This document shows positions 1 through 64,000 of a DNA stretch of 64,000 bases, piece after piece; position 1 is the first letter of the stretch; every line of letters starts with the position of its first letter. Both the position numbers and the translations under genes were made by a program. Source of the DNA: a virus. Taxonomy: Duplodnaviria > Caudoviricetes. Location: IMG/VR virus record IMGVR_UViG_2693429820_000003. The stretch is one strand, 5' to 3'. The notes beneath the pieces are model-generated. The model was not told where the DNA came from and did not search any database. It worked only from the letters and a program-made list of their open reading frames with translations.

Positions 1-375
1 GCCGCTCTGCTGCTCAGCCCAGTTCTTAGGCAGACCATGCTCGAGCAGCCAGTAGATGCGCTTGGCAGCTCCCTGTGGAGTATTGTCTAGGTAACTCCAC
101 CCTGGTCCGAAGGCCCAGTCCCACTCGTCCGAGTAGTGGGCGAGGTCGAACTGATTGCGTGAATAGCTCTGCCACGAGTAGCAATCCGCGCTGGGCTCAA
201 TACCCGCTGCGGGGCCATGACCAAGAGCACACGCAATTGCGCCGCAATCGTGCTTCGCCGGGCTGTATTCGTGATCCCGGTAAGCGCTAACGCAGTACCA
301 TTTCATGTCAAACTCGTACTCCACACGGCCGGTGATGAGATAGTCTGCGAGTTTTCTGAGGTTGTCTCTATTCAT
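1..375 (-). CDS. Hypothetical protein, family B paralog 2 (3' end runs off the window)
   Basis: Not in the ORF track; read by hand from ATG 375: MNRDNLRKLADYL...CGAIACALGHGPAAGIEP...DNTPQGAAKRIYWLLEHGLPKNW, clearly homologous to 368-763. Confidence 0.85.
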   Translation of the reverse strand, partial: MNRDNLRKLADYLITGRVEYEFDMKWYCVSAYRDHEYSPAKHDCGAIACALGHGPAAGIEPSADCYSWQSYSRNQFDLAHYSDEWDWAFGPGWSYLDNTPQGAAKRIYWLLEHGLPKNWAEQQSG

Positions 376-763
376 AGCAGAGAGGCTCCGTACGCATCAT
401 CTGTTTGTGCCAGTTCGACGGTAGTCCCTCGTCGAGGAGCCAATAGATGCGCCTCGCGGCCCCCTCCGGCGTGTTATCCGATCTTTCCCAGCTACCGGAG
501 AAGAGCCACATACCCTCGTCGCTGAATAACGAGAGGCCGAAATGGCGTCTCACATAGGTCGTCCAGGACTCATCCTTCTTGATAGGTTCGATCCCGGCGG
601 CGGGTCCATGCCCAGCTGCGCAGGCGACGGTACCGCACTCATGGACCAACGGGGCGAGATCATCGCCGTACTCGTCGCGGCAGAAGGACCCCATATCGAA
701 ACGGCACGCGGTGGTGCCCGTTGCGAGGTAGTCGGCCAGCTTCTTGAGGTTTTCACGATGCAT
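368..763 (-). CDS. Hypothetical protein, family B paralog 1
   Basis: MHRENLKKLADYL...CGTVACAAGHGPAAGIEP...DNTPEGAARRIYWLLDEGLPSNW; ATG 763 overlaps the end of the upstream gene. Confidence 0.85.
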   Translation of the reverse strand: MHRENLKKLADYLATGTTACRFDMGSFCRDEYGDDLAPLVHECGTVACAAGHGPAAGIEPIKKDESWTTYVRRHFGLSLFSDEGMWLFSGSWERSDNTPEGAARRIYWLLDEGLPSNWHKQMMRTEPLCYE

Positions 764-1106
764 TGGCGATAGCCTTATCCAAGAGTGCGAGTACTTCCCC
801 GTGTTTACGGTTGTCTGCATCGTTGAACGCGATGACGATATCCGCTGCCACACCGTTGTTGTGGAGGTCTTTGGCCTCGGGTTCGATCAGCTTTGCGAGC
901 GTCGACACCACTGCTGCCCGTGACCAGTGCGGTAGTTCGACCGCTCGGAGGGCGCCGAAGAGACACCAGCAGACCGCAGCTCCGCTCTCCGGAAGGAGCC
1001 CTGACATTCCGTCAGCGTTACGGGCGAGGCTATGTTGCGTCCACCGATCCGGGGTCGCCAGGTGGTTGCGGACAGCTTTGAGATTTTCAAGAAGCTGATT
1101 TGACAT
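753..1106 (-). CDS. DUF6197-like array paralog A9
   Basis: Motifs PDRWTQ, AVCWCLFGA, FNDADNRKHGEVLALLDKAIA. Confidence 0.85.
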   Translation of the reverse strand: MSNQLLENLKAVRNHLATPDRWTQHSLARNADGMSGLLPESGAAVCWCLFGALRAVELPHWSRAAVVSTLAKLIEPEAKDLHNNGVAADIVIAFNDADNRKHGEVLALLDKAIANAS

Positions 1107-1464
1107 TGGCGATGGCCTCATCGAGTACGTTCAGGACGTCGTCGTGAGTGGTTCTCCGGTCGTCATTGAAGGTCGGGATGTCGCTGTGCGTGCGGGTCAC
1201 GACGATCTGGATCGCGCCCTCCAACGCTTTCCAGCGAGGGTTTTTCTCGCTGGTGTCGTATGTCAGTTCATCGAGTTGGTTGGGAAACTCACCCTCGGCC
1301 ACCACCTTATTCATGGCACCGAGCATGCAGTAGCAGGTGGCATACGTCGACCAGGGCTCAATCTGGGATTGCTCCTCGTCCATAGCATAGTAGTCCCGTG
1401 TCCACTTCGCGGGCGGCGTCAGCAGGGTGCGGACAGCCTTCAGATCTTCAAGAAGCTGTGACAT
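1087..1464 (-). CDS. DUF6197-like array paralog A8
   Basis: PAKWTR, ATCYCMLGA, FNDDRRTTHDDVLNVLDEAIA. Confidence 0.85.
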   Translation of the reverse strand: MSQLLEDLKAVRTLLTPPAKWTRDYYAMDEEQSQIEPWSTYATCYCMLGAMNKVVAEGEFPNQLDELTYDTSEKNPRWKALEGAIQIVVTRTHSDIPTFNDDRRTTHDDVLNVLDEAIANVKSAS

Positions 1465-1588
1465 GCTGAAACACCCTCTTCCCTGAGTTGCGATAGGTCT
1501 TGCCCTTGGCAAATGTGGGCTTGACCCGCGTGATGACAGACGTTTTCTTCGCGCGACGGAGGGCCGCGCGTTTGACTTGGCGTGACAT
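1448..1588 (-). CDS. Small very basic peptide (46 aa)
   Basis: Hand-read MSRQVKRAALRRAKKTSVITRVKPTFAKGKTYRNSGKRVFQHVTAS; fills the gap between array genes. Confidence 0.5.
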   Translation of the reverse strand: MSRQVKRAALRRAKKTSVITRVKPTFAKGKTYRNSGKRVFQHVTAS

Positions 1589-1601
1589 GTGGGAAGTCTC
1601 T

Positions 1602-1922
1602 CTACTTAGAAAACATGATGGCGAGGTCGATGACGCTCATGACGTCGCGATGCGTGGTGTTGGGGTGGTCATGCCAATGAAGAAGGCTATCGTGGCGCCA
1701 ATGGACGTGCCCCTGGAGAGCGTTCCATAACGCTCGCCCACGTGGTTTGTCCCCGTCGGCAATCGCGTGCACCGCAAGTGGTACGCAATACCTGCCGGCT
1801 TCGGTGCGATAGGAAAGCGGAATACCATTGATGTCGAAGTGGATCATGTTCTTGGTCCACTTTTCTGGCAAGTCGACGAGGCTGCGCAGGGTGTGGAGAT
1901 CAGCGAGGAGCTGACTATTCAC
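1602..1922 (-). CDS. DUF6197-like array paralog A7 (most divergent)
   Basis: PEKWTK, RYCVPLA, WHDHPNTTHRDVMSVIDLAI; GTG start overlapping the upstream stop. Confidence 0.8.
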   Translation of the reverse strand: MNSQLLADLHTLRSLVDLPEKWTKNMIHFDINGIPLSYRTEAGRYCVPLAVHAIADGDKPRGRALWNALQGHVHWRHDSLLHWHDHPNTTHRDVMSVIDLAIMFSK

Positions 1923-2196
1923 CCCTGCCAAAATAATCCTCGATCGCCTGCTGGACCTCAACATAGAACGGGCCGGTCCAGTCTTTCACCCACTGCGGCG
2001 CGTTCGGATGGTTTCGTAAGTCGTCAGTTGCATACTGGTCATCGACCAGTGCGAGGGCAGCATACTCCCCCATTGCAACAATCTGGTCAGTGACATCCCA
2101 GGTCGTAGGTCCATAGGGATCGACTTCGACCGCGTAGTCGCGTACCCACGCCTGGGGGACGAAACGGGCGACGATGCGGTGGGTATCCTCAGGCAT
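1915..2196 (-). CDS. Hypothetical protein inserted in the array
   Basis: MPEDTHRIVARFVPQAWVRDYAVEVD...WVKDWTGPFYVEV; ATGCCTGA coupling with the upstream gene. Confidence 0.75.
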   Translation of the reverse strand: MPEDTHRIVARFVPQAWVRDYAVEVDPYGPTTWDVTDQIVAMGEYAALALVDDQYATDDLRNHPNAPQWVKDWTGPFYVEVQQAIEDYFGRGE

Positions 2197-2494
2197 TGGC
2201 GATGGCCTTATCCAAGAGTGCAAGCACGTCGGAGTGCCTGGTGTTGGGGTGGTCGTTGAAATTAGCAATGCTCCGACCGTCCCCGATGGCGTGGTAGAGG
2301 GCAGAATTGACCTCATTTTCCCGATCGAAGGGCAGAAGCTTTCGGCCAGCACCGACGAGACACCAGCACGTTGCGCTCTCATTCTGAGGGTGGACATGAA
2401 GGCGATGCTTGTTCATCGCCAACCAACCCTGCGTCCACCGGTTCGGGTCCGAGAGCAGGTCGCGGACAGCGGTGAGGTCCTGTTTGAGGGTCAT
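2189..2494 (-). CDS. DUF6197-like array paralog A6
   Basis: PNRWTQG, ATCWCLVGA, FNDHPNTRHSDVLALLDKAIA. Confidence 0.87.
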   Translation of the reverse strand: MTLKQDLTAVRDLLSDPNRWTQGWLAMNKHRLHVHPQNESATCWCLVGAGRKLLPFDRENEVNSALYHAIGDGRSIANFNDHPNTRHSDVLALLDKAIANA

Positions 2495-2811
2495 GGGTTG
2501 GCCTCGATCACTTTATCAAGGAAGGCCATGACACCCGGGTGAGTACCGTTGTCGTTAAGGGTGAGGTACGAACCTGGTTCTGTGGCAGCCGCCGTAAGAG
2601 CCTTGTCCACGGCGTGGAAGCGGGACCAGTGTTGTCTGGCGTGGAGCTTGGCGTTCGCTCCGTTCAGGCACCAACACGTAGCTGCGGGATGGTTAAATGT
2701 TACGCCACAACCCTCGTGGTCGCGAGCATTCTCGCCCTTGGTCCATTTGGCGGGATCGGAGAGGAGTGTGCGGATTGCTCGGAGGTCAGTGTTGAGTTGG
2801 GATGCGGACAT
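2491..2811 (-). CDS. DUF6197-like array paralog A5
   Basis: PAKWTKG, ATCWCLNGA, LNDNGTHPGVMAFLDKVI; RBS AAGGAG. Confidence 0.87.
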   Translation of the reverse strand: MSASQLNTDLRAIRTLLSDPAKWTKGENARDHEGCGVTFNHPAATCWCLNGANAKLHARQHWSRFHAVDKALTAAATEPGSYLTLNDNGTHPGVMAFLDKVIEANP

Positions 2812-2862
2812 GCGTTATCGCTCCTTCCCTGGGCGGGAGAACGGACGTGATTGTGGGTGGTG

Positions 2863-3183
2863 CTAGGGCGCGGCGGCTATCGCTTGGTCGAGCAGGTTCA
2901 GGACGTCGTCGTGCCTGGTCGAACCGTTGTCGTTGAAGGTAATGAAGCCCGTCCGCCCTGGTACCGCTGCATTCAACGCGCTATCAAGAGCATCGTACCG
3001 TCTGGTGTAGCGGGCATCCGTGATCTTAATCATTGCACCATTCAGGCACCAACAGGTGGCGTTGTCGTCATCGGGGAGTGCCTGCCGACCGAGTGCGTCA
3101 CGGGCATTGAAGTTTTTCGTCCATCTGTCAGGCGTATCGAGGAGCTGGCGGATAGCCTGAAGATCAGCCTTGAGCTGAGACAT
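2863..3183 (-). CDS. DUF6197-like array paralog A4
   Basis: PDRWTK, ATCWCLNGA, FNDNGSTRHDDVLNLLDQAIA. Confidence 0.87.
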   Translation of the reverse strand: MSQLKADLQAIRQLLDTPDRWTKNFNARDALGRQALPDDDNATCWCLNGAMIKITDARYTRRYDALDSALNAAVPGRTGFITFNDNGSTRHDDVLNLLDQAIAAAP

Positions 3184-3484
3184 GTGCGATGGTCCTGTCC
3201 AAGAGGTTGAGGACGTCGTGGTGATTTGTGTTGGGGTCGTCGTTGAAGTCAGCGATGCTCTTGTCATAGGTGGGGATATGAAACCGCACAGCGTTCTTCA
3301 CATCGCGTTGTTCTTCAGGAGATGCAACGGAGTTGATCGCGCCCAACATGCAGTAGCAGGCGGCATTGCTGCTTTCGGCAAACGTAGGGTTTCCGCTCTC
3401 ATCTTTAGCAAGATACCCCTTCGTCCACTTCGTCGGGTCCGCGAGGAGTGCGCGGACCTTGGTGAGGTTCTCGAGCAGGGTCAT
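3164..3484 (-). CDS. DUF6197-like array paralog A3
   Basis: PTKWTKG, AACYCMLGA, FNDDPNTNHHDVLNLLDRTIA. Confidence 0.87.
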   Translation of the reverse strand: MTLLENLTKVRALLADPTKWTKGYLAKDESGNPTFAESSNAACYCMLGAINSVASPEEQRDVKNAVRFHIPTYDKSIADFNDDPNTNHHDVLNLLDRTIAHVSAQG

Positions 3485-3816
3485 TGGGCTGCCTCGATTG
3501 CTTTGTTGAGCAATGACATGACGTCATCGTGGGTGGTGTTCGGGTCGTCGTTGAAGCCGACATAACCCCCATGGTTCGTAGGCACCGACCGGGTCAGGAT
3601 GACTCTGATTGCCGCGTAACGGCCCTCATCATCATCATCTAACAGACCTACCTTGGCCGCAGCCCCATCCAGGCACCAGCACACTGCCGTGGGGTGATCC
3701 GAAGTGCAGATGTCGCCATCGCGATCCCTCGCAAAGGCATCCTGTGTCCACGCTGAGGGCGTGGACAGCAGGTCTCGCATGGCGATGAGGTCAGTTTTGA
3801 GTTGGGACTGGGACAT
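3481..3816 (-). CDS. DUF6197-like array paralog A2
   Basis: PSAWTQ, AVCWCLDGA, FNDDPNTTHDDVMSLLNKAI. Confidence 0.87.
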   Translation of the reverse strand: MSQSQLKTDLIAMRDLLSTPSAWTQDAFARDRDGDICTSDHPTAVCWCLDGAAAKVGLLDDDDEGRYAAIRVILTRSVPTNHGGYVGFNDDPNTTHDDVMSLLNKAIEAAQ

Positions 3817-4177
3817 TGTCGAGCACCTGAGGGTTGAGGCCGTACTGGGCTGCGATGTTGCGCATTTCCTGGAGCCACGCGGTGAGCGGGCCACCTTTTG
3901 TTTCGGGCATATGGTTGTCGTGCGCGTCTTGGATCGCGGCGAGAAACTCCACGTGGTTGTTGAAACGGACCAGCTCGAAGGCCGGGATCGCGCTCCAAGC
4001 GCTGTGTCCTTCCATCTCCCTCACGTACTCGTCGTCAGTTATGAGGATGCCGAGCGCACACTTGGTACCGTTGGGGCCGCGATATCGACAATCGTTGTTG
4101 TGATTGATTGACCGAACACCCTGAGCGACGAGACCCGTGGCCACAGTGTCGAAGATTTCCTGCTTGGTGAGAGACAT
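3791..4177 (-). CDS. Phage hypothetical protein (CxYR...KCALG motif)
   Basis: RBS AAGGAGG; MSLTKQEIFDTVATGLVAQG...CRYRGPNGTKCALG...IQDAHD. Confidence 0.8.
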   Translation of the reverse strand: MSLTKQEIFDTVATGLVAQGVRSINHNNDCRYRGPNGTKCALGILITDDEYVREMEGHSAWSAIPAFELVRFNNHVEFLAAIQDAHDNHMPETKGGPLTAWLQEMRNIAAQYGLNPQVLDNVPVPTQN

Positions 4178-4235
4178 GCGTCCTCCTTCACGCTGTGGTT
4201 CAGCGTGTTGTAGTGGGCTTGGGTTGTGGGAATGG

Positions 4236-4436
4236 TTAGGGAAGGTGGCGCATCACCAGCCAGTAGAGACTGTTGTAGTCATCACCTGTTGGTGCTTGCT
4301 CCATGTTATTCAGGCGGGTGTCGTACACCGCGACACGGGTCCGAATGTCTTGCATGGTTTGGTGCAGTTTAAGGTACTGACGCGCGATATAACCCGCGAG
4401 CAGTACCCCTGGGAGAAGGCCGAGAAGGAACCCCAT
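4236..4436 (-). CDS. Small membrane-anchored protein
   Basis: N-terminal hydrophobic helix GFLLGLLPGVLLAGYIA; TGATG coupling. Confidence 0.7.
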   Translation of the reverse strand: MGFLLGLLPGVLLAGYIARQYLKLHQTMQDIRTRVAVYDTRLNNMEQAPTGDDYNSLYWLVMRHLP

Positions 4437-4738
4437 CAGGGTGTGGCCGCGATGGTGCGGTCGATCAGGTCAAGGACCATGGGGTGAGTGGTGTTGGGGT
4501 CGTCGTTGAAGACGGAAATCCTATGGTCACCGAGTTGTGCTCTCAGTGCGAGAACGCATGCAGTGTATGCAGGCCCGTCGGGGTTTGTGCGGCCAATTGC
4601 ACCATACAGGCACCAGGACTTCGCCAGGGTGGGATCATAGGTTTGATTACCATCGATATCCCGTGCACCTGCGTTCTGGGTCCAGTTCTCTGGAGGCGTC
4701 AGGAGAGTGCGGACAGCCTGAAGGTGAGCTTTGAGCAT
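4436..4738 (-). CDS. DUF6197-like array paralog A1
   Basis: PENWTQ, AKSWCLYGA, FNDDPNTTHPMVLDLIDRTIA. Confidence 0.87.
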   Translation of the reverse strand: MLKAHLQAVRTLLTPPENWTQNAGARDIDGNQTYDPTLAKSWCLYGAIGRTNPDGPAYTACVLALRAQLGDHRISVFNDDPNTTHPMVLDLIDRTIAATP

Positions 4739-4793
4739 GACGGTGCATTCCCTAGGTGAGAGGGTTGTGGTGGGTGTGAAATGTGGGAGTGAG

Positions 4794-5303
4794 TTAGTAG
4801 GCTTCGGTGGCCACGTACTGTCGCTGCTGCGCAGGTGGGAGACCCTTACGGTTCCTAGCCTGCTCACGAAGCTCACGTGCTAACCGTCGAGATTCAGGCT
4901 CTCTAGGGTGTTCACCTCTCATTACCTCAATGAAGTGCAGAGGGTTGATGCATAGCGAATTGGTGCACTCACCGTTGGTCTGCAGTGGGAGCAGACTCTC
5001 AACCGGTATGCCGTTGTGACGCGCGAATAGCTCGCGTCTGGGGTTCACCCTCTTTCGGTTGAGGGTAGCAACAGGTCGAAGGCTCTCACGTTTGGCACGA
5101 GGGGCCCTGATCGGCTGGTCAGGTCTACCACCGTTGTACGGGGTGTATTTGTAGACTTTGTCAGGGTTGGTTGTGGCACCAGTCCAGACCCAGCAGCGGG
5201 TTTTAGGTGGGTTGTTCGGGTACCCCGTAGGGGTTTTGATGTGCTTACGCCAGAGGTGCAGTTTGATCGCCATGGGCATTATTTCACTAGTTGACTGAAA
5301 CAA
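4794..5303 (-). CDS. HNH/His-Cys box homing-endonuclease-like protein, possibly degenerate
   Basis: CWVWTGA and CTNSLCINPLH motifs typical of phage HNH zinc-binding loop nucleases; start uncertain. Confidence 0.6.
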   Translation of the reverse strand: MFQSTSEIMPMAIKLHLWRKHIKTPTGYPNNPPKTRCWVWTGATTNPDKVYKYTPYNGGRPDQPIRAPRAKRESLRPVATLNRKRVNPRRELFARHNGIPVESLLPLQTNGECTNSLCINPLHFIEVMRGEHPREPESRRLARELREQARNRKGLPPAQQRQYVATEAY

Positions 5304-5329
5304 TTACAAAAATTGAAAAACTCTTGTTC

Positions 5330-5560
5330 CACTCACTGTCCTGAAGGCTATTCAATTCTCTAACCTACTCCTATGGACTCCTTTTGGACTGGCGGACTCT
5401 TTGGGGAATGTAGTGGGATAACTGATTTAGAAATATCCTATTAATATCAATAAGATAAAATAATAATAAAGTAATAAACAGAATATATAAACAGTGGGGG
5501 CTTAAAAAGAAAAAAGAAAGTAATAGGGATATAAGGGTTTTACTGCCCCGCAAAAAATCT
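5330..5560. other. AT-rich, strand-asymmetric (A-rich on +) non-coding tract
   Basis: gaaatatcctattaatatcaataagataaaataataataaagtaataaacagaatatataa in an otherwise GC-rich genome. Confidence 0.8.
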
Positions 5561-5746
5561 CTACCTGCCGATGGCTTTCCGGGCGGTGCTGGCGATATCG
5601 GTTTCCAGCTGATGTAAAGTAAAATAGTGATCAAAGCTCAGAGCTGGCAGTTTCACGCGAGCTTCTCCGTTGCTCAGCGTGTAGGTGCCATCAGGGTGGC
5701 GAGTGAGCACAATGACGCGATCCTGGTAGATCACCTTGTCGTCCAT
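5561..5746 (-). CDS. Small hypothetical early protein (61 aa)
   Basis: GGAGG RBS then MDDKVIYQDRVIVLTRHPDGTYTLSNG; preceded by the conserved hairpin. Confidence 0.7.
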   Translation of the reverse strand: MDDKVIYQDRVIVLTRHPDGTYTLSNGEARVKLPALSFDHYFTLHQLETDIASTARKAIGR

Positions 5747-5758
5747 GAAAGCCTCCGT

Positions 5759-5774
5759 TTTCCCGTTCGGGAAA
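5759..5774 (-). promoter_or_regulatory. Palindrome/hairpin TTTCCCGAACGGGAAA, copy 1
   Basis: Identical 14-bp core also at 6362 and 7335, each directly 5' of an RBS. Confidence 0.75.
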
Positions 5775-5851
5775 CTGAAATCCGCGCAAGCGGAAACGTC
5801 CAGGCTGGAGATCCAACCCGGAGTAAAGCCCGCGCGCGAGATTTGAAAAGA

Positions 5852-5868
5852 TGTTGATATTATCAACA
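5852..5868. promoter_or_regulatory. Operator-like palindrome TGTTGATA-T-TATCAACA
   Basis: Perfect 8-bp inverted repeat with 1-bp spacer in an AT-rich patch upstream of 5746. Confidence 0.5.
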
Positions 5869-6001
5869 CCGATTTTGTTTGCTGCGCCCGCCAAGCGGGA
5901 GACAATTCTCTCCCGAACCTCGCCCCGACCCCGGCCCACAAAAACGAACAACTGTTACGCATCCGAAATGATATTCACCGCCGGCCACGGTCACGGCCCC
6001 G

Positions 6002-6343
6002 TCAGCGACGTCCGCACACATGGCCCCGAGCTGGCACCCAAGCCCGCGTCTTAGGCGGAATGCGGACCGTGCGCGCGCGCTGGCTGTGAGACGCTTCCCC
6101 AAGCCCTTGCGTGGTGAATACGTTTCGGCCGCCATGCTCGTCCAGGAGGTGAGCTTGCGCCTGCGCCAGGTCCGCGTCGGCCAAATCGGCTTCCCGCGCG
6201 ATCTCTTGAGCCCGTCCCAGGATCGCAGCCCGCCGCGATACCTCGCGGTGACTCAGAATGGGCCGCTGAGCCGGCTCCGCCCAGTCCGCGCTACCTGTGG
6301 GGCGCAAAACCCGTTTGCCCGTCAGTGAGTCAATGTGAGTCAT
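6002..6343 (-). CDS. Hypothetical early protein
   Basis: ATG preceded by GGGGGG RBS-like run and the conserved hairpin. Confidence 0.6.
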   Translation of the reverse strand: MTHIDSLTGKRVLRPTGSADWAEPAQRPILSHREVSRRAAILGRAQEIAREADLADADLAQAQAHLLDEHGGRNVFTTQGLGEASHSQRARTVRIPPKTRAWVPARGHVCGRR

Positions 6344-6361
6344 TGTGAGGCCCCCCGTGTT

Positions 6362-6375
6362 TTCCCGTTCGGGAA
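6362..6375 (-). promoter_or_regulatory. Palindrome/hairpin TTCCCGAACGGGAA, copy 2
   Basis: Exact repeat of the core at 5760 and 7335. Confidence 0.75.
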
Positions 6376-6376
6376 T

Positions 6377-6493
6377 TCAAAATCGGCGCATGCGTCGCCA
6401 GTTCAGATACGACTGAACCAAGAACGCTATGGCCAAGCCCACAATCGCGGTTAGGGCGGGCGTATAAATCGTAATCAACGCATCGCTATCCAC
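6377..6493 (-). CDS. Small single-pass membrane protein (38 aa)
   Basis: Hand-read: GGAGG RBS, GTG start, DSDALITIYTPALTAIVGLAIAFLVQSYLNWRRMRRF (hydrophobic helix, basic tail). Confidence 0.6.
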   Translation of the reverse strand: MDSDALITIYTPALTAIVGLAIAFLVQSYLNWRRMRRF

Positions 6494-6511
6494 GTGCGCC
6501 TCCGTTGGTGT

Positions 6512-6538
6512 CGGTCCCGCCTCGCACAGGCGGGACCG
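6512..6538. other. GC-rich hairpin without U-tract (processing/stability element?)
   Basis: CGGTCCCGCCT-cgcac-AGGCGGGACCG, 11-bp perfect stem after the stop of 6551-7318. Confidence 0.55.
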
Positions 6539-6550
6539 TCCGGGGGAAGG

Positions 6551-7318
6551 TTAGGCCGCTTGGGCCTGTTCAGTTGAGGACAGGGCGAAGAGGCGCGCAT
6601 TGGCTGCCTTGATGACGTTGGTAACGTCGTCGACGTCCATTTCACCAATGAAGCTGATCAGATCAGCAACCGTAATGCGCAGTGTCATCTGTTCAGCGTC
6701 GGGATTGTCGCTAATGACGTTCTCCGCCATGGGAATGCCCGCCGCCTGCGCCGTGGCGGCGGCCTGCGCTGGCGTTGCGGTGGCTGCATCGCGCAGTTCC
6801 TGCAATTGTTGTTCAAGCTTGGCCAGCTTGTCGGCTGCCACCTGTTCAGCGGCGGCCTTGGCCTTGGCGGCCCTGTCATCCGTGCGCAGTTCCTCGCGCA
6901 TTTCCTGAGTAAGCGCCACGCCAACCTTGGCGAAGCGATTGGCATCGGCCAACCCCTCGACATTCATGTCAGCCAGAAAGCCCGTGATCGCTGTTTCCTT
7001 AGCGTCCTCGCTGTTGGCTTGCTGGAATTCCTTGACGCGCACATGCTCGAAATATTTCTCCCGCATCGTGGCCAGCACGCGGGTTGCGCAATCGACGCGA
7101 TTGTAAGCCGTCGTCTTGGCCATTTCCGCATTCAAGAGCGCCGCAACAATGCGGCTCTTGGCGTCCTTCACTACATTGGCGTGCACCTTGACGTGGCCAA
7201 TATGGAAGTTTGTCTTGACGGCCAGGCACGTGACGATGGCCGCCAGATTGGCATGCTCTGCGCTGTTAACTTCGATGGCCGTTTCAGAAACCCGATTGAT
7301 GTAATGTTGAATGCTCAT
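6551..7318 (-). CDS. Hypothetical alanine-rich, partly coiled-coil early protein
   Basis: 255 aa ORF, AGGAG RBS, C-terminus ...TEQAQAA. Confidence 0.85.
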   Translation of the reverse strand: MSIQHYINRVSETAIEVNSAEHANLAAIVTCLAVKTNFHIGHVKVHANVVKDAKSRIVAALLNAEMAKTTAYNRVDCATRVLATMREKYFEHVRVKEFQQANSEDAKETAITGFLADMNVEGLADANRFAKVGVALTQEMREELRTDDRAAKAKAAAEQVAADKLAKLEQQLQELRDAATATPAQAAATAQAAGIPMAENVISDNPDAEQMTLRITVADLISFIGEMDVDDVTNVIKAANARLFALSSTEQAQAA

Positions 7319-7333
7319 TTTCGTTTACTCCTA

Positions 7334-7349
7334 TTTCCCGTTCGGGAAA
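7334..7349 (-). promoter_or_regulatory. Palindrome/hairpin TTTCCCGAACGGGAAA, copy 3
   Basis: Immediately 5' of the AGGAG RBS of 6551-7318. Confidence 0.75.
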
Positions 7350-7639
7350 GTGAAGATTAGACATAGTAATGGCGTTCACTCGTTAGAGTGTCTTGAAGTA
7401 CTGGAGGGGGAAGGCCCCTGTTCACGAACTGAATATGACAGTGAGGATGGGGAGTTGGAAGGAGAACGTCAGATTGGATAAGTATATGATTTTATTGTAT
7501 TATTTTTACATATAGTGGGGAACCGTCGCGCATTTATTCTCGCCAAATTTTTCGATTTTTGGATGCTAGTACTAGCAACTTCCGCCAACAATACTTGGCA
7601 GAAGGGAGTCCAAGGACTCCCTCCGAATGAGCCAGGTGC

Positions 7640-7666
7640 AAAAGAAAAGGGGCCCGAAGGCCCCTC
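7640..7666 (-). terminator. Rho-independent terminator after the primase gene
   Basis: Minus strand AGGGGCC-TTCG-GGCCCCT-TTTCTTTT. Confidence 0.85.
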
Positions 7667-7729
7667 AATTCCCGTTCAGCGCTAGTTCCCGCTCCATTTC
7701 GTAAAGCGCGCGGTCCCACCAATCCGCGT

Positions 7730-10249
7730 CTACTTCGACGGCTTCGTCGGCTTCGTCGGATCGACAATCGTGAGGAACCTGTACGCTGAGTCCCCCGACC
7801 CGGCTCTGGAAGTCTTGCCCAGACCGTCCAACACTTCCTTGAAGCCGAACTCCTTCTGCAACTGGCGCATACGATCGATAAAGGTCTCGTATGCCGCAGG
7901 CTGCACATTCGCCTCGCTGACGCAGAACAAGCGGTAGGCGAGATAAACCTGCCGGGCGGGTGTGGTAGCCTCGCTCGATGCCCCGTTCTCGCCAACCCCC
8001 AGCTTCAGGTGTCCCCGATGATGAGAGTTGGCGAGGAAAAAACGGACAGGGTTCGTCCGATTTTCAACGCGTTTACATAGCTCCAAGCTGCTGGCGGGCA
8101 CGCAATACTCCGCGCGATCCTTCAATGTGATCAGCCCCTGCACTGCCCATGCCGCGATGGCCTCCCGTTCCTGCTCCAAGATCAGCTGATCGATGTTGAC
8201 GATGCGATCTTTCGTCTCGATGGAGTTGGAGAACTCCAAGAACAACCAGCGACGGGTGAAGCCTGCCGATGAGTCATCGGTACGAGGCAGAACGTTGGAG
8301 GCGAACCAGTGAGCAGCGATCGGATTGAACTTGTAGAGGGGTTGGTACTTACGTTGAGCCTGAATAGTGGAACCTTCCACCACCAGCTTGAAGATATCAC
8401 CCGAGATGAGGTCCCGCTCCGATAGCTCACCTGCAACATTGAGCACCTTGTCGGTCAGCTCCGCGACCGAGAACTGGTTGTTCCAGAACTTCGGAGCCAC
8501 CGCTGCTGCACAACCATCAGGCATCAGGCCCTGCATAATGCGTAGAATACGTGATTTACCCGTATCAGCTGGGCCATAGAGACAGAACACGCGGAAGTAC
8601 TGTGGCGCCACACCAAACAGGGTGGCTGCAAAAGCCTCCTGCAGAGCCTCAACCTTGTCGGCAAAGTCAGGATCGGTGCCCCAATAACGCACCAGAAGCT
8701 CCGAAAACATCGTCGCTTTGCCCGCCAACTCCGGCTGGTAGGGGTAGGGAAGCACATAAGTGCAGCCAAAGTCCTTGTTATGGGGCTGTAACGTCAGATC
8801 TTCGGTCAGATAGCCATTGACGAAGTTTATGCCCCGGATATCGCGTTGTTTGAGGTCAGCACGCGTCAACGTCGCCATAACCTTCACGACAGCGCGATAG
8901 TCGTTGTCCTTCTTGCATGCCGGGAAGTTGCCATACTCCGTGGCCACGATCTTCTGCAGGTCAGCGGCCTCCATTGGCACCCAATGCGCGCCTTGCCATT
9001 GGTAAAACATCTCATTGGAGAAGCGTAGCTCCCCTGTCCGCTCGACATTGTCGATGACAGCACGCGCGATCTCGGTCTGATCGTTGCCCGCAATGTCGCC
9101 CTTCTGAAATTCGCGAATTTGCCGAAGGATGCTTGCGGCGGTGAGGTTGTTCGCCGTCGCACCCTGGAGCACTTTCACAATATGCTGCTGCTCGAGCGGT
9201 GTGATGCCTGGATTACCGGCCACGCGCGCGCACATAATCCCAACCAACTCGGTCATCTTCGGGTTGGTGTGGTCGAGACCGTCTGACTGGATCTTCGCAT
9301 GGAAGTCGTCGATGATCTCCTGATACGAGAAACGCCGGTTTTCACTGGTGATGTCGTCGAGGCCCAGCTCTTTCAGCTGGTCTACGGTCATACCCTCATC
9401 CCAACCAGCTGGAAGCGTCAGCTTTTTCGGGCCAAAAAGGTCCTTCCGCAGCCATTCGACGATCTTTTCCGTCATCTTTGCAGGCGGGAGTTCGTCTCCC
9501 GGAACCTTTTCGACACGGTCCTGCACCCACTGAAAACCGACGTCCAGACCCTCTTTCAGGGTGATATTGCCCTTGATGATGTCGGAAACGATGCCACCGG
9601 CGAAGCGGACGAGCGCATTATCGCGCCCACCAGCCGGAACCCAGTTCACAAAGCCGACGCGCGCAGCACCTGAAGCCACCTCGTAGCCGTTCTGACGCAG
9701 CGCATCGCGGGCCAGCTCGCCAAACGACGTCGGCAAGGTGCCAATCTGGCCTAGCACGTCCAGCAGATCGCAGTTGGCGGTGTAGGGCGCCATCAATCCC
9801 GGATGGATCGAGGGCGGCAACAACACCTGAGCACCCGTCGACAGGAAGTCGAGGACGTTGGTGCCGTCCGCGAGCTTCACGTGGAAGGTGTTCTGGCCCT
9901 GATACTTGAACAGCTTGACGTAGCCCTTGCGCCCACGACGCAGCCACGGCGATTTCGGTGTGATGCTGTCGATAGCATTCAGTATGCCCGGTTCGTCACT
10001 ATCGACGTCGAGCGCAACAAGGCCAGAAGCCTGCCCCAGAACCAGGCCCATGTTGTGGTCCGGAAACATCTGCAGCCAACCGGCTTGCTCGGCATCCCCA
10101 ACGGGCACGGCCGAGTAACGCTGCCAGGTAGAAATCGCAGGACGCTTGCCGGCCGCCTTGTCGGCCCCGGACGGGTCGGGTCGTGTGATCGGGATAACCG
10201 ATAGTCCAGCAGCCCAATAGCCTGGCGCGTTCTCACTAAAAATACCCAT
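7730..10249 (-). CDS. Primase-polymerase (Prim-Pol) fused to D5-like SF3 helicase
   Basis: N-terminal GKRPA...NMGLVLG...LVALDVD and VLLPPSIHP; Walker A GPADTGKS; SF3 motif C FASNVLP. Confidence 0.9.
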   Translation of the reverse strand: MGIFSENAPGYWAAGLSVIPITRPDPSGADKAAGKRPAISTWQRYSAVPVGDAEQAGWLQMFPDHNMGLVLGQASGLVALDVDSDEPGILNAIDSITPKSPWLRRGRKGYVKLFKYQGQNTFHVKLADGTNVLDFLSTGAQVLLPPSIHPGLMAPYTANCDLLDVLGQIGTLPTSFGELARDALRQNGYEVASGAARVGFVNWVPAGGRDNALVRFAGGIVSDIIKGNITLKEGLDVGFQWVQDRVEKVPGDELPPAKMTEKIVEWLRKDLFGPKKLTLPAGWDEGMTVDQLKELGLDDITSENRRFSYQEIIDDFHAKIQSDGLDHTNPKMTELVGIMCARVAGNPGITPLEQQHIVKVLQGATANNLTAASILRQIREFQKGDIAGNDQTEIARAVIDNVERTGELRFSNEMFYQWQGAHWVPMEAADLQKIVATEYGNFPACKKDNDYRAVVKVMATLTRADLKQRDIRGINFVNGYLTEDLTLQPHNKDFGCTYVLPYPYQPELAGKATMFSELLVRYWGTDPDFADKVEALQEAFAATLFGVAPQYFRVFCLYGPADTGKSRILRIMQGLMPDGCAAAVAPKFWNNQFSVAELTDKVLNVAGELSERDLISGDIFKLVVEGSTIQAQRKYQPLYKFNPIAAHWFASNVLPRTDDSSAGFTRRWLFLEFSNSIETKDRIVNIDQLILEQEREAIAAWAVQGLITLKDRAEYCVPASSLELCKRVENRTNPVRFFLANSHHRGHLKLGVGENGASSEATTPARQVYLAYRLFCVSEANVQPAAYETFIDRMRQLQKEFGFKEVLDGLGKTSRAGSGDSAYRFLTIVDPTKPTKPSK

Positions 10250-10255
10250 AACCCC

Positions 10256-10795
10256 TTAAGCCTCCAATTTCGATTCAGCGCCCGCGCCCAGCTTCAAATC
10301 AGCGACCGACTGCAGGTTCCGCAACCGATTGCGAAACTGCGTGCGGCCATTGACGTCGAGCATGTCGTCCATGACGCCGAAAACGATTTGCTGAAATTCC
10401 ACGGTCTCTCGAAGCGTGTAGACGCGCTCCTTCAGGCTCACCCACTTCTCCAGAAGCGAGGTCTTGGCCTTTACGAGCTGAATACGGTCGCTGGGGTCAG
10501 TGTCCGTAGACATCGACACATCCAACTCGATCTTCTTCATCATCTCGATGGTGGCTTCCACCTCTTCGAGGACGACTTCGAACTTGTCCTTCGCGCCCTC
10601 AAACACCGGAACACGGTCGCCACCCGAAACGGGCCCCTCACTGAGGAAACGGTTGAGGTAGACCCTCAACTCACGGGGGTAAGGGCAACTTGTCTGGCCC
10701 AGGTACTCATCTACGGACATACCGCTTTCACTATGAGCCAGCTTCAATGCTCTCAATCGTATGTCTAGGTCCTTGGGCAACAGAGGATAGGTCAC
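10256..10795 (-). CDS. Hypothetical helical protein, possible terminase small subunit
   Basis: Adjacent but divergent to the large terminase; size and helical C-terminus compatible; function inferred only. Confidence 0.45.
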   Translation of the reverse strand: MTYPLLPKDLDIRLRALKLAHSESGMSVDEYLGQTSCPYPRELRVYLNRFLSEGPVSGGDRVPVFEGAKDKFEVVLEEVEATIEMMKKIELDVSMSTDTDPSDRIQLVKAKTSLLEKWVSLKERVYTLRETVEFQQIVFGVMDDMLDVNGRTQFRNRLRNLQSVADLKLGAGAESKLEA

Positions 10796-10953
10796 TCGCA
10801 ATCCCTTAAAAGTGAGGTGGACGACGGAGATCGTGGCCATACCAGCGATCAGCAAGGGGAAGTCGCGCGACTCCCTTCTTAAAAACCCGCGTGCTGCAGG
10901 GCTTTCTAGCGGCTCTTTTGCAGCTGGGGTGTCGTCCCCATATTTGCAAACGC

Positions 10954-12702
10954 ATGAACCCGTTGCTCAGTGAGTTCATTTCCACTGCGGACACTCGTTA
11001 CGATGACGACTCGTCCGAAACTTCAATGTCCGAATGGGTCATCAAAAACACGCGTCTCAAGCGCAAGCCCTACAGCTTCAGAGGCTATGAGTTCCAGCAG
11101 AAGATCATCGACGACCTGCACCAGAACCTGTGCTGCATCAAATGCTCACAGGTCGGCCTCACCGAGAGCCAGCTGCGCAAGTACCTAGGTTGGCTGCGAC
11201 GCAACCCTGGCACCACCGGCATCTACACGATGCCCGACGACAAAATGCGGGACCGTGTTTCGCAGACGCGCGTCAAGCCGCTGATCACGACGGAACCGGT
11301 GTTCAACCCTCCGCGCGGAGACAGCCCTGTCAGGCAGAAGGGCATCTATCAGATCGACGATTCCTTCGCCTATTTCACCGGAAATACCGAGGGTGACGCG
11401 ACCTCGATCCCTGCCGACATCCTCGTTCACGACGAACTGGACCTCTCGGACCAGGAGAACATCGGCCTCTTTCAATCCCGCCTGCAGAACTCCGACTTCA
11501 AGATCCGCCAGACTTTCTCGACCCCAACCTTTCTCGGGTTCGGGATCGATGCCATGTTCAACCTGTCGGACCAGTGGGAGTTTTTCACGCGCTGCCCCGG
11601 CTGCAGGCAGCATCAATTGCCAGAATTCCACCTCCGCCACATGCACCTTCCAGGTCTCCTCAAGAAGGAAGACGACCTGACCAAGCTGACGGCCGAGGAC
11701 ATTGGCCGGATCGACATATCCCAAACCTATTGGCGCTGCGAGAAGTGCTCGACCCAGCTCCATCTTGGTGACACCAGCATCCGTGAGTGGGTCGCCAAGC
11801 ATCCGAGCCGCACCCAGAACCGTGGATATCGCGTCCGACCGACGTCCATCGATCGCATCACGATCCCTTACATATTCCAGCGTCTGGTGGAGCATCAGCG
11901 CCTCGACAATATGAAGGGCTTCTTCAACACGGTGCTGGGCGAGGCCTATAACGATTCCAACGCTCGGATCAGCGAGGCTGACATCAAGGCCTGCATGGAC
12001 AGCCCCGGCGAGCCCTCCGACAACATCAATGAGCCCTGCACCATTGGTATCGACCAAGGCAACATCTGTCATATCACGGTCGGGACGCCAACGCGCACCC
12101 TGCTCCACACCCAGGTCCCGCGCAACGAACTGAAGGATAAAGTCCTCTATCTCTTGAAGCGCTTCAACATCGTCAGCGGCGCGATGGACCGTTATCCCGA
12201 CACAACGCTGGCGGAGTCGATCCGCGACCTTGAAGGATACAAGGGCATCATTTGGCCAATTCACTACGGAACAGCAGCCAATAGTCCCTTCCTGAAGGAG
12301 ACCAAGGATGAGTTCGACGAGATCACCCACTGGGTAGCCCATCGTACCAAGACCCTGGATCAAGTCGCTACTATCATCCGCAACCATAAGCTTTCGCTCA
12401 ATGGCTTCGGTCATCACCAGTCTCTGCTGATCAACCACCTGCGTGGCATGTTCCGTAAGGAAGCACCCGACATCCTTCCGGTGTGGGAGAAGCTCACCGA
12501 GGAAGATCACTTCTTTCACTCACTGGGTTACATGCTGCTCGCACGTCGCCTTGTCGACGTCATCTTTCACAATAGCGAGCCTGAACTCAGGTCCAACGCA
12601 TTGCTGATCGGCGGTACGACTTCAATCGTACCCGACCTCTCCCCAAATTCGCTGAACAGACGCACCCCCCGGTCGTCATTAGGAATGCTGACGGTTGCTT
12701 GA
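10954..12702 (+). CDS. Terminase large subunit, lambda gpA-like
   Basis: YEFQ Q-motif, KCSQVGLTE Walker A variant, LVHDE Walker B, STPT, CPGC...CEKC zinc ribbon, GIDQG nuclease motif, DHFFHS. Confidence 0.92.
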   Translation: MNPLLSEFISTADTRYDDDSSETSMSEWVIKNTRLKRKPYSFRGYEFQQKIIDDLHQNLCCIKCSQVGLTESQLRKYLGWLRRNPGTTGIYTMPDDKMRDRVSQTRVKPLITTEPVFNPPRGDSPVRQKGIYQIDDSFAYFTGNTEGDATSIPADILVHDELDLSDQENIGLFQSRLQNSDFKIRQTFSTPTFLGFGIDAMFNLSDQWEFFTRCPGCRQHQLPEFHLRHMHLPGLLKKEDDLTKLTAEDIGRIDISQTYWRCEKCSTQLHLGDTSIREWVAKHPSRTQNRGYRVRPTSIDRITIPYIFQRLVEHQRLDNMKGFFNTVLGEAYNDSNARISEADIKACMDSPGEPSDNINEPCTIGIDQGNICHITVGTPTRTLLHTQVPRNELKDKVLYLLKRFNIVSGAMDRYPDTTLAESIRDLEGYKGIIWPIHYGTAANSPFLKETKDEFDEITHWVAHRTKTLDQVATIIRNHKLSLNGFGHHQSLLINHLRGMFRKEAPDILPVWEKLTEEDHFFHSLGYMLLARRLVDVIFHNSEPELRSNALLIGGTTSIVPDLSPNSLNRRTPRSSLGMLTVA

Positions 12703-14161
12703 CGGCCTGCTGAACATCATTCTACCCAAGAAGAAAGCCCCGAATGGGGGCGTCAGCAACACTCCGACTTTCCAACCCGACCAAAAAGACCAGGTGCTTA
12801 CCGTCCCGCAGTACCGGGACCATCTGACCGATCTCTTCACGTCCCGTCAGGCGAACAACAGCCAGGACCTTCTCAAGGCGCTGTTCCGCCAGGACCCCGA
12901 CGTATCCGCGACCGTCAACGGCTACTTGACGCTCGCGAACACCGAAATGGTGATGTGGGCGACTGACGCTCAGGGCGCTGTCGACCGCGACGCGAGCAAT
13001 GCTCTCGCCACGCTGGTCACGCGCCTCACGCGACAGGTCGACTACACACTCGGCTTCCAGCTCAAGCAATCGATTTACCAGCTCAACGCCGACCTTCGAT
13101 ACATGCTTCTCCTTCGCGGTGGTATCGGCGCGGAGTTGGTATTTGATAAGGCCCAGCTCCCTGACAGCATTCGTCAGGTCGACCTGGCATCAATCCGTTG
13201 GTACGAGAAGGCCTCGGGTGTCTATAAGCCGGGGCAGTCCGTCCAGGGTCGGGGCGACCCTGTGATGCTCGATACCCCGGCTTTCTTCGTCTCGTTCTAC
13301 CGCCGGGACCCGACGACGATCTACACCGACTCCACGTTCATCGCCGCGATCAATACCATTGCTGCGCGTCAGCAGGTCATCAACGACCTGTACCGGATCA
13401 TGCAGATCACCGGCTTTCCTCGCATGGACATCAAAGTCCTTGAGGAAGTGATCATCAATCGGGCACCGGCAAACATCAAAGCCGACCCAACCAAGCTGCG
13501 TGAGTTCGTCAACAACCAGGTTGCTGCGATCCAGTCGACGTTCCAGAGCCTGCGTGCCGACCAGTCGGTGGTCCACACGGATTCCGTCGAATTCGATATC
13601 CTGAATGGCAGCTCGGCCGCTGTGGCTCTCGACGTAACGAACGTTGTCGAGACCCTAAACGCTCAGAACCAAGCTGCGCTCAAGACGATGGCAACCGTCC
13701 TCGGTCGTGGCAGTGCCGGCGTCAACACCGGCTCAGTCGAAGCCCGGCTGGCCGCCATGTACGCCGACGAGTTGAACGAGCCGTTGGCTGAGATGTACGA
13801 GAAGATGTTCTCGTTCTGCCTCCACCAGCAGGGATTCCAGGGCTTCGCCAACGTCAAGTTCCGTCAGGCTGAGCTACGCCCGGACCTTGAGCTGGAGACA
13901 ATGCGCCAGATCAAGACCGCTCGTATGCGACAGGACCTGTCGGACGGCATCATCACCGACATTGAATACGCGCTCGAGATGTACGGGCGCCTACCGAATC
14001 CAACCGCGCCTGAGCTGTCGGGCACTGGCTTCATGACGCCAACGCCCACGGCCGCTCCCAACGCTGCTGACATCTCCCCGAACACCGACCCACTCGGTCG
14101 CTCGCTAACCCCGGGCAAAACCGGCGCGACGAAGACTAACCTGCCTAAGAGGAAGTCCTGA
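12695..14161 (+). CDS. Portal protein
   Basis: 488 aa gene directly after the terminase; DPDVSATV and LLLRGGIGAELV portal-like segments. Confidence 0.8.
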   Translation: MLDGLLNIILPKKKAPNGGVSNTPTFQPDQKDQVLTVPQYRDHLTDLFTSRQANNSQDLLKALFRQDPDVSATVNGYLTLANTEMVMWATDAQGAVDRDASNALATLVTRLTRQVDYTLGFQLKQSIYQLNADLRYMLLLRGGIGAELVFDKAQLPDSIRQVDLASIRWYEKASGVYKPGQSVQGRGDPVMLDTPAFFVSFYRRDPTTIYTDSTFIAAINTIAARQQVINDLYRIMQITGFPRMDIKVLEEVIINRAPANIKADPTKLREFVNNQVAAIQSTFQSLRADQSVVHTDSVEFDILNGSSAAVALDVTNVVETLNAQNQAALKTMATVLGRGSAGVNTGSVEARLAAMYADELNEPLAEMYEKMFSFCLHQQGFQGFANVKFRQAELRPDLELETMRQIKTARMRQDLSDGIITDIEYALEMYGRLPNPTAPELSGTGFMTPTPTAAPNAADISPNTDPLGRSLTPGKTGATKTNLPKRKS

Positions 14162-14487
14162 TGCCGATATTTCGCGACGCGGCCTGGGGGCAACGTCTCA
14201 TCCTGCAGGATCTCACCGGCGACCCAATCAACCTAACGGGCGTCCCGCTGCGGATGCAGTTTCGCGAGTATCCGGATCACCCCACCGCTTTGATCGACAT
14301 GTCGACCGCGAACGGGCTGTTGAGTACGAGCGCCAACCCAACGGGAGGCGTTGTCGACGTTCATCTCGGCCCCAGCGATACGGCGACTCTCCCCAAGATC
14401 AGCTTGTATTGGGACCTCATCCGCACGGACACCAACGTCCCACTTTGCGGAGGTCGCGTTCTCGTTGACCAGGTGGTGACGCGATGA
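14161..14487 (+). CDS. Virion structural protein, Ig-like/BppU-type adaptor
   Basis: PINLTG...MQFR...YWDLI...GRV beta-rich pattern seen in fibre-associated adaptors. Confidence 0.55.
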   Translation: MPIFRDAAWGQRLILQDLTGDPINLTGVPLRMQFREYPDHPTALIDMSTANGLLSTSANPTGGVVDVHLGPSDTATLPKISLYWDLIRTDTNVPLCGGRVLVDQVVTR

Positions 14488-16352
14488 GCGATCTCGTTGT
14501 CACTTATACCACGAACAATGTCGTCGTCACCGGCATCTACGGCGCCGCCGTTGGCATCCAGGGCCCGGCGGGTCGAGCCGCAATCTACGGCGCGGGAGCA
14601 CCCGGTCCAACTGTTGGCGAAAACGGGCTGTTCTACATCGACCACACCAACTGGCGGATGTACGGCCCGAAAGCCGGAGGTGTTTGGCCAGCTCCGGTTT
14701 CGTTAATCGGTCCAGCGCACTGGTTAGGGGCGTCCGCTACGGCCCCAACCGTCAACCTTGCTGGGGCCCCGCTCGTCGCTGGCGACATGTACTGGAGCAC
14801 TGCCACCAGCAAATGGCGATCGTGGACGGGTACCGCTTGGGTCGACATAGATGCGGGCGCAGTAGCAGCTCGCAACGCGGCTGAAGGCTTTGCGACTAAC
14901 GCCGCCGCCAGCGCTTCCCAAGCGGCGACTGATAGAACTGCAGCCGCTGGTTCTGCATCGTCCGCGTCCACCTCGGCAACAACCGCCACGAACGCAGCTA
15001 CAACCACATCCGCTGACCGTGTTGCCGTCGCGGCAGACAAATCGACGGTGGCTGCTGATAAGGCAACAGTCGCCGCTGATAAGGCCACGGTCGCGGCCGA
15101 CAAGGCCACCGTCGCGGGCGACAAGACCGCTGCAGCAAACTCTGCGACCGCCTCGGCCAATTCTGCAACCGCCTCGGCCGGTTCTGCAACCGCGTCCCAG
15201 AACAGTGCGACAGCCGCCGCCGGTTCAGCGACGGCTGCGAACACTTCATGGTTGCAGATAGATAAGCGCAATCTGGGTGCCAAAAGCTCCGCCCCCACGC
15301 TCGATAACCAAGGCCAGGCCCTCGTCGCGGGCACGGTTTATTTCGACAGCCCCACAAGTACGACCAAGGTCTGGACTGGATCAGCTTGGATACTTGCTGC
15401 GTCAGCAACTGCTTTGGACCGGTCAGCAAATCTCAGTGATCTTTCCAATGCAGACACTGCACTCACCAATCTGGGTGCCACCACTGTAGGCAAGGCGCTT
15501 CTCAAGGCTGCAACCGTAGCCGCCCAGCGGGTAGCGTTGGGCTTCACTACTGCCGGCTCGACCCTAGTCCAGGCGGCCGACACAGCCGCTCAACGGGCTG
15601 TTCTGGGCTTTTCGACGATCGGCTCCACCTTCATTCAAGCTGCTGATGCGGCAGCGGCGCGTGTCGTACTCGGCATCACTTCCGTTGGCTCAGCACTAGT
15701 CACGGCGGCCGACGCGGCAGCGGCGCGTGTCGTACTCGGCATCACTTCCGCCGGCTCGGCCATAGTCACAGCGGCTGACGCAGCCGCGCAACGTACCGCG
15801 CTGGGCATTTCCGCTGCTAACACCCCATCCACCGCCACCGGCAACATTGCCGCGACTAACGTGCAAGCAGCGCTTGCAGAATTGGACAGCGAAAAGCAGA
15901 ATCTTCATAACAATTTGACGGCGCTGGCTGGGCTCACGCTAGCTGCCAATAAGTTGCCCTACGCAACTGGCGCTGGTGCACTATCTTTGGTCGATCTCAC
16001 GGCTTTCGTTCGCACACTGTTGGATGACGCCGACTCCGCCGCGTTTCTGACAACACTTGGTTTCGTATTCTCGATGGGGGCAAACGGATATGTCAAGTTC
16101 CCGAATGGCCTTCTCATCCAGTGGGGATCGCAGAGCGGCGGCACAGGACTGGTCGATACCTACTACCCCATCGCATCCCCAAACGTCATGGCGATATTCA
16201 CGACGATTACAGGTGCCACCGCCTCAACCGTAACGGCGAACGTTTATGACCGATTCGCCACATACTTTCGCTGCTATCGTCGCGTCCAGACCTCGGGAGC
16301 CATGGGCGACGCTAGCGAAACGTTCTTCTTCCTCGTAATTGGAAGTACATGA
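14484..16352 (+). CDS. Fibre protein with repeats and C-terminal NGYVKFPNGLLIQWG domain
   Basis: Collagen-like IQGPAG, Ala/Ser/Thr-rich shaft, NLSDL motif, tail-fibre C-terminal signature. Confidence 0.85.
   Translation: MSDLVVTYTTNNVVVTGIYGAAVGIQGPAGRAAIYGAGAPGPTVGENGLFYIDHTNWRMYGPKAGGVWPAPVSLIGPAHWLGASATAPTVNLAGAPLVAGDMYWSTATSKWRSWTGTAWVDIDAGAVAARNAAEGFATNAAASASQAATDRTAAAGSASSASTSATTATNAATTTSADRVAVAADKSTVAADKATVAADKATVAADKATVAGDKTAAANSATASANSATASAGSATASQNSATAAAGSATAANTSWLQIDKRNLGAKSSAPTLDNQGQALVAGTVYFDSPTSTTKVWTGSAWILAASATALDRSANLSDLSNADTALTNLGATTVGKALLKAATVAAQRVALGFTTAGSTLVQAADTAAQRAVLGFSTIGSTFIQAADAAAARVVLGITSVGSALVTAADAAAARVVLGITSAGSAIVTAADAAAQRTALGISAANTPSTATGNIAATNVQAALAELDSEKQNLHNNLTALAGLTLAANKLPYATGAGALSLVDLTAFVRTLLDDADSAAFLTTLGFVFSMGANGYVKFPNGLLIQWGSQSGGTGLVDTYYPIASPNVMAIFTTITGATASTVTANVYDRFATYFRCYRRVQTSGAMGDASETFFFLVIGST
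15021..15126 (+). repeat. Five 21-nt/7-aa repeats (xTVAADK) in the fibre
   Basis: VAVAADK STVAADK ATVAADK ATVAADK ATVAGDK. Confidence 0.85.
15480..15810 (+). repeat. 66-nt/22-aa repeats in the fibre
   Basis: ADAAAARVVLGITSxGSA units; exact 37-bp duplication at 15648-15684 and 15714-15750. Confidence 0.85.
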
Positions 16353-16837
16353 CCGTGCTGATGACGATCGACGCCGAAGGGCGACCAACCGGCTTCTACG
16401 TTCCCGAAATTCATGGTAACGCCATCCCTTCGGGCGCTATTGAGATTACCGAAGCACAGTGGCGAGAGGCACTGAGTAATCAAGGCCGACGTTTATGGAA
16501 CGGCTCCGCTCTCATTGAGTGTGATCTACCTCCATCGACCCCCTTACCCATTGAACTGATCGGGGCCATTTCACGCCGCCAGTTCGCAAAAGGGCTCGCG
16601 CACCATGAGTTCGTGGCACAGGAAGAGGCCGAAGCATTCCTAACTGTTGGCACGTTGCCAGCAGCGTTTGCTACCATGGTCGCTTCATTGCCACCCGAAG
16701 AGCAGTTCGACGCGCGAATGGATTTGCAGGCAGCAACCTTCGAACGCAATCACCCTTTGGTCTCAGTGTTCGGTTCTGCTCAGGGCATGACTGAAGTGCA
16801 GATAGACGATTTCTGGCATTACTGCTGGATGCTCTGA
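16349..16837 (+). CDS. Tail fibre assembly chaperone-like protein
   Basis: GFYVPEIHG.AIP.GAIEIT..QW motif, follows the fibre gene; second domain ISRRQF...FERNHPLV. Confidence 0.7.
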   Translation: MTVLMTIDAEGRPTGFYVPEIHGNAIPSGAIEITEAQWREALSNQGRRLWNGSALIECDLPPSTPLPIELIGAISRRQFAKGLAHHEFVAQEEAEAFLTVGTLPAAFATMVASLPPEEQFDARMDLQAATFERNHPLVSVFGSAQGMTEVQIDDFWHYCWML

Positions 16838-16850
16838 TCTCAGCACATTA

Positions 16851-16866
16851 TAACACGGCATAACAC
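16851..16866. promoter_or_regulatory. TAACACGGCATAACAC direct-repeat site, copy 1
   Basis: Identical 16-mer at 22934-22949; intergenic, upstream of the protease/capsid genes. Confidence 0.6.
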
Positions 16867-16932
16867 AGCACTGATTGATAGCCCCAGTCCTGATCCTACG
16901 TGAGCAGCAGCCCGTAGTTTCAGGATTTTTCT

Positions 16933-18024
16933 TTGAAGCAGATTCCGATTACCGATGCCATTCGAACACAGCTGATCGCAGCTGTTGGCGATGATGACAT
17001 CGAAGTCAATAACCTTGCCGTGTACGAGGCGACTGCCCTCAACACGAAGCCCATTCGGAAGAACCACCCGCTCTATAAGGGTGCGCATCACTCCACACAG
17101 TTCCTGCACGAAATGTCGAACCAGCTCGCTCTAGAGAGCTTGCCGCTCCATATCATGCACAACACGTACACCGGCGAGCTGCCTCTCGGTCGCGTATTTC
17201 ACAGCGAAGTGCTCAACGGCGACGAGCTTCGCGTTCTCTTCTGGGTCGACAAGACGAATGAAGACGTCGTCAAGCTGATCGACAACAGCACGGTCGATCA
17301 GGTGTCCGTCTCGGTTCTGCCGAAGGCGGCCACCTGCAACATGTGTGGTTTCGACTTTCTCGGCTCGGAAGCGACGCTCGACCACTTCTACTCAGGAACG
17401 GACCCGAAGGGTCACGTGATGGGTGAGAACGGCGCGCACGTCAACCTGCACAACCTCGATCAGTGGTTCGAGATGAGCCTCGTCAATCGAGGTGGCGCCA
17501 CCGGTGCGCGCATCGCGAACCGCAAGTCCTCCCACTTCAGCGAAGCACGCCTGGCCGCAAGCGGCCCGGCAGCCTTGCTGGCGACTTTGAACCTCTCTGA
17601 AAGCGATTTGGAGACCCCCGGCATGGATATGGAAAAATTTCTGGAAGGCCTGACGAAGACGACTGCCGATCTGGCACTCGCCCAGGCCTCCAACACGAGC
17701 AAAGACGGCGAGATCACCGTTCTAAAGGCGAAGGTCACGGAGCTTGAAGCGAAGCTCTCCGATGCCGCGAAGGGCGAAGACTTCAAGAAGACCGCCGAGA
17801 GCCTCGTTGCTGCTCTGACGTCCGCCGTCAAGAAGGCGCTGACCCTGACTGGTGATGCCACCACGCAGATCCCGACCGAAGTCCCTGCACTCATCACGCT
17901 CGCCGCCGAGAAGATCGAAGGCCTGAAGCTGAACGTCGCCGGGGCGCAGTCTGAATCCGCTGACGCCAACGACGGTGACAAAGCCGTCCGTATGAATTTC
18001 GCCGCTTTCAAGCGTCGCTCGTAA
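16933..18024 (+). CDS. Prohead protease/scaffold fusion
   Basis: LHIMH...PLGR, QVSVS, FEMSLVNRG protease-like motifs; coiled-coil C-terminal half; upstream of capsid. Confidence 0.75.
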   Translation: MKQIPITDAIRTQLIAAVGDDDIEVNNLAVYEATALNTKPIRKNHPLYKGAHHSTQFLHEMSNQLALESLPLHIMHNTYTGELPLGRVFHSEVLNGDELRVLFWVDKTNEDVVKLIDNSTVDQVSVSVLPKAATCNMCGFDFLGSEATLDHFYSGTDPKGHVMGENGAHVNLHNLDQWFEMSLVNRGGATGARIANRKSSHFSEARLAASGPAALLATLNLSESDLETPGMDMEKFLEGLTKTTADLALAQASNTSKDGEITVLKAKVTELEAKLSDAAKGEDFKKTAESLVAALTSAVKKALTLTGDATTQIPTEVPALITLAAEKIEGLKLNVAGAQSESADANDGDKAVRMNFAAFKRRS

Positions 18025-18041
18025 TCCAAGGAGCTTCATAG

Positions 18042-18488
18042 ATGTCTACGGCTTTTCACACCGGCGTCAAAACTGAATCGTTCTTCGATGAGGTTTGGAT
18101 TCGAACGATGAATTTGGCTGCGGCGATCACCGTTGCCGACGTCGGCAAGGCGCTCGCGATCGACGCGAGCGCAGCCAACACCGCGAAGCTCGCCGGCACC
18201 GACGATCACGTGATCGGTCGCCTCGAAACCTTTGAGGATCGCCAGACGGGCAAGGTTGGTGCCGTTTCTCGCAAGGGCCAGTTCAGTCTGCCGAAAACCG
18301 GCACCGTCAACGTTGGCGATTCTGTCGTTGGCAATGGCTCAGGCGTCGTCAAAGCCGCCGTCGTTGTGACCCCCACCACCGCCACCCCTTTCACCGCCGC
18401 GCAGACGAACAACCTGCGCGCCGTCGCGACGAACATCGTCCTCGAGGTCAACAACACGGCCAACACCGTCGTTGTTGAACTCAAGTAA
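18042..18488 (+). CDS. Head decoration/cement protein
   Basis: Small beta-rich protein between protease and capsid; AGGAG RBS. Confidence 0.65.
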   Translation: MSTAFHTGVKTESFFDEVWIRTMNLAAAITVADVGKALAIDASAANTAKLAGTDDHVIGRLETFEDRQTGKVGAVSRKGQFSLPKTGTVNVGDSVVGNGSGVVKAAVVVTPTTATPFTAAQTNNLRAVATNIVLEVNNTANTVVVELK

Positions 18489-18505
18489 TCTGGAGACAAC
18501 ATCTT

Positions 18506-19705
18506 ATGGCTTCGATCATCCACCCGCTGACTTCGATCCAGCGCGTTGCTCCGGAAGAACTCCTGGGCGGTTTGCGTGTCGACAACGCCCATAACTCCCG
18601 AGACGCCGGCCAGAAGCTGCTCTCGGAAGCGGCCAAGTACGGTCTCGCGATGCGCGACTACCTCCGCCTCGCCATCGACCCGTCCAAGTCGAACGAAAAA
18701 GACAAGTACGAAGGCCTGAATGGCTACGAGGCCGCGCTGGCTTACCTCCAGTTGCCGCTGAACGACGACTTCGACGGCGGCATTGTGCTCGACCTTGCGT
18801 CGGACACGTTCAACACCTATCCGGGCACCCGCGCGCTGTTCCCGGAAGTCGTCGACGATCTCGTCCAGTGGAAATACCGCCAGGACAACATCGAGAACGT
18901 CGGCGCCCTCGTCGCTTCGTCTCGCACGATTAACGGTACCGAATTGATCACGACAGTGGTCGATGACAAGCCGGGTGACTACCAGGGTACAGGCGTCATC
19001 GCGGAAATGGCCAACATTCCGGTTCGCTCCATCCGTACAAGCGATCACAGCGTTAAGATGTACAAGATCGGTGGCGGCTATCGTACCTCGTACGAATTCA
19101 GCCGTCGCGCCCGTCTTGACCTCCTGACGCCGTACGCCAACCGCATTGCGCGCGAACTCGAAATGTCGAAGGTCGGACATGCGACCAACCTGCTCATCAA
19201 CGGTGATGGCGTTCAAGCCGCCGCCCCCGTCGTGAACCAGTCGGCCTTCAACGGTGTCAACATCGGCAACTCCACGAACAGTCAGCTGAGCTACAAGCAC
19301 CTGCTGAAGTGGTTTGTGGCCCGTGCCAAGGCCGGCGTTCCACTGGACACGGTCGTCGGTAACTGGGACGCGTATGTGGACTGGCTGCTCATGTTCGCCC
19401 TGCCGATCTCCGACAATCGGGATCGGACGGCAGCCGAAAACCTCGCGCGTTCCGGCTTCCAAATCGGCGGCGTACCGATCCTCAACGGTCAGGTGAACTT
19501 TGCCTTGTCCTCGACGGCCGCCAACACCCAGCTGATCGGCATGACCAAGGGTGAGACCTTGGAAGAGCTGAAGGAAGCGGGCTCCATGATCCAAGAAGCA
19601 GACCGCGCGGTCGGCAACCAGACGGTCTCCTACTACAAGACCGAAGTCACCGGCTACCGACTGGTCTTTGGTGATACCCGCGAAATCTTCAACTACGCCG
19701 CCTAA
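18506..19705 (+). CDS. Major capsid protein
   Basis: 399 aa, synteny, strong codon bias, HK97-like segments (IAEMANIP, KIGGGYRTSYE, LINGDG), followed by a terminator. Confidence 0.88.
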   Translation: MASIIHPLTSIQRVAPEELLGGLRVDNAHNSRDAGQKLLSEAAKYGLAMRDYLRLAIDPSKSNEKDKYEGLNGYEAALAYLQLPLNDDFDGGIVLDLASDTFNTYPGTRALFPEVVDDLVQWKYRQDNIENVGALVASSRTINGTELITTVVDDKPGDYQGTGVIAEMANIPVRSIRTSDHSVKMYKIGGGYRTSYEFSRRARLDLLTPYANRIARELEMSKVGHATNLLINGDGVQAAAPVVNQSAFNGVNIGNSTNSQLSYKHLLKWFVARAKAGVPLDTVVGNWDAYVDWLLMFALPISDNRDRTAAENLARSGFQIGGVPILNGQVNFALSSTAANTQLIGMTKGETLEELKEAGSMIQEADRAVGNQTVSYYKTEVTGYRLVFGDTREIFNYAA

Positions 19706-19715
19706 AGGCAACATT

Positions 19716-19741
19716 GAGCCCCGGCGAGCCGGGGCTCTTTC
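19716..19741 (+). terminator. Terminator-like hairpin after the capsid gene
   Basis: GAGCCCCGGC-GA-GCCGGGGCTC-TTT. Confidence 0.7.
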
Positions 19742-19755
19742 ATATGGAGCGAACT

Positions 19756-20181
19756 ATGATTTTGGTGGAAACCGCCGGCAACTTCCAGCTTATGGACCCC
19801 ATGACGGGGGCGGTCATTCGGCACGAAGGCTACACCTGCGTACCCAATTCGTCCTTCATCGGTCAGAGGATTGCCCTCAATCAGGCCCATGTTGTGGCAG
19901 AGGTCAACAACGACGCCACGGATGCGGACTGGCGCGACACTGTCGAACAGAGCAAGGGCGACATCGAGTTGGCCATCGCAGCGTTTGTGGCTGAATTCCC
20001 CGTTCAGGGTAAAACGGAGGAAGCTGCCAAACTGAAGGCTGAGGCTGATGAGGCTGCAGAGGCCGCCCGCCTCAAGGCCGAAGCTGATGAAGCTGCCCGC
20101 CTCAAGGCTGAGGCTGAGACGAAGGCTAAAGCCGAGGCGGAAGCCAAGGGTCGAGGCAAACTCAGCCTCCCGAAGGGTTGA
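19756..20181 (+). CDS. Hypothetical protein with A/E/K-rich repeat tail
   Basis: GGAG RBS; LKAEADEAA repeats. Confidence 0.75.
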   Translation: MILVETAGNFQLMDPMTGAVIRHEGYTCVPNSSFIGQRIALNQAHVVAEVNNDATDADWRDTVEQSKGDIELAIAAFVAEFPVQGKTEEAAKLKAEADEAAEAARLKAEADEAARLKAEAETKAKAEAEAKGRGKLSLPKG

Positions 20182-20906
20182 TTAGCGTGGATGTGTTGGT
20201 CGGTACCGCCGCATCCATCTCCTTCCTCTTGCAGAGCCCGACTGGGGCTCTGCCTGCCGATGTCGGCAGCGTCACATGGTCTCTGTATGGCGGCAATGGC
20301 GCGCGGATATCTGGTCCAACTGCCATCACCACGGCGGCGATGCAGTCGGAAGTAATCGTTCCGCTCGCGCCCAGTGACCATACGATTACTGCTCCTGCAC
20401 GTTTCGAGCGCCGCACAGTCGTCCTCGACTGGCAGACCGATGGTGTTTCCCACACCTCCCGGCAGACTTACCGTGTCCTCCCCTTCCTGAATACCTCCGC
20501 CAACGCGGATGCTGTCCGCACCCTGCTGGCGTTGACGCCAGACGAGCTTCGGGATGAGGAGGTCGATATTGTCCGTGCTTATTTCCAGATTGAGAGTGAG
20601 GTTACTCAGGCCGTTCTGGACGTTGGCCTGTCCTCTGGCACTCTCATAGAGTTCTCGCTCAATCAGGCAATTGTCTGCGAAGCTGCTCTACCCTGCCTGA
20701 ACACGATTGAGCTACGTGCCGCAGCTGTGAACACGGATGGTGTCCAGAAGTTTGAGCGTTACAAAAGTGGCATCGACTTCGATGCCCTGCGCGCTCGGGT
20801 CCAAGGTATGAAGTTAGAAGCCCTCGATAGTGCCGCTGGCATCGAGATCGACGACCCGACCCTGGTCGTCCTGACCCAACCAACGGATGTGATCACAGGT
20901 GCGTAG
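20178..20906 (+). CDS. Putative head-tail adaptor
   Basis: Synteny after capsid; VRTLLALTPDEL helical segment. Confidence 0.55.
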   Translation: MISVDVLVGTAASISFLLQSPTGALPADVGSVTWSLYGGNGARISGPTAITTAAMQSEVIVPLAPSDHTITAPARFERRTVVLDWQTDGVSHTSRQTYRVLPFLNTSANADAVRTLLALTPDELRDEEVDIVRAYFQIESEVTQAVLDVGLSSGTLIEFSLNQAIVCEAALPCLNTIELRAAAVNTDGVQKFERYKSGIDFDALRARVQGMKLEALDSAAGIEIDDPTLVVLTQPTDVITGA

Positions 20907-21423
20907 TACTTCGGCCCGCTTCCGCGAATGGCTGACTTCCGAAACCGGTCTCAAGTTTGAGGGGACGTTGATGCCCCTCGACGACGGGGCAGCCAATACC
21001 ACAACCTTTCTGGAACCCCGGTTCGTCCTCCATACCAAGCCCAAGGAGCGAGTCTCGGTCGGGCAGACCTTCACCGACGCTCAAAAGCGGACCTTCCTCC
21101 TGGCTCAACATGACCAGCGGGCCGATCTCCGGCGCAGCTTCCGTTTATTCCAGATGACCGCAAAGGTAGCCTGGGGCCGCATGTCGGAAGTCACGGACCT
21201 CATCACAGGCTTAAAGAAGGGGGAGAAGGTTGATCCGCTTGGCAATATCTGGGTCAGCTTCGAACTCTATGGTCGAGAAGAGGTCGATCGTGTCCTCCAC
21301 ATTGGCATCGACCGGGTCCGGGTGGTTACCGGTGCGCCCGTCCAGCTGAACGACTACGTCGATGGCAAGCGTGTGTCCCGTCTAACCAAGGTCTTCGGGG
21401 TGTCCGTCCTGGAGATCACCTGA
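20899..21423 (+). CDS. Putative head closure protein
   Basis: Synteny, size, beta-rich. Confidence 0.5.
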   Translation: MRSTSARFREWLTSETGLKFEGTLMPLDDGAANTTTFLEPRFVLHTKPKERVSVGQTFTDAQKRTFLLAQHDQRADLRRSFRLFQMTAKVAWGRMSEVTDLITGLKKGEKVDPLGNIWVSFELYGREEVDRVLHIGIDRVRVVTGAPVQLNDYVDGKRVSRLTKVFGVSVLEIT

Positions 21424-22316
21424 TGGCTGTCAACATCAGGTTCAGTCTCCGTGTTGGCCGTCGAGGAGCGGGCAACACGAACCCTGCTGACAACGCGGCC
21501 ATCAAGGCCATGCAACAGAGATTGTCCAGCTACCAGATCTCAGCCGACAAGCCCTCTGAGAACAAGAAGGTGCAGCAGGAACTGCAGAACTGGATGATGA
21601 CGATCGCTGGGGGGATAGCAAGCCAGAAGGTGCGCAGTGCCATCATGGCCTCCAGGGATCAGATCGTTGCCGATCTGAACAACGACTTGGAGGAATACAC
21701 CAGGAAGGCAATCCAGTTCTTCACCAGTCGCCAGTCCTCCCACGTCGCCAACCGAAATATGGCCGCTCGTGATCTGCATCTGAGCCTCGATGATGTCGCC
21801 CCCTCTGGCTTCACCTCCTCGCTCCTGGACAAACGCCGCAGCGTGGTGTCCTGGAAGCCGCTACAACCCAAGACGATCAAGAAGAAGAGTGGAGACACGA
21901 CATTCTATGTCTTCTCCGGGGATCTGAAGAAGACCCTGAACTCCCGCCTACCGGGTATGTTCAAGGACATCCTCCATCCAGGCATCAAGCTATCGTTCGA
22001 CAAGAACAATGTCCTGAACGTTTCACCGACTTTGGCCACCACTGGCAAGGTCAGCGGACGGGCTGCCTTCATCCAGGGCCAGGTTTTCGATGGCAAGGAC
22101 ATCAACAATGTCCTGATCCGAAACTACCTCAAGAACCGTGTCGAGGAGCTAGGGGCAGACGTCGCCTACAAGCTTGGTGTCGGCAAAGGACAGAAGGAGG
22201 AGCCCAAGCGCCCTTGGGTCGACGCCACCGTCTCCTATTGGGCTTTGCGACGCTACCCCCATGTAATGGTCACCAGCGTCCGCAAACGAGTCAGCGAGGC
22301 CCTCAAAAATGTATAA
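21423..22316 (+). CDS. Putative neck/tail completion protein
   Basis: WKPLQPKTIKKK...SGDLKK...KRPW pattern of virion morphogenesis proteins; synteny. Confidence 0.55.
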   Translation: MAVNIRFSLRVGRRGAGNTNPADNAAIKAMQQRLSSYQISADKPSENKKVQQELQNWMMTIAGGIASQKVRSAIMASRDQIVADLNNDLEEYTRKAIQFFTSRQSSHVANRNMAARDLHLSLDDVAPSGFTSSLLDKRRSVVSWKPLQPKTIKKKSGDTTFYVFSGDLKKTLNSRLPGMFKDILHPGIKLSFDKNNVLNVSPTLATTGKVSGRAAFIQGQVFDGKDINNVLIRNYLKNRVEELGADVAYKLGVGKGQKEEPKRPWVDATVSYWALRRYPHVMVTSVRKRVSEALKNV

Positions 22317-22743
22317 GACCTGTCGCCTCTCCCTGATCCGTGCGGTCATGGACGCAGTATCTGGTCTCCAGAACCCAACCGGGAACCCACTCGAGTACAT
22401 CGATTGGGACGGACACACCGATTTTCAGAAACTACCCGCTTCGGACCTGATTGGCATCAGCGGCTTCGGCATGACTGAGAACGGTGGGCTCTACGATATC
22501 GTCTTTGGTATCTCGGTCTCGACGATCAATGACCCCAACATGTTCCGCACGACGGATTTCGTCGACGTTTTGCTCAAGCGGCTCAAGGGGGGAATGCAAT
22601 TCGATCTTTTGGACGCCAACGCGGACAAGATCGGAGTAGCTACTATGGTGGAAGGCACCTCAGCAATGCCGGTAGTTCGGGCCGAGGTCAGGAATGTCTT
22701 TACGGTGTCGGGGACAGCGGTGACTGGTGACCTTCCTGATTGA
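22309..22743 (+). CDS. Putative tail terminator
   Basis: 144 aa gene immediately before the major tail protein. Confidence 0.55.
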   Translation: MYKTCRLSLIRAVMDAVSGLQNPTGNPLEYIDWDGHTDFQKLPASDLIGISGFGMTENGGLYDIVFGISVSTINDPNMFRTTDFVDVLLKRLKGGMQFDLLDANADKIGVATMVEGTSAMPVVRAEVRNVFTVSGTAVTGDLPD

Positions 22744-22927
22744 TAAACTCGGCCAGCTTCACCAGCCGTCGCATATCCTCATCCCCAGCCGTCAGACCCA
22801 ACTCGATCAAGAAGAGTGCTTCAGCTGAGCTGGTGCGCAGGTTCTGCTGAGCCCGTGCCCGGATAATCTCCCGGAGCTGAACGGGCACCCTGATCGACAT
22901 AAACACGGTCTCTTCCGTCACCATCAT
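22700..22927 (-). CDS. Arc-like ribbon-helix-helix DNA-binding protein
   Basis: FMSIRVPVQLREIIRARAQQNLRTSSAEALFLIELGL matches the Arc/Mnt pattern; AGGAG RBS. Confidence 0.8.
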   Translation of the reverse strand: MMVTEETVFMSIRVPVQLREIIRARAQQNLRTSSAEALFLIELGLTAGDEDMRRLVKLAEFINQEGHQSPLSPTP

Positions 22928-22933
22928 CTCCTG

Positions 22934-22949
22934 TAACACGGCATAACAC
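22934..22949. promoter_or_regulatory. TAACACGGCATAACAC direct-repeat site, copy 2
   Basis: Abuts the RBS of the Arc-like gene, in the divergent gap before the major tail gene. Confidence 0.6.
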
Positions 22950-23027
22950 GCCACTCGTTGTAGGTGGGAATCCACGATTCCATTTGCAAGCCAGCGAATT
23001 CTTTGCCCTTTCCTTCGGAGTGGCTAC

Positions 23028-23828
23028 ATGGCTGGTACAGCAAAAACCGAACAGTTTATGTTTTCTGTCGCGACCCTAATGGTGGGTCCGCAGACTGATC
23101 TTCTGAAGCTCAACGTCAATGACAACTCTCTCGGCCTCGTCAAGAACGTGTCCTGCGAGTCCAGCCCGCAGCTGGTCGAGCTGACCCAGGGCATCCAGAA
23201 CGACGTGGCTTTCTCCGCCGCCAACGATATGCAGATCAAATGCTCGGCCGAAGTCTACGAGTTCACCGCGCGCAACATCGCCTATGGTCTTTCGCTGGAC
23301 GCCAGCTCCCCGACCTCGTTCGCCACCCAGCCGGCGCCGCTTCCGCTGCAGGCCCCCGTGGCCGCTGCAGCGACGACCTTCATCCTAACCGGTGATCAGA
23401 CGACCACTTTCCAGGCGGGAAAATGGGGCTACCTGCAGGAAGGCACCGACGATTACTTGCATATCTTCAAGGTGCTCTCGTCTGCGTACTCGACGAACAC
23501 CACGGTCACGATTACCGGCTATGCTGTCCCCACGGGGATGTCGTTTTCGACGGCCAATGGCCGCGCGGGCATCTTCAACAAGATCGACGCAAACCCTGAT
23601 GCTGCCAACGCCCCGCTTGCGTGCCGCATCACCGGTACCATGATCGCCAACAAGCGCCCCGTTCAGATCATCTTCCCCAAGATCAAGATCACGAAGGGCT
23701 TCTCGATGAAGTTCGCGAACGACAACTTCCACAACTTGCCGTTCGAATTCACGCCTTATGTCCCGCTCCCGACCGATCCGGGCTACAACGCGGACTTTGT
23801 CAAGCGTATGTCGGTCCTCTGGCCGTAA
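23028..23828 (+). CDS. Major tail (tube) protein
   Basis: SLGLVKNVS...EFTARNIAYGL...LPFEFTP; synteny; followed by a terminator. Confidence 0.8.
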   Translation: MAGTAKTEQFMFSVATLMVGPQTDLLKLNVNDNSLGLVKNVSCESSPQLVELTQGIQNDVAFSAANDMQIKCSAEVYEFTARNIAYGLSLDASSPTSFATQPAPLPLQAPVAAAATTFILTGDQTTTFQAGKWGYLQEGTDDYLHIFKVLSSAYSTNTTVTITGYAVPTGMSFSTANGRAGIFNKIDANPDAANAPLACRITGTMIANKRPVQIIFPKIKITKGFSMKFANDNFHNLPFEFTPYVPLPTDPGYNADFVKRMSVLWP

Positions 23829-23839
23829 TACGCTCTACG

Positions 23840-23875
23840 CGCCCCGGCAGCCACCTCCCTGCCGGGGCGTTTTTT
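23840..23875 (+). terminator. Rho-independent terminator
   Basis: CGCCCCGGCAG...CTGCCGGGGCG-TTTTTT. Confidence 0.88.
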
Positions 23876-23900
23876 ATTGTCTATATTCTGTCCTTCAGAC

Positions 23901-24380
23901 TCAAAAGAAAAGTACGATATCCCCGGGCCAGAGCCGCTTCGGTACACATGACCATTTTTGATCCCGGATCAAAGGAAGCACATCATACGCCGTAAGGTAG
24001 TCATTGAAGGCAGTAGGGGTCGCCGTCACATTGTAGACAAAGGCCTTTGTCTTCTTGTACGGAATTACCACGTTTAAAGGTAACGAGTTAGCTATACACT
24101 CTTCAGCCGTCTGCCCTGTGTGTTTTAGATCGTGAAACGTGTCAGCTTTAACAGCCTTTGTAGAGACGTTCGGTAGTCGGTCAACAACGGCTCTGGGTAG
24201 TTCGACGTACTGGTCATACTTCGTTTCAGGACTCAAACAGCGAAAGCACCTTTGCTGATGCAGCTCCCCAGTATCTGGCGCAATGTGATAGCAGGCTAGA
24301 ACAACGATACCCTCCTGACGCTCCCGAATAACTCGGTAAGGTGCGGTTTTCGGGTTCTGATTACGGTACCGTCGATACAA
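23901..24380 (-). CDS. Hypothetical moron-like protein
   Basis: Antisense to the tail operon, lower GC, GGAGG RBS before TTG. Confidence 0.55.
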   Translation of the reverse strand: MYRRYRNQNPKTAPYRVIRERQEGIVVLACYHIAPDTGELHQQRCFRCLSPETKYDQYVELPRAVVDRLPNVSTKAVKADTFHDLKHTGQTAEECIANSLPLNVVIPYKKTKAFVYNVTATPTAFNDYLTAYDVLPLIRDQKWSCVPKRLWPGDIVLFF

Positions 24381-24414
24381 TCCGCCCCTCCTAAGGGATT
24401 GGCCCCAAGCAGCG

Positions 24415-24912
24415 TCATTCGGCGTGCGCGGTCACGCTCCAAGTCCTATCCTTCTTACTCTGGCTAACATACACGGTAACGCCAGCGGATGCGGCCGACC
24501 CGTTCGCATAGCCAAGAGCAAAAAAGCGATCCAAGGCCCTCTGAACAATGCCCGTATCCGCTCGACTAGAAAGCGCACGCACCATCACTCGGCCAACGTC
24601 CACCACAACCCCGCGCTGATACGGGCTCAATAACGCCCGTTCAGAGATACCGGTGATCATTGTGGACGTAACATCCACTTGCTGATGATTGACAATGGCT
24701 GTCAGAGTTACCTTACCGGTGTTGAATCTGCAGAAAGCTGCGTGGTCGGACTTACAGGTTGTTGGCACGAAGCGGGCGGGCGAACCAATGCTCAAAGCAG
24801 CCCTGTTTAGGTCACCACCGAAGTCTCGAGGCACAGGTGGTCCAGCTTGAGCTACGGTCGTGCTCAGCACCACCCCCAGACCCAAAGTCCAGGCTACAAT
24901 TCCTTTTCTCAC
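24415..24912 (-). CDS. Exported protein with signal peptide (moron)
   Basis: MRKGIVAWTLGLGVVLSTTVAQA signal peptide with AQA cleavage site; one Cys pair. Confidence 0.7.
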   Translation of the reverse strand: MRKGIVAWTLGLGVVLSTTVAQAGPPVPRDFGGDLNRAALSIGSPARFVPTTCKSDHAAFCRFNTGKVTLTAIVNHQQVDVTSTMITGISERALLSPYQRGVVVDVGRVMVRALSSRADTGIVQRALDRFFALGYANGSAASAGVTVYVSQSKKDRTWSVTAHAE

Positions 24913-25063
24913 TTATTACCCCCACTCGTTCAGCCCAATCCGAGGATATAGGACCGAGATTCACCGGGTCAATCCACCTCGACGCTGAACTTTCTCCCTC
25001 ACCTATATGTTGGTACCTCTCACTATCCCCAAATCCTCCGAGAAGTCATACCCGGAGGTATTT

Positions 25064-25462
25064 GTGGCTGAACCCAGAATTCATCTGAAGAAAGAGGGGG
25101 ACGGAGAGGTCGAAGTCTTTATGAGCTTCGGTCTCCAGGACCAGTGCGCGCAGCTGATTGGTAGCGCCGAAAATATCGCCCGCGTCACCGAAATCCAGGG
25201 GCTCGTCATGGCTCTGGTGACCTGCGCGCTGGTACCTCGCACGACATTCGGACGCCCCACCGTTGACGTCGAAAGTTTCGACCCCCCTGGCATTTCTCCT
25301 GAAGAGATCGAGCGGCTTCTCGACTGGGTGTTGGAGCACACCCTCGATTTTTTCGTACGACAGCTCAACTCCAGATCGAAGCTGGCGTTGAGCAAAAAAG
25401 AGACTTTGAAGGAAATCAACTCCTCATTGATTTCTATCGCGGACGAAGTTTCGAAGACCTGA
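25064..25462 (+). CDS. Tail assembly chaperone (gpG-like)
   Basis: GGAGG RBS, GTG start, upstream of tape measure, slippery T-TTT-TTC at 25348-25354. Confidence 0.8.
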   Translation: MAEPRIHLKKEGDGEVEVFMSFGLQDQCAQLIGSAENIARVTEIQGLVMALVTCALVPRTTFGRPTVDVESFDPPGISPEEIERLLDWVLEHTLDFFVRQLNSRSKLALSKKETLKEINSSLISIADEVSKT

Positions 25463-25719
25463 TCGTGCTGACCTTGAAGGTTCAGCCTTCAAGTCTCGCC
25501 ACAGTCTATTGGTCCCACACATTGAAAGACCTGCAACGACTGACCGATCTGCACATCCAGACCGAGTTAGCGAGGGTGTTCTCGGTAACAGAGAGCCTTC
25601 AAATCGTTGCAGGTCAAATATTCGGAACGAAGGACGGAGGTAGAAGCAGCACTTCTGGTGGCGGAAACGTCAATATCGTCACTGGGCCCGAGAACTTTGA
25701 CGCGTCGAGGTATGCATAG
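25348..25719 (+). CDS. Tail assembly chaperone frameshift extension (gpGT-like, -1 frame)
   Basis: The -1 frame is open from the slippery site into ORF 25465-25719. Confidence 0.75.
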   Translation, partial: FFRTTAQLQIEAGVEQKRDFEGNQLLIDFYRGRSFEDLIVLTLKVQPSSLATVYWSHTLKDLQRLTDLHIQTELARVFSVTESLQIVAGQIFGTKDGGRSSTSGGGNVNIVTGPENFDASRYA

Positions 25720-28700
25720 TGGCTGATAACGATCTCAACGTTGGTGTTGATCTCGACCTGGGAAACCTCAACCGCGAGACCGGCGATGCCGCTGCCCAGC
25801 TGAACAAGATGGTCGCCGCCATTGCGGGAATGGCGGCAGGCCTCACAGCCTCGACGCAGGAAGCCAAAGGGCTCGCAGAGAATTTCAAGAACCTGGAGAT
25901 GGTGGTCAAGCGGACGTCCGAGCAGACTCGGGCGCTCCGAAACCAACTCAACGACCTCAAGTCCACCCAGAAGGCGGAAGGGATTGCGAGGAAGTCCATC
26001 CTCGACAGTGCCTCACCTACCGGGGGCACGCTTCGCGACGCAGGTCTTGTCAATTTTAATTTCAAAGCCATTGAGACGGCTCTCAACAGCTCTGGGGAAC
26101 AGATCGCGGCCCGTCTCAAGGAGACGATGCTCAAGATCGGCAAGCGTCTGGAGGATACTACTGACCAGATGCTGAAGGCGCGGCTCAACGAAACTTCGTT
26201 CCGCACAGCCCAGAAAATCGCCAAGTTCACGAGCCCCGAAGCCATTCAGGCGGCCACCATTGCGTCGGAAGCCCGCCAGATCCAATCCATCAACCGGTAC
26301 GCTAAGTATGGCTCTGGCGCGGATTATCTGGCCGCCTCTGAAGCCGAGAAGGCAGCGCGAGCCTCGAACAAGTCCACCTTCGGCCAGCGCCTTGGCGCGC
26401 GCTTCGAGACCTTTTCCGACTATGCGGCCATCGGCACAGGTTTCTATGCCATTAAGCAGGCCGTGCTCGGGGTTGCTGATCTTGACGACGCGATGAAACG
26501 CTTTCAGGCGATCACGGAAACGTCGAACGCCGAAATGGGCAAATTCCAACAGGGCCTCCTACAGCTCGCCTCGACCAGTAAGTACTCTGTCTCCGAGCTG
26601 ACGGAAGTCGCTACCACCCTCGGTCAGACCGGGCTGTCCGCCTCCGGTGTGGTGAAGGCGCTCCCCGCTGTGACCGCTCTGGCCACCGCCGCCGGTGCGC
26701 CGTTGAAGGAGGCCGTAGACGCCGTCGCCTCGGCTCTCGGCGCTTATAATCTTGATGCCAGCCGAGCAGTCGACATTGCCAACGTGATGACGGCGGCGTT
26801 GAACAAAACGAAGCTGACGATGCAGCAGCTTCAGCTTGGTTTCTCTTACTCAGCCAACGTTGCCAAGGAAGCCGGCGTTTCGTTCACCGAACTCTCTGCC
26901 ATTCTCGGTGGCCTTGCTCAAGCTGGTATCCGGAGCGGTTCTACCCTCGGCACCGGTACTCGTCAGCTGATCCAGGACCTGCTGTCGCCTAGTGAGAAGC
27001 TGAAGAACGTCATGGACCAGTTGGGCGTCACCCTGTCCGACATCGACATCAAGACGCACGGCCTGGTCGGCGTACTCGATAACCTACGTGCAAAGGGCTT
27101 CGGCTCGGCCGAAGCGCTCCGCTCCCTCGACCTTCGCGCCGCCTCGGCCTTTACGGCCCTCGCCGGCCAATCGGAGACCGTCAAACAGCTGCAGCAAAGT
27201 CTTTTGCTTACGGATGCGGCCAGCACTGGTGCAGCCAAGGCGTCGGAGTCGCTATACGCGGCCTTCACCCGACTAGGCAACACCACCATTGCCATCCTAT
27301 CGCAGGCGTTCGGACCACTAGTCGAACTTCTGAAGAAGGTGGTTGACGGCCTCTCGGGTATGCTCGGGGTTGTCAATCAGCTGGGCTTCGTTCTCCCTGT
27401 CATGGGAACGGCCCTGGCTGGTATCGTTGCCTCGGGAGCGATTTCTGGGGTTGTCGCGGGCTTCGCCTCAATCTCTGCCCTGCTCTCCCGCCTCCCCACC
27501 TTAGCTTTGGGGGCAGTCGCTGCGCTGCGAGCCGTGCAGGTTGCCATGCTGGCCAACCCTCTCTTCGCAGTAGGCGCGATTGCGTCGACAGCCGCTCTCG
27601 CTGCGATTTCGATCTTCAGCTCCAACATCAATAACACCCAAGCCAACCTTGACAAGCTTAAGGGGACGCTGAACGAGCTGCAGGAGAAACAGCAGACAAT
27701 CGAGACAAACATTTCCGGCGCCGGTCGAATGATCGATGACCTGTCGGCTCGTCGTGAAAAGCTGAACAACGATCCCCTGCTCCGTCGTACGGCGATCATC
27801 GAAGCACAGCAGGCGTTCAAGGAACTTGGCCTTTCGGTTTCATCCAGTTCGGACAACATTGACGTATTAATCGAAGCCCTACGCAAGCTGCGCGGGGAAC
27901 TAGCGAAGGAACTCCCTCAAACGTTGCGCCGTCGTGTTGTGGACCAGAAGAAAGAAATTTCTCTGATGACACAGCAGTCGGATGAATCCGACGCAGAGTA
28001 CCGCAGCACCAACCGGGCTCGTCGAAACCGCTTGTTTGCGTCGGCCGGGATCGGGGACCAAACCCAGAAGGTCTTTGACTTCCTCGACAAGCCGACGAGC
28101 CAGATCGACACATCAGACGTACGTGGCCAAACCGCACCGCTGGTGGGTTTGATCAATGATCTCCGCAAAAGCTTCGAGGGTAGAGGCGATGATAAGACGT
28201 CCAGTATTTTAAAGATGCTGGACCAGCTTTATGCCGACCTCGAAGCGAAGACCAAGCGTCTCCAGAACCTCCAGGGCAAAGGCATCGACCTGCAGAGCAC
28301 GGAGAGAAGCGCAGAGGTCAAAACTATCCAAAGCAGCGAACTGTTTCAGCGTCTCTCTGCGAACCGCGAAGATCAGTATAAGGACCTCCGCGCTGGGTAC
28401 AGCAGCGTTATGGGGAACCAGAGCTACACGATCTCCGAGCGGGCAAAGCGTCTTGCCGACTTGTCCAATAACACCCAAGCTCAGTCGCGCGCTTTGATGG
28501 ACGACGCGGAGGCCCTCGCGGAGGAGTTCGCACGTCAGGGGTTCTCGCCGGAGGCTATTCGCCAAGCCCTGGAAGGCCTGAGAGATAGCATCATTTCTGT
28601 TGGCAAGGGTGTAATCGATCAGACGAACAGTGCTGCTGAAGCCGCGAACAAGATGAAGGAAGCGGAACTTAAGCAAACGAGCAGCCGTCTCAAGGCAGAA

Positions 28701-31175
28701 ATCGCTACCGCTTCGAGTAGGGCTCAGAAGAGCCGCAGTCAGTCCGAAATCGATTCCCTTCAGGCTTACGTCACGGGGCGTGAAAAGCAACTTGCGGAAG
28801 TGGACGAACAGCTCCTCCGCAGAGGCGCCAAGGATCAGATTAACGGAATTCTCAACTCCGACGAGCAGCTACGACTAGAAGAACTTCGTCGCGAAAATGA
28901 TGCGAAAGCGGCCAAGACGGCTCAGGATTTTGCCGAGTTTCGTCGTCGTACCACGGAACGTGACCTTCAGGATGCGAAGAGACTCGTCACGTCTAGGAAG
29001 GATGGGTTGGAAAGTCAGATCTCTGCTATCGAACGAGAGCTGAAAGATCCCGCTACTACGCGACAGAAGGCTCAGGAACTTCTTGAGACGCTCAACAAAC
29101 TGTTCGACCAGCTGAAGGGCGTCCTGCACCAGGGGATAGATATTGATGCCGCCATCCAAGCAAATAAGGGGGAGCGGAACAACGTCATCATCGACCCCTC
29201 CAAGGTCAGTCCAGGCACCGTGCAGGCACAGGTTCTTGATGCTCTGAAGGCAATTGGTGCCTCCGACCGAGCTGGTACGGCGTTTTCGTTTGCACAGCAC
29301 GAAAGCCAATGGCGTCCGAACGTTAGTAATGAACGTGGCTCGGGAGCGACGGGTCTCTTCCAGTTTATGCCCAAGACCTGGATGGGTCTCGGTGGCGGCA
29401 ACATGTACGACGTCGACCAGCAGGTCACGCGGTTCGTTCAGTACATCAAAGTCATTGAAGGTTCGCTTCGGAAGGCGTTCCCGGATCGCGAAATCAGCGA
29501 CGAGGATCGCTACCTCGGATGGCAGCAGGGTCCTAAAGGGGCAGTTGACCTCCTCAGTAACCCGAACGCGCTGGCCAAATCCGTGGTTGGCCGCGATGCG
29601 GTTTCGATGAATCTACCAGACCGGCTTGTTGGTCAGACCGACACGATGACGGCGCAGGAGTTCGTCAAGGTTCTCACGGAAGGCTTCCGTGCTTCACAGG
29701 CGAAGGCTGCGAACTTTGGCAACTCTACCAAGCAGATGGCAGACCAGGAAACGGCGAACCAGAAAGCCGCCCGAACGCGGGAGCTGGAGACACAACAACA
29801 GAAAGATATCCAGGACGAGGCCCACCGCAGATTCAGGGCGCAGGCAATTCTCGACGCGAAGGATTCTCGGGTTAACCGTCTGGACATCCAGAGCAAGGAA
29901 TCTGCGCTTAAGAACACCATCGACCCAGCAGAAGCCCGGCGTCTGCTGATCGAAATTGTCACAGGTCTCGCTTCAATGATGAAGCGTGAGCTGGCTCAGC
30001 TTGAGAATGACCCAGCCTTTAAGGACCTTTCGCAGGACGAGAAGGAACACCGTCGTCAGCAAATTCAGGACAAGTATGCCCAGGAGTTGGATCGAAAAGG
30101 TCAGGGCTATGCTTCAACGGTGGGGGATAAGGAACTCACCAAGGCCAAGCAAGAGATGGATCGCCTTAATCAGCTGAAGGAGTTGTACGAGCGCGACAGC
30201 TCAAAGGCGATCCCGGGATTCGGCTCAATTAGTGATCTGGAGAAGGCCATTGACCTCACCAAGCGCCAGCTGGAAATTCTAGATCCTATCAAAGAGAAGA
30301 CCGCTGAGATTGAGGCGATAAACGAGCAAATCCGCCTTGCGAAGGAGCTTGGTCTTGGAGATGAGCAGACACTCAACGAATTGCTTGCCCGTCGCAACGA
30401 ACTGGAGAGGGAACGTGGCCGTCTCCAAAAGAAGGGTGATGTAGACGCTCAGGTCCGTAGTTCAGAGGGTTCCCTCTCAGGAGCCTTCAAAGCTGGTACC
30501 GACTCCTATTTTAAATCCTCGGGCATGCTCAAGGCCAACGGTGACTTCAAAACGTTCACCGAGCAAATGGCGGGGTACTGGGACCAGGCCTTGAAGGGCA
30601 TGGACAATTCCATGAGCCAACTGTTCACGGATCTCGCCTCTGGCACCAAGACGGCAGGGGACGCATTCCGCGCCTTCGGTCAAAACATCCTCCAGACCAT
30701 GATCAAGATCGTGTCCGATGCGGCTACCAAACAGCTCCTCAAGATGTTTACCGACATGTTCTCGAGTGGTTCGGGCAGCATCTTTGGATCAATAGGATCT
30801 GCCTTCGGCTTCAACCAGGGCGGTATGGTGCCCGCTATGCGCCGTGCCGCGCTTGGTACCTACAACACCAACCGTGACTCTGTCCCCGTCCTCGCCCGGC
30901 CGGGTGAGTATATCCTGCGCAACTCGGCCGTCGACGCGATCGGTCGTGGCAACCTCGATATGCTCAATACTCTTGGCAACCGGCGTATCAGCCAGGCCCC
31001 AATTGCTGCCCCCTCGTTGGGAAAAACGACCAAGGACGAAGTCAACGTCTGGGTTGTGGCACAGGATCAGGTTCCGCCTCCGGGTCCGAAGGACATCGTC
31101 GCAGCTGTCGTTCAGAACGCTGAAGCGGGTGGTCAGATCAAGCAACTCATCAAGAAGGTGACAATGGGTGGCTAA
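25719..31175 (+). CDS. Tape measure protein with internal lytic transglycosylase domain
   Basis: 1818 aa, TP901-type core (AGIRSGSTLGTG), hydrophobic segment, AQHESQW...GATGLFQFMPKTW SLT motif. Confidence 0.93.
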   Translation: MADNDLNVGVDLDLGNLNRETGDAAAQLNKMVAAIAGMAAGLTASTQEAKGLAENFKNLEMVVKRTSEQTRALRNQLNDLKSTQKAEGIARKSILDSASPTGGTLRDAGLVNFNFKAIETALNSSGEQIAARLKETMLKIGKRLEDTTDQMLKARLNETSFRTAQKIAKFTSPEAIQAATIASEARQIQSINRYAKYGSGADYLAASEAEKAARASNKSTFGQRLGARFETFSDYAAIGTGFYAIKQAVLGVADLDDAMKRFQAITETSNAEMGKFQQGLLQLASTSKYSVSELTEVATTLGQTGLSASGVVKALPAVTALATAAGAPLKEAVDAVASALGAYNLDASRAVDIANVMTAALNKTKLTMQQLQLGFSYSANVAKEAGVSFTELSAILGGLAQAGIRSGSTLGTGTRQLIQDLLSPSEKLKNVMDQLGVTLSDIDIKTHGLVGVLDNLRAKGFGSAEALRSLDLRAASAFTALAGQSETVKQLQQSLLLTDAASTGAAKASESLYAAFTRLGNTTIAILSQAFGPLVELLKKVVDGLSGMLGVVNQLGFVLPVMGTALAGIVASGAISGVVAGFASISALLSRLPTLALGAVAALRAVQVAMLANPLFAVGAIASTAALAAISIFSSNINNTQANLDKLKGTLNELQEKQQTIETNISGAGRMIDDLSARREKLNNDPLLRRTAIIEAQQAFKELGLSVSSSSDNIDVLIEALRKLRGELAKELPQTLRRRVVDQKKEISLMTQQSDESDAEYRSTNRARRNRLFASAGIGDQTQKVFDFLDKPTSQIDTSDVRGQTAPLVGLINDLRKSFEGRGDDKTSSILKMLDQLYADLEAKTKRLQNLQGKGIDLQSTERSAEVKTIQSSELFQRLSANREDQYKDLRAGYSSVMGNQSYTISERAKRLADLSNNTQAQSRALMDDAEALAEEFARQGFSPEAIRQALEGLRDSIISVGKGVIDQTNSAAEAANKMKEAELKQTSSRLKAEIATASSRAQKSRSQSEIDSLQAYVTGREKQLAEVDEQLLRRGAKDQINGILNSDEQLRLEELRRENDAKAAKTAQDFAEFRRRTTERDLQDAKRLVTSRKDGLESQISAIERELKDPATTRQKAQELLETLNKLFDQLKGVLHQGIDIDAAIQANKGERNNVIIDPSKVSPGTVQAQVLDALKAIGASDRAGTAFSFAQHESQWRPNVSNERGSGATGLFQFMPKTWMGLGGGNMYDVDQQVTRFVQYIKVIEGSLRKAFPDREISDEDRYLGWQQGPKGAVDLLSNPNALAKSVVGRDAVSMNLPDRLVGQTDTMTAQEFVKVLTEGFRASQAKAANFGNSTKQMADQETANQKAARTRELETQQQKDIQDEAHRRFRAQAILDAKDSRVNRLDIQSKESALKNTIDPAEARRLLIEIVTGLASMMKRELAQLENDPAFKDLSQDEKEHRRQQIQDKYAQELDRKGQGYASTVGDKELTKAKQEMDRLNQLKELYERDSSKAIPGFGSISDLEKAIDLTKRQLEILDPIKEKTAEIEAINEQIRLAKELGLGDEQTLNELLARRNELERERGRLQKKGDVDAQVRSSEGSLSGAFKAGTDSYFKSSGMLKANGDFKTFTEQMAGYWDQALKGMDNSMSQLFTDLASGTKTAGDAFRAFGQNILQTMIKIVSDAATKQLLKMFTDMFSSGSGSIFGSIGSAFGFNQGGMVPAMRRAALGTYNTNRDSVPVLARPGEYILRNSAVDAIGRGNLDMLNTLGNRRISQAPIAAPSLGKTTKDEVNVWVVAQDQVPPPGPKDIVAAVVQNAEAGGQIKQLIKKVTMGG

Positions 31176-31587
31176 GCTTTTTGACTTTCCCTATCACAAG
31201 ATCTCGGATCGGTACCCGGAGTCGAGTAAGATCGTCCAATATGGCCGTGGCTACTCCTTCGCTTCAGCCCCCATCGGCCCCGATCAAATGATCTTCAAGC
31301 TTCGTTTTGATGCCATGTTTCACTGGCTGACGCTCTACGAGCAGATCGATCGCTACACGAAGCCCCAACTCAACATCGTCCTATTGCAGGAGTTCTATGA
31401 AGAGGTGCGCATGTTCACACCCTTCAACTACAAGCACTGGCGCCGAGGTTTGGTAACTGTCCGTTTCAACAAGCCACTGCCAGAAATGATGCCCATGACC
31501 GAGAAGATCATCGTGGATCAGGTGACTGGCTCTCGTGGACATCAGGTTGAAGGTTTCGATGTAGAACTTATATTGCAACCACTATGA
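31168..31587 (+). CDS. Distal tail protein, lambda gpM-like
   Basis: IVQYGRGYS motif; directly after tape measure. Confidence 0.7.
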   Translation: MAKLFDFPYHKISDRYPESSKIVQYGRGYSFASAPIGPDQMIFKLRFDAMFHWLTLYEQIDRYTKPQLNIVLLQEFYEEVRMFTPFNYKHWRRGLVTVRFNKPLPEMMPMTEKIIVDQVTGSRGHQVEGFDVELILQPL

Positions 31588-32078
31588 CGATACCTGCTTC
31601 ACACGTCGAAGAATCCGTCAAACTTACCGCCGACGCTCCCGTCGATCTCTTTGAGATCAGCCTTGTTGGCACCCCAACCCCGGTTGCGCTTTACCTCACG
31701 AATGGCCCCACTGTGACGTGGCAGGGCAAAGATTACGAGGGCAACGCGCTCAAGTTGTCCAGCATCGCCCAGAACGCGAGTGGTGAGAAGCCTCGCCCTT
31801 CCCTCACACTGGCGAATCCGTACGGCATCTACAATCCCTATGTCTTTGCGGGTCACTTCGACGGAGCATCGGTTACCCGTCACAAGGTTCTGCGGCAGCA
31901 CATTCTCGCTAACAGCAACCTGACGGACACATCGTTCTGGTACATCGGCCGTATCCCGCAACTGATCGCCAACCAGGCACTGGTCTGTGAGCTGAGGCTC
32001 TATACGGACGGACCTGAGTTCAAAATTCCGGCTCGCATGTTTATCCCGCCCGAATTCCCATTTGTGAAGATCCAATAA
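31584..32078 (+). CDS. Minor tail protein, lambda gpL-like
   Basis: VDLFEI...VTWQGKDY...PRPSLTLAN...GASVTRHKVL...IPAR. Confidence 0.8.
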   Translation: MTIPASHVEESVKLTADAPVDLFEISLVGTPTPVALYLTNGPTVTWQGKDYEGNALKLSSIAQNASGEKPRPSLTLANPYGIYNPYVFAGHFDGASVTRHKVLRQHILANSNLTDTSFWYIGRIPQLIANQALVCELRLYTDGPEFKIPARMFIPPEFPFVKIQ

Positions 32079-32605
32079 TGATTCAATATCAACATCTTCT
32101 GGGGCGCACATTCAAACTCGGCTCCACCGACTGCTACGGACTGGTGCGCGAGTTCTACAAGGACAACTTCGGCATCCAGCTACGCAACTATGCGCGCCCG
32201 ATGGACTTCTGGGACCACAACCTCAACCTGTATGTCGAGAACTTCACCAACGAGGGCTTCCGTCCTCTGTCTCCTGCTCAAGAACACCCCGCGCAGTGGA
32301 AGCCCGGTGATGCTGTCCTAATGGCCATTCGGTCCCCTATCGCGAACCACGCAGCCGTTATCCTGCCAAGCGGGAACATCTTGCATCACATGCTCGGCAA
32401 ACTGTCCGTCGAGGAACCTTTCCGCCCCGCGTATCGGAACGCGATGGTTGCCATCCTCCGCCACAAGGACGTGGTCCTCGAGGAAGAACACCACACAATG
32501 GACGTCATGGAGCTGCTACCCGATGGTATTCGAGAAAAAATCGCTCGAGACTTTCCTCGCGGGGTCATTGGGACCCAAAGAGCGGATCGGTCTCGTACTG
32601 AGTGA
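32078..32605 (+). CDS. NlpC/P60 tail tip protein (gpK C-terminal domain)
   Basis: FKLGSTDCYGLVREFY, NHAAV, ILHH. Confidence 0.88.
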   Translation: MIQYQHLLGRTFKLGSTDCYGLVREFYKDNFGIQLRNYARPMDFWDHNLNLYVENFTNEGFRPLSPAQEHPAQWKPGDAVLMAIRSPIANHAAVILPSGNILHHMLGKLSVEEPFRPAYRNAMVAILRHKDVVLEEEHHTMDVMELLPDGIREKIARDFPRGVIGTQRADRSRTE

Positions 32606-32858
32606 TGGTACTATCATCGAGCTGGAGAACGTGTGCGAGAAGCCAGAGGCTGGTTTCGAGATTGATGGTATGGACCTCCTTCAGTACGAAGATCGCACCT
32701 TTGCCTCATGGCATACCCACCCTGGCTCGGACAACAACCTCTCCGTAGGGGACATGCATACCTTCTTGAATTACCCCGACTGGCGGCACTATATCGTCGG
32801 CACAGACGGCACTGCCGAGTATTTTGTAGAAGAGGGTAAGCTGCTTCAGTGCGAATGA
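32523..32858 (+). CDS. JAB/MPN domain protein (gpK N-terminal domain)
   Basis: ERIGLV, WHTHPG...LSVGD JAMM motif. Confidence 0.85.
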   Translation: MVFEKKSLETFLAGSLGPKERIGLVLSDGTIIELENVCEKPEAGFEIDGMDLLQYEDRTFASWHTHPGSDNNLSVGDMHTFLNYPDWRHYIVGTDGTAEYFVEEGKLLQCE

Positions 32859-33400
32859 CGGTCCACTTCCATGGATCATTGAGAAAACTGCAAGCAGACC
32901 CGATCGAGGTAGAAGCCGAAACACCGGCCGAAGCCATCAAGATAGTCACCAGCCAACTCCCTGCTTTCGCACCCAACGCGGTCAAGGGCCGCCAATGCGT
33001 TCAAGTCGCAGGGTGTCACAAAATCGAGGAGCTGTTCTCCACCAACCCGCGCGAAGAGATTCATCTCATGCCGGCCTTCATCGGCGGCAAGAGCGGTGGT
33101 TGGTTGCAGATCATCATCGGTGCCGTGCTGCTGGTTGCGGCGGCAGCGGCGAGCTTCATGGGTATGCCGGTCATCGGTTCGCTGCTCCTGAAGATGGGCC
33201 TCCTCATGTTGTTGGGCGGCGTTCTGCAACTCATTGCGGCTCCGAAACGAGATGACAAAAACTCCGAGGAGGTCAAAGGCCACTACCTCGGCTCCCCCAA
33301 AAACACGGTCGATATCGGTCGGCGTATTCCCATCCTGTACGGGAAGACGCAGATCGGCGGCCACTACCTTTCCTTCAACATCTCCGCCGCCGAGGTCTGA
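32849..33400 (+). CDS. Tail assembly protein, lambda gpI-like
   Basis: Ubiquitin-like N-terminus, GGKSGG, hydrophobic helices, IPILYG. Confidence 0.88.
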   Translation: MRMTVHFHGSLRKLQADPIEVEAETPAEAIKIVTSQLPAFAPNAVKGRQCVQVAGCHKIEELFSTNPREEIHLMPAFIGGKSGGWLQIIIGAVLLVAAAAASFMGMPVIGSLLLKMGLLMLLGGVLQLIAAPKRDDKNSEEVKGHYLGSPKNTVDIGRRIPILYGKTQIGGHYLSFNISAAEV

Positions 33401-33401
33401 T

Positions 33402-34406
33402 TTGCAGCCCACCATCGACAACGTCCGCTCCATTGTTGAGAAATCAGGGAGCATCCGCCAGGCCGAACGAGACCTTCGATCTTTGGGGGTGCAGACATCC
33501 GAGAGAAGCCTGCGCCGACTGCTGGCCAAGGTGGGAGACGACGGGTACGACGTCGAACCGCTCCCACCCAGTATTGATGTGGAAGAGCTGATCGCAGCAC
33601 GTTCAGCCCGGTTTGACACCAAGAAGAAACACACCGAAGCGGCCAAGGTCCGTACGGTCTACCTGCGCAATAACCAGACCATCGGCGTTGGATTTCAGGG
33701 TGATGGCCACCTTGATGACGACGGCACCGATCTTCGCGAATTCTTTCAGCATGCGGCGCTGTTCGATGGTTCCAGAAAGGGCCTGTATCTCGGTTTCATG
33801 GGCGACCTGTTCAACAATTGGGTCGGCCGCTTGACCGCTCTATTCGACAAGCAGGCAATCACCGGCGCTGAAACACAGGCCCTGATCAAACACTATGCGG
33901 AGAACCATCGCTTTCTGTTCTACGTGCTCGGCAATCACGACATGTGGAACGGCAAAGAAGACATTCTCCAGTACACGTTCCGGGCTACGTGCAACATCGT
34001 CACGGCGCACGAGCAGCGCGTGAAGCTGGTCTTCCCGAATGGACGAGAGGTCCTCATCCATGCGCGCCACAAGTTTCCTGGCAACAGCATGTATGCGACC
34101 CAGTTCGGCCAGATGAAATATGCAACCCTGGACGGCCAGGCTGACATCTACGTCGGTGGTGACAAGCACGTCTCCGGCTATTCGAACGGCGTTCACGCCG
34201 GAACTCACAAGATGTGGTCAGCGCTGCAGGTCGCTTCGTACAAGAAGTACGACGAGTACCCGGTCGAACTCGGGCTGCCTGCCAAGGACCTCTACAATTG
34301 TCCGGTGGCGATCATCGATCCCAAAGCTTCCGACATCAACCTCATCCGTTGGGAATTCGACCCCTTTGAAGGAGCTGAACGACTCAAGTGGGAACAATCG
34401 CGTTAA
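33402..34406 (+). CDS. Calcineurin-like metallophosphoesterase with N-terminal HTH-like segment
   Basis: GDGH, MGDLFNN, GNHD, RH, GDKH motifs; GAGGT RBS before TTG 33402. Confidence 0.85.
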   Translation: MQPTIDNVRSIVEKSGSIRQAERDLRSLGVQTSERSLRRLLAKVGDDGYDVEPLPPSIDVEELIAARSARFDTKKKHTEAAKVRTVYLRNNQTIGVGFQGDGHLDDDGTDLREFFQHAALFDGSRKGLYLGFMGDLFNNWVGRLTALFDKQAITGAETQALIKHYAENHRFLFYVLGNHDMWNGKEDILQYTFRATCNIVTAHEQRVKLVFPNGREVLIHARHKFPGNSMYATQFGQMKYATLDGQADIYVGGDKHVSGYSNGVHAGTHKMWSALQVASYKKYDEYPVELGLPAKDLYNCPVAIIDPKASDINLIRWEFDPFEGAERLKWEQSR

Positions 34407-37400
34407 GAGGTAACAAATCCCTCGGTGGCGGTTCTGATACTCAGACCAACACCCCCGATACCCTTAAGAGCGACGATAGCGTCGAAATCGTTCTTGCACT
34501 CTCTGAGGGTCCCTGCGTCGGTTTCGCAAACGGTGCGCGCTCCTTCTTCGTCGGCGGTACCCCCCTTGTAGACACCGACAATAAGCCGAACATCGGCAAC
34601 TTCGACCTTCGTCTCTATACCGGTGATAGCCCCGCAACGCCCATCGTCCCAAAACTCGGCGGCTTTGGCGCTTCCACGAACGTCGGTGTCGAACTCGAGA
34701 CACACATTCCGGTCACGCGTTCAGGCACATATTCGAACATTGACTTCCTTGAACTCCGTATCGTCTACAACCGGCTGCTGGCTACCAACAAGAACGGCAC
34801 GTTCGCCGCATCCGGCGCGTTCATTGTCGAAATCAAGCCGCACTCCTCGTCGGTCTGGCAGTCAGCTTACACCACGACCTCGCCGCCGCCTTATCAGCAG
34901 CTCGGAACCGACGTGTTCCAATGGATGGCGTATGCGGCCAACAACCAGAAGAACAACAGCGTCAATCCGGCGTTCCGTAAAATCTACCTCCAATCCGTTA
35001 TGCCTGGTGTCCCGGAAATCCCACAGGCAGTCTGGCTCAACAGTTCGGAGAACTACCGCCCCTACGGTTGGAACCTCGTCACCTGGGCAGCCTACGGCGG
35101 CGCCACCCACAATGTCACACCGGGCTACAGCTATTGGGAATGGAACGACGGCGGTATTGTGCGCCGTGTCTATCACGGCTTCGTGGACGGAGCCGCTCCA
35201 GCCCCCCTGACACAGTATGATTTCTGGGTGGCTCCGACAGGCACCATGGGTCGCTCGACCGAAGTGGCCTACACTTGGAACGGTTCCGCCTGGGTTGATT
35301 ATATGGATTGGGCTCAGCCCCCGATCACCACACCCGGTATCGTCGAAATCTACGGGAAGACGTCCGTTCCTTATGTGAAGGAGCTGCGGTTCGCAGTCCC
35401 TCGCATCAGTGAGCCGTTCGACGTCCGTGTCACCAAGCTGTCGCTGCCGAATACCACTGAATATTTCTGCGACATTCTGTTTGAAAGCTTCCAGGAGCTG
35501 ACGGCCAATCCGGTGGTCTACGACGACCTGATGCTGGCGCATCTAACCATCAAGGCCTCGAACCAGTTTTCCAGCGTCCCCGAGTTCCTCTCGGAATGTA
35601 AGGGGCGCATCATCCGCGTCCCGAACAACTACAACCCGGACGCGCGCACCTATACCGGGATCTGGGATGGGACCTTCAAGTTCGCCTACTCGAACAATCT
35701 GGCTTGGTGCGCTTACGACCTGGTGACCAATGCCCGATATGGCGTCGCCTCCTATCGTCAGGTGATAGCCGACAAGTTCGCTTTCTATGCCTTCGGTCAG
35801 CACTGCGACGCCCATGGCTTCACCTACAACGACTGGATTACCGAACCTCGCAACCTCAATGAGATGATCGATTACGTCTGCGGTATCGGAGGCGGAAAGT
35901 ATATCGATCGTGGCGACGGCTACGCGACCGTCATCTTCGACTACAAAGATCAACCAGCTGAGCATCTGTTCACGCCTGAGAACGTCGGTGAAGGGATTTT
36001 TACCTACGCCTTCACGGACATCACGTCGCGTAAGAACGACATCACCGTTTCGTTTAAGAACGAGCTGTACGGCTGGATCGAGGACCGTCGCCGTATCTAC
36101 GACCAGACGCACATCGACACTTACGGACGCAATCCGGAGGAGTTCGTCGCAGTCGGCTGTACCGACGAAACGGAAGCGGTCAAGCGAGCCCGTCTCCGAC
36201 TGGCAACCTCGCTGACGGAAAAGACAATCGTCACTTTCAAGACGAACCGTCAGGGGCTTTACGTCAACCTCTATGGCATCATTCTAGTAGCCGATCCAGA
36301 TTCCGGCTTCGGTCTGTCAGGCCGTATCAACTCCGTCGTGAATAGCACTACTCTGGCGCTGCGCGACCCGTTGTATTTCGAAGCTGGCTTTACCTACAAG
36401 GTGAAGTTCTCGGTCCCGGACGGCGGCAAGTTCCGGATCATTGAACACAACCTCATCACCAGCACTGGCTCGACCAAGCAGCTGAAGCTCGCAACCCCGC
36501 TGGCTTACACCCTGCCGGAATACTGTACCTTCTCAATCGAGTCTTCGTCGGGTATCGGCGCACCGAAGGCATGGCGGGTTACCGACATTGAGGAGGTGGA
36601 CGGCGATCCCGACAACGTGTCGATCTCAGCCCTCGAGGTCAACCGCAACAAGTGGGATTACGTCGACGGGATTTACGACCCTATCGAGCCGATTGGAACG
36701 GGCAACGTCAACACGCAGCTCCTGCCTCCGACTGACGTCCGGATCACGCCGCGTACGACGGACGGCAAACATTACATCGACATCACGTGGACGCCGTCAG
36801 GCAGTCCGCTGACCCGCCAGACGCGGCTTTATCAGCAGATCAACGGTGGTGACTTAGACCTTCTGACTGAGACCCGTCAGAACCAGTACACGATCGTTGC
36901 GCCCGTGCCGGCCAAATATCAGTTCGCACTCGTCACCGTGGGTCTTGACGGCAACGAGAGCCCGCCGGTCAGGTTCGAGCACATCGTTGCTGGTGATGAG
37001 AGCGTCCGACTGGTTACTGCCCCGACGAACTTGCGCATCCAGAACTCCCTGTCCGCCGGTGTGTTCACGGGCCGCGATCCGGTCTTCCTTTGGGACGCCT
37101 CGGTTAATGACCCCTACGTCGTTCGCTACCGCATTCAGGTTCAAGACCCTGCCGACTCTTCGGTCAAGCGTCAGGAGTTCGTCACCGATACGACCTGGAC
37201 CTATTCCTATGGTTTGAACGAAATCGACTGGGGAACACCTAAGCGCAACTTCAATGTCGAGGTCCGTGCGGTCGACGCAGCTGGGTTCGTTTCGCCGCGC
37301 AACCTCCTCCTGTGCTCCAACCCCCTCCCGGTGGCTCCGCTTGCGGCTGACGTCTCGGTCACCCAAGGGATGTTCATGGCCTACGTGTCGGCGCAGCGTC

Positions 37401-39886
37401 CTGCGTCTTCCGACATCGCTGGTATGGCCGTCTATGCCTCAACCACCAATGGCTTTACACCCAGTCCGACAACCCTGATCTATAAAGGTCCAGATATCAC
37501 GGTCCGCAGGGAAATCGCAGAAGGCCAGACGCTCTACTTCCGTGTCGCCTTCTACGACACGTTCGATGGGACGCTGTCACCTTTCTCGGACCAGAAGTCG
37601 GTCGTCGGTTCGGGGCTGGTTCCGAACTCGGTCAGTTATACCAAACTCTCGACGGATCTTCAGACTGAGATCAGCACCATCGCTCCGACTGCGGTTCGCG
37701 TCGCGGCTCTGGAAGAGGAGACCTACGGCACCTGGAACGTTAGAATCCAGACCCAGGTGACGACGAACGCTGGACCGAAGAACATCATCTCCGGGTTCGG
37801 TCTCGCGCAAGCTACCCACGACGGTGTTGTTGAGTCGGATTTCATTGTCCAAGCTGATCGCTTCTCGATCATCCCGAGTTATAACAGCACAAATCCCGTC
37901 AAGCTGTCTCCCGTCTTCGTCGCCTCGACCGTTGCAGGCAACATGTCGGTGGGCATCAATGGCGACCTGTTCCTCGACGGCAGCATCTCGGCCAATGCGC
38001 TGAAGATCAACAGCCAGATGGCGAACCTCGTCGTAAACGGCGACTTCGAGGCGGATCTGCTCAATTGGTCGGCCCAGTTCCCGGCCCGAACCACGATCTC
38101 AGTGGACAGCGCAAGCGGCTCGAAAGCGGTCCGTCTCGACCGCACTGCAGCGACGACCGGCATCAACGGTATGCGCATCGATTACACCCAGCTGATCCCG
38201 GTCGCAGCGGGCGTGCCCCTTGAAGTGTCGGCTATGGTCAAGGGCGACACTGCGAGCATTGGTGGCTGTTATCTCGCGGTTCTTTGGTACGACGGAAGCC
38301 TCACGCTTCTGAACGAGAGCCAGCCGGTCAGCAATCAGCCGTTCACTACGACCTATGCGTTGAAGTCCGGTCAGACTACCCCTCCGGCGAGTGCAAAATT
38401 TGCTAAGGTCCGCGTCTATCATTGGGAACAATCCACCACCCGATACATGTACGCCGACAATGTCGCGCTTAGGGGCACGGCTCAGGGCACTTCGATCCAA
38501 GGCGGCGCGATCTCGGCGTACCATCTGAGCGTCACGTCTCTCTCCTCGATCACTGGCAACGTCGGCATCCTGACAGCAGGTATCATCCAGGGCGCTGATC
38601 CGAATGCGCTCTACATGGACCTGAACGCCAGCTATCTGCGGGCGCGGAACGGCGACTTCCAAGGTACGCTGCGCGCGACCAAGATGGTGGCAGGTAGCCG
38701 CTTGGAACTCGGCGCCGGTGCCAACATCGAGAGTGGCGTTCTTCCGTTTGACACGGGCACCTATCGCCGTGGTGGAGAGTTTTATTTCAGCTCAGGGTCA
38801 AGCCTCAATCCAAACTTCACGCTCAAACGGGATCGGCTTGTCTCGGATGCGCTTGGCGAACGGATGCACACGCCGATTATGCCTTGGAATCATGCCCTGC
38901 AGTATCCGGCAGTGCTCGACGGCGGCGCTGGTATTCCGTCACTTTTCATTATGCCAGACGGTGGCTTTGCTCAGACCGGAGGCATTAGCGCCTGGCCGAG
39001 CGGCGCCGGTAACATGGGTGAGGTTCACCAGATTTATTGGGACCCAGGCCTTCGTTGGAATCGTCAGGGCAACTTCTGGGCCCTCGGTCGTCCATTCTAT
39101 ATCCAAGTTCCGGCGGGGGTCACCGCCATGGAAGCGTGGCTCTGGGGCGGCGGCGGCGGCACATGCTGGTCCGGAAATGACGCCGGTGCTGGTGGGCACG
39201 TCAGGGGGTATTTCTCTGTCACCGAAGGCCAGCGCTTCCACCTAACTGTTGGGTTCGGAGGATCAGCAGGGGACTGTCGGGAATCCGACTTCACTCCCTC
39301 GCCGCTGCGTTTCGATGTTCTCAAAACTCTCGAAGGTTGGGCCGAGGCTGGTCGAGGCGAGCCTGGAAATCTCTACCACGCCACAGGTGGTGGACGAACC
39401 TGCCTGGGTCGCATCATCGACGACGCTGGTAACTTTGAAGAGATCCTGGTCGCCGGCGGCGGCGGCGCTGGTCACGCGGGCCAGAACGGCACGCCCGGCG
39501 GCCCGTATTCCCCCGGTTGGACTGGAGGCATGCCAAATTCCGTTGGTCAGAACACTTTTGGCCAAGGCGCAGGCGCTGGCGGCGGCGGCGGTGGTAGCTC
39601 AGTTTATGGCGGCGGTGGCACCAACGGTAAGGGTGGTTCGAACTACGTCCACCCAAGCTGCTGGAACACGAGCAGCCAATCTGGCTCCGGCCCGAACCCA
39701 CCCGAGACGGCGTCTGGCTACTACAACCACCACTGCAACGGTCGGATGGGTTTCGACAACGTCAACCGTAAGAAACAGCCTGGTTATGGCTTCGCAGGTG
39801 GTCGGCGCCCGAATGGTCCGACTGTTCTAGGTGAAGACGCTCTCAATGCCGGCGCTCCCGGCTTCGCGTGGATTGGCTTCTGGTAA
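34388..39886 (+). CDS. Central tail fibre/host specificity protein, lambda gpJ-like
   Basis: LSEGP, RVPNNYNPDARTYTGIWDGTFK.AYSNN.AW, FN3 repeats, FIVQADRF, NLVVNGDFE carbohydrate-binding-like module, Gly-rich C-terminus. Confidence 0.93.
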   Translation: MGTIALRGNKSLGGGSDTQTNTPDTLKSDDSVEIVLALSEGPCVGFANGARSFFVGGTPLVDTDNKPNIGNFDLRLYTGDSPATPIVPKLGGFGASTNVGVELETHIPVTRSGTYSNIDFLELRIVYNRLLATNKNGTFAASGAFIVEIKPHSSSVWQSAYTTTSPPPYQQLGTDVFQWMAYAANNQKNNSVNPAFRKIYLQSVMPGVPEIPQAVWLNSSENYRPYGWNLVTWAAYGGATHNVTPGYSYWEWNDGGIVRRVYHGFVDGAAPAPLTQYDFWVAPTGTMGRSTEVAYTWNGSAWVDYMDWAQPPITTPGIVEIYGKTSVPYVKELRFAVPRISEPFDVRVTKLSLPNTTEYFCDILFESFQELTANPVVYDDLMLAHLTIKASNQFSSVPEFLSECKGRIIRVPNNYNPDARTYTGIWDGTFKFAYSNNLAWCAYDLVTNARYGVASYRQVIADKFAFYAFGQHCDAHGFTYNDWITEPRNLNEMIDYVCGIGGGKYIDRGDGYATVIFDYKDQPAEHLFTPENVGEGIFTYAFTDITSRKNDITVSFKNELYGWIEDRRRIYDQTHIDTYGRNPEEFVAVGCTDETEAVKRARLRLATSLTEKTIVTFKTNRQGLYVNLYGIILVADPDSGFGLSGRINSVVNSTTLALRDPLYFEAGFTYKVKFSVPDGGKFRIIEHNLITSTGSTKQLKLATPLAYTLPEYCTFSIESSSGIGAPKAWRVTDIEEVDGDPDNVSISALEVNRNKWDYVDGIYDPIEPIGTGNVNTQLLPPTDVRITPRTTDGKHYIDITWTPSGSPLTRQTRLYQQINGGDLDLLTETRQNQYTIVAPVPAKYQFALVTVGLDGNESPPVRFEHIVAGDESVRLVTAPTNLRIQNSLSAGVFTGRDPVFLWDASVNDPYVVRYRIQVQDPADSSVKRQEFVTDTTWTYSYGLNEIDWGTPKRNFNVEVRAVDAAGFVSPRNLLLCSNPLPVAPLAADVSVTQGMFMAYVSAQRPASSDIAGMAVYASTTNGFTPSPTTLIYKGPDITVRREIAEGQTLYFRVAFYDTFDGTLSPFSDQKSVVGSGLVPNSVSYTKLSTDLQTEISTIAPTAVRVAALEEETYGTWNVRIQTQVTTNAGPKNIISGFGLAQATHDGVVESDFIVQADRFSIIPSYNSTNPVKLSPVFVASTVAGNMSVGINGDLFLDGSISANALKINSQMANLVVNGDFEADLLNWSAQFPARTTISVDSASGSKAVRLDRTAATTGINGMRIDYTQLIPVAAGVPLEVSAMVKGDTASIGGCYLAVLWYDGSLTLLNESQPVSNQPFTTTYALKSGQTTPPASAKFAKVRVYHWEQSTTRYMYADNVALRGTAQGTSIQGGAISAYHLSVTSLSSITGNVGILTAGIIQGADPNALYMDLNASYLRARNGDFQGTLRATKMVAGSRLELGAGANIESGVLPFDTGTYRRGGEFYFSSGSSLNPNFTLKRDRLVSDALGERMHTPIMPWNHALQYPAVLDGGAGIPSLFIMPDGGFAQTGGISAWPSGAGNMGEVHQIYWDPGLRWNRQGNFWALGRPFYIQVPAGVTAMEAWLWGGGGGTCWSGNDAGAGGHVRGYFSVTEGQRFHLTVGFGGSAGDCRESDFTPSPLRFDVLKTLEGWAEAGRGEPGNLYHATGGGRTCLGRIIDDAGNFEEILVAGGGGAGHAGQNGTPGGPYSPGWTGGMPNSVGQNTFGQGAGAGGGGGGSSVYGGGGTNGKGGSNYVHPSCWNTSSQSGSGPNPPETASGYYNHHCNGRMGFDNVNRKKQPGYGFAGGRRPNGPTVLGEDALNAGAPGFAWIGFW

Positions 39887-39903
39887 ACTGAAAGGACCCC
39901 CTC

Positions 39904-40107
39904 ATGGATAAGCCCACTTTCGAAGCTCCTGCTATTATCCCAACTGGTACGACTGACCTGTGTGTCTCATGGTCTCTCGGTAGCGAGAAGGGTAGCTTCC
40001 TCATTCCAGCTGACGTTGACTTTCTGGGTATGTCCGACGCTGCCAAAGTTGAGTACTGGTTCAAAGCTACAGGGCGTAAAGCGACTACTAAAACCCTAAA
40101 GGACTAG
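39904..40107 (+). CDS. Small hypothetical protein
   Basis: AAGGA RBS; follows gpJ. Confidence 0.6.
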   Translation: MDKPTFEAPAIIPTGTTDLCVSWSLGSEKGSFLIPADVDFLGMSDAAKVEYWFKATGRKATTKTLKD

Positions 40108-40124
40108 TCGCCAACTACTGAGCC

Positions 40125-40310
40125 ATGGCACGCAAGGTCGGCATCATGGCGTACGGGACGCCGGAGGACCGCCTCCGGCTTGAGTCCCTGGCCCGTATCA
40201 AAGGGCAATCCAGCAGCGAATGGCTGATCGAACAAATCCGTGCAGCTTATAAGGAGCTGTACGGAGACGTGCCTCCCGTTCCCAGACCTGAACCGGAGAC
40301 ACGCTCTTGA
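40125..40310 (+). CDS. Small ribbon-helix-helix-like DNA-binding protein
   Basis: KVGIMAYGTPEDRLRLESLARIKGQSSSEWLIEQI strand-helix-G-x-S-helix pattern. Confidence 0.6.
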   Translation: MARKVGIMAYGTPEDRLRLESLARIKGQSSSEWLIEQIRAAYKELYGDVPPVPRPEPETRS

Positions 40311-41434
40311 CGATGAGTTTTCAGGGCGCAGCCCTTCCCCTTTCCAATGACACGGTCGAGAAGACCGCCAAGGCTCTCGGTATCGAGGTCGCAGCGCTTC
40401 GTGCCTTCATGGAAGTCGAGGCGCCAAAGGGGCCGTTCGACGCCAAAGGGCGTCCGACGATGCTCTTCGAACCTCATAAGTTCTACAAGCATCTGCCCAC
40501 TTCAGATAAGCGTGCGCGAGCTGTAGCAGAGGGTCTCGCTTATCCGAGACAGGGTACCAAGCCATACCCTTCAGAGAGTTACACGCGCCTCCTGCAGGCG
40601 ATTGAAATCGATCTCGAAGCTGCTCTTCAGTCCTGCTCCTGGGGATCGACCCAGATTATGGGCGAGAACTACGAAGAGCTGGGTTACGTGTCCGCGAAGG
40701 CCATGGTCATCGCGGCGATGGATAGTGCAGATCTCCAGCTGGTCCAGACCGCGAAGCTCATGCGAGCAAAACCCGGTCTCGTCAATGCCATCAAAAAGCA
40801 TGACTGGGCCACATGCGCCCGCCTATGGAATGGAGCGGGTTATGCCAAGAACAAATACGACGTCAAACTCGCCAAGGCTTATCAGAAGTGGCTCAAGAAG
40901 GCTCCCGCCCGCCCGGTTGCTGTAGTCACCGACCTGTCGAAGGAGGAGATCGAGGCCGTCCAGGCCCAGCTTAAGAAGCGCGGATACCACCTGGTCGGCA
41001 AGGTCGATGGCAAGTGGGGCTCCAACACCATTGGGGCTATCTCTGCTTTTCAGACCGAGAACGGTCTTCCGCTCACCTGTAAGCTCGACCCCGCCACGCG
41101 TGAGGAGCTGTTTGGCTCGAACGCTCCGCGCCCGATTGGTGAAGCTCGATCCAAAGCGGGGTTCGCTGACGTTCAGGGCCTTGGCATTGCCAAGATCGCG
41201 GGCGGCATCGGTCTCGGCGGCAGTGGTCTCTCGGCCGCAAGCGAGTATCTGGATAAGGCCAACGAAGTGAAGGACAAGGTCGTCTCGGCTTGGGACATCC
41301 TCGAGCCGATCCGTGGCATCGTCGCGGCTCATCCGCTCCTGCTCGTCACCGTCGCAGGGCTCGCCGTGGCGTCCGTCGCCGGTGTCTTCATCTACGCGCA
41401 GATCCGCAACTATCGCTCGGGGGCGCTCGCGTGA
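40307..41434 (+). CDS. Endolysin: N-acetylmuramidase (DUF3380-like) + peptidoglycan-binding domain + C-terminal membrane segment
   Basis: EVE, LFEPHKF, SWGSTQIMGENY, WNGAGYAKNKYD; VDGKWGSNT..AISAFQ..NGL; hydrophobic C-terminus. Confidence 0.9.
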   Translation: MTMSFQGAALPLSNDTVEKTAKALGIEVAALRAFMEVEAPKGPFDAKGRPTMLFEPHKFYKHLPTSDKRARAVAEGLAYPRQGTKPYPSESYTRLLQAIEIDLEAALQSCSWGSTQIMGENYEELGYVSAKAMVIAAMDSADLQLVQTAKLMRAKPGLVNAIKKHDWATCARLWNGAGYAKNKYDVKLAKAYQKWLKKAPARPVAVVTDLSKEEIEAVQAQLKKRGYHLVGKVDGKWGSNTIGAISAFQTENGLPLTCKLDPATREELFGSNAPRPIGEARSKAGFADVQGLGIAKIAGGIGLGGSGLSAASEYLDKANEVKDKVVSAWDILEPIRGIVAAHPLLLVTVAGLAVASVAGVFIYAQIRNYRSGALA

Positions 41435-41778
41435 TCATCCCGACATGGGCGAAGATTGCTGGTGCTTTCCTCGTCGTCGGCGGAATCTATTCCGCCGGCT
41501 GGCTGGGCGCGACGGAGCACTATGAAGTGCAGAGCCTGCGAAACAAGAACGCGGCCCTCACCAAACAGCTCAAGGACACCAACGAGATCAACGAGGCCGC
41601 CAGCAAAGAGCGCGAGAAGGCTCAGGCTGCGATGCGCCAACTTCAGGGGAAGATCGATGCGTTTAAAGCCACGCCTGGCCGCAACGACGCTATGTCTGCT
41701 GATACTGCTCGGCGGCTGCGCAACATCGCCAAAGATGCAAGTCGCGGCTACACCAAAGGAAGACGCGGAGCTTCGTAG
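41431..41778 (+). CDS. Inner-membrane spanin (Rz-like)
   Basis: GTG start, N-terminal TM helix then coiled coil, after the endolysin. Confidence 0.75.
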   Translation: MIIPTWAKIAGAFLVVGGIYSAGWLGATEHYEVQSLRNKNAALTKQLKDTNEINEAASKEREKAQAAMRQLQGKIDAFKATPGRNDAMSADTARRLRNIAKDASRGYTKGRRGAS

Positions 41779-41926
41779 GCCAGTTCAAGCCCCGGTCCCG
41801 AAGAAAGGCAAGTCAGCGAGCAACTACGCCGCTGATACTCTCGGCGCTTTGGGAGAAGCCAACGCAAAGATTCAGCAGTGGACGAAATTCTACGATGACG
41901 TGCGTGAGAGGAACGACGACAAATGA
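41657..41926 (+). CDS. Outer-membrane lipoprotein spanin (Rz1-like), overlapping Rz
   Basis: MRLKPRLAATTLCLLILLGG-C lipobox in the +1 frame, Pro-rich segment. Confidence 0.75.
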   Translation: MRLKPRLAATTLCLLILLGGCATSPKMQVAATPKEDAELRRPVQAPVPKKGKSASNYAADTLGALGEANAKIQQWTKFYDDVRERNDDK

Positions 41927-42267
41927 CGCTCCTCGACCGCGTAGTTTACGGTATCAGCTCTCACTTTATGGAGCGTAGGGCGGAATGGGCTATGTCGGCT
42001 GCCCTGCTCTCCACCGACTTTATAGCGCTCGGCATCCTGCGTCTGCTCGCGCTGGTGATCAACGGCACCTTCGCTGACACCTGGTATGGTCGCTGGACGC
42101 ACCACGTTCGAGGCTTCCTGGCTCTTTACAGCCTTTATGTTTGGACGACGATCGACTCGAGGCTCCTCCTTCCGATCATCATCATAGAGTTCTCCAACCT
42201 GGCGCTGGCTTTTGGCGATTCAGGCGCCGCCGATCGGAGGTTCAAAAATGCAGCTGCCGAACATTGA
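41923..42267 (+). CDS. Multi-pass membrane protein, possible holin/antiholin
   Basis: Several hydrophobic segments; lysis cassette context. Confidence 0.5.
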   Translation: MTLLDRVVYGISSHFMERRAEWAMSAALLSTDFIALGILRLLALVINGTFADTWYGRWTHHVRGFLALYSLYVWTTIDSRLLLPIIIIEFSNLALAFGDSGAADRRFKNAAAEH

Positions 42268-42559
42268 CCCGGCCGCTGTAGAGAAACTTGCCCCTGGCTC
42301 GTCGATCTTCTTCTCAGCAGGTGTAGTCATCGCCGGCATCGTGCTGGGTTTCGTGGCCTATTTCCAGAAGATGTTCGGCTCTCGCGCCGAATCCAACACC
42401 GACAGGCTCGAGAAGGGCATTGATCGCCTTTGTGATCTTCTGGAAAAGAAGATCGAAGTGGACGAGGAGACGGCAGCTACGCTGCGGGCGATGTTGGGGC
42501 AGATGAAGGACGAGGCCGCATATCAGCACGGACTAGCTGCGGGGAAACGGCTTACCTGA
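42248..42559 (+). CDS. Single-pass membrane protein, possible holin
   Basis: GGAGG RBS; IFFSAGVVIAGIVLGFVAYF followed by charged coiled coil. Confidence 0.55.
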   Translation: MQLPNIDPAAVEKLAPGSSIFFSAGVVIAGIVLGFVAYFQKMFGSRAESNTDRLEKGIDRLCDLLEKKIEVDEETAATLRAMLGQMKDEAAYQHGLAAGKRLT

Positions 42560-43253
42560 ATTCGAGGTAGGGCCGACAACTCTGCATTATTCTTGGAAGG
42601 TCTGCCTGAATTTCCTTAACGAGGGCAGCTAGCGCCTCACGCCTGGCAACGAGCTTTTGGTCGGTATTTAGTATTTGGGCATCAATATTTGCTTTCTTCT
42701 CGTCCCGCTCGGCCCTTGAAGCGGCGGTTTCAATTCCCCCTCCTATTTTAAAGTTTTGCTCTAACTCTAAGGCCGTCAATCTCATCCTGTAGCTATTTAA
42801 ATCCTTCTCGTAGCTCATAATCATCTGACCATCGCTAACCACTTTTGATGCTCTCTCCGCGTTAATTTCCCATAGCTCCTTCAGATGTGGGAACAGAAAC
42901 GAACCCATCGTCACTCCATCCGAGAACGGTTTAAATTTATCGGTCCAATTGGGATCGTCTTTGATTAGACTTTCAATCTGATAGAGGAAATCAACAACTG
43001 TATGATAGACATTGAAGCGGTCTTCGAACAGGTCGTGTCGAAACTTCTCGGTATTAATTTCGACCTGCCGTTGGGCTATATCTCGCTGAGCCTTCGAGAA
43101 AGTGTACGTTATTTTCGCCGCCACTGACGCAGCGGTGACTGTGGCCACAGGACCCGCGAAGTCTTTGAAAAGATCGCGCCACCCAACGCTCCAAATTACA
43201 TGCCCAAAGTCAGCAGCGGCCTGCGCAAATGGTCCTACCGTCCCCAACCCCAT
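42552..43253 (-). CDS. Hypothetical membrane-anchored coiled-coil protein (moron-like)
   Basis: Lower GC; hydrophobic segment then QRDIAQRQ...KFRHDLFEDRF.VY. Confidence 0.7.
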   Translation of the reverse strand: MGLGTVGPFAQAAADFGHVIWSVGWRDLFKDFAGPVATVTAASVAAKITYTFSKAQRDIAQRQVEINTEKFRHDLFEDRFNVYHTVVDFLYQIESLIKDDPNWTDKFKPFSDGVTMGSFLFPHLKELWEINAERASKVVSDGQMIMSYEKDLNSYRMRLTALELEQNFKIGGGIETAASRAERDEKKANIDAQILNTDQKLVARREALAALVKEIQADLPRIMQSCRPYLEFR

Positions 43254-43262
43254 CGTCAGCCC

Positions 43263-44174
43263 CTAAAATTCCCGCCGAACTTTCCTCGCCGGCTTATCGT
43301 CTCGCAACCCCACGAAACTTGAATGTCTCAACACGCCGCCCTTCTCCCAGCTCATGAAGGTCACTTCAGCAACGAGCTTCGGCTCGACGCGACGTATACC
43401 TTTCTTGCCCCTGCTGGGAAACAGTGGCGTCTCCTCGATTTCCAATGGCTTCAGCTTCTTCAGGATCGCAACCAGGTCCTTGTCCGTGAAGCCTGTCCCC
43501 ACCCGGCCGGCATCCTTCAGCTCTTTACCGTCGTAATAGCCAAGCAGCAGAGCGCCAAACCCAGGACGCGAACCTTCTGGCTCAGTCCACCCGGTGATGA
43601 CGAACTCCTGGCGCTTAAGGCACTTCGCCTTGACCCATACCCCACGGTTGCCCGGCATGTATTGAGCATCGATACGCTTCGAGACCATACCTTCGAGGTG
43701 CATGCCACAGACTGCCTGGAAGAAGAACCCAGCTCGTTCTGTAGAATGATCGTGGTACTGGAAGCCACTCTTCCTCGGCACCAGCGGTTTGAGCAGCGCT
43801 TTCCGTTCACCGAGGGAGAACTTCATCAGATCTCGGCTGTCGAGATGCAACAAGTCGAAGGCATAGAACATAAGCGGTAGCTTCTTCTCGTGCGCCTGTT
43901 GCGTCAGAGCGAAGCTCGGGAGCCCGTCCTTGTTCAGGGCAGCCATCTCACCGTCGATGTATGCTGACTTAACCTTGAGCCTCGATGCTGCTTTCGCAAG
44001 GGACGGATACCGGTCTGTCCAGTCGAGGCCACTGCGGGTTAGAAGGCGAACCCGCCCGTCTTCGATCAGAACGGCGATACGATAGCCATCAATCTTGATC
44101 TCGTGGACCCAACCCTCACCTTCGGGAGGGTGTTCAACAAGCTTCACCAGCTGTGGTTCGACCCATTTGATCAT
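43263..44174 (-). CDS. ATP-dependent DNA ligase, LigD-type stand-alone ligase domain
   Basis: WVHEIKIDGYR, LTRSGLDWT, IDGE, YAFDLL, LEGMVSK, WVKAK, GRVGTGF, LRHSSFVGLRDDK. Confidence 0.92.
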   Translation of the reverse strand: MIKWVEPQLVKLVEHPPEGEGWVHEIKIDGYRIAVLIEDGRVRLLTRSGLDWTDRYPSLAKAASRLKVKSAYIDGEMAALNKDGLPSFALTQQAHEKKLPLMFYAFDLLHLDSRDLMKFSLGERKALLKPLVPRKSGFQYHDHSTERAGFFFQAVCGMHLEGMVSKRIDAQYMPGNRGVWVKAKCLKRQEFVITGWTEPEGSRPGFGALLLGYYDGKELKDAGRVGTGFTDKDLVAILKKLKPLEIEETPLFPSRGKKGIRRVEPKLVAEVTFMSWEKGGVLRHSSFVGLRDDKPARKVRREF

Positions 44175-44443
44175 TCGAAAAGGTCCGGTTTTCCCCTTAT
44201 CCGTAGGGTACGCCCCCGATTGTCTTTCGAGAAACGGGAATGGTCCTCGACCAAATCGATCGTGTCTGGCCGCTTCTTGCACTCAACATCGGAGCAGATC
44301 AGGCGCTCGACAACACCAGAGATCCGCGTGTTCCACCCGTACCGAGCGGCGAACGCACGAAGTGGGAGAGAAGCCGACCGGCCGCACTCGCAGTGGACCC
44401 ATATCCAATAGGCGCTCAGATCAATCAACGTCTGCTCGCTCAC
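44171..44443 (-). CDS. Small zinc-finger protein
   Basis: CECGR...ICSDVEC; GGAG RBS, GTG start; ATGA overlap with the ligase. Confidence 0.65.
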   Translation of the reverse strand: MSEQTLIDLSAYWIWVHCECGRSASLPLRAFAARYGWNTRISGVVERLICSDVECKKRPDTIDLVEDHSRFSKDNRGRTLRIRGKPDLFE

Positions 44444-44510
44444 CCGCTCCGGAAACTCGACCTCTCGATGGTCCCGGTACGGTGGCAGAGGAAACGGATA
44501 ACGCTGTTCC

Positions 44511-44915
44511 TTACGGCCGGCCATTTTTGATCGTGTGGTTCTTGAATAGCTGGGCACCACAGCTCAACGACAGTGCCGTCGTTGTTCGAGGCACTTCCTT
44601 CTCGTAGACCTCGACGAAGACGTCAAACGCGGCCCGAGCTGCTTTGGCATCCTTCAGCTGGCCAATAATCTCAACCACTCCGCCCCGGTCTCCGCCCCAG
44701 GGCCACCGCTGGATTTTGAAGTGCATCCCGTTGAACGGGTCTTCACGGGTCAGCTTCATGTAGTAGTGCTGCAGAGCGTATGTAGCGTAACGCACTGATT
44801 CAACACTTAGACGAGCTTCTTTGCCCTCGTTCATCCGGCCCCACAGCTTGAACATGAGGGCCTGGACCAACTCCAGGTCATTGATGATGTCGCCGGGTGA
44901 GAACTCGTCTGCCAT
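44511..44915 (-). CDS. Hypothetical protein downstream of a LexA-type box
   Basis: FKIQRW...VEII...AARAAFD...LSLSCGAQL. Confidence 0.65.
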   Translation of the reverse strand: MADEFSPGDIINDLELVQALMFKLWGRMNEGKEARLSVESVRYATYALQHYYMKLTREDPFNGMHFKIQRWPWGGDRGGVVEIIGQLKDAKAARAAFDVFVEVYEKEVPRTTTALSLSCGAQLFKNHTIKNGRP

Positions 44916-44952
44916 GGCGGATATGGATTCCACCGGCAGGCCTGGCTGTCAA

Positions 44953-44967
44953 GAACGAAGCGAGAAC
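44953..44967 (-). promoter_or_regulatory. Alphaproteobacterial LexA-type (SOS) box
   Basis: + strand GAAC-GAAGCGA-GAAC = GTTC-N7-GTTC on the coding strand. Confidence 0.75.
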
Positions 44968-44970
44968 AAA

Positions 44971-45150
44971 TCACGTTCGCCTCCGCCCCAGGAGGGTGAT
45001 GAGAGCCCCTGCCCCGAGGGTGAAGGCTGTTAAAACTGCATGGAAAAGGGTGGTGGCGAGGTGGGGATTGAGCAGCGCCAGGACAAAGGCGATGGTCACG
45101 CAGACGAGGGTCAGCGCGAGCCCACAAAGGATAATAAGACGAGTGTTCAT
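44971..45150 (-). CDS. Small two-helix membrane protein
   Basis: MNTRLIILCGLALTLVCVTIAFVLALL...AVLTAFTLGAGALITLLGRRRT. Confidence 0.6.
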   Translation of the reverse strand: MNTRLIILCGLALTLVCVTIAFVLALLNPHLATTLFHAVLTAFTLGAGALITLLGRRRT

Positions 45151-45350
45151 TACAGTCTCTCGGATCATTATCGATCGAGAGACACTTTCGCGCGCGAGAG
45201 GGCTCTCGACCGTGAGGTCGATAAAACCCTCAATCGCGCTAACCACTAGGTTTCGGGGGAAACCTAAGCTCGACTGAGAAGCAACCTAGATTACTTCGAC
45301 CCCTATGACCCTGACCCTTTCGGGCTCACGTCGGGGCGTTCCGTGGATAA

Positions 45351-45365
45351 GAACGAGTGACGAAC
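45351..45365. promoter_or_regulatory. Second LexA-type box
   Basis: GAAC-GAGTGAC-GAAC, intergenic. Confidence 0.6.
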
Positions 45366-45394
45366 GTTGATTCTAGCCCGATTCGCGCGCTCAC

Positions 45395-45763
45395 TCAAGA
45401 GTACCCGTCCACAAGCGCCTTCTGCAGCCGGGCGACCAGTCTTTCTGCGTCCTCTTTGCTCCACACGGCAAAGAGCTGTGCCTCATCAAACAGAGCGTCA
45501 CGGTTGTCGCTCTCATAGTCCATTGGGGGAGTTTCCACCCCCAACAGCGCCTGGTCGGTCGCAGCCATCCACATATCGGTATCGCTGCACTCATCAAACC
45601 AAGGGAAGAGATCTTGCACGACAAAATCGTCGGCAACTGTCTCCCCTTTGATCACGACCTCACCGTGCATGTAGTCGACATAGCCCGGCCGCTGGGCAGC
45701 GAACTTGGCAAAGATCGTCCCTGCAGGCAGACTAAGAAACGTTTTCCGATCAACGATCCTCAT
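45395..45763 (-). CDS. Phage hypothetical protein
   Basis: MRIVDRKTFLSLPAGTIFAK...; coupled to the upstream gene. Confidence 0.75.
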   Translation of the reverse strand: MRIVDRKTFLSLPAGTIFAKFAAQRPGYVDYMHGEVVIKGETVADDFVVQDLFPWFDECSDTDMWMAATDQALLGVETPPMDYESDNRDALFDEAQLFAVWSKEDAERLVARLQKALVDGYS

Positions 45764-46415
45764 GCATGTCCGCCCTTTCCAGAGCCGCCTTCTCCGTGAA
45801 GACCGCGTTTGGGAATCGCTTCTTCAGCTTTTCCATATTACCCCGTGTCACCCGCGTGATGCCACCCTGGGCATTGCAGAGGAGCTGGAGATACCAAAGA
45901 AGGTCGCCAGTCTCGAGCAGCAACTCGTTCTCGTCGATCTCCTTCTGGTTATAGAGCGCCGTCGACAAGAGTTCCCCCAGCTCGGCTGCTTCGGTACAGA
46001 CGCCAATAATGCCGTGGAGAATGTCGAGGTCCACAACGTCGAAGCGAACCCCAGGCTCGTCGAACTTCATAGACTCGACCTCAGCCCCGTTTTCGGTGTC
46101 TCGCCCATAGAAGAGTGCCTTCTTAACACTATCGAGATTTCTTCCCTCTCGGGCGAAGTCATCGAAGGTCCAGGCGAGCAGCGTGGGATGAGACAGCTCC
46201 TCATGGAACTTCTCGTACTTCGCCAACGGTCTCACGAAATCGGCATAGTTCTCGCCGTCAACGTTGATGTCAGTCGAGATCGGATACTGACGACTGAGCC
46301 GCAGCGCCCCCTCGGGCAAGGAAACCATGATCTGGTTCCCCTTCTCGTCAAGGACACGTTGAAGCTCGGCCATCTTCCCAGTCTGCTGTGCCTTCATCAC
46401 GACAACCTCTTCCAT
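45750..46415 (-). CDS. MazG-like nucleotide pyrophosphohydrolase
   Basis: LHGIIGVCTEAAELGE...LETGDLLWY...NMEKLKKRFP. Confidence 0.8.
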   Translation of the reverse strand: MEEVVVMKAQQTGKMAELQRVLDEKGNQIMVSLPEGALRLSRQYPISTDINVDGENYADFVRPLAKYEKFHEELSHPTLLAWTFDDFAREGRNLDSVKKALFYGRDTENGAEVESMKFDEPGVRFDVVDLDILHGIIGVCTEAAELGELLSTALYNQKEIDENELLLETGDLLWYLQLLCNAQGGITRVTRGNMEKLKKRFPNAVFTEKAALERADMHEDR

Positions 46416-46915
46416 CACTTCGCCCTCTTTTTCGGTTTCCGCTTCACAACCTTGATGTCGTCCAGACGCAGAACGTTGACTGGTCCGCCGCTGTTTTGAT
46501 CGACCAGAATGGCGATCTCGACTGCCTTCGCTGCGTCGGCGCCCATATGCATGGCAGCCGTGGCTGCCATGGCTCCTGATCCTCCGGCCCAATACGGACC
46601 TGCAGCTGGCCACCAGCCGCCTTCCTCAATGCAGAAGACGCGGCCATCTTTGCAGACGACGAAGATCGAACTGTCTGCCATGCTCGGCAGCTTCGAAGCA
46701 TCCCACTTGTCGGGGTCGTCCCAGGGCAGCTTCCGCATACGATCCAGCTTCTGAGCTGCAGCGTAGACGTTGCTGATGGTTCCCATGACCGCATAGATCA
46801 CGGGGTGTTTTGTGCTGATCCAGGCCTTCTTGATGGAGTTGGGGACGATACCGTCCCCACTCGTGATCCGGGAATCGAAGGCCACTACCCCGTCTCTGAC
46901 GGCGAGAGTGGTCAA
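46415..46915 (-). CDS. HslV/proteasome-beta-like Ntn peptidase
   Basis: N-terminal TT, AFDSRIT, GSG..A.AAM, AVEIA..VD.NSGG. Confidence 0.82.
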   Translation of the reverse strand: MTTLAVRDGVVAFDSRITSGDGIVPNSIKKAWISTKHPVIYAVMGTISNVYAAAQKLDRMRKLPWDDPDKWDASKLPSMADSSIFVVCKDGRVFCIEEGGWWPAAGPYWAGGSGAMAATAAMHMGADAAKAVEIAILVDQNSGGPVNVLRLDDIKVVKRKPKKRAK

Positions 46916-47502
46916 GCGCCACCTCCCTCATCGAGAGCCCACGGGCCGGGGTCGAGCTTGTAGTTGGGGTCCACAAACCAGTCTTCGGGGCTCGGTTTTG
47001 GAATCGGGAAAGCTCCCGTCCGCATGACGTACTGCCTCAGTTTGTCGAGCGTCACATGAGGCTGATCCAACTTCTCAAGGCGATCCTCTTCCATCAGCTC
47101 CCAGATCGTCTTGCTATCCGCCGGCAGCTTGATCTCTTCCTCACCCGGCTTCGCCGGCGGGGAATTAAACCGCAACTGCTTCCGCTCGCCTTCGTGTTTC
47201 CAGCGGTCATCCTCACCCAGATCGGCATCAAAATGCTCGATCAGGAAGGCGATGTTGCAGCCTATGACTGACAACATCGGCAGCCCGCTCTCTTCGTCGT
47301 AGTCCTTACCCTCTTTGAAGTCTGTAAGATGACGCTCCAGGCTATCGATCATGCTCTTCCACTTGAAGCCTTTCCGCCAGTTCTCGGCGCTGTACTTCTG
47401 TTCGCCGTACGTCAGAGCGAAGGCGACATAACGGTTGAGCGACGACGGCACCAAGCTCATGCGGGGCTTGCCGTTGTTATATCGAAGTGCGTTGGTGCTC
47501 AT
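46912..47502 (-). CDS. dATP/dGTP diphosphohydrolase domain protein (DUF5664-like)
   Basis: RYNNGKPRMSLVP, YGEQKY..ENWRKG, SLERHL, DEESGLP. Confidence 0.82.
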   Translation of the reverse strand: MSTNALRYNNGKPRMSLVPSSLNRYVAFALTYGEQKYSAENWRKGFKWKSMIDSLERHLTDFKEGKDYDEESGLPMLSVIGCNIAFLIEHFDADLGEDDRWKHEGERKQLRFNSPPAKPGEEEIKLPADSKTIWELMEEDRLEKLDQPHVTLDKLRQYVMRTGAFPIPKPSPEDWFVDPNYKLDPGPWALDEGGGA

Positions 47503-47651
47503 TTGGCCTCCTTGTAGCCATAGAGGCGGTCGATGAAGTCAAAGAGTTCATCGGAGGTCTTGATGAACGATTGTGTGTAGGACTTGTCGGCATTGTAAAC
47601 GCGGACCGAGAACTCACCTCTGGAGGTGAGCTTGATGGACATATGGGGCAT
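47499..47651 (-). CDS. Small hypothetical protein (50 aa)
   Basis: Hand-read MPHMSIKLTSRGEFSVRVYN...; overlaps both neighbours (TGATG and ATGA). Confidence 0.6.
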   Translation of the reverse strand: MPHMSIKLTSRGEFSVRVYNADKSYTQSFIKTSDELFDFIDRLYGYKEAK

Positions 47652-48157
47652 CACTCACTCCTCAGCTGGTAGAACCGTGTCATCCACGCCTGGGCGGCGT
47701 CATCTGGATGCATTGGGTCAACAATGCAGTCCAGCATCGGGTGGCGGAGTTCGTACATGAGACCCAAGGCGAGCATCTCGTCGTTGCGGATCGCAATGTC
47801 GTAGCCGTGGATTTGCCGGTAATGATCCCAAGGGACCCCCAAAAGATTCGCCAGGTGGCCGAGGATTCTCAGCTCATAGAGTTCGATCTCTGGGAACTTA
47901 CTCTTGGCCGACGCTGGGATGTCGCTGATGAAGGTCTCAGCCAGGTCGTGGGTGAGAGCCGCCATGGCTAGCTCCTGTGGCACGTACCAGGACAGGAGTG
48001 TTTGATGCTGCGCTATAGAGAGGGCGAACTTGCCCCGACCGGCGTAGCGATTGATCCGCGAACACGCAAATGCGAGGTCGGGAATCTGTAGGTCGAACAT
48101 TTCCTTTGTAAGCAATAGAGGATCGTTCAGCGCGTGGAGTGTGGGACAGAACATCAT
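47651..48157 (-). CDS. HD-domain hydrolase, YfbR-like 5'-deoxynucleotidase
   Basis: RINRYAG, SIAQH, ALTHDLAETFISDIP. Confidence 0.85.
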   Translation of the reverse strand: MMFCPTLHALNDPLLLTKEMFDLQIPDLAFACSRINRYAGRGKFALSIAQHQTLLSWYVPQELAMAALTHDLAETFISDIPASAKSKFPEIELYELRILGHLANLLGVPWDHYRQIHGYDIAIRNDEMLALGLMYELRHPMLDCIVDPMHPDDAAQAWMTRFYQLRSE

Positions 48158-48555
48158 CAGTCCACTCCATAAAAGAAGGAGCGAACGCCCACTGGGTCTT
48201 TCCGGGGGATGAGATAGAGGACCACCCACCCGTCCTTATGACGACCCTGGCACATCTCATGTGTGCCAGCGTCGAAGAGACGGCGGGCTTCCTTGATCGG
48301 GTGGAAGAACCGATGCGGCCACGGTCCACCCGGGTCCTTCACCGCGATGACGTGTTTCTGCATACCCGGCTTGCCGAGTGTGAAGAGATCATCGGGGATG
48401 GGGTAATTGGGGCGCTTAAACGTATACGATGAGGCGTTGGCCTGTCGTTGTTTAAGCTCTCGATAGTCCATTCCGAGGAGTCGAGCGACCTTAGAGACAT
48501 TGCCTCCTGTTCGCGTCAACTCCTCATCTACTAGGCGTTCAATGACCTCAGACAC
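48157..48555 (-). CDS. HTH (Fis-like) DNA-binding protein
   Basis: LTRTGGNVSKVARLLGM. Confidence 0.65.
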   Translation of the reverse strand: MSEVIERLVDEELTRTGGNVSKVARLLGMDYRELKQRQANASSYTFKRPNYPIPDDLFTLGKPGMQKHVIAVKDPGGPWPHRFFHPIKEARRLFDAGTHEMCQGRHKDGWVVLYLIPRKDPVGVRSFFYGVD

Positions 48556-48568
48556 GTGGCCCTCATCG

Positions 48569-50554
48569 TCAGAATTCCAGGATTGTTCCTGCTGACGGAG
48601 ACTTGTGTGTGATGAGGATAATTTGCGAGATTCGGTCCACAAGGAGTCCTAGGGAGTCCTGCGTTTTCTGAGCACGATCATCGTCCATGGACGCGTCGAT
48701 CTCATCACCGATGAAGACAGGGAAGACATTGTTCGTCAGCACCTGTCCCAGTCCCAGTCGCAGAGCCAGGTTGGCACATGCCTTACCTGACCCCGACAAC
48801 GTACCGAGCGGTTGTCCGTCGACGGTCACTTCAAAGTTCTCATCGACGACAATGCTATTACGTTGTCCACCAGTCATACGTGTCAGAAGCCACGAGGCGA
48901 CCTTCGATAGCGACGGCACAAGGTACGTCTTGATGCGTGACCGCATCTCGACAAGGAACAGGCGAGCCTGCTTCCAGCCTTCCAGCTCGACGCGCTTCTC
49001 AGACACGACAGCTGAGGTAGCGGTCCAGGCAGCATGAGCCTTCTGGTGCATGGTCAACTGCATCTCGTAATCACGAGCGATCTTGAGCTGTCTCTCAACG
49101 TGGGCCAGCGCGTCGTCCACCAACTGGAGTTTCGCCAGCTCATTTTCCTTGACCGCCTTCTCAGCCATCCAGGCGTCGTAGGGCCCGATGTCGCGATCGT
49201 AGATATGCTTGGCAGCTTCGTACGCCTGCCGCGTGCGCAGTGCCTGCTCGATGGGCGTCCGATCCGGGCGAGCGCCGAGATCAAACAGCATCTTGTCCTG
49301 CACCGAAATATGCACCGCGCCTGCGGCCCGCGCTAAGGATTCTCGGGTTGCCTGGGGTCGCGCAGCCTCAAGTGGAAATTGCGAGACCTCCGCCCAAGTC
49401 TTTTGGATGACGTCTCGGTCCCAGTTATCTATCCGACGAACCTGATCCGCCAGATCGGCAAGCGAGAGGCTAGGCTGAGGAAGGTTGCCCAGCTCGGTCA
49501 GGAGGAACTTGTAGTCGGCAATAGCCTGATGTTCGAGGCTGAAGCGCGTCTGACAATGAGGACAGTCAGCGTGGGGAGCTTTACCCAGCTGCTCCAGCTT
49601 TGCCGTGTAAACCGCCTGCTCTTTGAGTTTGCCGTGGAGCGCAATCTGCTCTTCGGCAGTCTCGCGAGTGATCGATGCCCGAGGATTATCACGCTCGAAG
49701 GCAGCACGGCGCCCGGCTTGGTCGAACAAGTCCCACTCTAAGCGGATCTGCTCGGGGTCGAAGTCGATGACCTGGAGGGTCTTGATGCGCTTATATTCTA
49801 CCTCCCAGGCGTTGATCTGTGCCAGCTGCTCATTCAGGACCGCCGCTGATGGCACGTCTGGTTCCACAGGCAGCTTCGGCTCGGGCTTCCCTACCGAAAG
49901 CCAGCCCTTGAGCTGGGATTGTAGCTGCTGTTGTTCCTTGAGAGTGACGAGCTGCCCCTCCAAATCCGGGATCGGCTGCAGGTCTTCGGGAGCCACAGGC
50001 GTCTGCGGCTCCGACCCCATATGCTTTTCCAGGACCTCAATCTCTTTACCGGCAAGGCTGGCCTGCTCCGACACCCACTTCGTCACGGTGTCGATCCGGT
50101 CCACACCAATAACCTGGTCGACCATCCGCTTCCGTTCGGCCGGCAGCATATTGCCCAGACGCTCGACGTCACCCTGGTTCGTCACGCAGGAGATGTCGAA
50201 GACGTCCAGACCGAACCCGAGCGAGGATAGGAGCTTCTGGTTCACAGGTTTGACACCTGTGGCGACCAGCTCTTGGTTCCGCCACAGCTTGGCTTTGTTG
50301 ATCTGGCGTTCGACCCTGTAGTTCTCGCCACGGAGATCGAACTCAGCCGTCAGCTGGAGGGTCTTGTAATCCTCACTGGTGCCACGGAGCGCCGAAGTAC
50401 CAAATAGGGCAAACCGCATCATCTCGATGACGAAGCTCTTCCCCTGCTCATTGGCACCGGTGATCTGTGTCAGTCCCTTGGTAAGGTCCAACTCACGCTG
50501 GAGCGTTCTCCCCGTCGACGGGAAGGTCACGCTGTACTTCAGGGTCTTGAACAT
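48569..50554 (-). CDS. SbcC/Rad50-like ATPase
   Basis: GANEQGKS Walker A, CPHC zinc hook, LSGSG signature, FIGDEID Walker B, ITH. Confidence 0.92.
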   Translation of the reverse strand: MFKTLKYSVTFPSTGRTLQRELDLTKGLTQITGANEQGKSFVIEMMRFALFGTSALRGTSEDYKTLQLTAEFDLRGENYRVERQINKAKLWRNQELVATGVKPVNQKLLSSLGFGLDVFDISCVTNQGDVERLGNMLPAERKRMVDQVIGVDRIDTVTKWVSEQASLAGKEIEVLEKHMGSEPQTPVAPEDLQPIPDLEGQLVTLKEQQQLQSQLKGWLSVGKPEPKLPVEPDVPSAAVLNEQLAQINAWEVEYKRIKTLQVIDFDPEQIRLEWDLFDQAGRRAAFERDNPRASITRETAEEQIALHGKLKEQAVYTAKLEQLGKAPHADCPHCQTRFSLEHQAIADYKFLLTELGNLPQPSLSLADLADQVRRIDNWDRDVIQKTWAEVSQFPLEAARPQATRESLARAAGAVHISVQDKMLFDLGARPDRTPIEQALRTRQAYEAAKHIYDRDIGPYDAWMAEKAVKENELAKLQLVDDALAHVERQLKIARDYEMQLTMHQKAHAAWTATSAVVSEKRVELEGWKQARLFLVEMRSRIKTYLVPSLSKVASWLLTRMTGGQRNSIVVDENFEVTVDGQPLGTLSGSGKACANLALRLGLGQVLTNNVFPVFIGDEIDASMDDDRAQKTQDSLGLLVDRISQIILITHKSPSAGTILEF

Positions 50555-50801
50555 TCTTGCTCTCTTCCTTCATCCGGTGCAGGACCTCGCCAAAGTGGAA
50601 CATCATCACTTTGGTCCAGATGTTCTGGACAATGTCGGGTCCGAAATCGCTGTCTTCGACCAGCTTGAGGGCGTCTGCATAAGCGCCCTCCCCCAAAGCA
50701 TCCTGCTGGATCAGAAACTCCAGCAGCTGTATCTCAGGAGGGATCAGCCACTGCTGGGCTCGAATGGCCTTCAGAGCGTCACTTCGAAAGCTTCCTGCCA
50801 T
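50493..50801 (-). CDS. Hypothetical protein
   Basis: GAGGAG RBS; lies between the SbcD-like and SbcC-like genes. Confidence 0.65.
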   Translation of the reverse strand: MAGSFRSDALKAIRAQQWLIPPEIQLLEFLIQQDALGEGAYADALKLVEDSDFGPDIVQNIWTKVMMFHFGEVLHRMKEESKNVQDPEVQRDLPVDGENAPA

Positions 50802-51739
50802 TTGCTCCTCAGCTGTTCGGCCACCGTTTCTGGCAGCGTGAATTCTTTGGCGACGTCGTCGTAGAGACTGCTCAGATTGAAGTCGCCCAGGTTGACGTCG
50901 AGATCTGCGCTGGCGACTTCTTCTGGTTTGCGGACCTGGAGCTGCAGGCAGTCGATCGTGAGATCGAAGATTTCACCCGGCTCAAGGTCGATACGGACAC
51001 ATTTGTTCTTCAGGTCCGTGGCACTCGCCGCTTCCTTGAGGCTCAGGGTGACATAAAGATGGTCGTTGTCCTGCTCACCGAACGCATATGGTTGCATCGA
51101 TCCGACCACGGTGACGTCGATGCCATCACGGGAGAAGGCGTCGGGCTTGTGGATGTGACCGGTGTAGGCCTGGGTGATCCCCAGGTCCTTGAGCTGTAGG
51201 GTCGGGATTAGGTTGTGGACGTCTGAACGGGTATCGACGTCCCAGTGTCCGAAGGCTTTCTGCACTGTCGAATGACTTTTTGGCAGACCCTCAATCATCT
51301 CCGATGCTGGGATGGTTGGGTGCCAACCGCACAGCAACAACCCGTCCGATACATAGAGCATGTCAACGGGTGTGACGTTCTTCAGCTCTGCCGTCAGAGC
51401 GGTGAACACATCAAAGGCAGTCTGCACCTCCAGGTCCCGGCTGGCGTCGTGGTTGCCTCGGAGGACAAAAAACACAGTGTCCGGGTTGTTTCTGGCCGCC
51501 TCTTCGTACGCCCAGTACGTTTCCATAATCATGGACAGGCTGACGACAGGCTTATCGAACAGGTCCCCCATGTGGATGTGGCAATCACACCCCTCCGGGT
51601 CCAACTCCTGGACGAACTGCTGCCAGACCATCTTCTCCCGGTCGTCCCGGCGGTGCAGCGGCACGTTCGTGATGAACCGCCGCCCGAGGTGGGTATCCCC
51701 CAGCAGTTTGATGCGTTTTCCGTTGTGGTCGATAATCAA
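50771..51739 (-). CDS. SbcD/Mre11-like nuclease
   Basis: GDTHLG, GDLFD, GNHD, GH, GHIH. Confidence 0.92.
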   Translation of the reverse strand: MIIDHNGKRIKLLGDTHLGRRFITNVPLHRRDDREKMVWQQFVQELDPEGCDCHIHMGDLFDKPVVSLSMIMETYWAYEEAARNNPDTVFFVLRGNHDASRDLEVQTAFDVFTALTAELKNVTPVDMLYVSDGLLLCGWHPTIPASEMIEGLPKSHSTVQKAFGHWDVDTRSDVHNLIPTLQLKDLGITQAYTGHIHKPDAFSRDGIDVTVVGSMQPYAFGEQDNDHLYVTLSLKEAASATDLKNKCVRIDLEPGEIFDLTIDCLQLQVRKPEEVASADLDVNLGDFNLSSLYDDVAKEFTLPETVAEQLRSKWQEAFEVTL

Positions 51740-51870
51740 TTGGACCCCGCGAGGTACATAAGGAGGAAGAACACGGTCTCAGCGAATTGGATGGGACCGC
51801 GCATAAAAAGAGCAAGGGTGACCGCTGCGACAGCGATCACCCCACTCGTAATCCAGATGAAAGCTTTCAT
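51736..51870 (-). CDS. Small membrane protein (44 aa)
   Basis: Hand-read MKAFIWITSGVIAVAAVTLALFMRGPIQFAETVFFLLMYLAGSN. Confidence 0.5.
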   Translation of the reverse strand: MKAFIWITSGVIAVAAVTLALFMRGPIQFAETVFFLLMYLAGSN

Positions 51871-51871
51871 C

Positions 51872-52084
51872 TTACGCACGCACCCCCTTACACTGAATCA
51901 TGACCCGGTCCAGACGGTCGCCCACCAGCTCTCGCAGTTGTGCATCCGTCAGCTTTCCTTCCGCCCAATCGGCCAGGTAGAAGGCGTCGCGCCCGTTTTC
52001 CATCGGAACCAAGGCCTGCATCGGAACAATGCAGCCATAGTTCAGCGTGACGAGGACATAGAAGGTCGCAATGAAACTAAGCAT
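51872..52084 (-). CDS. Small hypothetical protein
   Basis: Coupled ORF within the operon. Confidence 0.55.
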   Translation of the reverse strand: MLSFIATFYVLVTLNYGCIVPMQALVPMENGRDAFYLADWAEGKLTDAQLRELVGDRLDRVMIQCKGVRA

Positions 52085-52625
52085 TGGTCACCAACTTGAT
52101 TTGGTGGAGGACGTCGAAGATCGCGTTGTGAGCCTCGCCCACGAACTCAAACTGCTGTTCCCACTCCAACGGTTCGGTGTGGCCCCGTCCGGTGATGTAG
52201 GAACGGACGTCAACCGCGTTGTAGTACCTGAGCGGGTTCTGGATCATGAACTGGCGGAAATATGAGTCCATGAAACCCCAGTCGAAGCTGATGGGCTTGG
52301 CCCAGAAGCGGATGGGACGGTTGGTCGGCGTCTTGGCGATCCAGTTGAAGAGGTCCTGCATAACCAGGGCCGGGTCCTCAGACCGCGCCAAGATCGCTTC
52401 GAGGATCTCGGGCTTCTGTCTGCCCCACCATTGACGCGTGCTCTCGTCCCAGAAGCGGTTCGGGACGTTCGGCGCCAGGGATCTGCAGAACATGTCGTCG
52501 GCGTCGACTTCTCCGGTCTCAACGTTGAAGCGAACAGCTGCGGCCTGAAGCATCCAGCTGTGGCTGGGATCGATGCCTGTGGTCTCACAGTCGAACATGA
52601 TGTCGGGGTAAACGAGATTGGTCAC
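52077..52625 (-). CDS. DEDDh 3'-5' exonuclease
   Basis: MFDCETTG, SFD, HNAIFDV. Confidence 0.85.
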   Translation of the reverse strand: MTNLVYPDIMFDCETTGIDPSHSWMLQAAAVRFNVETGEVDADDMFCRSLAPNVPNRFWDESTRQWWGRQKPEILEAILARSEDPALVMQDLFNWIAKTPTNRPIRFWAKPISFDWGFMDSYFRQFMIQNPLRYYNAVDVRSYITGRGHTEPLEWEQQFEFVGEAHNAIFDVLHQIKLVTNA

Positions 52626-53050
52626 AGGTCCTCCTGCGTGAGTTCGCGCATCTCGGACCATGGAATGGAAAACAGCTTGAGCGCCTCGCGGCTTTCAAGC
52701 CCCTGGAACGGCAACACGAACCAACGGTTCAATGAAAGGGAATGGACGAAGATTTCGTAGCGACCACCTGCCGGAAGGATCATCCGTGCCGCCGTACGTT
52801 GACTGGGCTTGATGAGAGAGAAGGGAAACTTCCTCTCGTCAATCGTCGACTTCACCTCGATGTAGCGGGTGCCGTTCCGGCGGGTGGTCAGGAGATAATC
52901 CGCTGGCTGCTCTTCGTAGAACCCGGCAGCGCCGGTCTTTCCACGAACATGAGCCGCATCTGGGAAACGGTGAAGGTGCGCGTCCTTACCGAGGGACCGC
53001 ACCATCGCCTCGAACTCTTTCTCAGATGGTTTGCCAGTGTTTTTCGCCAT
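52622..53050 (-). CDS. PD-(D/E)XK nuclease, RecU/Holliday-junction-resolvase-like
   Basis: GK.SEKEF, PADY, IEVKST, IKPSQ. Confidence 0.78.
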   Translation of the reverse strand: MAKNTGKPSEKEFEAMVRSLGKDAHLHRFPDAAHVRGKTGAAGFYEEQPADYLLTTRRNGTRYIEVKSTIDERKFPFSLIKPSQRTAARMILPAGGRYEIFVHSLSLNRWFVLPFQGLESREALKLFSIPWSEMRELTQEDL

Positions 53051-53095
53051 GGCAGTGAGGTGGCGACGGGTCCCGAAATTACAAAGTGGGACTCC

Positions 53096-53581
53096 CTAGG
53101 AGTCTGGCCTGAGGTCATCCATAAAACTGGACAGCACCAGTCCCGCTGCACCTATGGGGTGCGGAAGCAACACCAGTTCAATCCCGACTTCGGCGAACAA
53201 GCTCCGGGTCACCTCGAACGACGCTGCCCAACGTGGGTTGTCGTCCGGGAGCGAGACCACACGCTTGATGCCAGCTTGAGCAATCAACCCGGCACATCCG
53301 CTGCAGGGCATGAATGGCCAAACATATAATGTGCAGCCATCCAGCGGTCCCGTAGCATTGACGATGGCGTTAGCCTCCGCGTGGACTACCAGCTTGTACT
53401 TCTCGTCACGATTGTTCAGGCGTTCTGGGGTGTCAGCCACTTTGCGGGGGAAACCATTGTACCCGAGACTGATCACCTGCCGTTTATCGTTCACAACCAC
53501 AGCACCAACCTTAGTGCTGGGGTCTTTCGAGGCGGCAGAGGTGTAGCGGGCGAGACCGAGCCAGAAGAGGTCCCATTTCAT
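53096..53581 (-). CDS. dCMP deaminase
   Basis: [29 protein letters not shown]. Confidence 0.93.
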
Positions 53582-54372
53582 ACCGCCACCGGGGCTTTGA
53601 TCGTAGGCTCCGGTTCGTAGTGAAACAGCTTGATGTCGTCGTATCGGAAATCAAACAACGACGTGATTTCAGAGTTGAGGACGAGTTCCGGAAGCTTCTT
53701 GGGCGTCCTCAGCAGCTGCTCCTGAACCTGTTCAAAGTGGTTCCGGTAGATGTGAGCATCACCGAAGCTGATGATTAGGTCACCAACCTCTAGATCCGTG
53801 ACATGGGCCACCAGATGCGTCAGAAGCGCGTAGCTGGCGATGTTGAACGGAACGCCGAGGAACATGTCGGCCGACCGCTGGTACATGTGGCAGGACAGGC
53901 GCCCGTTGGCGACGTAGAACTGAAACAGACAATGGCACGGTTCCAGTCGCATTTCCGGGAGGTCATCTACATTCCAGGCTGAGACAACCATACGGCGGGA
54001 GTTCGGGCCCCATTTGATTCTCGATATGACATCGCTCAACTGGTCATACTTTCGACCGTCGACGGCCGACCAGGAACGCCATTGCTCGCCATAAACCGGG
54101 CCGAGATCGCCGTTGGCGTCGGCCCACTCGTCCCAGATGCTGACACCGTTATCTTTCAAGTATTTGATGTTGGTGTCACCCGAGATGAACCATAGCAGCT
54201 CATGGACCACCGACTTAAAGTGAATCCGCTTCGTGGTCATGAGCGGAAAGCCCTTCTGCAGCGGAAAACGGAGCTGCGGTCCGAACATGGATCGGGTGCC
54301 AGTTCCAGTCCTATCTTCCTTGTCGGTACCGCGTTGCATGATGTCTTGGAGGAGATTGAGATAGTTCTTCAA
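53578..54372 (-). CDS. thyA: Thymidylate synthase
   Basis: [42 protein letters not shown]. Confidence 0.97.
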
Positions 54373-54572
54373 CGACGAAGCTCCGTCAGGGTGCGGGAAA
54401 GGTCCATGCTCGCTCGCTTGGCGGCGGCATTCTCTTTGGTGCAGCAGGCGCTTTCGCCTGATGCGTCCTCAGCTTTCATGCGCATGATTGCCATTTGCGC
54501 AGCCTCAATGAAGCGAACTGCCTCACGGACCGCATCCTCAAGCTTGGAAATTCGTGTGCTATGCCAGCTCAT
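54369..54572 (-). CDS. Small hypothetical protein
   Basis: Helical 67 aa ORF coupled to thyA. Confidence 0.65.
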
Positions 54573-54738
54573 TCAACTCTTCCTCAGGATTGTTCAGGTA
54601 GTAGAAACGTTCAATGAACGTCCCGCCTATGTGACTGTGGATGCGAACGAGCACCCAGACCGTGCGCCACCAACAGATGCGGCCTTCAACAACTCTGGGG
54701 AGGAACAGAAACTTGCGGTAGCAATACTCATCGATCAT
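54559..54738 (-). CDS. Small hypothetical protein (59 aa)
   Basis: Hand-read MIDEYCYRKFLFLPRVVEGRICWWRTVW...; ATGA overlap with the upstream gene. Confidence 0.55.
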   Translation of the reverse strand: MIDEYCYRKFLFLPRVVEGRICWWRTVWVLVRIHSHIGGTFIERFYYLNNPEEELNELA

Positions 54739-55100
54739 GCATCCACCTTCACTTTTGATCTGTTTTTCTCCCTGATCTCAGGAATACGGTCCCAAGCTCG
54801 TTCGGATTCGTTGGTAACAACCTGATGAGCGTCCAACCCAAGAGACGCCGCAACAGCAAGCGCTGTGAATAAAACCCCACCAAGTTCCTGGTGTGGCTCT
54901 CCCACAGGGCGAGAGAACGTGTGTTCGACTTGCCGGAATGCGTTCTCTCTTGTGATGCCGACTGCCTGGGCGAGTTCTACAGCCTCTTCCAGAAGCCGAA
55001 GAGCACGGGTTCGCCGGTCCATATTTCCGGACGAGCCAGGGAACGCCGTTTCAAGCCACTTGACGACGTTGCGCTGGGTATCTGAGAGGGATGGTGACAT
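54735..55100 (-). CDS. Second MazG-like NTP pyrophosphohydrolase
   Basis: RALRLLEEAVELAQA...QELGGV. Confidence 0.7.
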   Translation of the reverse strand: MSPSLSDTQRNVVKWLETAFPGSSGNMDRRTRALRLLEEAVELAQAVGITRENAFRQVEHTFSRPVGEPHQELGGVLFTALAVAASLGLDAHQVVTNESERAWDRIPEIREKNRSKVKVDA

Positions 55101-56176
55101 CACAACCGCTCTCCCTCATGGAAGGCCACCGCAACCGGAAAGCGCGGAATGCCATCCGGCGTCGGCGTGAAGTACCGAACCGTGGCTGTGGTCGGAGAGG
55201 TGCCGAGCAACGCCTTCGTATAGGCCTGATCACCCTTGATCCCAGCGCCGAACTCACGGCCATCAGCCAGCTTCAGGGTCACCTTCTTGGCGTAACCTGC
55301 CCAGTTTCCGAGTCCTTCCTCGAGCCGAACCACCTCGAACTCGGCGTCCTGGAATTCCTTCCGCTTCAGGAGCTGCTTCGAGCGCTTCTGCTCGTAGTCG
55401 CCGTTGAGTCTAACCATCTGCCCTTCGTACCCAGCTTCCAGATACTGGCCATAGAGGGTGTTGAGTGCAGCTGCGTCGGACACCTCACCGGTTGGCACCA
55501 TCTTGAGGCTGGTGGAGAAGTCCTTCGCCATGATCCGAAGGCTGGACAAGCGCATGAAGAATGAACCCGGTACCGAAGGCACGTCGTAAATGTGGTACTG
55601 GATCAGCCGAGCGGATTCCGCCAGGTCCGCGTCGGTCGGCTTCTGCTTCTTGACGAGGCTAGTGATCTTGTTGAAGTCGTCGCTGAGCGTGTCCCCATAA
55701 AGCTCCCCATCCAGGATCAGGCTTGGTGCAAGGGCGAAGAAGCCAGATAGCGCCCCCGAGACGTGCGGACAGGACAGGATCGGCTTTCCCTGTCGGGACC
55801 ACAGACCCTCCTTGGTGGCGATGCAACGAATGCCATCCAGCTTGGGTTGGCTGAACACGTGCGGATGACCGCTCGGGAAATCCGTGTACTTCTCGGCCAG
55901 CATCGGCTTGATGACGCTGTCGCGGGGACGGTCAACTTCCCCAATAGTGAGACGGTAATCCCTCGCGAGCTTCTTGCTGCGCTCGGCGTCGGCCTCGAAC
56001 TGGGCCTGTTCCTCGGCCGTGTCCTTGGACTTCGGTGCGGCGATGGTCCAGCCACTGACGACCAGGTTGCCGTCGAGAATACCGGCGTGGGTCCGCCATT
56101 TGTCGCCTTCGACCTCATAGGCCCAAGTGCGGATGTTCTGTTTGGAATCGCGCTTGTAGATGGGTTCCGATATCAT
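55100..56176 (-). CDS. ATP-dependent DNA ligase (phage replicative type)
   Basis: PMLA, QPKLDGIRC, LDGELY, YHIYD, GYEGQMVR, LLKRK, PRFP. Confidence 0.93.
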   Translation of the reverse strand: MISEPIYKRDSKQNIRTWAYEVEGDKWRTHAGILDGNLVVSGWTIAAPKSKDTAEEQAQFEADAERSKKLARDYRLTIGEVDRPRDSVIKPMLAEKYTDFPSGHPHVFSQPKLDGIRCIATKEGLWSRQGKPILSCPHVSGALSGFFALAPSLILDGELYGDTLSDDFNKITSLVKKQKPTDADLAESARLIQYHIYDVPSVPGSFFMRLSSLRIMAKDFSTSLKMVPTGEVSDAAALNTLYGQYLEAGYEGQMVRLNGDYEQKRSKQLLKRKEFQDAEFEVVRLEEGLGNWAGYAKKVTLKLADGREFGAGIKGDQAYTKALLGTSPTTATVRYFTPTPDGIPRFPVAVAFHEGERL

Positions 56177-56193
56177 TTTACCTCCATTCGATC

Positions 56194-58908
56194 TTAAGCT
56201 GCTTGGGCATAAGCATGCGGCTTCGCCCGCTCCTCGAAGAGCCAATCGATCACTTCCTTGTACCCAGCCTCGTCCAGGCGCTTGCCCGCTCGGGCCTCAC
56301 CCACGATCTCTGCATCAGGTTCGAACAGCTCGACCTGTCCCAGACGCGCCTTGTCCTTCGTCCATGGCGCGAAGGTCAGGCCGACTGACGGCGAAGCGTC
56401 GAGCTTGCATTTCTGGAAAAGATCGGGGTGCGTGATCATGACGTCACGCGCCTGAGTGATGAACTGAGGTGCGATCTCGCGATGAACCGAGAACAAGACC
56501 TCGTCGTGGATCGGTGCCAGGAAGCGGGCGTCTTTCCGCCACTTCGGGACGATCAATTTGTCCTCAATCGACAAGATCGACCGCTTGGCAATCGTCGCGC
56601 AGGTTCCTTGGATGTACGCGTTGACGGACTGATTACCTCCGCGCTTGGCGATCTTGCGCCCAATCCAGCGCATGACCTCATGAAAGTTGGCGAGGTCGGT
56701 CAGGTGTGTGTCGGTGATGAATTTCCGGCACCACTCGTCAAACCACTGGTTCGTCGACTCGTAGCGAGTGTACCGTTGGCCGTCCGGTAGCGTGATGTAG
56801 CCCCTGGACTGAACCTCTTCGATCAACCCGACGCGCCATGCTTCGGCTTCAGGGAAACGAGCGCGGTAGGCATCCGTAGCGTCGGCGGTCTTAGTGGTGT
56901 CCCAACCCATGCGCTCGCCAATGGTGGCGAGCCAACCGGAGTACCAGTAGTTGAAATTGGCCCCCTTCCCGATCTCGGTGCGCCAGTATCCATAGGCCTT
57001 CTTCGGCTCGAGAACCTCGCCCTTCAGATTGTTCTGAATGCGTTTCAAGTCCTCAAGTTTCACCCCGATGTCATCGGCGTAATCACCCCAGGCGTCGTGC
57101 GCCCTGAGCTTCTTGAAGACGTCGAGGCTCATAAAGGGAAGTTCAACACGAAGAATGTCGGCCGCCGAGCCGCCGTGCAGGTCTTCGTGCGGGAGCTGGC
57201 CAAAAGCCTTGATGAACTCCCGGTCGCCCGAGAACTCACCAATTTCGACCAGCTCGATACCCGACCAGTCGATGGAGACGATGACGTGATCTTCCTCGTC
57301 TGGGAGGAAGTAGCCACGCACGAAGACGGACTCGCCACGCTTCGCAAGCTGCATCGGATTGGGTTCAGAGCCGGCCATACGACGTGTCGCCAACATGGAC
57401 GTCAGCGTCGGATACATCCGGTTCGTTTCCGGATCGGTCAGCTGCAGGTACGGAGCGATGTAGAGCTTCGCGCGCTGATCGACCGAGGCCAGGGCATTGA
57501 TCTGCTCGATGACGGTGATCGCTGCCTCTTGTCCCTCTTGCTTACTAAGCCGGATCAGAAGCTTGCCCCGGGCCTCACCATCACCCTCAATCTTGCCCTG
57601 AGACACAATCGGCTTCGTGCCAATGAGATCGTAGAGCAGCGTGCGGATTGGCATGTAATGCGAATAATTTGGGCCAACGGATTTTGCGGCGCCCAGTTCC
57701 TTGGTCCACTGGTTCGAAATTGAACCACGAGCCTGCATGAGTTCGGCATAATCGTCCTTCTGGTCGCCCAGGTTCGCCCAGTTGACAATCTGCTGCCGAT
57801 ACTTGGCGTGGTTGTTCTGGTACCACTTCTCAAACTTCAGCAGGTTCGCGTTCGGCTCTGCCGGAAATGGTAGGAGCTGCTTCACACCTGCTCGCAACGT
57901 TCGCAAGATGCCCGCTGCCGTCTGCCTCTCGGTGTGGAGCTGGTTCTTGATGGCGTCGGAATTAACCCGGAGGCCGCCGAGCTTCGCATCCGCGAAGATC
58001 TTCGTCATCGGGTTCTCTTGCGTCATGAAGGTTTCAACGAGCTTATTCCCCCCTCGCTGCATCATCATCGCGAGCAGATGACGGAACAGACGCACGGTCC
58101 AGTAGGAGTCATCGGCGCCGTACGCGACCACTTCTTCGCCTGTGAGTTCTCCCATATGGGCCTTGTCACCCAGGACCTCCGCGAAGGTCGTCATGCGATG
58201 ACCGAAGTGCGATTGAACTGCCTGCTTCAGACCGTAGCCGTAGGCCAAGGAACCCGCGAGACCGTTCCACGACCACGCTGACGAGGACTCTTTAGCTATG
58301 ATCTTGTAGGCCAGCTCCGAAAGCTCGGGGGTCATCTCCCGCGTCTCGCGGTTGTAGCCGGTCAAAGATGCGCGGAGAATGAGCGGGACGAGCTTCTGAA
58401 TCTCACCAATGCCACTCATACGCCAAGCGTCGATGTTGTACTCGTCCGGGCTATAGGTGCTGACGGCCATCTGCAAAGTGCAGATTACGTTCTCGAGATC
58501 ATAACCCAGGCAAGACTTGGCGACGGCCAACTCGAACGGTGCGTTGTGCGCGACCCAGTACGCACCAGTCTTCCGAGCCTCGTAGCAATCGAGCAGATGC
58601 TGGGGTTCTAGCCTGTTCTCAACATCGGCATGGCCGAAGTTCATATAATAGGCCTCCGACATATTCTCGCTGTAGAACGAAGCACCGACAAGATCGGTCC
58701 GACGCATGTCGAAGATCAGTTTCTTGCCAGCGGCTTTCTTCCGCGTGACCGGATCGTAGCCACAGCGCTGATTGAGACCCTCATGGCGACGATCATCGTG
58801 CGTCTCAAAGTCGTGACCGATGAAGTCCGCTTCAGAGATCAGCTTCACGAGCTGCGGTTTGACCTGGGCAATATTGCGCTTGTCGACGAGAACTGCGGGG
58901 ACTGTCAT
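56194..58908 (-). CDS. DNA polymerase family A with 3'-5' exonuclease domain
   Basis: DFET, HNAPFE, YGADD exonuclease motifs; DWSGIE (A), RTEIGKGANFNYWY (B), IHDE (C). Confidence 0.93.
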   Translation of the reverse strand: MTVPAVLVDKRNIAQVKPQLVKLISEADFIGHDFETHDDRRHEGLNQRCGYDPVTRKKAAGKKLIFDMRRTDLVGASFYSENMSEAYYMNFGHADVENRLEPQHLLDCYEARKTGAYWVAHNAPFELAVAKSCLGYDLENVICTLQMAVSTYSPDEYNIDAWRMSGIGEIQKLVPLILRASLTGYNRETREMTPELSELAYKIIAKESSSAWSWNGLAGSLAYGYGLKQAVQSHFGHRMTTFAEVLGDKAHMGELTGEEVVAYGADDSYWTVRLFRHLLAMMMQRGGNKLVETFMTQENPMTKIFADAKLGGLRVNSDAIKNQLHTERQTAAGILRTLRAGVKQLLPFPAEPNANLLKFEKWYQNNHAKYRQQIVNWANLGDQKDDYAELMQARGSISNQWTKELGAAKSVGPNYSHYMPIRTLLYDLIGTKPIVSQGKIEGDGEARGKLLIRLSKQEGQEAAITVIEQINALASVDQRAKLYIAPYLQLTDPETNRMYPTLTSMLATRRMAGSEPNPMQLAKRGESVFVRGYFLPDEEDHVIVSIDWSGIELVEIGEFSGDREFIKAFGQLPHEDLHGGSAADILRVELPFMSLDVFKKLRAHDAWGDYADDIGVKLEDLKRIQNNLKGEVLEPKKAYGYWRTEIGKGANFNYWYSGWLATIGERMGWDTTKTADATDAYRARFPEAEAWRVGLIEEVQSRGYITLPDGQRYTRYESTNQWFDEWCRKFITDTHLTDLANFHEVMRWIGRKIAKRGGNQSVNAYIQGTCATIAKRSILSIEDKLIVPKWRKDARFLAPIHDEVLFSVHREIAPQFITQARDVMITHPDLFQKCKLDASPSVGLTFAPWTKDKARLGQVELFEPDAEIVGEARAGKRLDEAGYKEVIDWLFEERAKPHAYAQAA

Positions 58909-59675
58909 AGAAGGTATTGCTCCAACAGGGCGTTCGCCTTGGCTTGATTTTTCTGACCGACGACCATGTGGCGGGTCATCTCGTCTTCAGGAATCGTGTA
59001 GAGGCCGACGATCTCCCACATCTTCAGGGCCTCGACGGCGTTGCTCACTTCACCCAACCAGTTGCGGGTGGCGGCCGTGGGGAGTTGTTCGGCCGTCATG
59101 GCCACGACGCGAGCGTCGCCCCCGTTGAACGCTGCCTTGAGCTGGTGCTTCGTTTGGGGGGTGAGCTGAGCCCAACCTTTCTGCCCGAACAGCTTCACAC
59201 CAGGGATGTTGTCCGAGGCGTCACCGACGAGCGTTTTGTAGAGACGAACGTCATCTGGAGGCAGTTCGGTCGTGAAGTCCGCGCTGGTGTGACCATCGAA
59301 CAGCTGCGACAGATCGCGGTCCTGCGAACGAATGTGTTTGTTCGTCACCGGATAGGCACGAACAATCGTCGCAATCACATCGTCCGCCTCATAGGTCGGG
59401 ACCGTGATCTGGACCGAAGGTGTGAAAGCGAGCCCCTCCCGGAGCAGGTTGACCATTGGCCAAATATTATCCGGGTGCGGAAGGCGCTTGCTCTTGTAGG
59501 CCGGGAAAATGGCTTGGCGGCGCTTCTTCGCCCCGGCTCCGTCCCAGCACCAAATGTTCACGTCGCCGGCTTGTGTCGCCAGCATGTCGTTGATGATCCT
59601 GCGCGGGGCACGACCTGTTACGTCCCGTTCAAGCTCGCGCCGAACGTGGAATAAAGCGTCAATAATGTAGATCAT
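58905..59675 (-). CDS. 5'-3' exonuclease/flap endonuclease
   Basis: IID, WDG, YKSKR, EADDVIAT, SQDRD, LVGDASDNIPGVK.FG.K. Confidence 0.92.
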   Translation of the reverse strand: MIYIIDALFHVRRELERDVTGRAPRRIINDMLATQAGDVNIWCWDGAGAKKRRQAIFPAYKSKRLPHPDNIWPMVNLLREGLAFTPSVQITVPTYEADDVIATIVRAYPVTNKHIRSQDRDLSQLFDGHTSADFTTELPPDDVRLYKTLVGDASDNIPGVKLFGQKGWAQLTPQTKHQLKAAFNGGDARVVAMTAEQLPTAATRNWLGEVSNAVEALKMWEIVGLYTIPEDEMTRHMVVGQKNQAKANALLEQYLL

Positions 59676-59685
59676 GAGACCCTCG

Positions 59686-59823
59686 AAAAGGTCCCCAGCT
59701 TCCCCTCTTCGAGGTGGAGCTGGGGCCAAGTTCTTCGACGCTGGAGTGCAGAAGGGAGGGAGAGTTCAGCGACGAAGTTTGATGACCCGAAGTGCAGACG
59801 TCGTACCTCGGATCAGCAACTCA
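59686..59823 (-). ncRNA. Putative three-hairpin small RNA / structured 3' UTR ending in a terminator
   Basis: Stem 1 UGAUCCGAGGU/ACUUCGGGUCA; stem 2 CUUCGUCGCUG/CAGCGUCGAAG with loop CUCUCCCUCCCUUCU; stem 3 CCCCAGCU/AGCUGGGG then CCUUUU. Confidence 0.5.
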
Positions 59824-59827
59824 GAAA

Positions 59828-60487
59828 TCAGTTCGTGACGTTCTCGATGGAGAACACGCCGTAGTTGTTCGAGCCCTTCTTCTTCGGAATATGAACAAGC
59901 GTCACAGCGATATCCTCGTCTTCGTCCCGACCGGCGGCCTTCATGGCCTTGACCCACGGCGCAACCATCTGGGTGCCCGTATACGGGGTCGAGTAACCAA
60001 TGCGGGTGCCCGCCGGGATGACGCCCGCCTTGCCCTGGACGTCCTTCGTCAGGGTGAACACGAGGTCGAACGAGATATACTGACCCTTGCACCGAGCGTC
60101 GGTGCTGCGAGCCATCTGGATGACATCAGCCCACGCCTGGCCGGTGGTCATCTCACGGATGCCATCGACCGAATGCTTGTAGGTCTGATTGCCGGCCAAC
60201 GAGAAGCTTACGGTGTACTTCGCCGCGACTTCCGCCAGCTTGATCGAGACACCGAGCTTCTCGAACGGCATGATGTCTTCACCGATCCGCAGGCCAGTAT
60301 CCTTGACCTTGAGATAGGCATCGACGGCATTGCCGACCTGGGAGAGAGCGTCATCGACGCTGATGGCGCGGCCTGCAGGGAGCGTGACAACCGACGACTG
60401 CTTGTTGTCGTTCGACACAGTCGGGAGTGAGTCTGCAGCTGTATTGGCCTGTTCCATAGCAGCGTTGAGAGCGTTATTCAGAGACAT
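59828..60487 (-). CDS. Putative ssDNA-binding/recombination protein
   Basis: AAGGA RBS, strong codon bias, beta-rich, located between helicase and exonuclease/polymerase; function inferred. Confidence 0.5.
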   Translation of the reverse strand: MSLNNALNAAMEQANTAADSLPTVSNDNKQSSVVTLPAGRAISVDDALSQVGNAVDAYLKVKDTGLRIGEDIMPFEKLGVSIKLAEVAAKYTVSFSLAGNQTYKHSVDGIREMTTGQAWADVIQMARSTDARCKGQYISFDLVFTLTKDVQGKAGVIPAGTRIGYSTPYTGTQMVAPWVKAMKAAGRDEDEDIAVTLVHIPKKKGSNNYGVFSIENVTN

Positions 60488-60606
60488 GAGTGTGCGTTCC
60501 TTGAAAAGGTTGTGGTTCAGATTGAGGTTTGAAATTCGATCTCGTTTCGAGTGAAGACTTAGGAACGCTTCAGCTCGGGACCAAAGAAGAGTCGCGGGAC
60601 TCTTAT

Positions 60607-62016
60607 CTAAAGATGAAAAATTTCTCGGTTCGGATCGACGAGATGCGCGTCGGCCGACTTCTGATTGACGATATCTGCCACACGATAATCGACGCGTGTC
60701 TCGTACTTCAGTACCGTGATGCGAAGGGCGGACTGTCGAGCCTCGCGCATGAAGCGCATGTAGGACTGCCAGAAGATTCCATCTGTGAACGGAAGCGTGG
60801 CATAGATGCAGTGGCTAACCTCGATCCGGTTTGGACCCCAGAACTGCCAGTTCCACCCCACGTCGGATACGTTGCTCGAAGCAACGACGCCATCCAGCTC
60901 ACCTGCGATGAACCGCTTGCTGTTAATCTGACGATCTTTGGGCTCAACCTCCCCGGTAATCAGTGCGAACCTGAGACCGAGGCTCTTTGCCAGGGCCAAA
61001 ATCTCGCGTTGCTGCGGGATCATTGAACTGAACACGACGACGGGGGTACCAAGCTCGGCGTGCTGCGTGAGGTGAAGGTCCAACCGTTCGAGTTTACCCG
61101 GGCGCTTCCCTGGCATGATATCGACGGTCATACCGCTGTCGGGGAAGCGCAGATCGGGGAACACGTTGGGGTGTTCCATGATCTGCCTCGCCCGGGCGAA
61201 ATGGACACCAGGCAGGGTGCCGTCGACGAAGAACTTTTCTAGCTCTAGTAGAGCATCGCGCTCGAAGGTGTCGTAAAGCGGTTTCTGTTCAGGCTCCAGC
61301 TCGACCTTCTCGATCTGGATGACTTTCTTTTCCTCACCGTGGATGTCTTTCCATAACCGGTGGGTTCCGTGTCGCTCGAGAATTTTGCGGAGACGGTCGT
61401 GGTTCTGGTAACCAGTTCGCTTACCGGTCCACAGGTCCAGCAGGTAGTGGTGGTTCTTGAAAGCGTCGAACGTCCCGTAGTAGCGGGGTTCTATGACCCT
61501 TATCGCAGGATAGGCAGTATCCAGTTTCCCATTGATGATGGTACCTGACATGGGACGAAAAAACTTCCCTCGTTTGTCCATAAACTCATACATCGCTCCT
61601 GTGTTTCCGGATTCGTGTCCGCCGAATCCTTTGTGAAATTCATCAACAGCCAAAGCGGTAAACCGCTCGGGGAAGCCACCCTGCTTCATGATGCGCTTGA
61701 ACCTATCGAAGCCCATGAGTTTTACCTTGTCGGAAGCCTCCATCTGCTTCTCGACTTGAGCGGGGGTGCCATCGATGATGGTGATCTCGTCAGGCTGCCA
61801 CTCTCCGAAGAACATTGCCTCTTCAAGATTCTTGCGGAGGAGAGATTTGGGCTGAACCCAGATCGTGCCGGCTTGGTGCTGTTGCCAGCGATAGACTTGC
61901 TCGACGCACTCTACTGGCGTCTTACCTGTGCCAGGTTCGTTGCCGTTGATGGCGAACGGATTGTTGATGAAGTAGGATAGGTCTTCGAGCTGGTCAGGGC
62001 GAAGTTGCCAGGTCAC
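60607..62016 (-). CDS. SF2 (SNF2-like) helicase
   Basis: LRPDQ, PGTGKT, VDEFH, MSGT, C-terminal helicase domain with divergent GWNWQ...QSYMRFMR. Confidence 0.85.
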   Translation of the reverse strand: MTWQLRPDQLEDLSYFINNPFAINGNEPGTGKTPVECVEQVYRWQQHQAGTIWVQPKSLLRKNLEEAMFFGEWQPDEITIIDGTPAQVEKQMEASDKVKLMGFDRFKRIMKQGGFPERFTALAVDEFHKGFGGHESGNTGAMYEFMDKRGKFFRPMSGTIINGKLDTAYPAIRVIEPRYYGTFDAFKNHHYLLDLWTGKRTGYQNHDRLRKILERHGTHRLWKDIHGEEKKVIQIEKVELEPEQKPLYDTFERDALLELEKFFVDGTLPGVHFARARQIMEHPNVFPDLRFPDSGMTVDIMPGKRPGKLERLDLHLTQHAELGTPVVVFSSMIPQQREILALAKSLGLRFALITGEVEPKDRQINSKRFIAGELDGVVASSNVSDVGWNWQFWGPNRIEVSHCIYATLPFTDGIFWQSYMRFMREARQSALRITVLKYETRVDYRVADIVNQKSADAHLVDPNREIFHL

Positions 62017-62360
62017 ATTGTCTCCGGAAGATACCGATCAACAAGGATTTCGAAGCGGCCATCGTTGAATTCGCTGGCCGGTCGGCTCCAGGACTGCTTG
62101 TCCACACCCACGTAGTGGACGATCTCCGTCCCCTCTTCGATGGGCTGGGAGGTTTGCAGCTTGCTAACCCCGACAACGCGGTACTCGGTGCCACGTTTGA
62201 TGTGCCGGTGCGTGGGGTCGGCTCGCTGTGAGTAGCAGACAAGATGTTCATAGCGTTTCTTCAGCTCTCGCAGAGCCTGTGCGGCTTCATAAGCATCCCT
62301 CTCAAACGGCTCCCCATCGGGGTTTGCCCAAGCTTCAAGACGCGTGAGAATGTCGGACAT
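62013..62360 (-). CDS. DUF1653-like domain protein
   Basis: HRHIKRGTEYRVVG...VHY...WSRPASEF.DGRF. Confidence 0.7.
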   Translation of the reverse strand: MSDILTRLEAWANPDGEPFERDAYEAAQALRELKKRYEHLVCYSQRADPTHRHIKRGTEYRVVGVSKLQTSQPIEEGTEIVHYVGVDKQSWSRPASEFNDGRFEILVDRYLPETM

Positions 62361-62949
62361 CGTTGACCTTCTTGTTGATGTAGCCGAGCAGCAAACTGGT
62401 TCCGAGCCGCGCCCAGTCTGTATCTGGGGGCGGATCATGATCGGGAACAGGGAGTGTGGTTGCCGCCGGTGGCTTCAAGTCACCGCAGAACACTATGGTT
62501 CTGACGCGAGGCGTTCTCAGCAACATGTTCAATGCCGGGAAGTGCTGAGATTGGTAGTTGACGATGATAAGTGGAGCCAAGTTGGTGTGGTTGACCTCGA
62601 ACGTCAGCGCCTTATTCGTCGTCGCCCATGGGTGATGGATCACCTGCCGGGTTGGGTTACAGAGCCGATACGTCTCCTCGATCCATGGCATTGCCTTGTG
62701 GGGTACCCAGTAAGCACCACCATCAGGGATGGGGGCTAACTTCTCGAGCAGAGGTAGGTCCGTGGTCGTAGGCTCTGCCAGCTCGTCGAGGGGAAGGATG
62801 TCGTGGACACATCGGAGCCACGTCGTCCTGTTCAGGATTTCGAAGGGGCTGGCGAGCTTGCTCAGCCCCTCTGTGAGACAAAGGGACTTCTTCCTTTCGT
62901 GCAAAAAGAAGAGGTCCCCGTCACTATGCAGTCCATAGTGGTGGATCAT
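62335..62949 (-). CDS. Hypothetical protein
   Basis: 204 aa ORF with ATGA coupling. Confidence 0.65.
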   Translation of the reverse strand: MIHHYGLHSDGDLFFLHERKKSLCLTEGLSKLASPFEILNRTTWLRCVHDILPLDELAEPTTTDLPLLEKLAPIPDGGAYWVPHKAMPWIEETYRLCNPTRQVIHHPWATTNKALTFEVNHTNLAPLIIVNYQSQHFPALNMLLRTPRVRTIVFCGDLKPPAATTLPVPDHDPPPDTDWARLGTSLLLGYINKKVNDVRHSHAS

Positions 62950-63305
62950 GCCGCCTTCTTGAGAGCAGCAGTCGATGGGGTGATCTCGACCGAGGGTTTC
63001 CGGTTCTGGGAGTATTGGTCCTGGAGCGAGACGACACCCGCGCCGAGCAGCTGCTTCTTTTTCTGTTCGGGCAGAGCGTCCCAGACCGCTTGGTTGAGTA
63101 CCGGCGCCTGCCCCTTGAAGGCGGCAGTGGAGCCTCGCTTGGTCTTCACGACACCCAGTTCGCTCGTGAACACGAACGGCTCGTCAGCCCGCGCGGTAGC
63201 CTCCCGAAGCTCTTCCTTCCCCTCCTCGATCAATTCGAGGGTTCCACTGATGGCAATGACCTTCTTAAGCAGTCCGTCCGCCAGTGCTTGCAGATCGTTT
63301 TTCAT
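62946..63305 (-). CDS. Hypothetical protein
   Basis: MKNDLQALADGLL...; C-terminus AALKKAA. Confidence 0.75.
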   Translation of the reverse strand: MKNDLQALADGLLKKVIAISGTLELIEEGKEELREATARADEPFVFTSELGVVKTKRGSTAAFKGQAPVLNQAVWDALPEQKKKQLLGAGVVSLQDQYSQNRKPSVEITPSTAALKKAA

Positions 63306-63380
63306 GACGTGCTCTTTCCCTGTGGATAAAAATCCCGAGGTAATGCCGAAACCTGGCATCGACGCTTTGGTCCTGGACCA

Positions 63381-63412
63381 AAAGAGAAAGCCGACCTGCT
63401 AGGTCGGCTTTT
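63381..63412. terminator. Terminator hairpin, possibly bidirectional
   Basis: AAAGCCGACCT-GCT-AGGTCGGCTTTT with A-rich left flank. Confidence 0.8.
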
Positions 63413-63451
63413 CGATCTTCGGGAGACATGGATGTGTGAAATTTGATGGTC

Positions 63452-63934
63452 TCAAACAGACTTCTGACTTGGACTACCGATGATGACAGATGGAACCTCC
63501 GTAAGCTGTTGGAGAGGAATGTCGGTGATCTCAGAAATCCGAACGAGTTCCGAGAGGGTGAAGTCGTGCAGCCCCGTCTCCATCATCCGCAGACGGCTGT
63601 GGTTGGAGAAGTTGGTCGCCCGGCAGAAGTCGTAGGTGTCCCATTGCTTCTTGCTTTGCCGGAAACGGTAGAGCTTGGCGCCAACCGCCGTGTGTAGGGA
63701 GCTGAGAGGCTTGGATTCGCTGATCGGCTTGAAGCCGTCCCGGCGCTTCGAACGAAACGGGATTTCGACCCCGTTCTCCTGCGCCTTTTGACAGGCCCGG
63801 GCGATGTATTTGCTCACGGTCCCGGGTGCGACCCGAGCCTTGAACTGGGTGCGGATTTCGGAAGCTGGAACGGCTTGGTTGATGAAGAGGTCATAGACCT
63901 GCTCTTCGATGGAAACGGTGTCTTTGGTGTTCAA
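63452..63934 (-). CDS. Regulator with N-terminal HTH and C-terminal XRE-like HTH
   Basis: VAPGTVSKYI; VGAKLYRFRQSK...RLRMMETGLHDFTLSELVRISEITDIPLQQL; start uncertain near the window edge. Confidence 0.75.
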   Translation of the reverse strand: MNTKDTVSIEEQVYDLFINQAVPASEIRTQFKARVAPGTVSKYIARACQKAQENGVEIPFRSKRRDGFKPISESKPLSSLHTAVGAKLYRFRQSKKQWDTYDFCRATNFSNHSRLRMMETGLHDFTLSELVRISEITDIPLQQLTEVPSVIIGSPSQKSV

Positions 63935-64000
63935 TTTGTCCCCCCGGACAGTGTGAAAAATTTGTGCGAACAGGCGTGCACAAATGGACCCGATTTGCAC

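What the first reader, a model, noticed from the sequence alone, without database searches (positions are those of the whole stretch)
753..4738. Tandem array of nine divergent paralogs of one small Cys/His protein family (DUF6197-like)
Seen: nine genes (753, 1087, 1602, 2189, 2491, 2863, 3164, 3481, 4436) share the scaffold L..L.AVR.LL..P..WT[QKR]...A...G...A.C[WY]C[LM].GA...FND.P.T.H.DVL.LLD.AI, while the two segments between these blocks differ in sequence and length. All reading frames are intact, so the copies look maintained rather than decaying. Knowledge: the WT..., CL.GA and [WF]ND motifs resemble DUF6197, which I know only as uncharacterised. Inference: a diversified repertoire with a conserved Cys/Asp/His (possibly metal-binding) core and variable specificity loops, expressed early, for example a set of anti-defence or host-takeover binders or ligand sponges. 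Nine copies in 4 kb of a compact phage genome is unusual, and this is my best candidate for a new system.
Basis: partly seen in the sequence, partly recalled or inferred. Interest (0 to 1): 0.9.

Follow-up and report, generated by a model that had tools for sequence, protein, structure and literature searches.

The report
Nine-gene DUF6197 array in prophage
A prophage carries nine intact, very different copies of one small phage protein of unknown function in a row; such arrays recur in other phages, so this is the largest example seen here of a common but unstudied habit, not a new system.

Summary
Nine intact minus-strand genes (753-4738) are paralogs of Pfam DUF6197. Eight of nine pass the curated cut-off; the ninth is 48% identical to a sister copy. 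They lie in a tightly packed operon, with 9 of 14 junctions overlapping, in the non-structural arm of a roughly 85-90 kb siphovirus-type prophage in a 6.4 Mb chromosome.

The family is large (24,706 cluster representatives), mostly viral and unnamed. Tandem copies are typical of it:
- 13 of 31 distinct IMG/VR loci hold two to six copies.
- Achromobacter phage Motura has four in tandem.
- 21 of the 150 best relatives are multi-domain fusions.

Nine is the most I saw. Two other small multi-copy families interleaved here recur beside DUF6197 genes in unrelated viral contigs.

Function is not shown. My best guess (about 0.4) is a repertoire of host- or defence-targeting accessory proteins: a fixed scaffold with a conserved Trp-Thr/Cys/Asn-Asp/His cluster and two hypervariable segments.

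The parts
4436..4738 (-). DUF6197 copy I (100 aa), first copy in the operon
   Evidence: Pfam PF19698 at 57.0 bits. Its stop overlaps the start of the next gene by 1 nt.
3481..3816 (-). DUF6197 copy H (111 aa)
   Evidence: Pfam at 62.4 bits. pI 4.4. Overlaps copy G by 4 nt.
3164..3484 (-). DUF6197 copy G (106 aa)
   Evidence: Pfam at 63.6 bits. The ESM Atlas holds a confident model (pTM 0.85), and its nearest clusters are all DUF6197.
2863..3183 (-). DUF6197 copy F (106 aa)
   Evidence: Pfam at 49.8 bits. Its start lies 20 nt inside the end of copy G.
2491..2811 (-). DUF6197 copy E (106 aa), the divergent member (LND in place of FND)
   Evidence: No Pfam hit at E<=1. BLASTP gives 45.7-47.7% identity to F and H. 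Own-profile E=3e-41.
2189..2494 (-). DUF6197 copy D (101 aa)
   Evidence: Pfam at 58.7 bits. Overlaps copy E by 4 nt.
1602..1922 (-). DUF6197 copy C (106 aa from GTG 1922; the ORF's ATG is at 1964). The most divergent copy: first Cys lost, WHD in place of FND.
   Evidence: Pfam at 38.2 bits over its C-terminal two thirds. The start is inferred from an 8-nt overlap with the upstream gene.
1087..1464 (-). DUF6197 copy B (125 aa), with the longest second variable segment (48 aa)
   Evidence: Pfam at 65.1 bits. pI 4.6. Segment lengths.
753..1106 (-). DUF6197 copy A (117 aa), last copy
   Evidence: Pfam at 63.8 bits. Its last 25 nt are 24/25 identical to those of copy D.
3791..4177 (-). Interleaved small gene of a second family ('F3', 128 aa, phrog_17693)
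   Evidence: PHROG E=1e-30. A 30%-identical paralog lies at L001 18978-19364. The family recurs beside DUF6197 genes in IMG/VR loci.
368..763 (-). Small gene of a third family ('F2a', 131 aa), directly downstream of copy A
   Evidence: 54% identical to the next gene. No Pfam, PHROG or NCBIfam hit. The family recurs beside DUF6197 genes in IMG/VR loci.
1..375 (-). 'F2b', paralog of F2a, which runs off the left edge of the window
1915..2196 (-). Interleaved acidic 93-aa ORF with no family
4236..4436 (-). Interleaved 66-aa ORF with a hydrophobic N-terminus
   Evidence: Translation. No family.
4794..5303 (-). Basic 169-aa ORF at the head of the array, endonuclease-like
   Evidence: phrog_1872 'endonuclease' at E=1.8e-8. 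No Pfam hit.
5304..5560 (-). Low-GC intergenic stretch with one promoter-like site (5491..5463). A possible start of the array's transcription unit; inference only.
   Evidence: Promoter-like sites there are not more frequent than in shuffles, so this is a lead and not evidence. GC.

Best explanation
**What it is (shown; about 0.97).** Nine intact single-domain genes of the phage-borne family DUF6197 (PF19698, phrog_762) lie head to tail in one tightly packed minus-strand operon. The copies are deeply diverged. The operon sits in the non-structural arm of a roughly 85-90 kb siphovirus-type prophage.

**How it arose (largely shown).** The family duplicates in tandem again and again, both as genes and as domains within one protein. 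Here the copies are as far from each other as from relatives in other metagenomes, so the array is old or assembled, not a recent burst.

**How it most likely works (inferred; about 0.4).** Each copy is a small, probably helical scaffold held by a conserved cluster: P..W-T, A...C..G-A and F-N-D.P.T-T-H.D-V. This scaffold carries two hypervariable segments, one of 18-20 aa and one of 29-48 aa. The set then acts as a repertoire of accessory proteins made during lytic growth. Each copy would bind a different version of a host target or defence protein. This resembles anti-CRISPR loci or the polyimmunity arrays of toxin systems. The frequent two-domain fusions suggest that the domains work in pairs.
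For: **Identity and array**
- Family membership, alignment, pairwise matches and the absence of a tenth copy.
- Operon packing: 9 of 14 junctions overlap by 1-26 nt, and the largest gap is 137 nt.

**Prophage context**
- Terminase, portal, tape measure, J-like tail protein, DNA polymerase, helicase and ligase are present, as is a primase.
- The island has GC 0.55-0.58 against 0.62-0.64 in the flanks.
- One contig of a run that may be the source bridges host and phage DNA.

**Viral and widespread**
- 24,706 representatives at E<=1e-3.
- The nearest Atlas clusters are 85-87% viral among members with a known taxon.
- Only 3 of 400 other genomes of the host's class carry it, with 1-2 matches each. 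This count includes the unpublished genome G300.
- No genome other than the window's own passes the cut-off among 61 genomes searched (the window's own and 60 relatives).

**Recurrent tandem duplication**
- Phage Motura has four copies in tandem plus one elsewhere.
- 13 of 31 distinct IMG/VR loci have at least 2 copies, 6 of 31 have at least 4, and the maximum is 6.
- 21 of the 150 best relatives carry 2 or more domains.
- In 16 two-domain proteins the two halves are closer to each other (median 40% identity) than to halves of other proteins (31-33%). That points to independent duplications.

**Other support**
- The window copies do not form one clade (9 label changes against a shuffled mean of 8.8; quick tree).
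- Conserved and variable layout.
- Conflict context: the relative P0027 is a 1191-aa multidomain protein with DUF3846, two DUF6197 domains and DUF3560. That is the architecture Iyer et al. 2017 call polyvalent proteins (PMC5512222; abstract, section 29 and find passages read).
- Arrays elsewhere sit among small unknown genes and replication or nucleotide-metabolism genes.
Against: - No experiment or named homolog supports any function. All 43 listed relatives are unnamed or 'hypothetical', and there is nothing in NCBIfam or PADLOC.
- The only paper found merely notes the domain (PMC10586128, passage read).
- The strongly conserved polar cluster (Thr, Cys, Asn-Asp, His, Asp) fits a ligand, metal or catalytic site at least as well as a pure protein binder.
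- Expression timing is unknown. No RNA run is held, and promoter and terminator matches do not exceed shuffles.
- No diverged orthologous array was held, so diversifying selection on the variable segments is untested.
- The closest phages by terminase (Seuss, JWF, KB12-38, Lumi) have no DUF6197 in 4 of 4 searched. The array is therefore dispensable for this phage type, which fits an accessory role but says nothing about what that role is.
- The tree is poorly resolved: 78 of 119 inner branches are open.
Confidence: 0.4

Rival explanations
1. Small ligand- or metal-binding module, or a small enzyme. On this reading the conserved Cys/Asn-Asp/His cluster is the working site. It might act as a sponge or hydrolase for a nucleotide signal or metabolite. 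The paralogs would differ in ligand, and pairs of domains would form the pocket.
For: - Polar residues are nearly invariant across 123 sequences: W20, D82 and A41 are invariant, and T21, C45, N81, H88 and D96 are at least 90% conserved.
- The copies are not strongly acidic DNA mimics: net charge is 0 to -9 and pI 4.4-7.3.
- Two-domain fusions are frequent, as would be expected if a site forms between two domains.
- Arrays elsewhere lie near nucleotide-metabolism genes: HD domain, dGTP diphosphohydrolase N-terminal domain and cREC_REC, each in 1 of 131 neighbour ORFs.
Against: - No sequence match to any solved structure. The best hit is E=0.15, a spectrin repeat, which is chance level.
- No named non-DUF6197 cluster resembles it in the Atlas.
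- Copy C has lost the first Cys and the Gly-Ala pair and has WHD for FND. Copy E has LND and a shortened loop. A strict active site would tolerate this poorly.
- Nine diverged copies are more typical of binders than of one chemistry.
Confidence: 0.25
2. The array benefits the lysogen. It would be expressed from the prophage and protect the host, as a polyimmunity-like set against incoming toxins or as exclusion of other phages.
For: - The element is integrated in a chromosome.
- Tandem arrays of diverged small immunity genes are a known pattern in polymorphic toxin systems (recalled, from no call).
Against: - Arrays also occur in large phages with no sign of lysogeny in what I saw: Motura at 221 kb and the T4-like pf16.
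- The array lies inside a long co-directional operon with primase-side genes, not at a prophage end.
- No Imm or SUKH family hit for any copy at E<=1.
Confidence: 0.12
3. Duplication-prone cargo without diversified function. The copies would persist through dosage, or through recombination between the conserved 5' and 3' gene ends, and the variable segments would drift neutrally.
For: - Conserved gene ends give 60-84% identical DNA blocks in register across copies.
- The last 25 nt of copies A and D are 24/25 identical.
- Independent duplications occur in many lineages.
Against: - All nine frames are intact at 23-48% identity, and each keeps the family's core residues.
- No DUF6197 pseudogene fragment was found in the prophage region or in the genome.
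- Genes are translationally coupled.
Confidence: 0.1
4. A core replication or morphogenesis accessory of this phage type, that is, a housekeeping role.
For: The array lies downstream of the primase and in the same arm as other non-structural genes.
Against: - None of the 4 phages with the closest terminases has any DUF6197.
- Copy number ranges from 1 to 9 among loci.
- No neighbour family recurs.
Confidence: 0.05

Closest known systems
Pfam DUF6197 (PF19698) / PHROG 762, uncharacterised
   Same: 8 of 9 copies score above the curated cut-off over nearly the whole 111-position model. They have the same length class and the same W-T, C..GA and FND...H.DV motifs.
   Different: One copy (E) is below detection by the Pfam model. 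Nine separate genes in one array is more than in any other genome or locus I examined.
Tandem DUF6197 arrays in other phages: Achromobacter phage Motura (4 + 1), the identical IMG/VR loci L012-L014 (6), L027 (5)
   Same: Head-to-tail, same-strand, closely spaced or overlapping diverged paralogs among small unknown genes.
   Different: These arrays are shorter and sit in unrelated phages. The phages nearest to this prophage by terminase have none.
Two-domain DUF6197 proteins, including those noted for Gordonia cluster A15 phages (PMC10586128, passage read)
   Same: They show the same tandem duplication of the same domain. In the window, adjacent genes overlap by 4-20 nt, which is one step from fusion.
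   Different: Here all nine are separate ORFs. The two halves of the fusion proteins are the products of independent duplications.
Polyvalent proteins of phages and conjugative elements (Iyer et al. 2017, PMC5512222)
   Same: One relative (P0027) joins two DUF6197 domains to DUF3846, DUF3560 and further segments through repeated short linkers. That paper also reports many copies of one domain in a single protein (12 ART domains; passage read).
   Different: The window genes are single-domain and are not a multidomain polypeptide. The terms 'DUF', 'DUF3846' and 'DUF3560' do not occur in the paper's main text, and I did not search it for 'DUF6197' by name. Its supplementary domain lists could not be opened.
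Anti-CRISPR loci and polyimmunity (SUKH/Imm) arrays (recalled, from no call)
   Same: This is a working analogy only: clusters of small, fast-diverging proteins, each aimed at a different variant of an opponent.
   Different: There is no sequence relationship. No Imm or SUKH Pfam hit at E<=1, and no anti-defence library was available to test.

Membership tests
DUF6197 (PF19698) | Score above Pfam's gathering cut-off (24.6 bits) over most of the 111-position model | tested here: met
   8 of 9 copies score 38.2-65.1 bits. Copy E gives no hit at E<=1. The six-frame genome search gives the same 8.
DUF6197 (PF19698) | Copy E belongs through its sisters | tested here: met
   BLASTP gives 47.7% identity to H (E=4e-25) and 45.7% to F (E=8e-26). 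E aligns in register and shares all 13 invariant columns.
DUF6197 (PF19698) | Family core residues (W, T, second Cys, G-A, N-D, H, D, I) are kept | tested here: met
   Invariant in the nine: L10, L14, R18, P24, W27, T28, A49, C53, A57, D101, H107, V110, I118. Copy C has L-A for G-A and WHD for FND, and copy E has LND.
PHROG 762 | HMM match | tested here: met
   8 of 9 at E from 7.5e-16 to 1.9e-4. Copy E gives none.
Polyvalent proteins (Iyer et al. 2017) | Two or more disparate domains in one polypeptide | tested here: not met
   Each window gene is one domain of 100-125 aa, separated from the next by a stop codon. Only the distant relative P0027 has such an architecture.
Known defence-system proteins (PADLOC-DB 2.0) | HMM match | tested here: not met
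   0 families for 3 of the 9 copies and for 7 neighbouring ORFs at E<=0.01. The other 6 copies were not scanned.
Immunity families of polymorphic toxin systems (Imm/SUKH in Pfam) | HMM match | tested here: not met
   No such family for any of the 9 copies at E<=1.
One superfamily with the interleaved F2 and F3 families | Profile-profile similarity | tested here: inconclusive
   hhalign probabilities are 1-3%, with E=0.026 over 98 columns for DUF6197 against F2 in the expected register. The F2 and F3 alignments are shallow (11 sequences each). The F2 profile gives weak hits to DUF6197 proteins in a consistent register (E 0.03-1).
Any solved fold | Sequence or structure match to the PDB | not testable with these tools
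   Profile searches of PDB sequences gave only chance-level hits.

The most novel reading that the evidence does not exclude
DUF6197 and the two interleaved families (F2 with a CGT..C..GH/W motif; F3, phrog_17693) may form a recurrent, expandable cassette module of phage genomes. In this reading, three co-travelling families of small Cys-bearing proteins multiply in tandem and act together as a new class of counter-defence repertoire. They might be paired-domain sponges or inhibitors, each tuned to a different host immune signal or effector. This prophage would carry the largest set seen so far: 9 + 3 + 2 genes.
Probability: 0.18. Interest if true: 0.8.

Novelty: new member of a known kind. 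Interest (0 to 1): 0.5.

Why it matters
DUF6197 is one of the larger phage protein families without a function. It has 24,706 representatives at 50% identity, and only one passing mention was found in the literature searched.

This locus shows the family's habit most clearly. It multiplies in tandem, keeps every copy intact, holds a small polar core fixed, and lets two segments run free. That pattern is typical of proteins in an arms race. The nine natural variants in one inducible element give a ready panel for binding, structure and deletion experiments.

The repeated company of two other multi-copy families widens the question from one DUF to a possible module. If the set proves to be counter-defence, it would add a widespread family to that catalogue. 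If it proves to be a ligand-binding or enzymatic domain, it would name a large block of phage dark matter.

Tried and rejected

**Searches that found nothing**
- Megablast of window 1-6000 against phages.
- The search for related loci with copy G in viral contigs.
- The search for related loci with the primase in viral and genome contigs.
- The search for homologous proteins with copy G found only itself.
- The search for homologous proteins with A2 and 'longer' lengths found none, which is weak evidence by the tool's own note.
- PDB sequence searches gave only chance-level spectrin hits.
- The Atlas search leaving out DUF6197 gave no usable hit.
- NCBIfam and PADLOC.
- Rfam and tRNAs.
- Literature terms PF19698 and phrog_762. 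The DUF3560/DUF3846 papers were seen as a listing only and were not informative.
- No RNA holder was listed.

**Ideas tested and dropped**
- Homology of DUF6197 with F2 or F3: hhalign probability 1-3%.
- An F2-like domain in P0027, which I saw by eye: not found by HMM.
- Alternating N-type and C-type copies along the array, which would imply fixed heterodimer pairs: no such types exist.
- A recurrent functional neighbour: each Pfam family occurs in only 1 of 131 neighbour ORFs. Of the 209 same-strand ORFs around 12 arrays, 78 outside 300-2000 nt were dropped before the scan.
- A fused cellular form in G215: the 507-aa open frame has no other domain.
- att repeats of 16 nt or more at the GC borders: none, so the prophage ends are known only roughly.
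- dN/dS: run X2 shows no base substitutions against the window (only six 1-nt indels in low-depth contigs), and loci L012-L014 are identical in the array (99.99-100% overall).
- DNA-level recent duplication: only codon-level 60-84% blocks.

**Caveats on calls I used**
- The careful tree did not finish, so the quick tree was used.
- Supplementary files of PMC5512222 (domain lists) could not be seen and may bear on whether this domain was already given an LPD number.
- The count for the host's class includes the unpublished genome G300.

Full report
**1. What is there**

The low 5 kb of the window holds a run of small minus-strand ORFs. With their most likely starts they are:

| Copy | Coordinates |
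|---|---|
| I | 4436-4738 |
| H | 3481-3816 |
| G | 3164-3484 |
| F | 2863-3183 |
| E | 2491-2811 |
| D | 2189-2494 |
| C | 1602-1922 |
| B | 1087-1464 |
| A | 753-1106 |

The start of C (GTG 1922) and the internal ATG starts of A, B, F, H and I are my inference. I chose them from the overlap pattern and from the shared N-terminus MSQL...

Family membership rests on several tests:
- Pfam's DUF6197 model matches 8 of 9 above its curated cut-off. Copy E gives nothing at E<=1. PHROG 762 behaves the same way.
- Copy E is nevertheless a plain member. It is 46-48% identical to F and H by BLASTP and shares every invariant column.
- 34 of 36 pairs match at E<1e-4.
- A profile of the nine finds no tenth copy among 663 ORFs of the region.
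- Neither the Pfam model nor a profile of 123 family members finds any other copy in the 6.4 Mb genome.

**2. Anatomy of the copies**

Across the nine there are 13 invariant columns. Across 123 family members, W20, A41 and D82 (numbering of copy G) are invariant. L7, L13, P17, T21, A26, C45, G48, A49, N81, H88, D96 and I99 are at least 90% conserved.

The layout runs in this order:
- an N-terminal L..L.A.R.LL..P..WT block;
- a first variable segment of nearly fixed length (18-20 aa);
- A...C..GA, in which only the second Cys of CxC is invariant;
- a second variable segment of 29-48 aa;
- the block F-N-D.P.T-T-H.D-V-L.LLD.AI.

Copy C is the most eroded, with its first Cys lost, L-A for G-A and WHD for FND. 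Copy E has LND and a shorter loop. pI ranges from 4.4 to 7.3 and net charge from 0 to -9. That is not the extreme acidity of DNA mimics (a comparison from general knowledge). The ESM Atlas holds a confident model of copy G (pTM 0.85, pLDDT 0.88), and its nearest neighbours by features and by structure are all DUF6197 clusters. No coordinates were available to me.

**3. Context**

The window lies in a 5.9 Mb contig of a 6.4 Mb genome. The region is a low-GC island (0.55-0.58 against 0.62-0.64) running from roughly 14-21 kb left of the window to about 68 kb.

It encodes the following:
- terminase, portal, tape-measure protein and a J-like tail protein on the plus strand;
- DNA polymerase, helicase, SbcC-like protein and ligase on the minus strand;
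- a primase-polymerase/D5-type protein at 7730-10249.

The closest terminase in GenBank phages is that of Caulobacter phage Seuss at 42% identity. Next come other roughly 80 kb phages. I found no att repeat and no tRNA.

A contig from a run that may be the source bridges host and island. A second run from another study holds 0.91 of the sampled words, and one of its contigs spans 1805-4373 without a base difference. The array is therefore not an assembly artefact of one data set.

The array is part of a co-directional string of at least 15 genes. Nine of the 14 junctions overlap by 1-26 nt, and the largest gap is 137 nt. This string comprises:
- an endonuclease-like ORF at its head (phrog_1872);
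- a 66-aa hydrophobic ORF;
- a 93-aa acidic ORF;
- members of two further paralog families, described in section 5.

A low-GC intergenic stretch with one promoter-like site lies upstream (5304-5560), and a strong terminator-like hairpin follows the primase. Such sites are no more frequent than in shuffles, however, so the transcription unit is only inferred. No RNA run is held.

**4. The family at large**

The profile of the nine finds 24,706 representatives at E<=1e-3 and 7,347 at E<=1e-10.

The family is rare in cellular genomes of the host's lineage:
- No genome other than the window's own passes the cut-off among the 61 searched, that is, the window's own and 60 relatives.
- In the class, 3 of 400 other genomes carry it, with 1-2 matches each. 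This count includes the unpublished genome G300.

All 43 relatives listed with their sources are unnamed or 'hypothetical'. The only paper found is a genome announcement. It notes the domain downstream of DNA polymerase I in Gordonia cluster A15 phages and mentions a tandem two-domain form (PMC10586128, passage read).

Tandem multiplication is the family's signature:
- Achromobacter phage Motura has four adjacent genes plus a fifth elsewhere.
- Pseudomonas phage pf16 has two places, apparently the adjacent gp10 and gp11.
- I fetched 33 IMG/VR loci with a motif-rich sub-alignment. Three are identical in the array and 99.99-100% identical overall, leaving 31 distinct. Of these, 13 hold at least two domains within 10 kb, 6 hold at least four, and the maximum is six.
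- 21 of the 150 best representatives hold two or more domains, including three-domain, four-domain and seven-to-nine-domain proteins.
- In 16 two-domain proteins the halves are closer to each other (median 40% identity) than to halves of other proteins (31-33%). Duplication has therefore happened independently many times.

The four phages closest to this prophage by terminase have no copy.

In a quick, poorly resolved tree the nine window copies are scattered among outside sequences. Only E, F and H fall into one weak group. The array is therefore old, or assembled from diverged pieces, and is not a recent burst. Nine copies is the largest number I saw, but it sits on a continuum.

**5. A second finding: two companion families**

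Family F2 has these members:
- window 368-763;
- window 1-375, running off the left edge;
- a third member at L001 12179-12598.

Family F3 (phrog_17693) has window 3791-4177 and L001 18978-19364.

Both are also multi-copy in this prophage and occur nowhere else in the genome.

I built profiles from this prophage's own members only. They hit ORFs beside DUF6197 genes in unrelated IMG/VR loci at E<1e-4:
- F2 in L029 (three ORFs, one with two domains), L023, L007 and L028;
- F3 in L007, L015 (two), the identical L012-L014 (four) and L037.

That is 7 of 31 distinct loci with at least one companion family. By tblastn the same families occur in only 10 (F2) and 30 (F3) of 50,697 phage records. pf16 carries both DUF6197 and F3, and F3 is often multi-copy. 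I did not run a proper background for the HMM rates, so the enrichment is indicative only.

The three families share a rough plan: an N-terminal helix-like block, a Cys-bearing C..G block and a conserved C-terminal block. Profile-profile comparison does not establish homology, however (probability 1-3%).

**6. How it most likely works**

Shown:
- the family and the array;
- the intactness of all copies;
- the tight operon;
- the viral bias;
- recurrent independent duplication;
- accessory status, since close phage types lack it;
- a relative embedded in a polyvalent-type multidomain protein (P0027: DUF3846, two DUF6197 domains, DUF3560 and repeated short linkers).

Iyer et al. 2017 argue that such proteins act in the first phase of invasion against host defences, and that their uncharacterised domains also occur solo (PMC5512222; abstract, section 29 and passages read).

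From this I infer, at about 0.4, a repertoire of accessory host-interaction or counter-defence proteins built on one scaffold with two specificity segments. The abundance of two-domain forms suggests they probably act in pairs.

The main rival, at about 0.25, is that the conserved polar cluster is itself the working site of a ligand-, metal- or substrate-binding module. The two readings are not exclusive, because a sponge would satisfy both. Smaller rivals are:
- a lysogen-benefit or polyimmunity role;
- neutral, duplication-prone cargo;
- a housekeeping role, which the absence from related phages argues against.

**7. What could not be done**

- No diverged orthologous array was held, so selection on the variable segments is untested.
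- Neighbour genes gave no recurring annotated family.

**8. Verdict**

The feature is real and clear-cut. It is the largest array I saw of a catalogued but uncharacterised, mostly viral family whose tandem multiplication is common. It is a new member of a known kind, not a new system.

Its value is as a natural nine-variant panel, with two companion families, for finding out what DUF6197 does. Interest 0.5.

Noticed in passing
window 1-375 and 368-763 (minus strand); L001 12179-12598: A second paralog family ('F2', about 130 aa, with CGT..C..GH/W and TP..AA.RI..LL motifs) has no Pfam, PHROG or NCBIfam hit. It has three members in this prophage and recurs beside DUF6197 genes in IMG/VR loci L029 (x3, one two-domain ORF), L023, L007 and L028.
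   Followed up: partly
window 3791-4177 (minus strand); L001 18978-19364: A third paralog family ('F3', phrog_17693) is interleaved in the array. It is multi-copy in other phages (pf16 and Xoo-sp13 have 4 places each by tblastn). It lies beside DUF6197 genes in L007, L015, L012-L014 and L037.
   Followed up: partly
protein P0027 (relative): This 1191-aa protein holds DUF3846, two DUF6197 domains, DUF3560 and several unassigned segments, joined by a repeated PIAGGSGEE-like linker. It looks like a polyvalent or processed polyprotein.
   Followed up: partly
protein P0005 (relative): This 990-aa protein consists of seven to nine near-identical DUF6197-like repeats. It may be a real repeat protein or an assembly artefact.
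   Followed up: no
window 753-777 and 2189-2213 (minus strand): The last 25 nt of copies A and D, including the overlapping ATG of the next gene, are 24/25 identical, although different genes follow them (F2a and the 93-aa ORF). This may be a recombination junction.
   Followed up: no
window 4794-5303 (minus strand): A basic (pI 10.5) 169-aa ORF with a PHROG 'endonuclease' match sits at the head of the array, just below a low-GC intergenic region.
   Followed up: no
whole island, about window -21000/-14000 to +68000: The prophage's closest terminases belong to roughly 80 kb phages (Seuss, JWF, KB12-38, Lumi and Acinetobacter phages) at 37-42% identity. I found no close relative of its primase in IMG/VR or in 185,579 species genomes, and no att repeat or tRNA at the GC borders.
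   Followed up: partly
run X2: A second public run, from another study and under another organism label, holds this phage region with no base substitutions (only six 1-nt indels, in contigs of low depth).
   Followed up: partly

Follow-up and report, generated by a model that had tools for sequence, protein, structure and literature searches.

In the poxvirus K3L-type gene accordion, the tandem copies are recent, near-identical and unstable, and they vary within populations. The prophage locus described here resembles that system in that one small accessory gene has been multiplied in tandem in a virus genome, but its copies are only 32–44% identical and no population variation of the array was seen in two contig-level sequencing runs. 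The modular-exchange model of lambdoid phages, due to Susskind and Botstein, reportedly relies on finding one linker in several phage genomes, each time beside different modules. The present locus likewise has a short conserved gene-border sequence flanked by unrelated genes; unlike the lambdoid linkers, it repeats within one genome and lies inside paralogous coding sequence. Translationally coupled overlapping cistrons provide a third comparison: in a review (PMC12548453), the commonest overlap spacings are −4, −1 and −8 nt, and coupling efficiency is reported to fall in the 11–26 nt overlap range. By title or abstract, the literature on gene accordions and bacteriophage yielded no phage paralog array, and a literature search on DUF6197, the family multiplied here, gave a single genome announcement.

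The region concerned, in a window of 64,000 nucleotides (the whole stretch of DNA analysed), is the accessory or early arm of an integrated prophage, with integrase, rIIA/rIIB-like, RDF, primase, large terminase, portal and tape measure genes; no tRNA was found at the prophage ends, and the search there for attachment-site repeats gave one shared 14-mer. Nine DUF6197 (PF19698) paralogs lie head to tail in one compact minus-strand operon, to which all DUF6197 copies of the genome are confined. Eight of the nine score above the Pfam cut-off and share a family with the DUF6197/phrog_762 proteins of phages, from which the array differs by its nine tandem copies. Promoter and terminator scans gave nothing above shuffles. 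The genes are, from the upstream end:

5281..5560, no strand: AT-rich gap upstream of the operon, with one minus-strand promoter-like match, not above chance
4794..5279, minus strand: endonuclease-like first gene of the operon (phrog_1872)
4436..4738, minus strand: A4738, DUF6197 paralog, 100 aa (Pfam PF19698, E=2.8e-15)
4236..4436, minus strand: m4436, hydrophobic, membrane-like ORF, 66 aa, interleaved in the array
3791..4177, minus strand: x4177, phrog_17693 protein, 128 aa, interleaved in the array
3481..3816, minus strand: A3816, DUF6197 paralog, 111 aa (Pfam)
3164..3484, minus strand: A3484, DUF6197 paralog, 106 aa (Pfam)
2863..3183, minus strand: A3183, DUF6197 paralog, 106 aa (Pfam)
2491..2811, minus strand: A2811, DUF6197-like paralog, 106 aa (alignment, clade c1)
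2189..2494, minus strand: A2494, DUF6197 paralog, 101 aa (Pfam)
1915..2196, minus strand: h2196, orphan ORF, 93 aa, starting at the ATG embedded in A2494
1602..1922, minus strand: A1922, divergent DUF6197 paralog, GTG start, 106 aa (Pfam E=1.4e-9)
1448..1588, minus strand: s1588, basic ORF, 46 aa
1087..1464, minus strand: A1464, DUF6197 paralog, 125 aa (Pfam)
753..1106, minus strand: A1106, DUF6197 paralog, 117 aa (Pfam)
368..763, minus strand: B763, family B paralog, 131 aa
1..375, minus strand: B375, family B paralog, extending 23 nt beyond the window start

The eight paralogs above the curated gathering cut-off for PF19698 (24.6 bits) score 38.7–65 bits. The ninth, A2811, has no Pfam match at E≤0.01; it aligns throughout and groups with A3816 and A3183 in a supported clade. 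The DUF6197 motifs W-T, C-x-C-x-x-G-A, N-D, H and the V..L(L/F)D.AI helix are present in the paralogs, and the invariant or near-invariant columns of a 48-sequence alignment are W20, T21, A26, C45, G48, A49, N81 and D82, at several of which A1922 deviates. The C-terminal helix is the best conserved protein segment of the family. Among the other genes, x4177 has a second copy at L059:14978–15364, the start of B763 was confirmed by alignment with its paralog B375, and h2196 has a coding-like composition (GC1/2/3 = 0.68/0.39/0.66) but no relatives. A superfamily link uniting DUF6197 with family B and with the two phrog_17693 proteins received hhalign probabilities of only 0.2–0.3%; the family B and phrog_17693 profiles hold two sequences each, so few that the low values are no firm negative.

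The original prediction drew attention to DNA blocks, repeated at the 3' ends of paralogs, that carry the start codon of the next gene, and to a second block around an FND motif. The relevant segments are:

760..788, minus strand: 3' block of A1106, codons ALLDKAIANA, with TAAGG, 9 nt, then ATG
2193..2221, minus strand: 3' block of A2494, twin of 760–788
1104..1118, minus strand: 3' block of A1464, a shorter copy, cattggcgatggcct
2241..2260, minus strand: FNDxPNT block copy in A2494, with further copies at 3228–3247, 3536–3555 and 4491–4510

The two longer blocks are near-identical as claimed, matching at 28/29 nt, and their sole difference is the a/g position already recorded. The four FND sites were also recovered where they had been placed, each matching the 20-mer TTCAACGACGACCCCAACAC with at most one mismatch in a search that tolerated three and expected 0.02 matches; weaker copies lie at 1135–1171, 1641–1677 and 2902–2938. 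Within the 3' blocks, the 13-mer GCYATCGCCAATG occurs exactly three times on the minus strand (761–773, 1104–1116 and 2194–2206), and the ATG of each exact copy does start the next gene, of a different family each time (B763, A1106 and h2196). The 64-kb window holds these three matches and one more with a single mismatch, against a shuffle mean of 0.13 for up to one mismatch, and none of 100 shuffles reached four. Since the matches join homologous genes, this excess over chance shows homology only, and the relevant null is amino acid constraint: the 3' blocks code for the conserved C-terminal helix. Three further features had been missed. A fourth junction of the embedded-ATG type joins A3484 to A3183, its CATG aligning with the start codons of the other three; the design is repeated at two family B junctions, as TGCTATG; and an N-terminal block is conserved at the DNA level like the 3' blocks (nucleotide identity 0.59, against 0.59 and 0.57).

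Overlap is the rule along the operon. Of 15 junctions from position 5279 to 1, 12 overlap, by 1–26 nt, between co-directional genes, and Shine-Dalgarno-like motifs stand 8–10 nt ahead of most starts. The embedded starts lie in the tails AIANA of A2494 (holding the h2196 ATG; overlap 8 nt), AIANVKSAS of A1464 (the A1106 ATG; 20 nt), AIANAS of A1106 (the B763 ATG; 11 nt) and IAHVSAQG of A3484 (the A3183 ATG; 20 nt), each followed by the stop codon, and family B repeats the arrangement, the tail LCYE of B763 including the B375 ATG (8 nt) and the tail LCYV of B375 including the ATG of a 55-aa ORF. A3816 and A3484, and likewise A2811 and A2494, are joined by an ATGA overlap; in the former, GAGG from the AIE codons of A3816 stands 8 nt ahead of the ATG. 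A4738 and m4436 overlap by 1 nt, h2196 extends 8 nt into A1922 (GTG start), and s1588 and A1464 overlap by 17 nt, while a 51-nt gap directly follows A3183. The 3' blocks themselves carry a Shine-Dalgarno-like motif 8–10 nt before the embedded ATG, as do those of family B, and the variants found in upstream genes are GATAAGG, GACAGGA, GATGAGG and GAGG. Seven overlaps are of 1, 4 or 8 nt (six in the window, plus that of B375 with the 55-aa ORF). Co-directional genes, overlaps of these lengths and a Shine-Dalgarno motif inside the upstream gene are also features of the coupled cistrons reviewed in PMC12548453, from which the array differs in having five overlaps of 11–26 nt and in that its start sits inside a conserved family motif, so that paralogs share the whole junction. 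The claim that the junction preserves translational coupling through recombination holds in one respect, the next start codon and a Shine-Dalgarno-like motif both lying inside the block; coupling itself is suggested by this layout, and the role assigned to recombination is not supported.

The paralogs are, to judge from their divergence, old. Their proteins are 32–44% identical to A3484, their variable segments share 27–48% of nucleotides pairwise, and terminal branches of their tree measure 0.75–2.3 changes per site; near-identical tandem copies, the mark of a gene accordion, are absent from the array. Clades alternate along it, and three of the four embedded-ATG carriers fall in clade c2 (support 85/77), the fourth, A1106, having no resolved placement. 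Similarities between the A3816-to-A3484 and A2811-to-A2494 junctions, and between those of A3484 to A3183 and A1464 to A1106, would fit duplication of gene pairs.

Whether synonymous sites are more conserved in the blocks than elsewhere received a divided answer. In the LLD.AIA block, positions with the same residue use the same codon in 100/215 cases (0.47), near the 0.41 expected; in the FND block the figure is 173/223 (0.78), against 0.52 expected. The latter excess is a family-wide preference for C-ending codons, which make up 57/66 in the FND block against 108/185 elsewhere in the paralogs (Fisher p=2e-5). In 40 unrelated members the invariant N, D and H show it too, at 85/103 against 554/836. 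Amino acid constraint therefore largely accounts for the identity of the C-terminal block, an outcome that the original prediction had named as telling against it.

These features probably reflect an old tandem expansion in place, in which the 3' blocks are coding sequence put to a double use and the junctions stay alike without ongoing recombination. The shared junctions are ordinary compact phage gene packing. The 3' blocks encode the best conserved elements of the family, namely the FND..H motif and a long C-terminal helix, V..LLD.AI; where one gene runs into another, these codons double as the Shine-Dalgarno-like motif of the next cistron and, in one subclade, also give its ATG (AAT-G or CAT-G). 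A ribosome finishing one gene may then start the next. The embedded-ATG junction would have been inherited within a paralog subclade, copied with the gene as units or pairs of units duplicated, and the DNA identity would stem from conserved residues, biased codon choice where a residue is invariant, and the constraint of the ribosome site. Two observations sit less easily with inheritance and constraint: the patch shared by A2494 and A1106, beside an FND block only 45% identical, is loosely explained, and three unrelated genes begin exactly at the inherited ATG, which requires precise fusions or selection among numerous imprecise ones.

That patch is also a ground for supposing that short-tract gene conversion between paralogs homogenises their 3' ends, a concerted evolution of the junctions with copy number unchanged. 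A2494 and A1106 agree in all 12 C-terminal residues and at 32/36 nt (89%), while their other segments agree at 33–62% and the downstream genes are unrelated; a run test gives a global p=0.026. Tandem DUF6197 arrays elsewhere, present in 18/49 environmental loci (some redundant) and reaching six copies, contain similar islands. Copies 2 and 3 of locus L029 share 35 consecutive identical nucleotides, rare ATA and CTA codons included, and the copies of L053 are alike over 39 nt, one mismatch at most, up to the stop–start junction, with similarity extending into the next gene. These near-identical 3' runs in two unrelated arrays indicate that local homogenisation occurs in the family, and in 5/10 arrays no more than 15 nt separate the end of the longest such run from that of the gene. 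Together they are weak hints of 3'-end gene conversion, as read from the sequences, in the window array and the two unrelated ones. Codon use counts against the process: in the patch, the best of the pairs, the same codon occurs at 8/12 positions where 4.6 are expected (P=0.04, uncorrected for 36 pairs), so that four same-residue codons differ, and in the other arrays the share of same codons is 124/209 in the last 18 codons and 402/745 elsewhere, no clear excess. The C-terminal helix is in any case the most conserved segment of the protein, and the striking pairs were chosen after looking. We regard gene conversion as unlikely to be the main explanation.

The original prediction went further, proposing that unequal exchange at the 3' blocks adds, drops or swaps units with the Shine-Dalgarno motif and ATG kept in register, as in an accordion or a set of boundary cassettes. 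In its favour, an identical GCYATCGCCAATG junction stands before three different downstream genes, family B repeats the design, the clades are interleaved and tandem arrays recur in the environmental loci. Homologous exchange needs a minimal length of about 25 nt, to which the largest patch (29 nt) comes close. Its flanks, however, are unlike on both sides, so the pattern is not one left by a recent crossover; the other block copies measure just 13–15 nt, the copies are ancient, and C-terminal codon identity lies near expectation. The two sequencing runs, one of them probably the source, are identical and show no joints or copy-number variants, bearing in mind that they are contigs, which drop rare variants, and that one is of low depth. 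Unit exchange at the blocks is not supported, and we consider it unlikely.

Shuffling would place the whole-unit breakpoints of related arrays in GCCATCGCCAATG. Megablast against phages found no close relative of the array, and tblastn gave 10 phage records at 29–36% identity with 1–3 matching places per record. One plasmid record (27%), seven loci in genome contigs (≤42%) and 42 in metagenomes (≤46%) were matched. Viral contigs held no related array, DNA comparison with same-genus genomes found one in 0/64, a further comparison placed 0/60 above the cut-off, and the protein database returned nothing but the query itself. Relatives of the primase are at most 36% identical, none with DUF6197, and among 400 genomes sampled from the class five have DUF6197 matches, 1–2 each. 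With no close relative in any collection searched, breakpoints of the array are not mappable either way.

That the blocks are instead a nucleic-acid signal conserved beyond coding, for instance one that is bound by a protein or folds as RNA to gate the next start, is very improbable: the synonymous excess of the FND block would speak for it, but unrelated members in other genomes have the same codon bias, and the folds of four 96-nt junction stretches are no stabler than shuffles (z −0.33 to −0.84).

In line with the favoured old expansion in place, unrelated DUF6197 arrays have the junction design as well, with 4-nt overlaps at 8/19 junctions and tail codons, K-E or E-E, that spell AAGGAG or GAGGAG. 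Improbably, in diversifying accessory arrays of phages, DUF6197 and family B among them, a gene end bearing the Shine-Dalgarno motif and ATG might itself be a portable junction, at which local exchange or conversion plugs any downstream gene, its translation already provided for, behind any paralog; if so, it would explain both the unrelated orphan genes exactly at the inherited ATG and the recurrent near-identical 3' patches in three independent arrays, those of the window, L029 and L053.

DUF6197 is a widespread, uncharacterised phage family without a convincing match among solved folds. The AF2 model of A3484 (pLDDT 97.2) places the C-terminal helix at residues 88–105, and the predicted fold resembles uncharacterised phage proteins (TM 0.71–0.85; 10 matches, E≤0.001), the only kind returned by searches of BFVD and the Atlas; Foldseek against the PDB gave no match at E≤0.001. 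The best VIA-align match, the C-terminal domain of glutamyl-tRNA synthetases at Z 6.7, was rejected as lying below the meaningful level for helical matches.

The array is a clear case of overlapping genes placing a second constraint, that of a ribosome site and start codon, on a conserved protein end, and paralogs so constrained can appear recombinogenic when their DNA is compared. The family has repeatedly expanded into tandem arrays with a conserved scaffold and a variable central segment, and the nine copies in this one prophage form the largest DUF6197 array among those surveyed here. Such a pattern would be expected if the copies were diversified binders or inhibitors produced early in infection.

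The repeated blocks lie in minus-strand genes that fill positions 1-5279 of the window (G000:C2:2802372-2866371) with few gaps. In the order of transcription, where A genes are DUF6197 (PF19698) paralogs named by start position, these are:

4794-5279, minus strand: endonuclease-like gene (phrog_1872), the first transcribed in the array
then A4738, a 66-aa hydrophobic ORF and x4177, a phrog_17693 protein
then A3816, A3484, A3183, A2811, A2494 and h2196, a 93-aa orphan ORF
then A1922, s1588 (46 aa, basic), A1464, A1106 and the family B paralogs B763 and B375

The Pfam cut-off for DUF6197 is exceeded by eight of the nine A genes; A2811 falls below it, aligns to the paralogs over its full length and groups with A3816 and A3183. 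All DUF6197 matches of the 6.4-Mb genome are confined to this array, which sits within a prophage. On the side below the window start, the prophage has an integrase (about 14 kb off), genes like rIIA and rIIB, a recombination directionality factor and another phrog_17693 copy, while a primase, large terminase, portal and tape measure protein of 1818 aa lie above the array. In this prophage, which looks temperate, the rIIA-like (733 aa) and rIIB-like (303 aa) genes (L059:4624-7733; window about -11376 to -8267) adjoin the end with the integrase. The two phrog_17693 copies are diverged (35% identity), one at 3791-4177 inside the array and the other about 5 kb downstream of it (L059:14978-15364). 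A sharply AT-rich gap of 280 bp that separates the first operon gene from its neighbour (5281-5560) is likely a regulatory region; a promoter scan of it returned a single promoter-like minus-strand match, not above chance.

The repeats from which the original prediction proposed cassette shuffling were all found in the sequence. Positions 760-788 and 2193-2221 are identical at 28 of 29 nucleotides; GCYATCGCCAATG has three exact matches and one with a single mismatch in the 64 kb (shuffles averaged 0.13, and 0 of 100 reached four); and a 20-mer of the FND block, which encodes the FNDxPNT motif, has four matches with at most one mismatch each, where three were allowed in the search and 0.02 matches were expected. 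As predicted, the ATG in the exact 13-mers starts downstream genes, being the first codon of B763, A1106 and h2196. The B763 start was fixed by alignment with B375 (MHRENL versus MNRDNL); h2196 is coding-like by codon-position GC, and a search for its relatives found none. The junction from A3484 to A3183 is of the same type, with CATG in the same alignment column. The DNA of the paralogs' 5' block is conserved as much as that of the 3' blocks, so the 3' end does not stand out by DNA conservation.

Twelve of the 15 junctions overlap, the overlaps including 1, 4, 4, 8, 8, 8, 11, 17, 20, 20 and 26 nt, and a purine-rich SD-like motif lies 8-10 nt upstream of nearly all starts. At the four junctions where the next gene's ATG is embedded in the upstream gene's tail, the D-[K/R/E] codons of LLD[KRE] supply this motif (GATAAGG, GACAGGA, GATGAGG); at the two ATGA junctions, with a 4-nt stop-start overlap, it is the GAGG of A/V-I-E. 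The residue after LLD varies while the nucleotides keep AGG, which is direct sequence evidence that the blocks carry a second constraint beyond coding. Family B repeats the design twice, the B763 tail (LCYE-stop) containing the B375 ATG and the B375 tail (LCYV-stop) that of a 55-aa ORF, both overlaps being 8 nt long. These paralogs match neither Pfam nor PHROG and terminate in EPLCY[E/V]-stop, where the codons TGC-TAT-G contain the next ATG; one junction lies at 368-375 and the other 23 nt outside the window, past its start (G000:C2), with a GGAG or GAGGAG motif about 11 nt upstream. The h2196-to-A1922 (1915-1922) and B763-to-B375 (368-375) junctions are unrelated and have a common 8-nt overlap form, NTGAATAG. 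In unrelated metagenome DUF6197 arrays, K-E or E-E tail codons give AAGGAG and GAGGAG, and 4-nt overlaps make up 8 of 19 distinct junctions, with start codons picked by a heuristic. Passages of a review name -4, -1 and -8 nt as the most frequent spacings in translational coupling, whose efficiency drops with longer overlaps (PMC12548453). We infer translational coupling at the window junctions. The reading of the blocks as both coding sequence and start site was right, and it extends to a second family, family B.

DNA identity was weighed against residue constraint by the share of residue-identical codon pairs with the same codon in the nine-paralog codon alignment, expectation being taken from operon codon usage.

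Same-codon share among residue-identical codon pairs (same/all; share; expected)
N-terminal block: 170/381; 0.45; 0.34
Central CWC block: 115/339; 0.34; 0.38
Variable part: 37/148; 0.25; 0.32
FND block: 173/223; 0.78; 0.52
LLD.AIA block (3' end, C-terminal helix, start-codon-bearing): 100/215; 0.47; 0.41

Conservation of synonymous sites had been proposed as a check on shuffling; the start-codon-bearing block, its codon shares being near expectation, has no clear excess. In the A2494/A1106 pair, 12 codons are residue-identical, of which 8 match exactly where 4.6 would be expected (P = 0.04, uncorrected for 36 pairs). The FND excess comes down to a preference for two-fold codons that end in C (57/66 in the block versus 108/185 in the rest of the paralogs, Fisher p = 2e-5; 122/174 in other operon genes and 432/608 in structural genes). 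In 40 family members of other genomes, the invariant N, D and H positions show this preference too (85/103 versus 554/836, p = 7e-4). On these alignments it is a property of the DUF6197 family, not a product of recombination in the window array, and would most simply reflect codon choice at critical residues.

The shuffling, or gene accordion, mechanism itself is unsupported and in part contradicted. The patch shared by A2494 and A1106 is an island, with 89% identity over the last 36 nt, 45% in the adjoining FND block and unrelated genes downstream; the lack of identity on either side argues against a recent crossover, which would leave one side identical. A Sawyer-type run test, which used 235 polymorphic columns without gaps, gave this pair a longest run of 14 sites (global p = 0.026), a value confounded by clustered conserved columns. 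A look for copy-number variants had also been proposed as a check; a second public run (X2, from 2016), filed under a different organism label, has the same 9 kb of this prophage arm (window 1-9000) and no joints, both runs being contigs, which could hide rare variants. It differs from the window by no substitutions and three single-base indels at low depth. Either one strain was filed under two names, or the arm was transferred very recently. No closely related array was found in any collection searched (phages, plasmids, genome and viral contigs, metagenomes, same genus, proteins).

Between copies, 27-48% of nucleotides are identical in the variable part and 33-53% in the central part; at the protein level, identity to A3484 is 32-44%. 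A tree was built with 40 of the 46 relatives that passed filters, the alignment leaving out six that had long N-terminal extensions or were near-duplicates, and A1922 was included for the tree alone. Terminal branches in this tree measure 0.75-2.3 changes per site. A3816, A3183 and A2811 form clade c1 (support 95/83), and A3484, A2494, A1464 and A1922 form clade c2 (85/77); A4738 and A1106 have no firm placement, and all nine paralogs may have a single origin. Three of the four embedded-ATG genes belong to c2; the fourth, A1106, is without clade placement in the tree, but in four of five segments the genes nearest to it belong to c2. The A3816-to-A3484 junction resembles A2811-to-A2494, and A3484-to-A3183 resembles A1464-to-A1106, in junction sequence and in the next gene's first codons. 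This likeness fits old duplications of gene pairs, whose junctions would have been copied along.

Other arrays still leave some room for the recombination idea. Tandem DUF6197 arrays are common, with at least two copies in 18 of 49 genome and metagenome loci and up to six, several loci duplicating one another. Environmental arrays include L039 (six copies), L021 (four, in a 1.3-kb contig), L053 (four) and L029 and L044 (three). Copies from the same locus mostly group together in the tree, which suggests repeated, independent expansions of DUF6197. In L029, 35 consecutive nucleotides, rare codons included, are identical in the 3' block of two paralogs (approximately 4004-4038 and 4458-4492); L053 has a 39-nt run, with no more than one mismatch, that ends at the stop-start junction (approximately within 4664-4750 and 4945-5030), and similarity extends through the overlap into the next paralog. 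The paralogs with these patches are otherwise 54-62% identical. In 5 of 10 arrays, the longest near-identical stretch stops no more than 15 nt from where the gene ends; over all pairs in other arrays, however, the same-codon share is 124/209 in the last 18 codons versus 402/745 elsewhere. We read these findings as short conversion events that occur occasionally in the best-conserved segment, not as evidence for unit shuffling. Since only 5 of 400 other genomes sampled from the class (one of them, G328, unpublished) have DUF6197, with one or two matches each, nine copies in one genome are unusual.

The AlphaFold model of A3484 is confident (pLDDT 97.2, pTM 0.90) and has a small core framed by N- and C-terminal helices. 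Solved structures searched with it gave no convincing match, and its fold matches were uncharacterised phage proteins only. Nearly all variation in paralog length and sequence falls in one central segment (alignment columns 60-108) between the conserved terminal helices, and the nine window paralogs have a scaffold-plus-variable-region pattern. The early-region position and diversified copies invite the speculation that DUF6197 has a host-directed role. We place the phenomenon among known kinds: it combines overlapping coupled cistrons with an old tandem array of paralogs.
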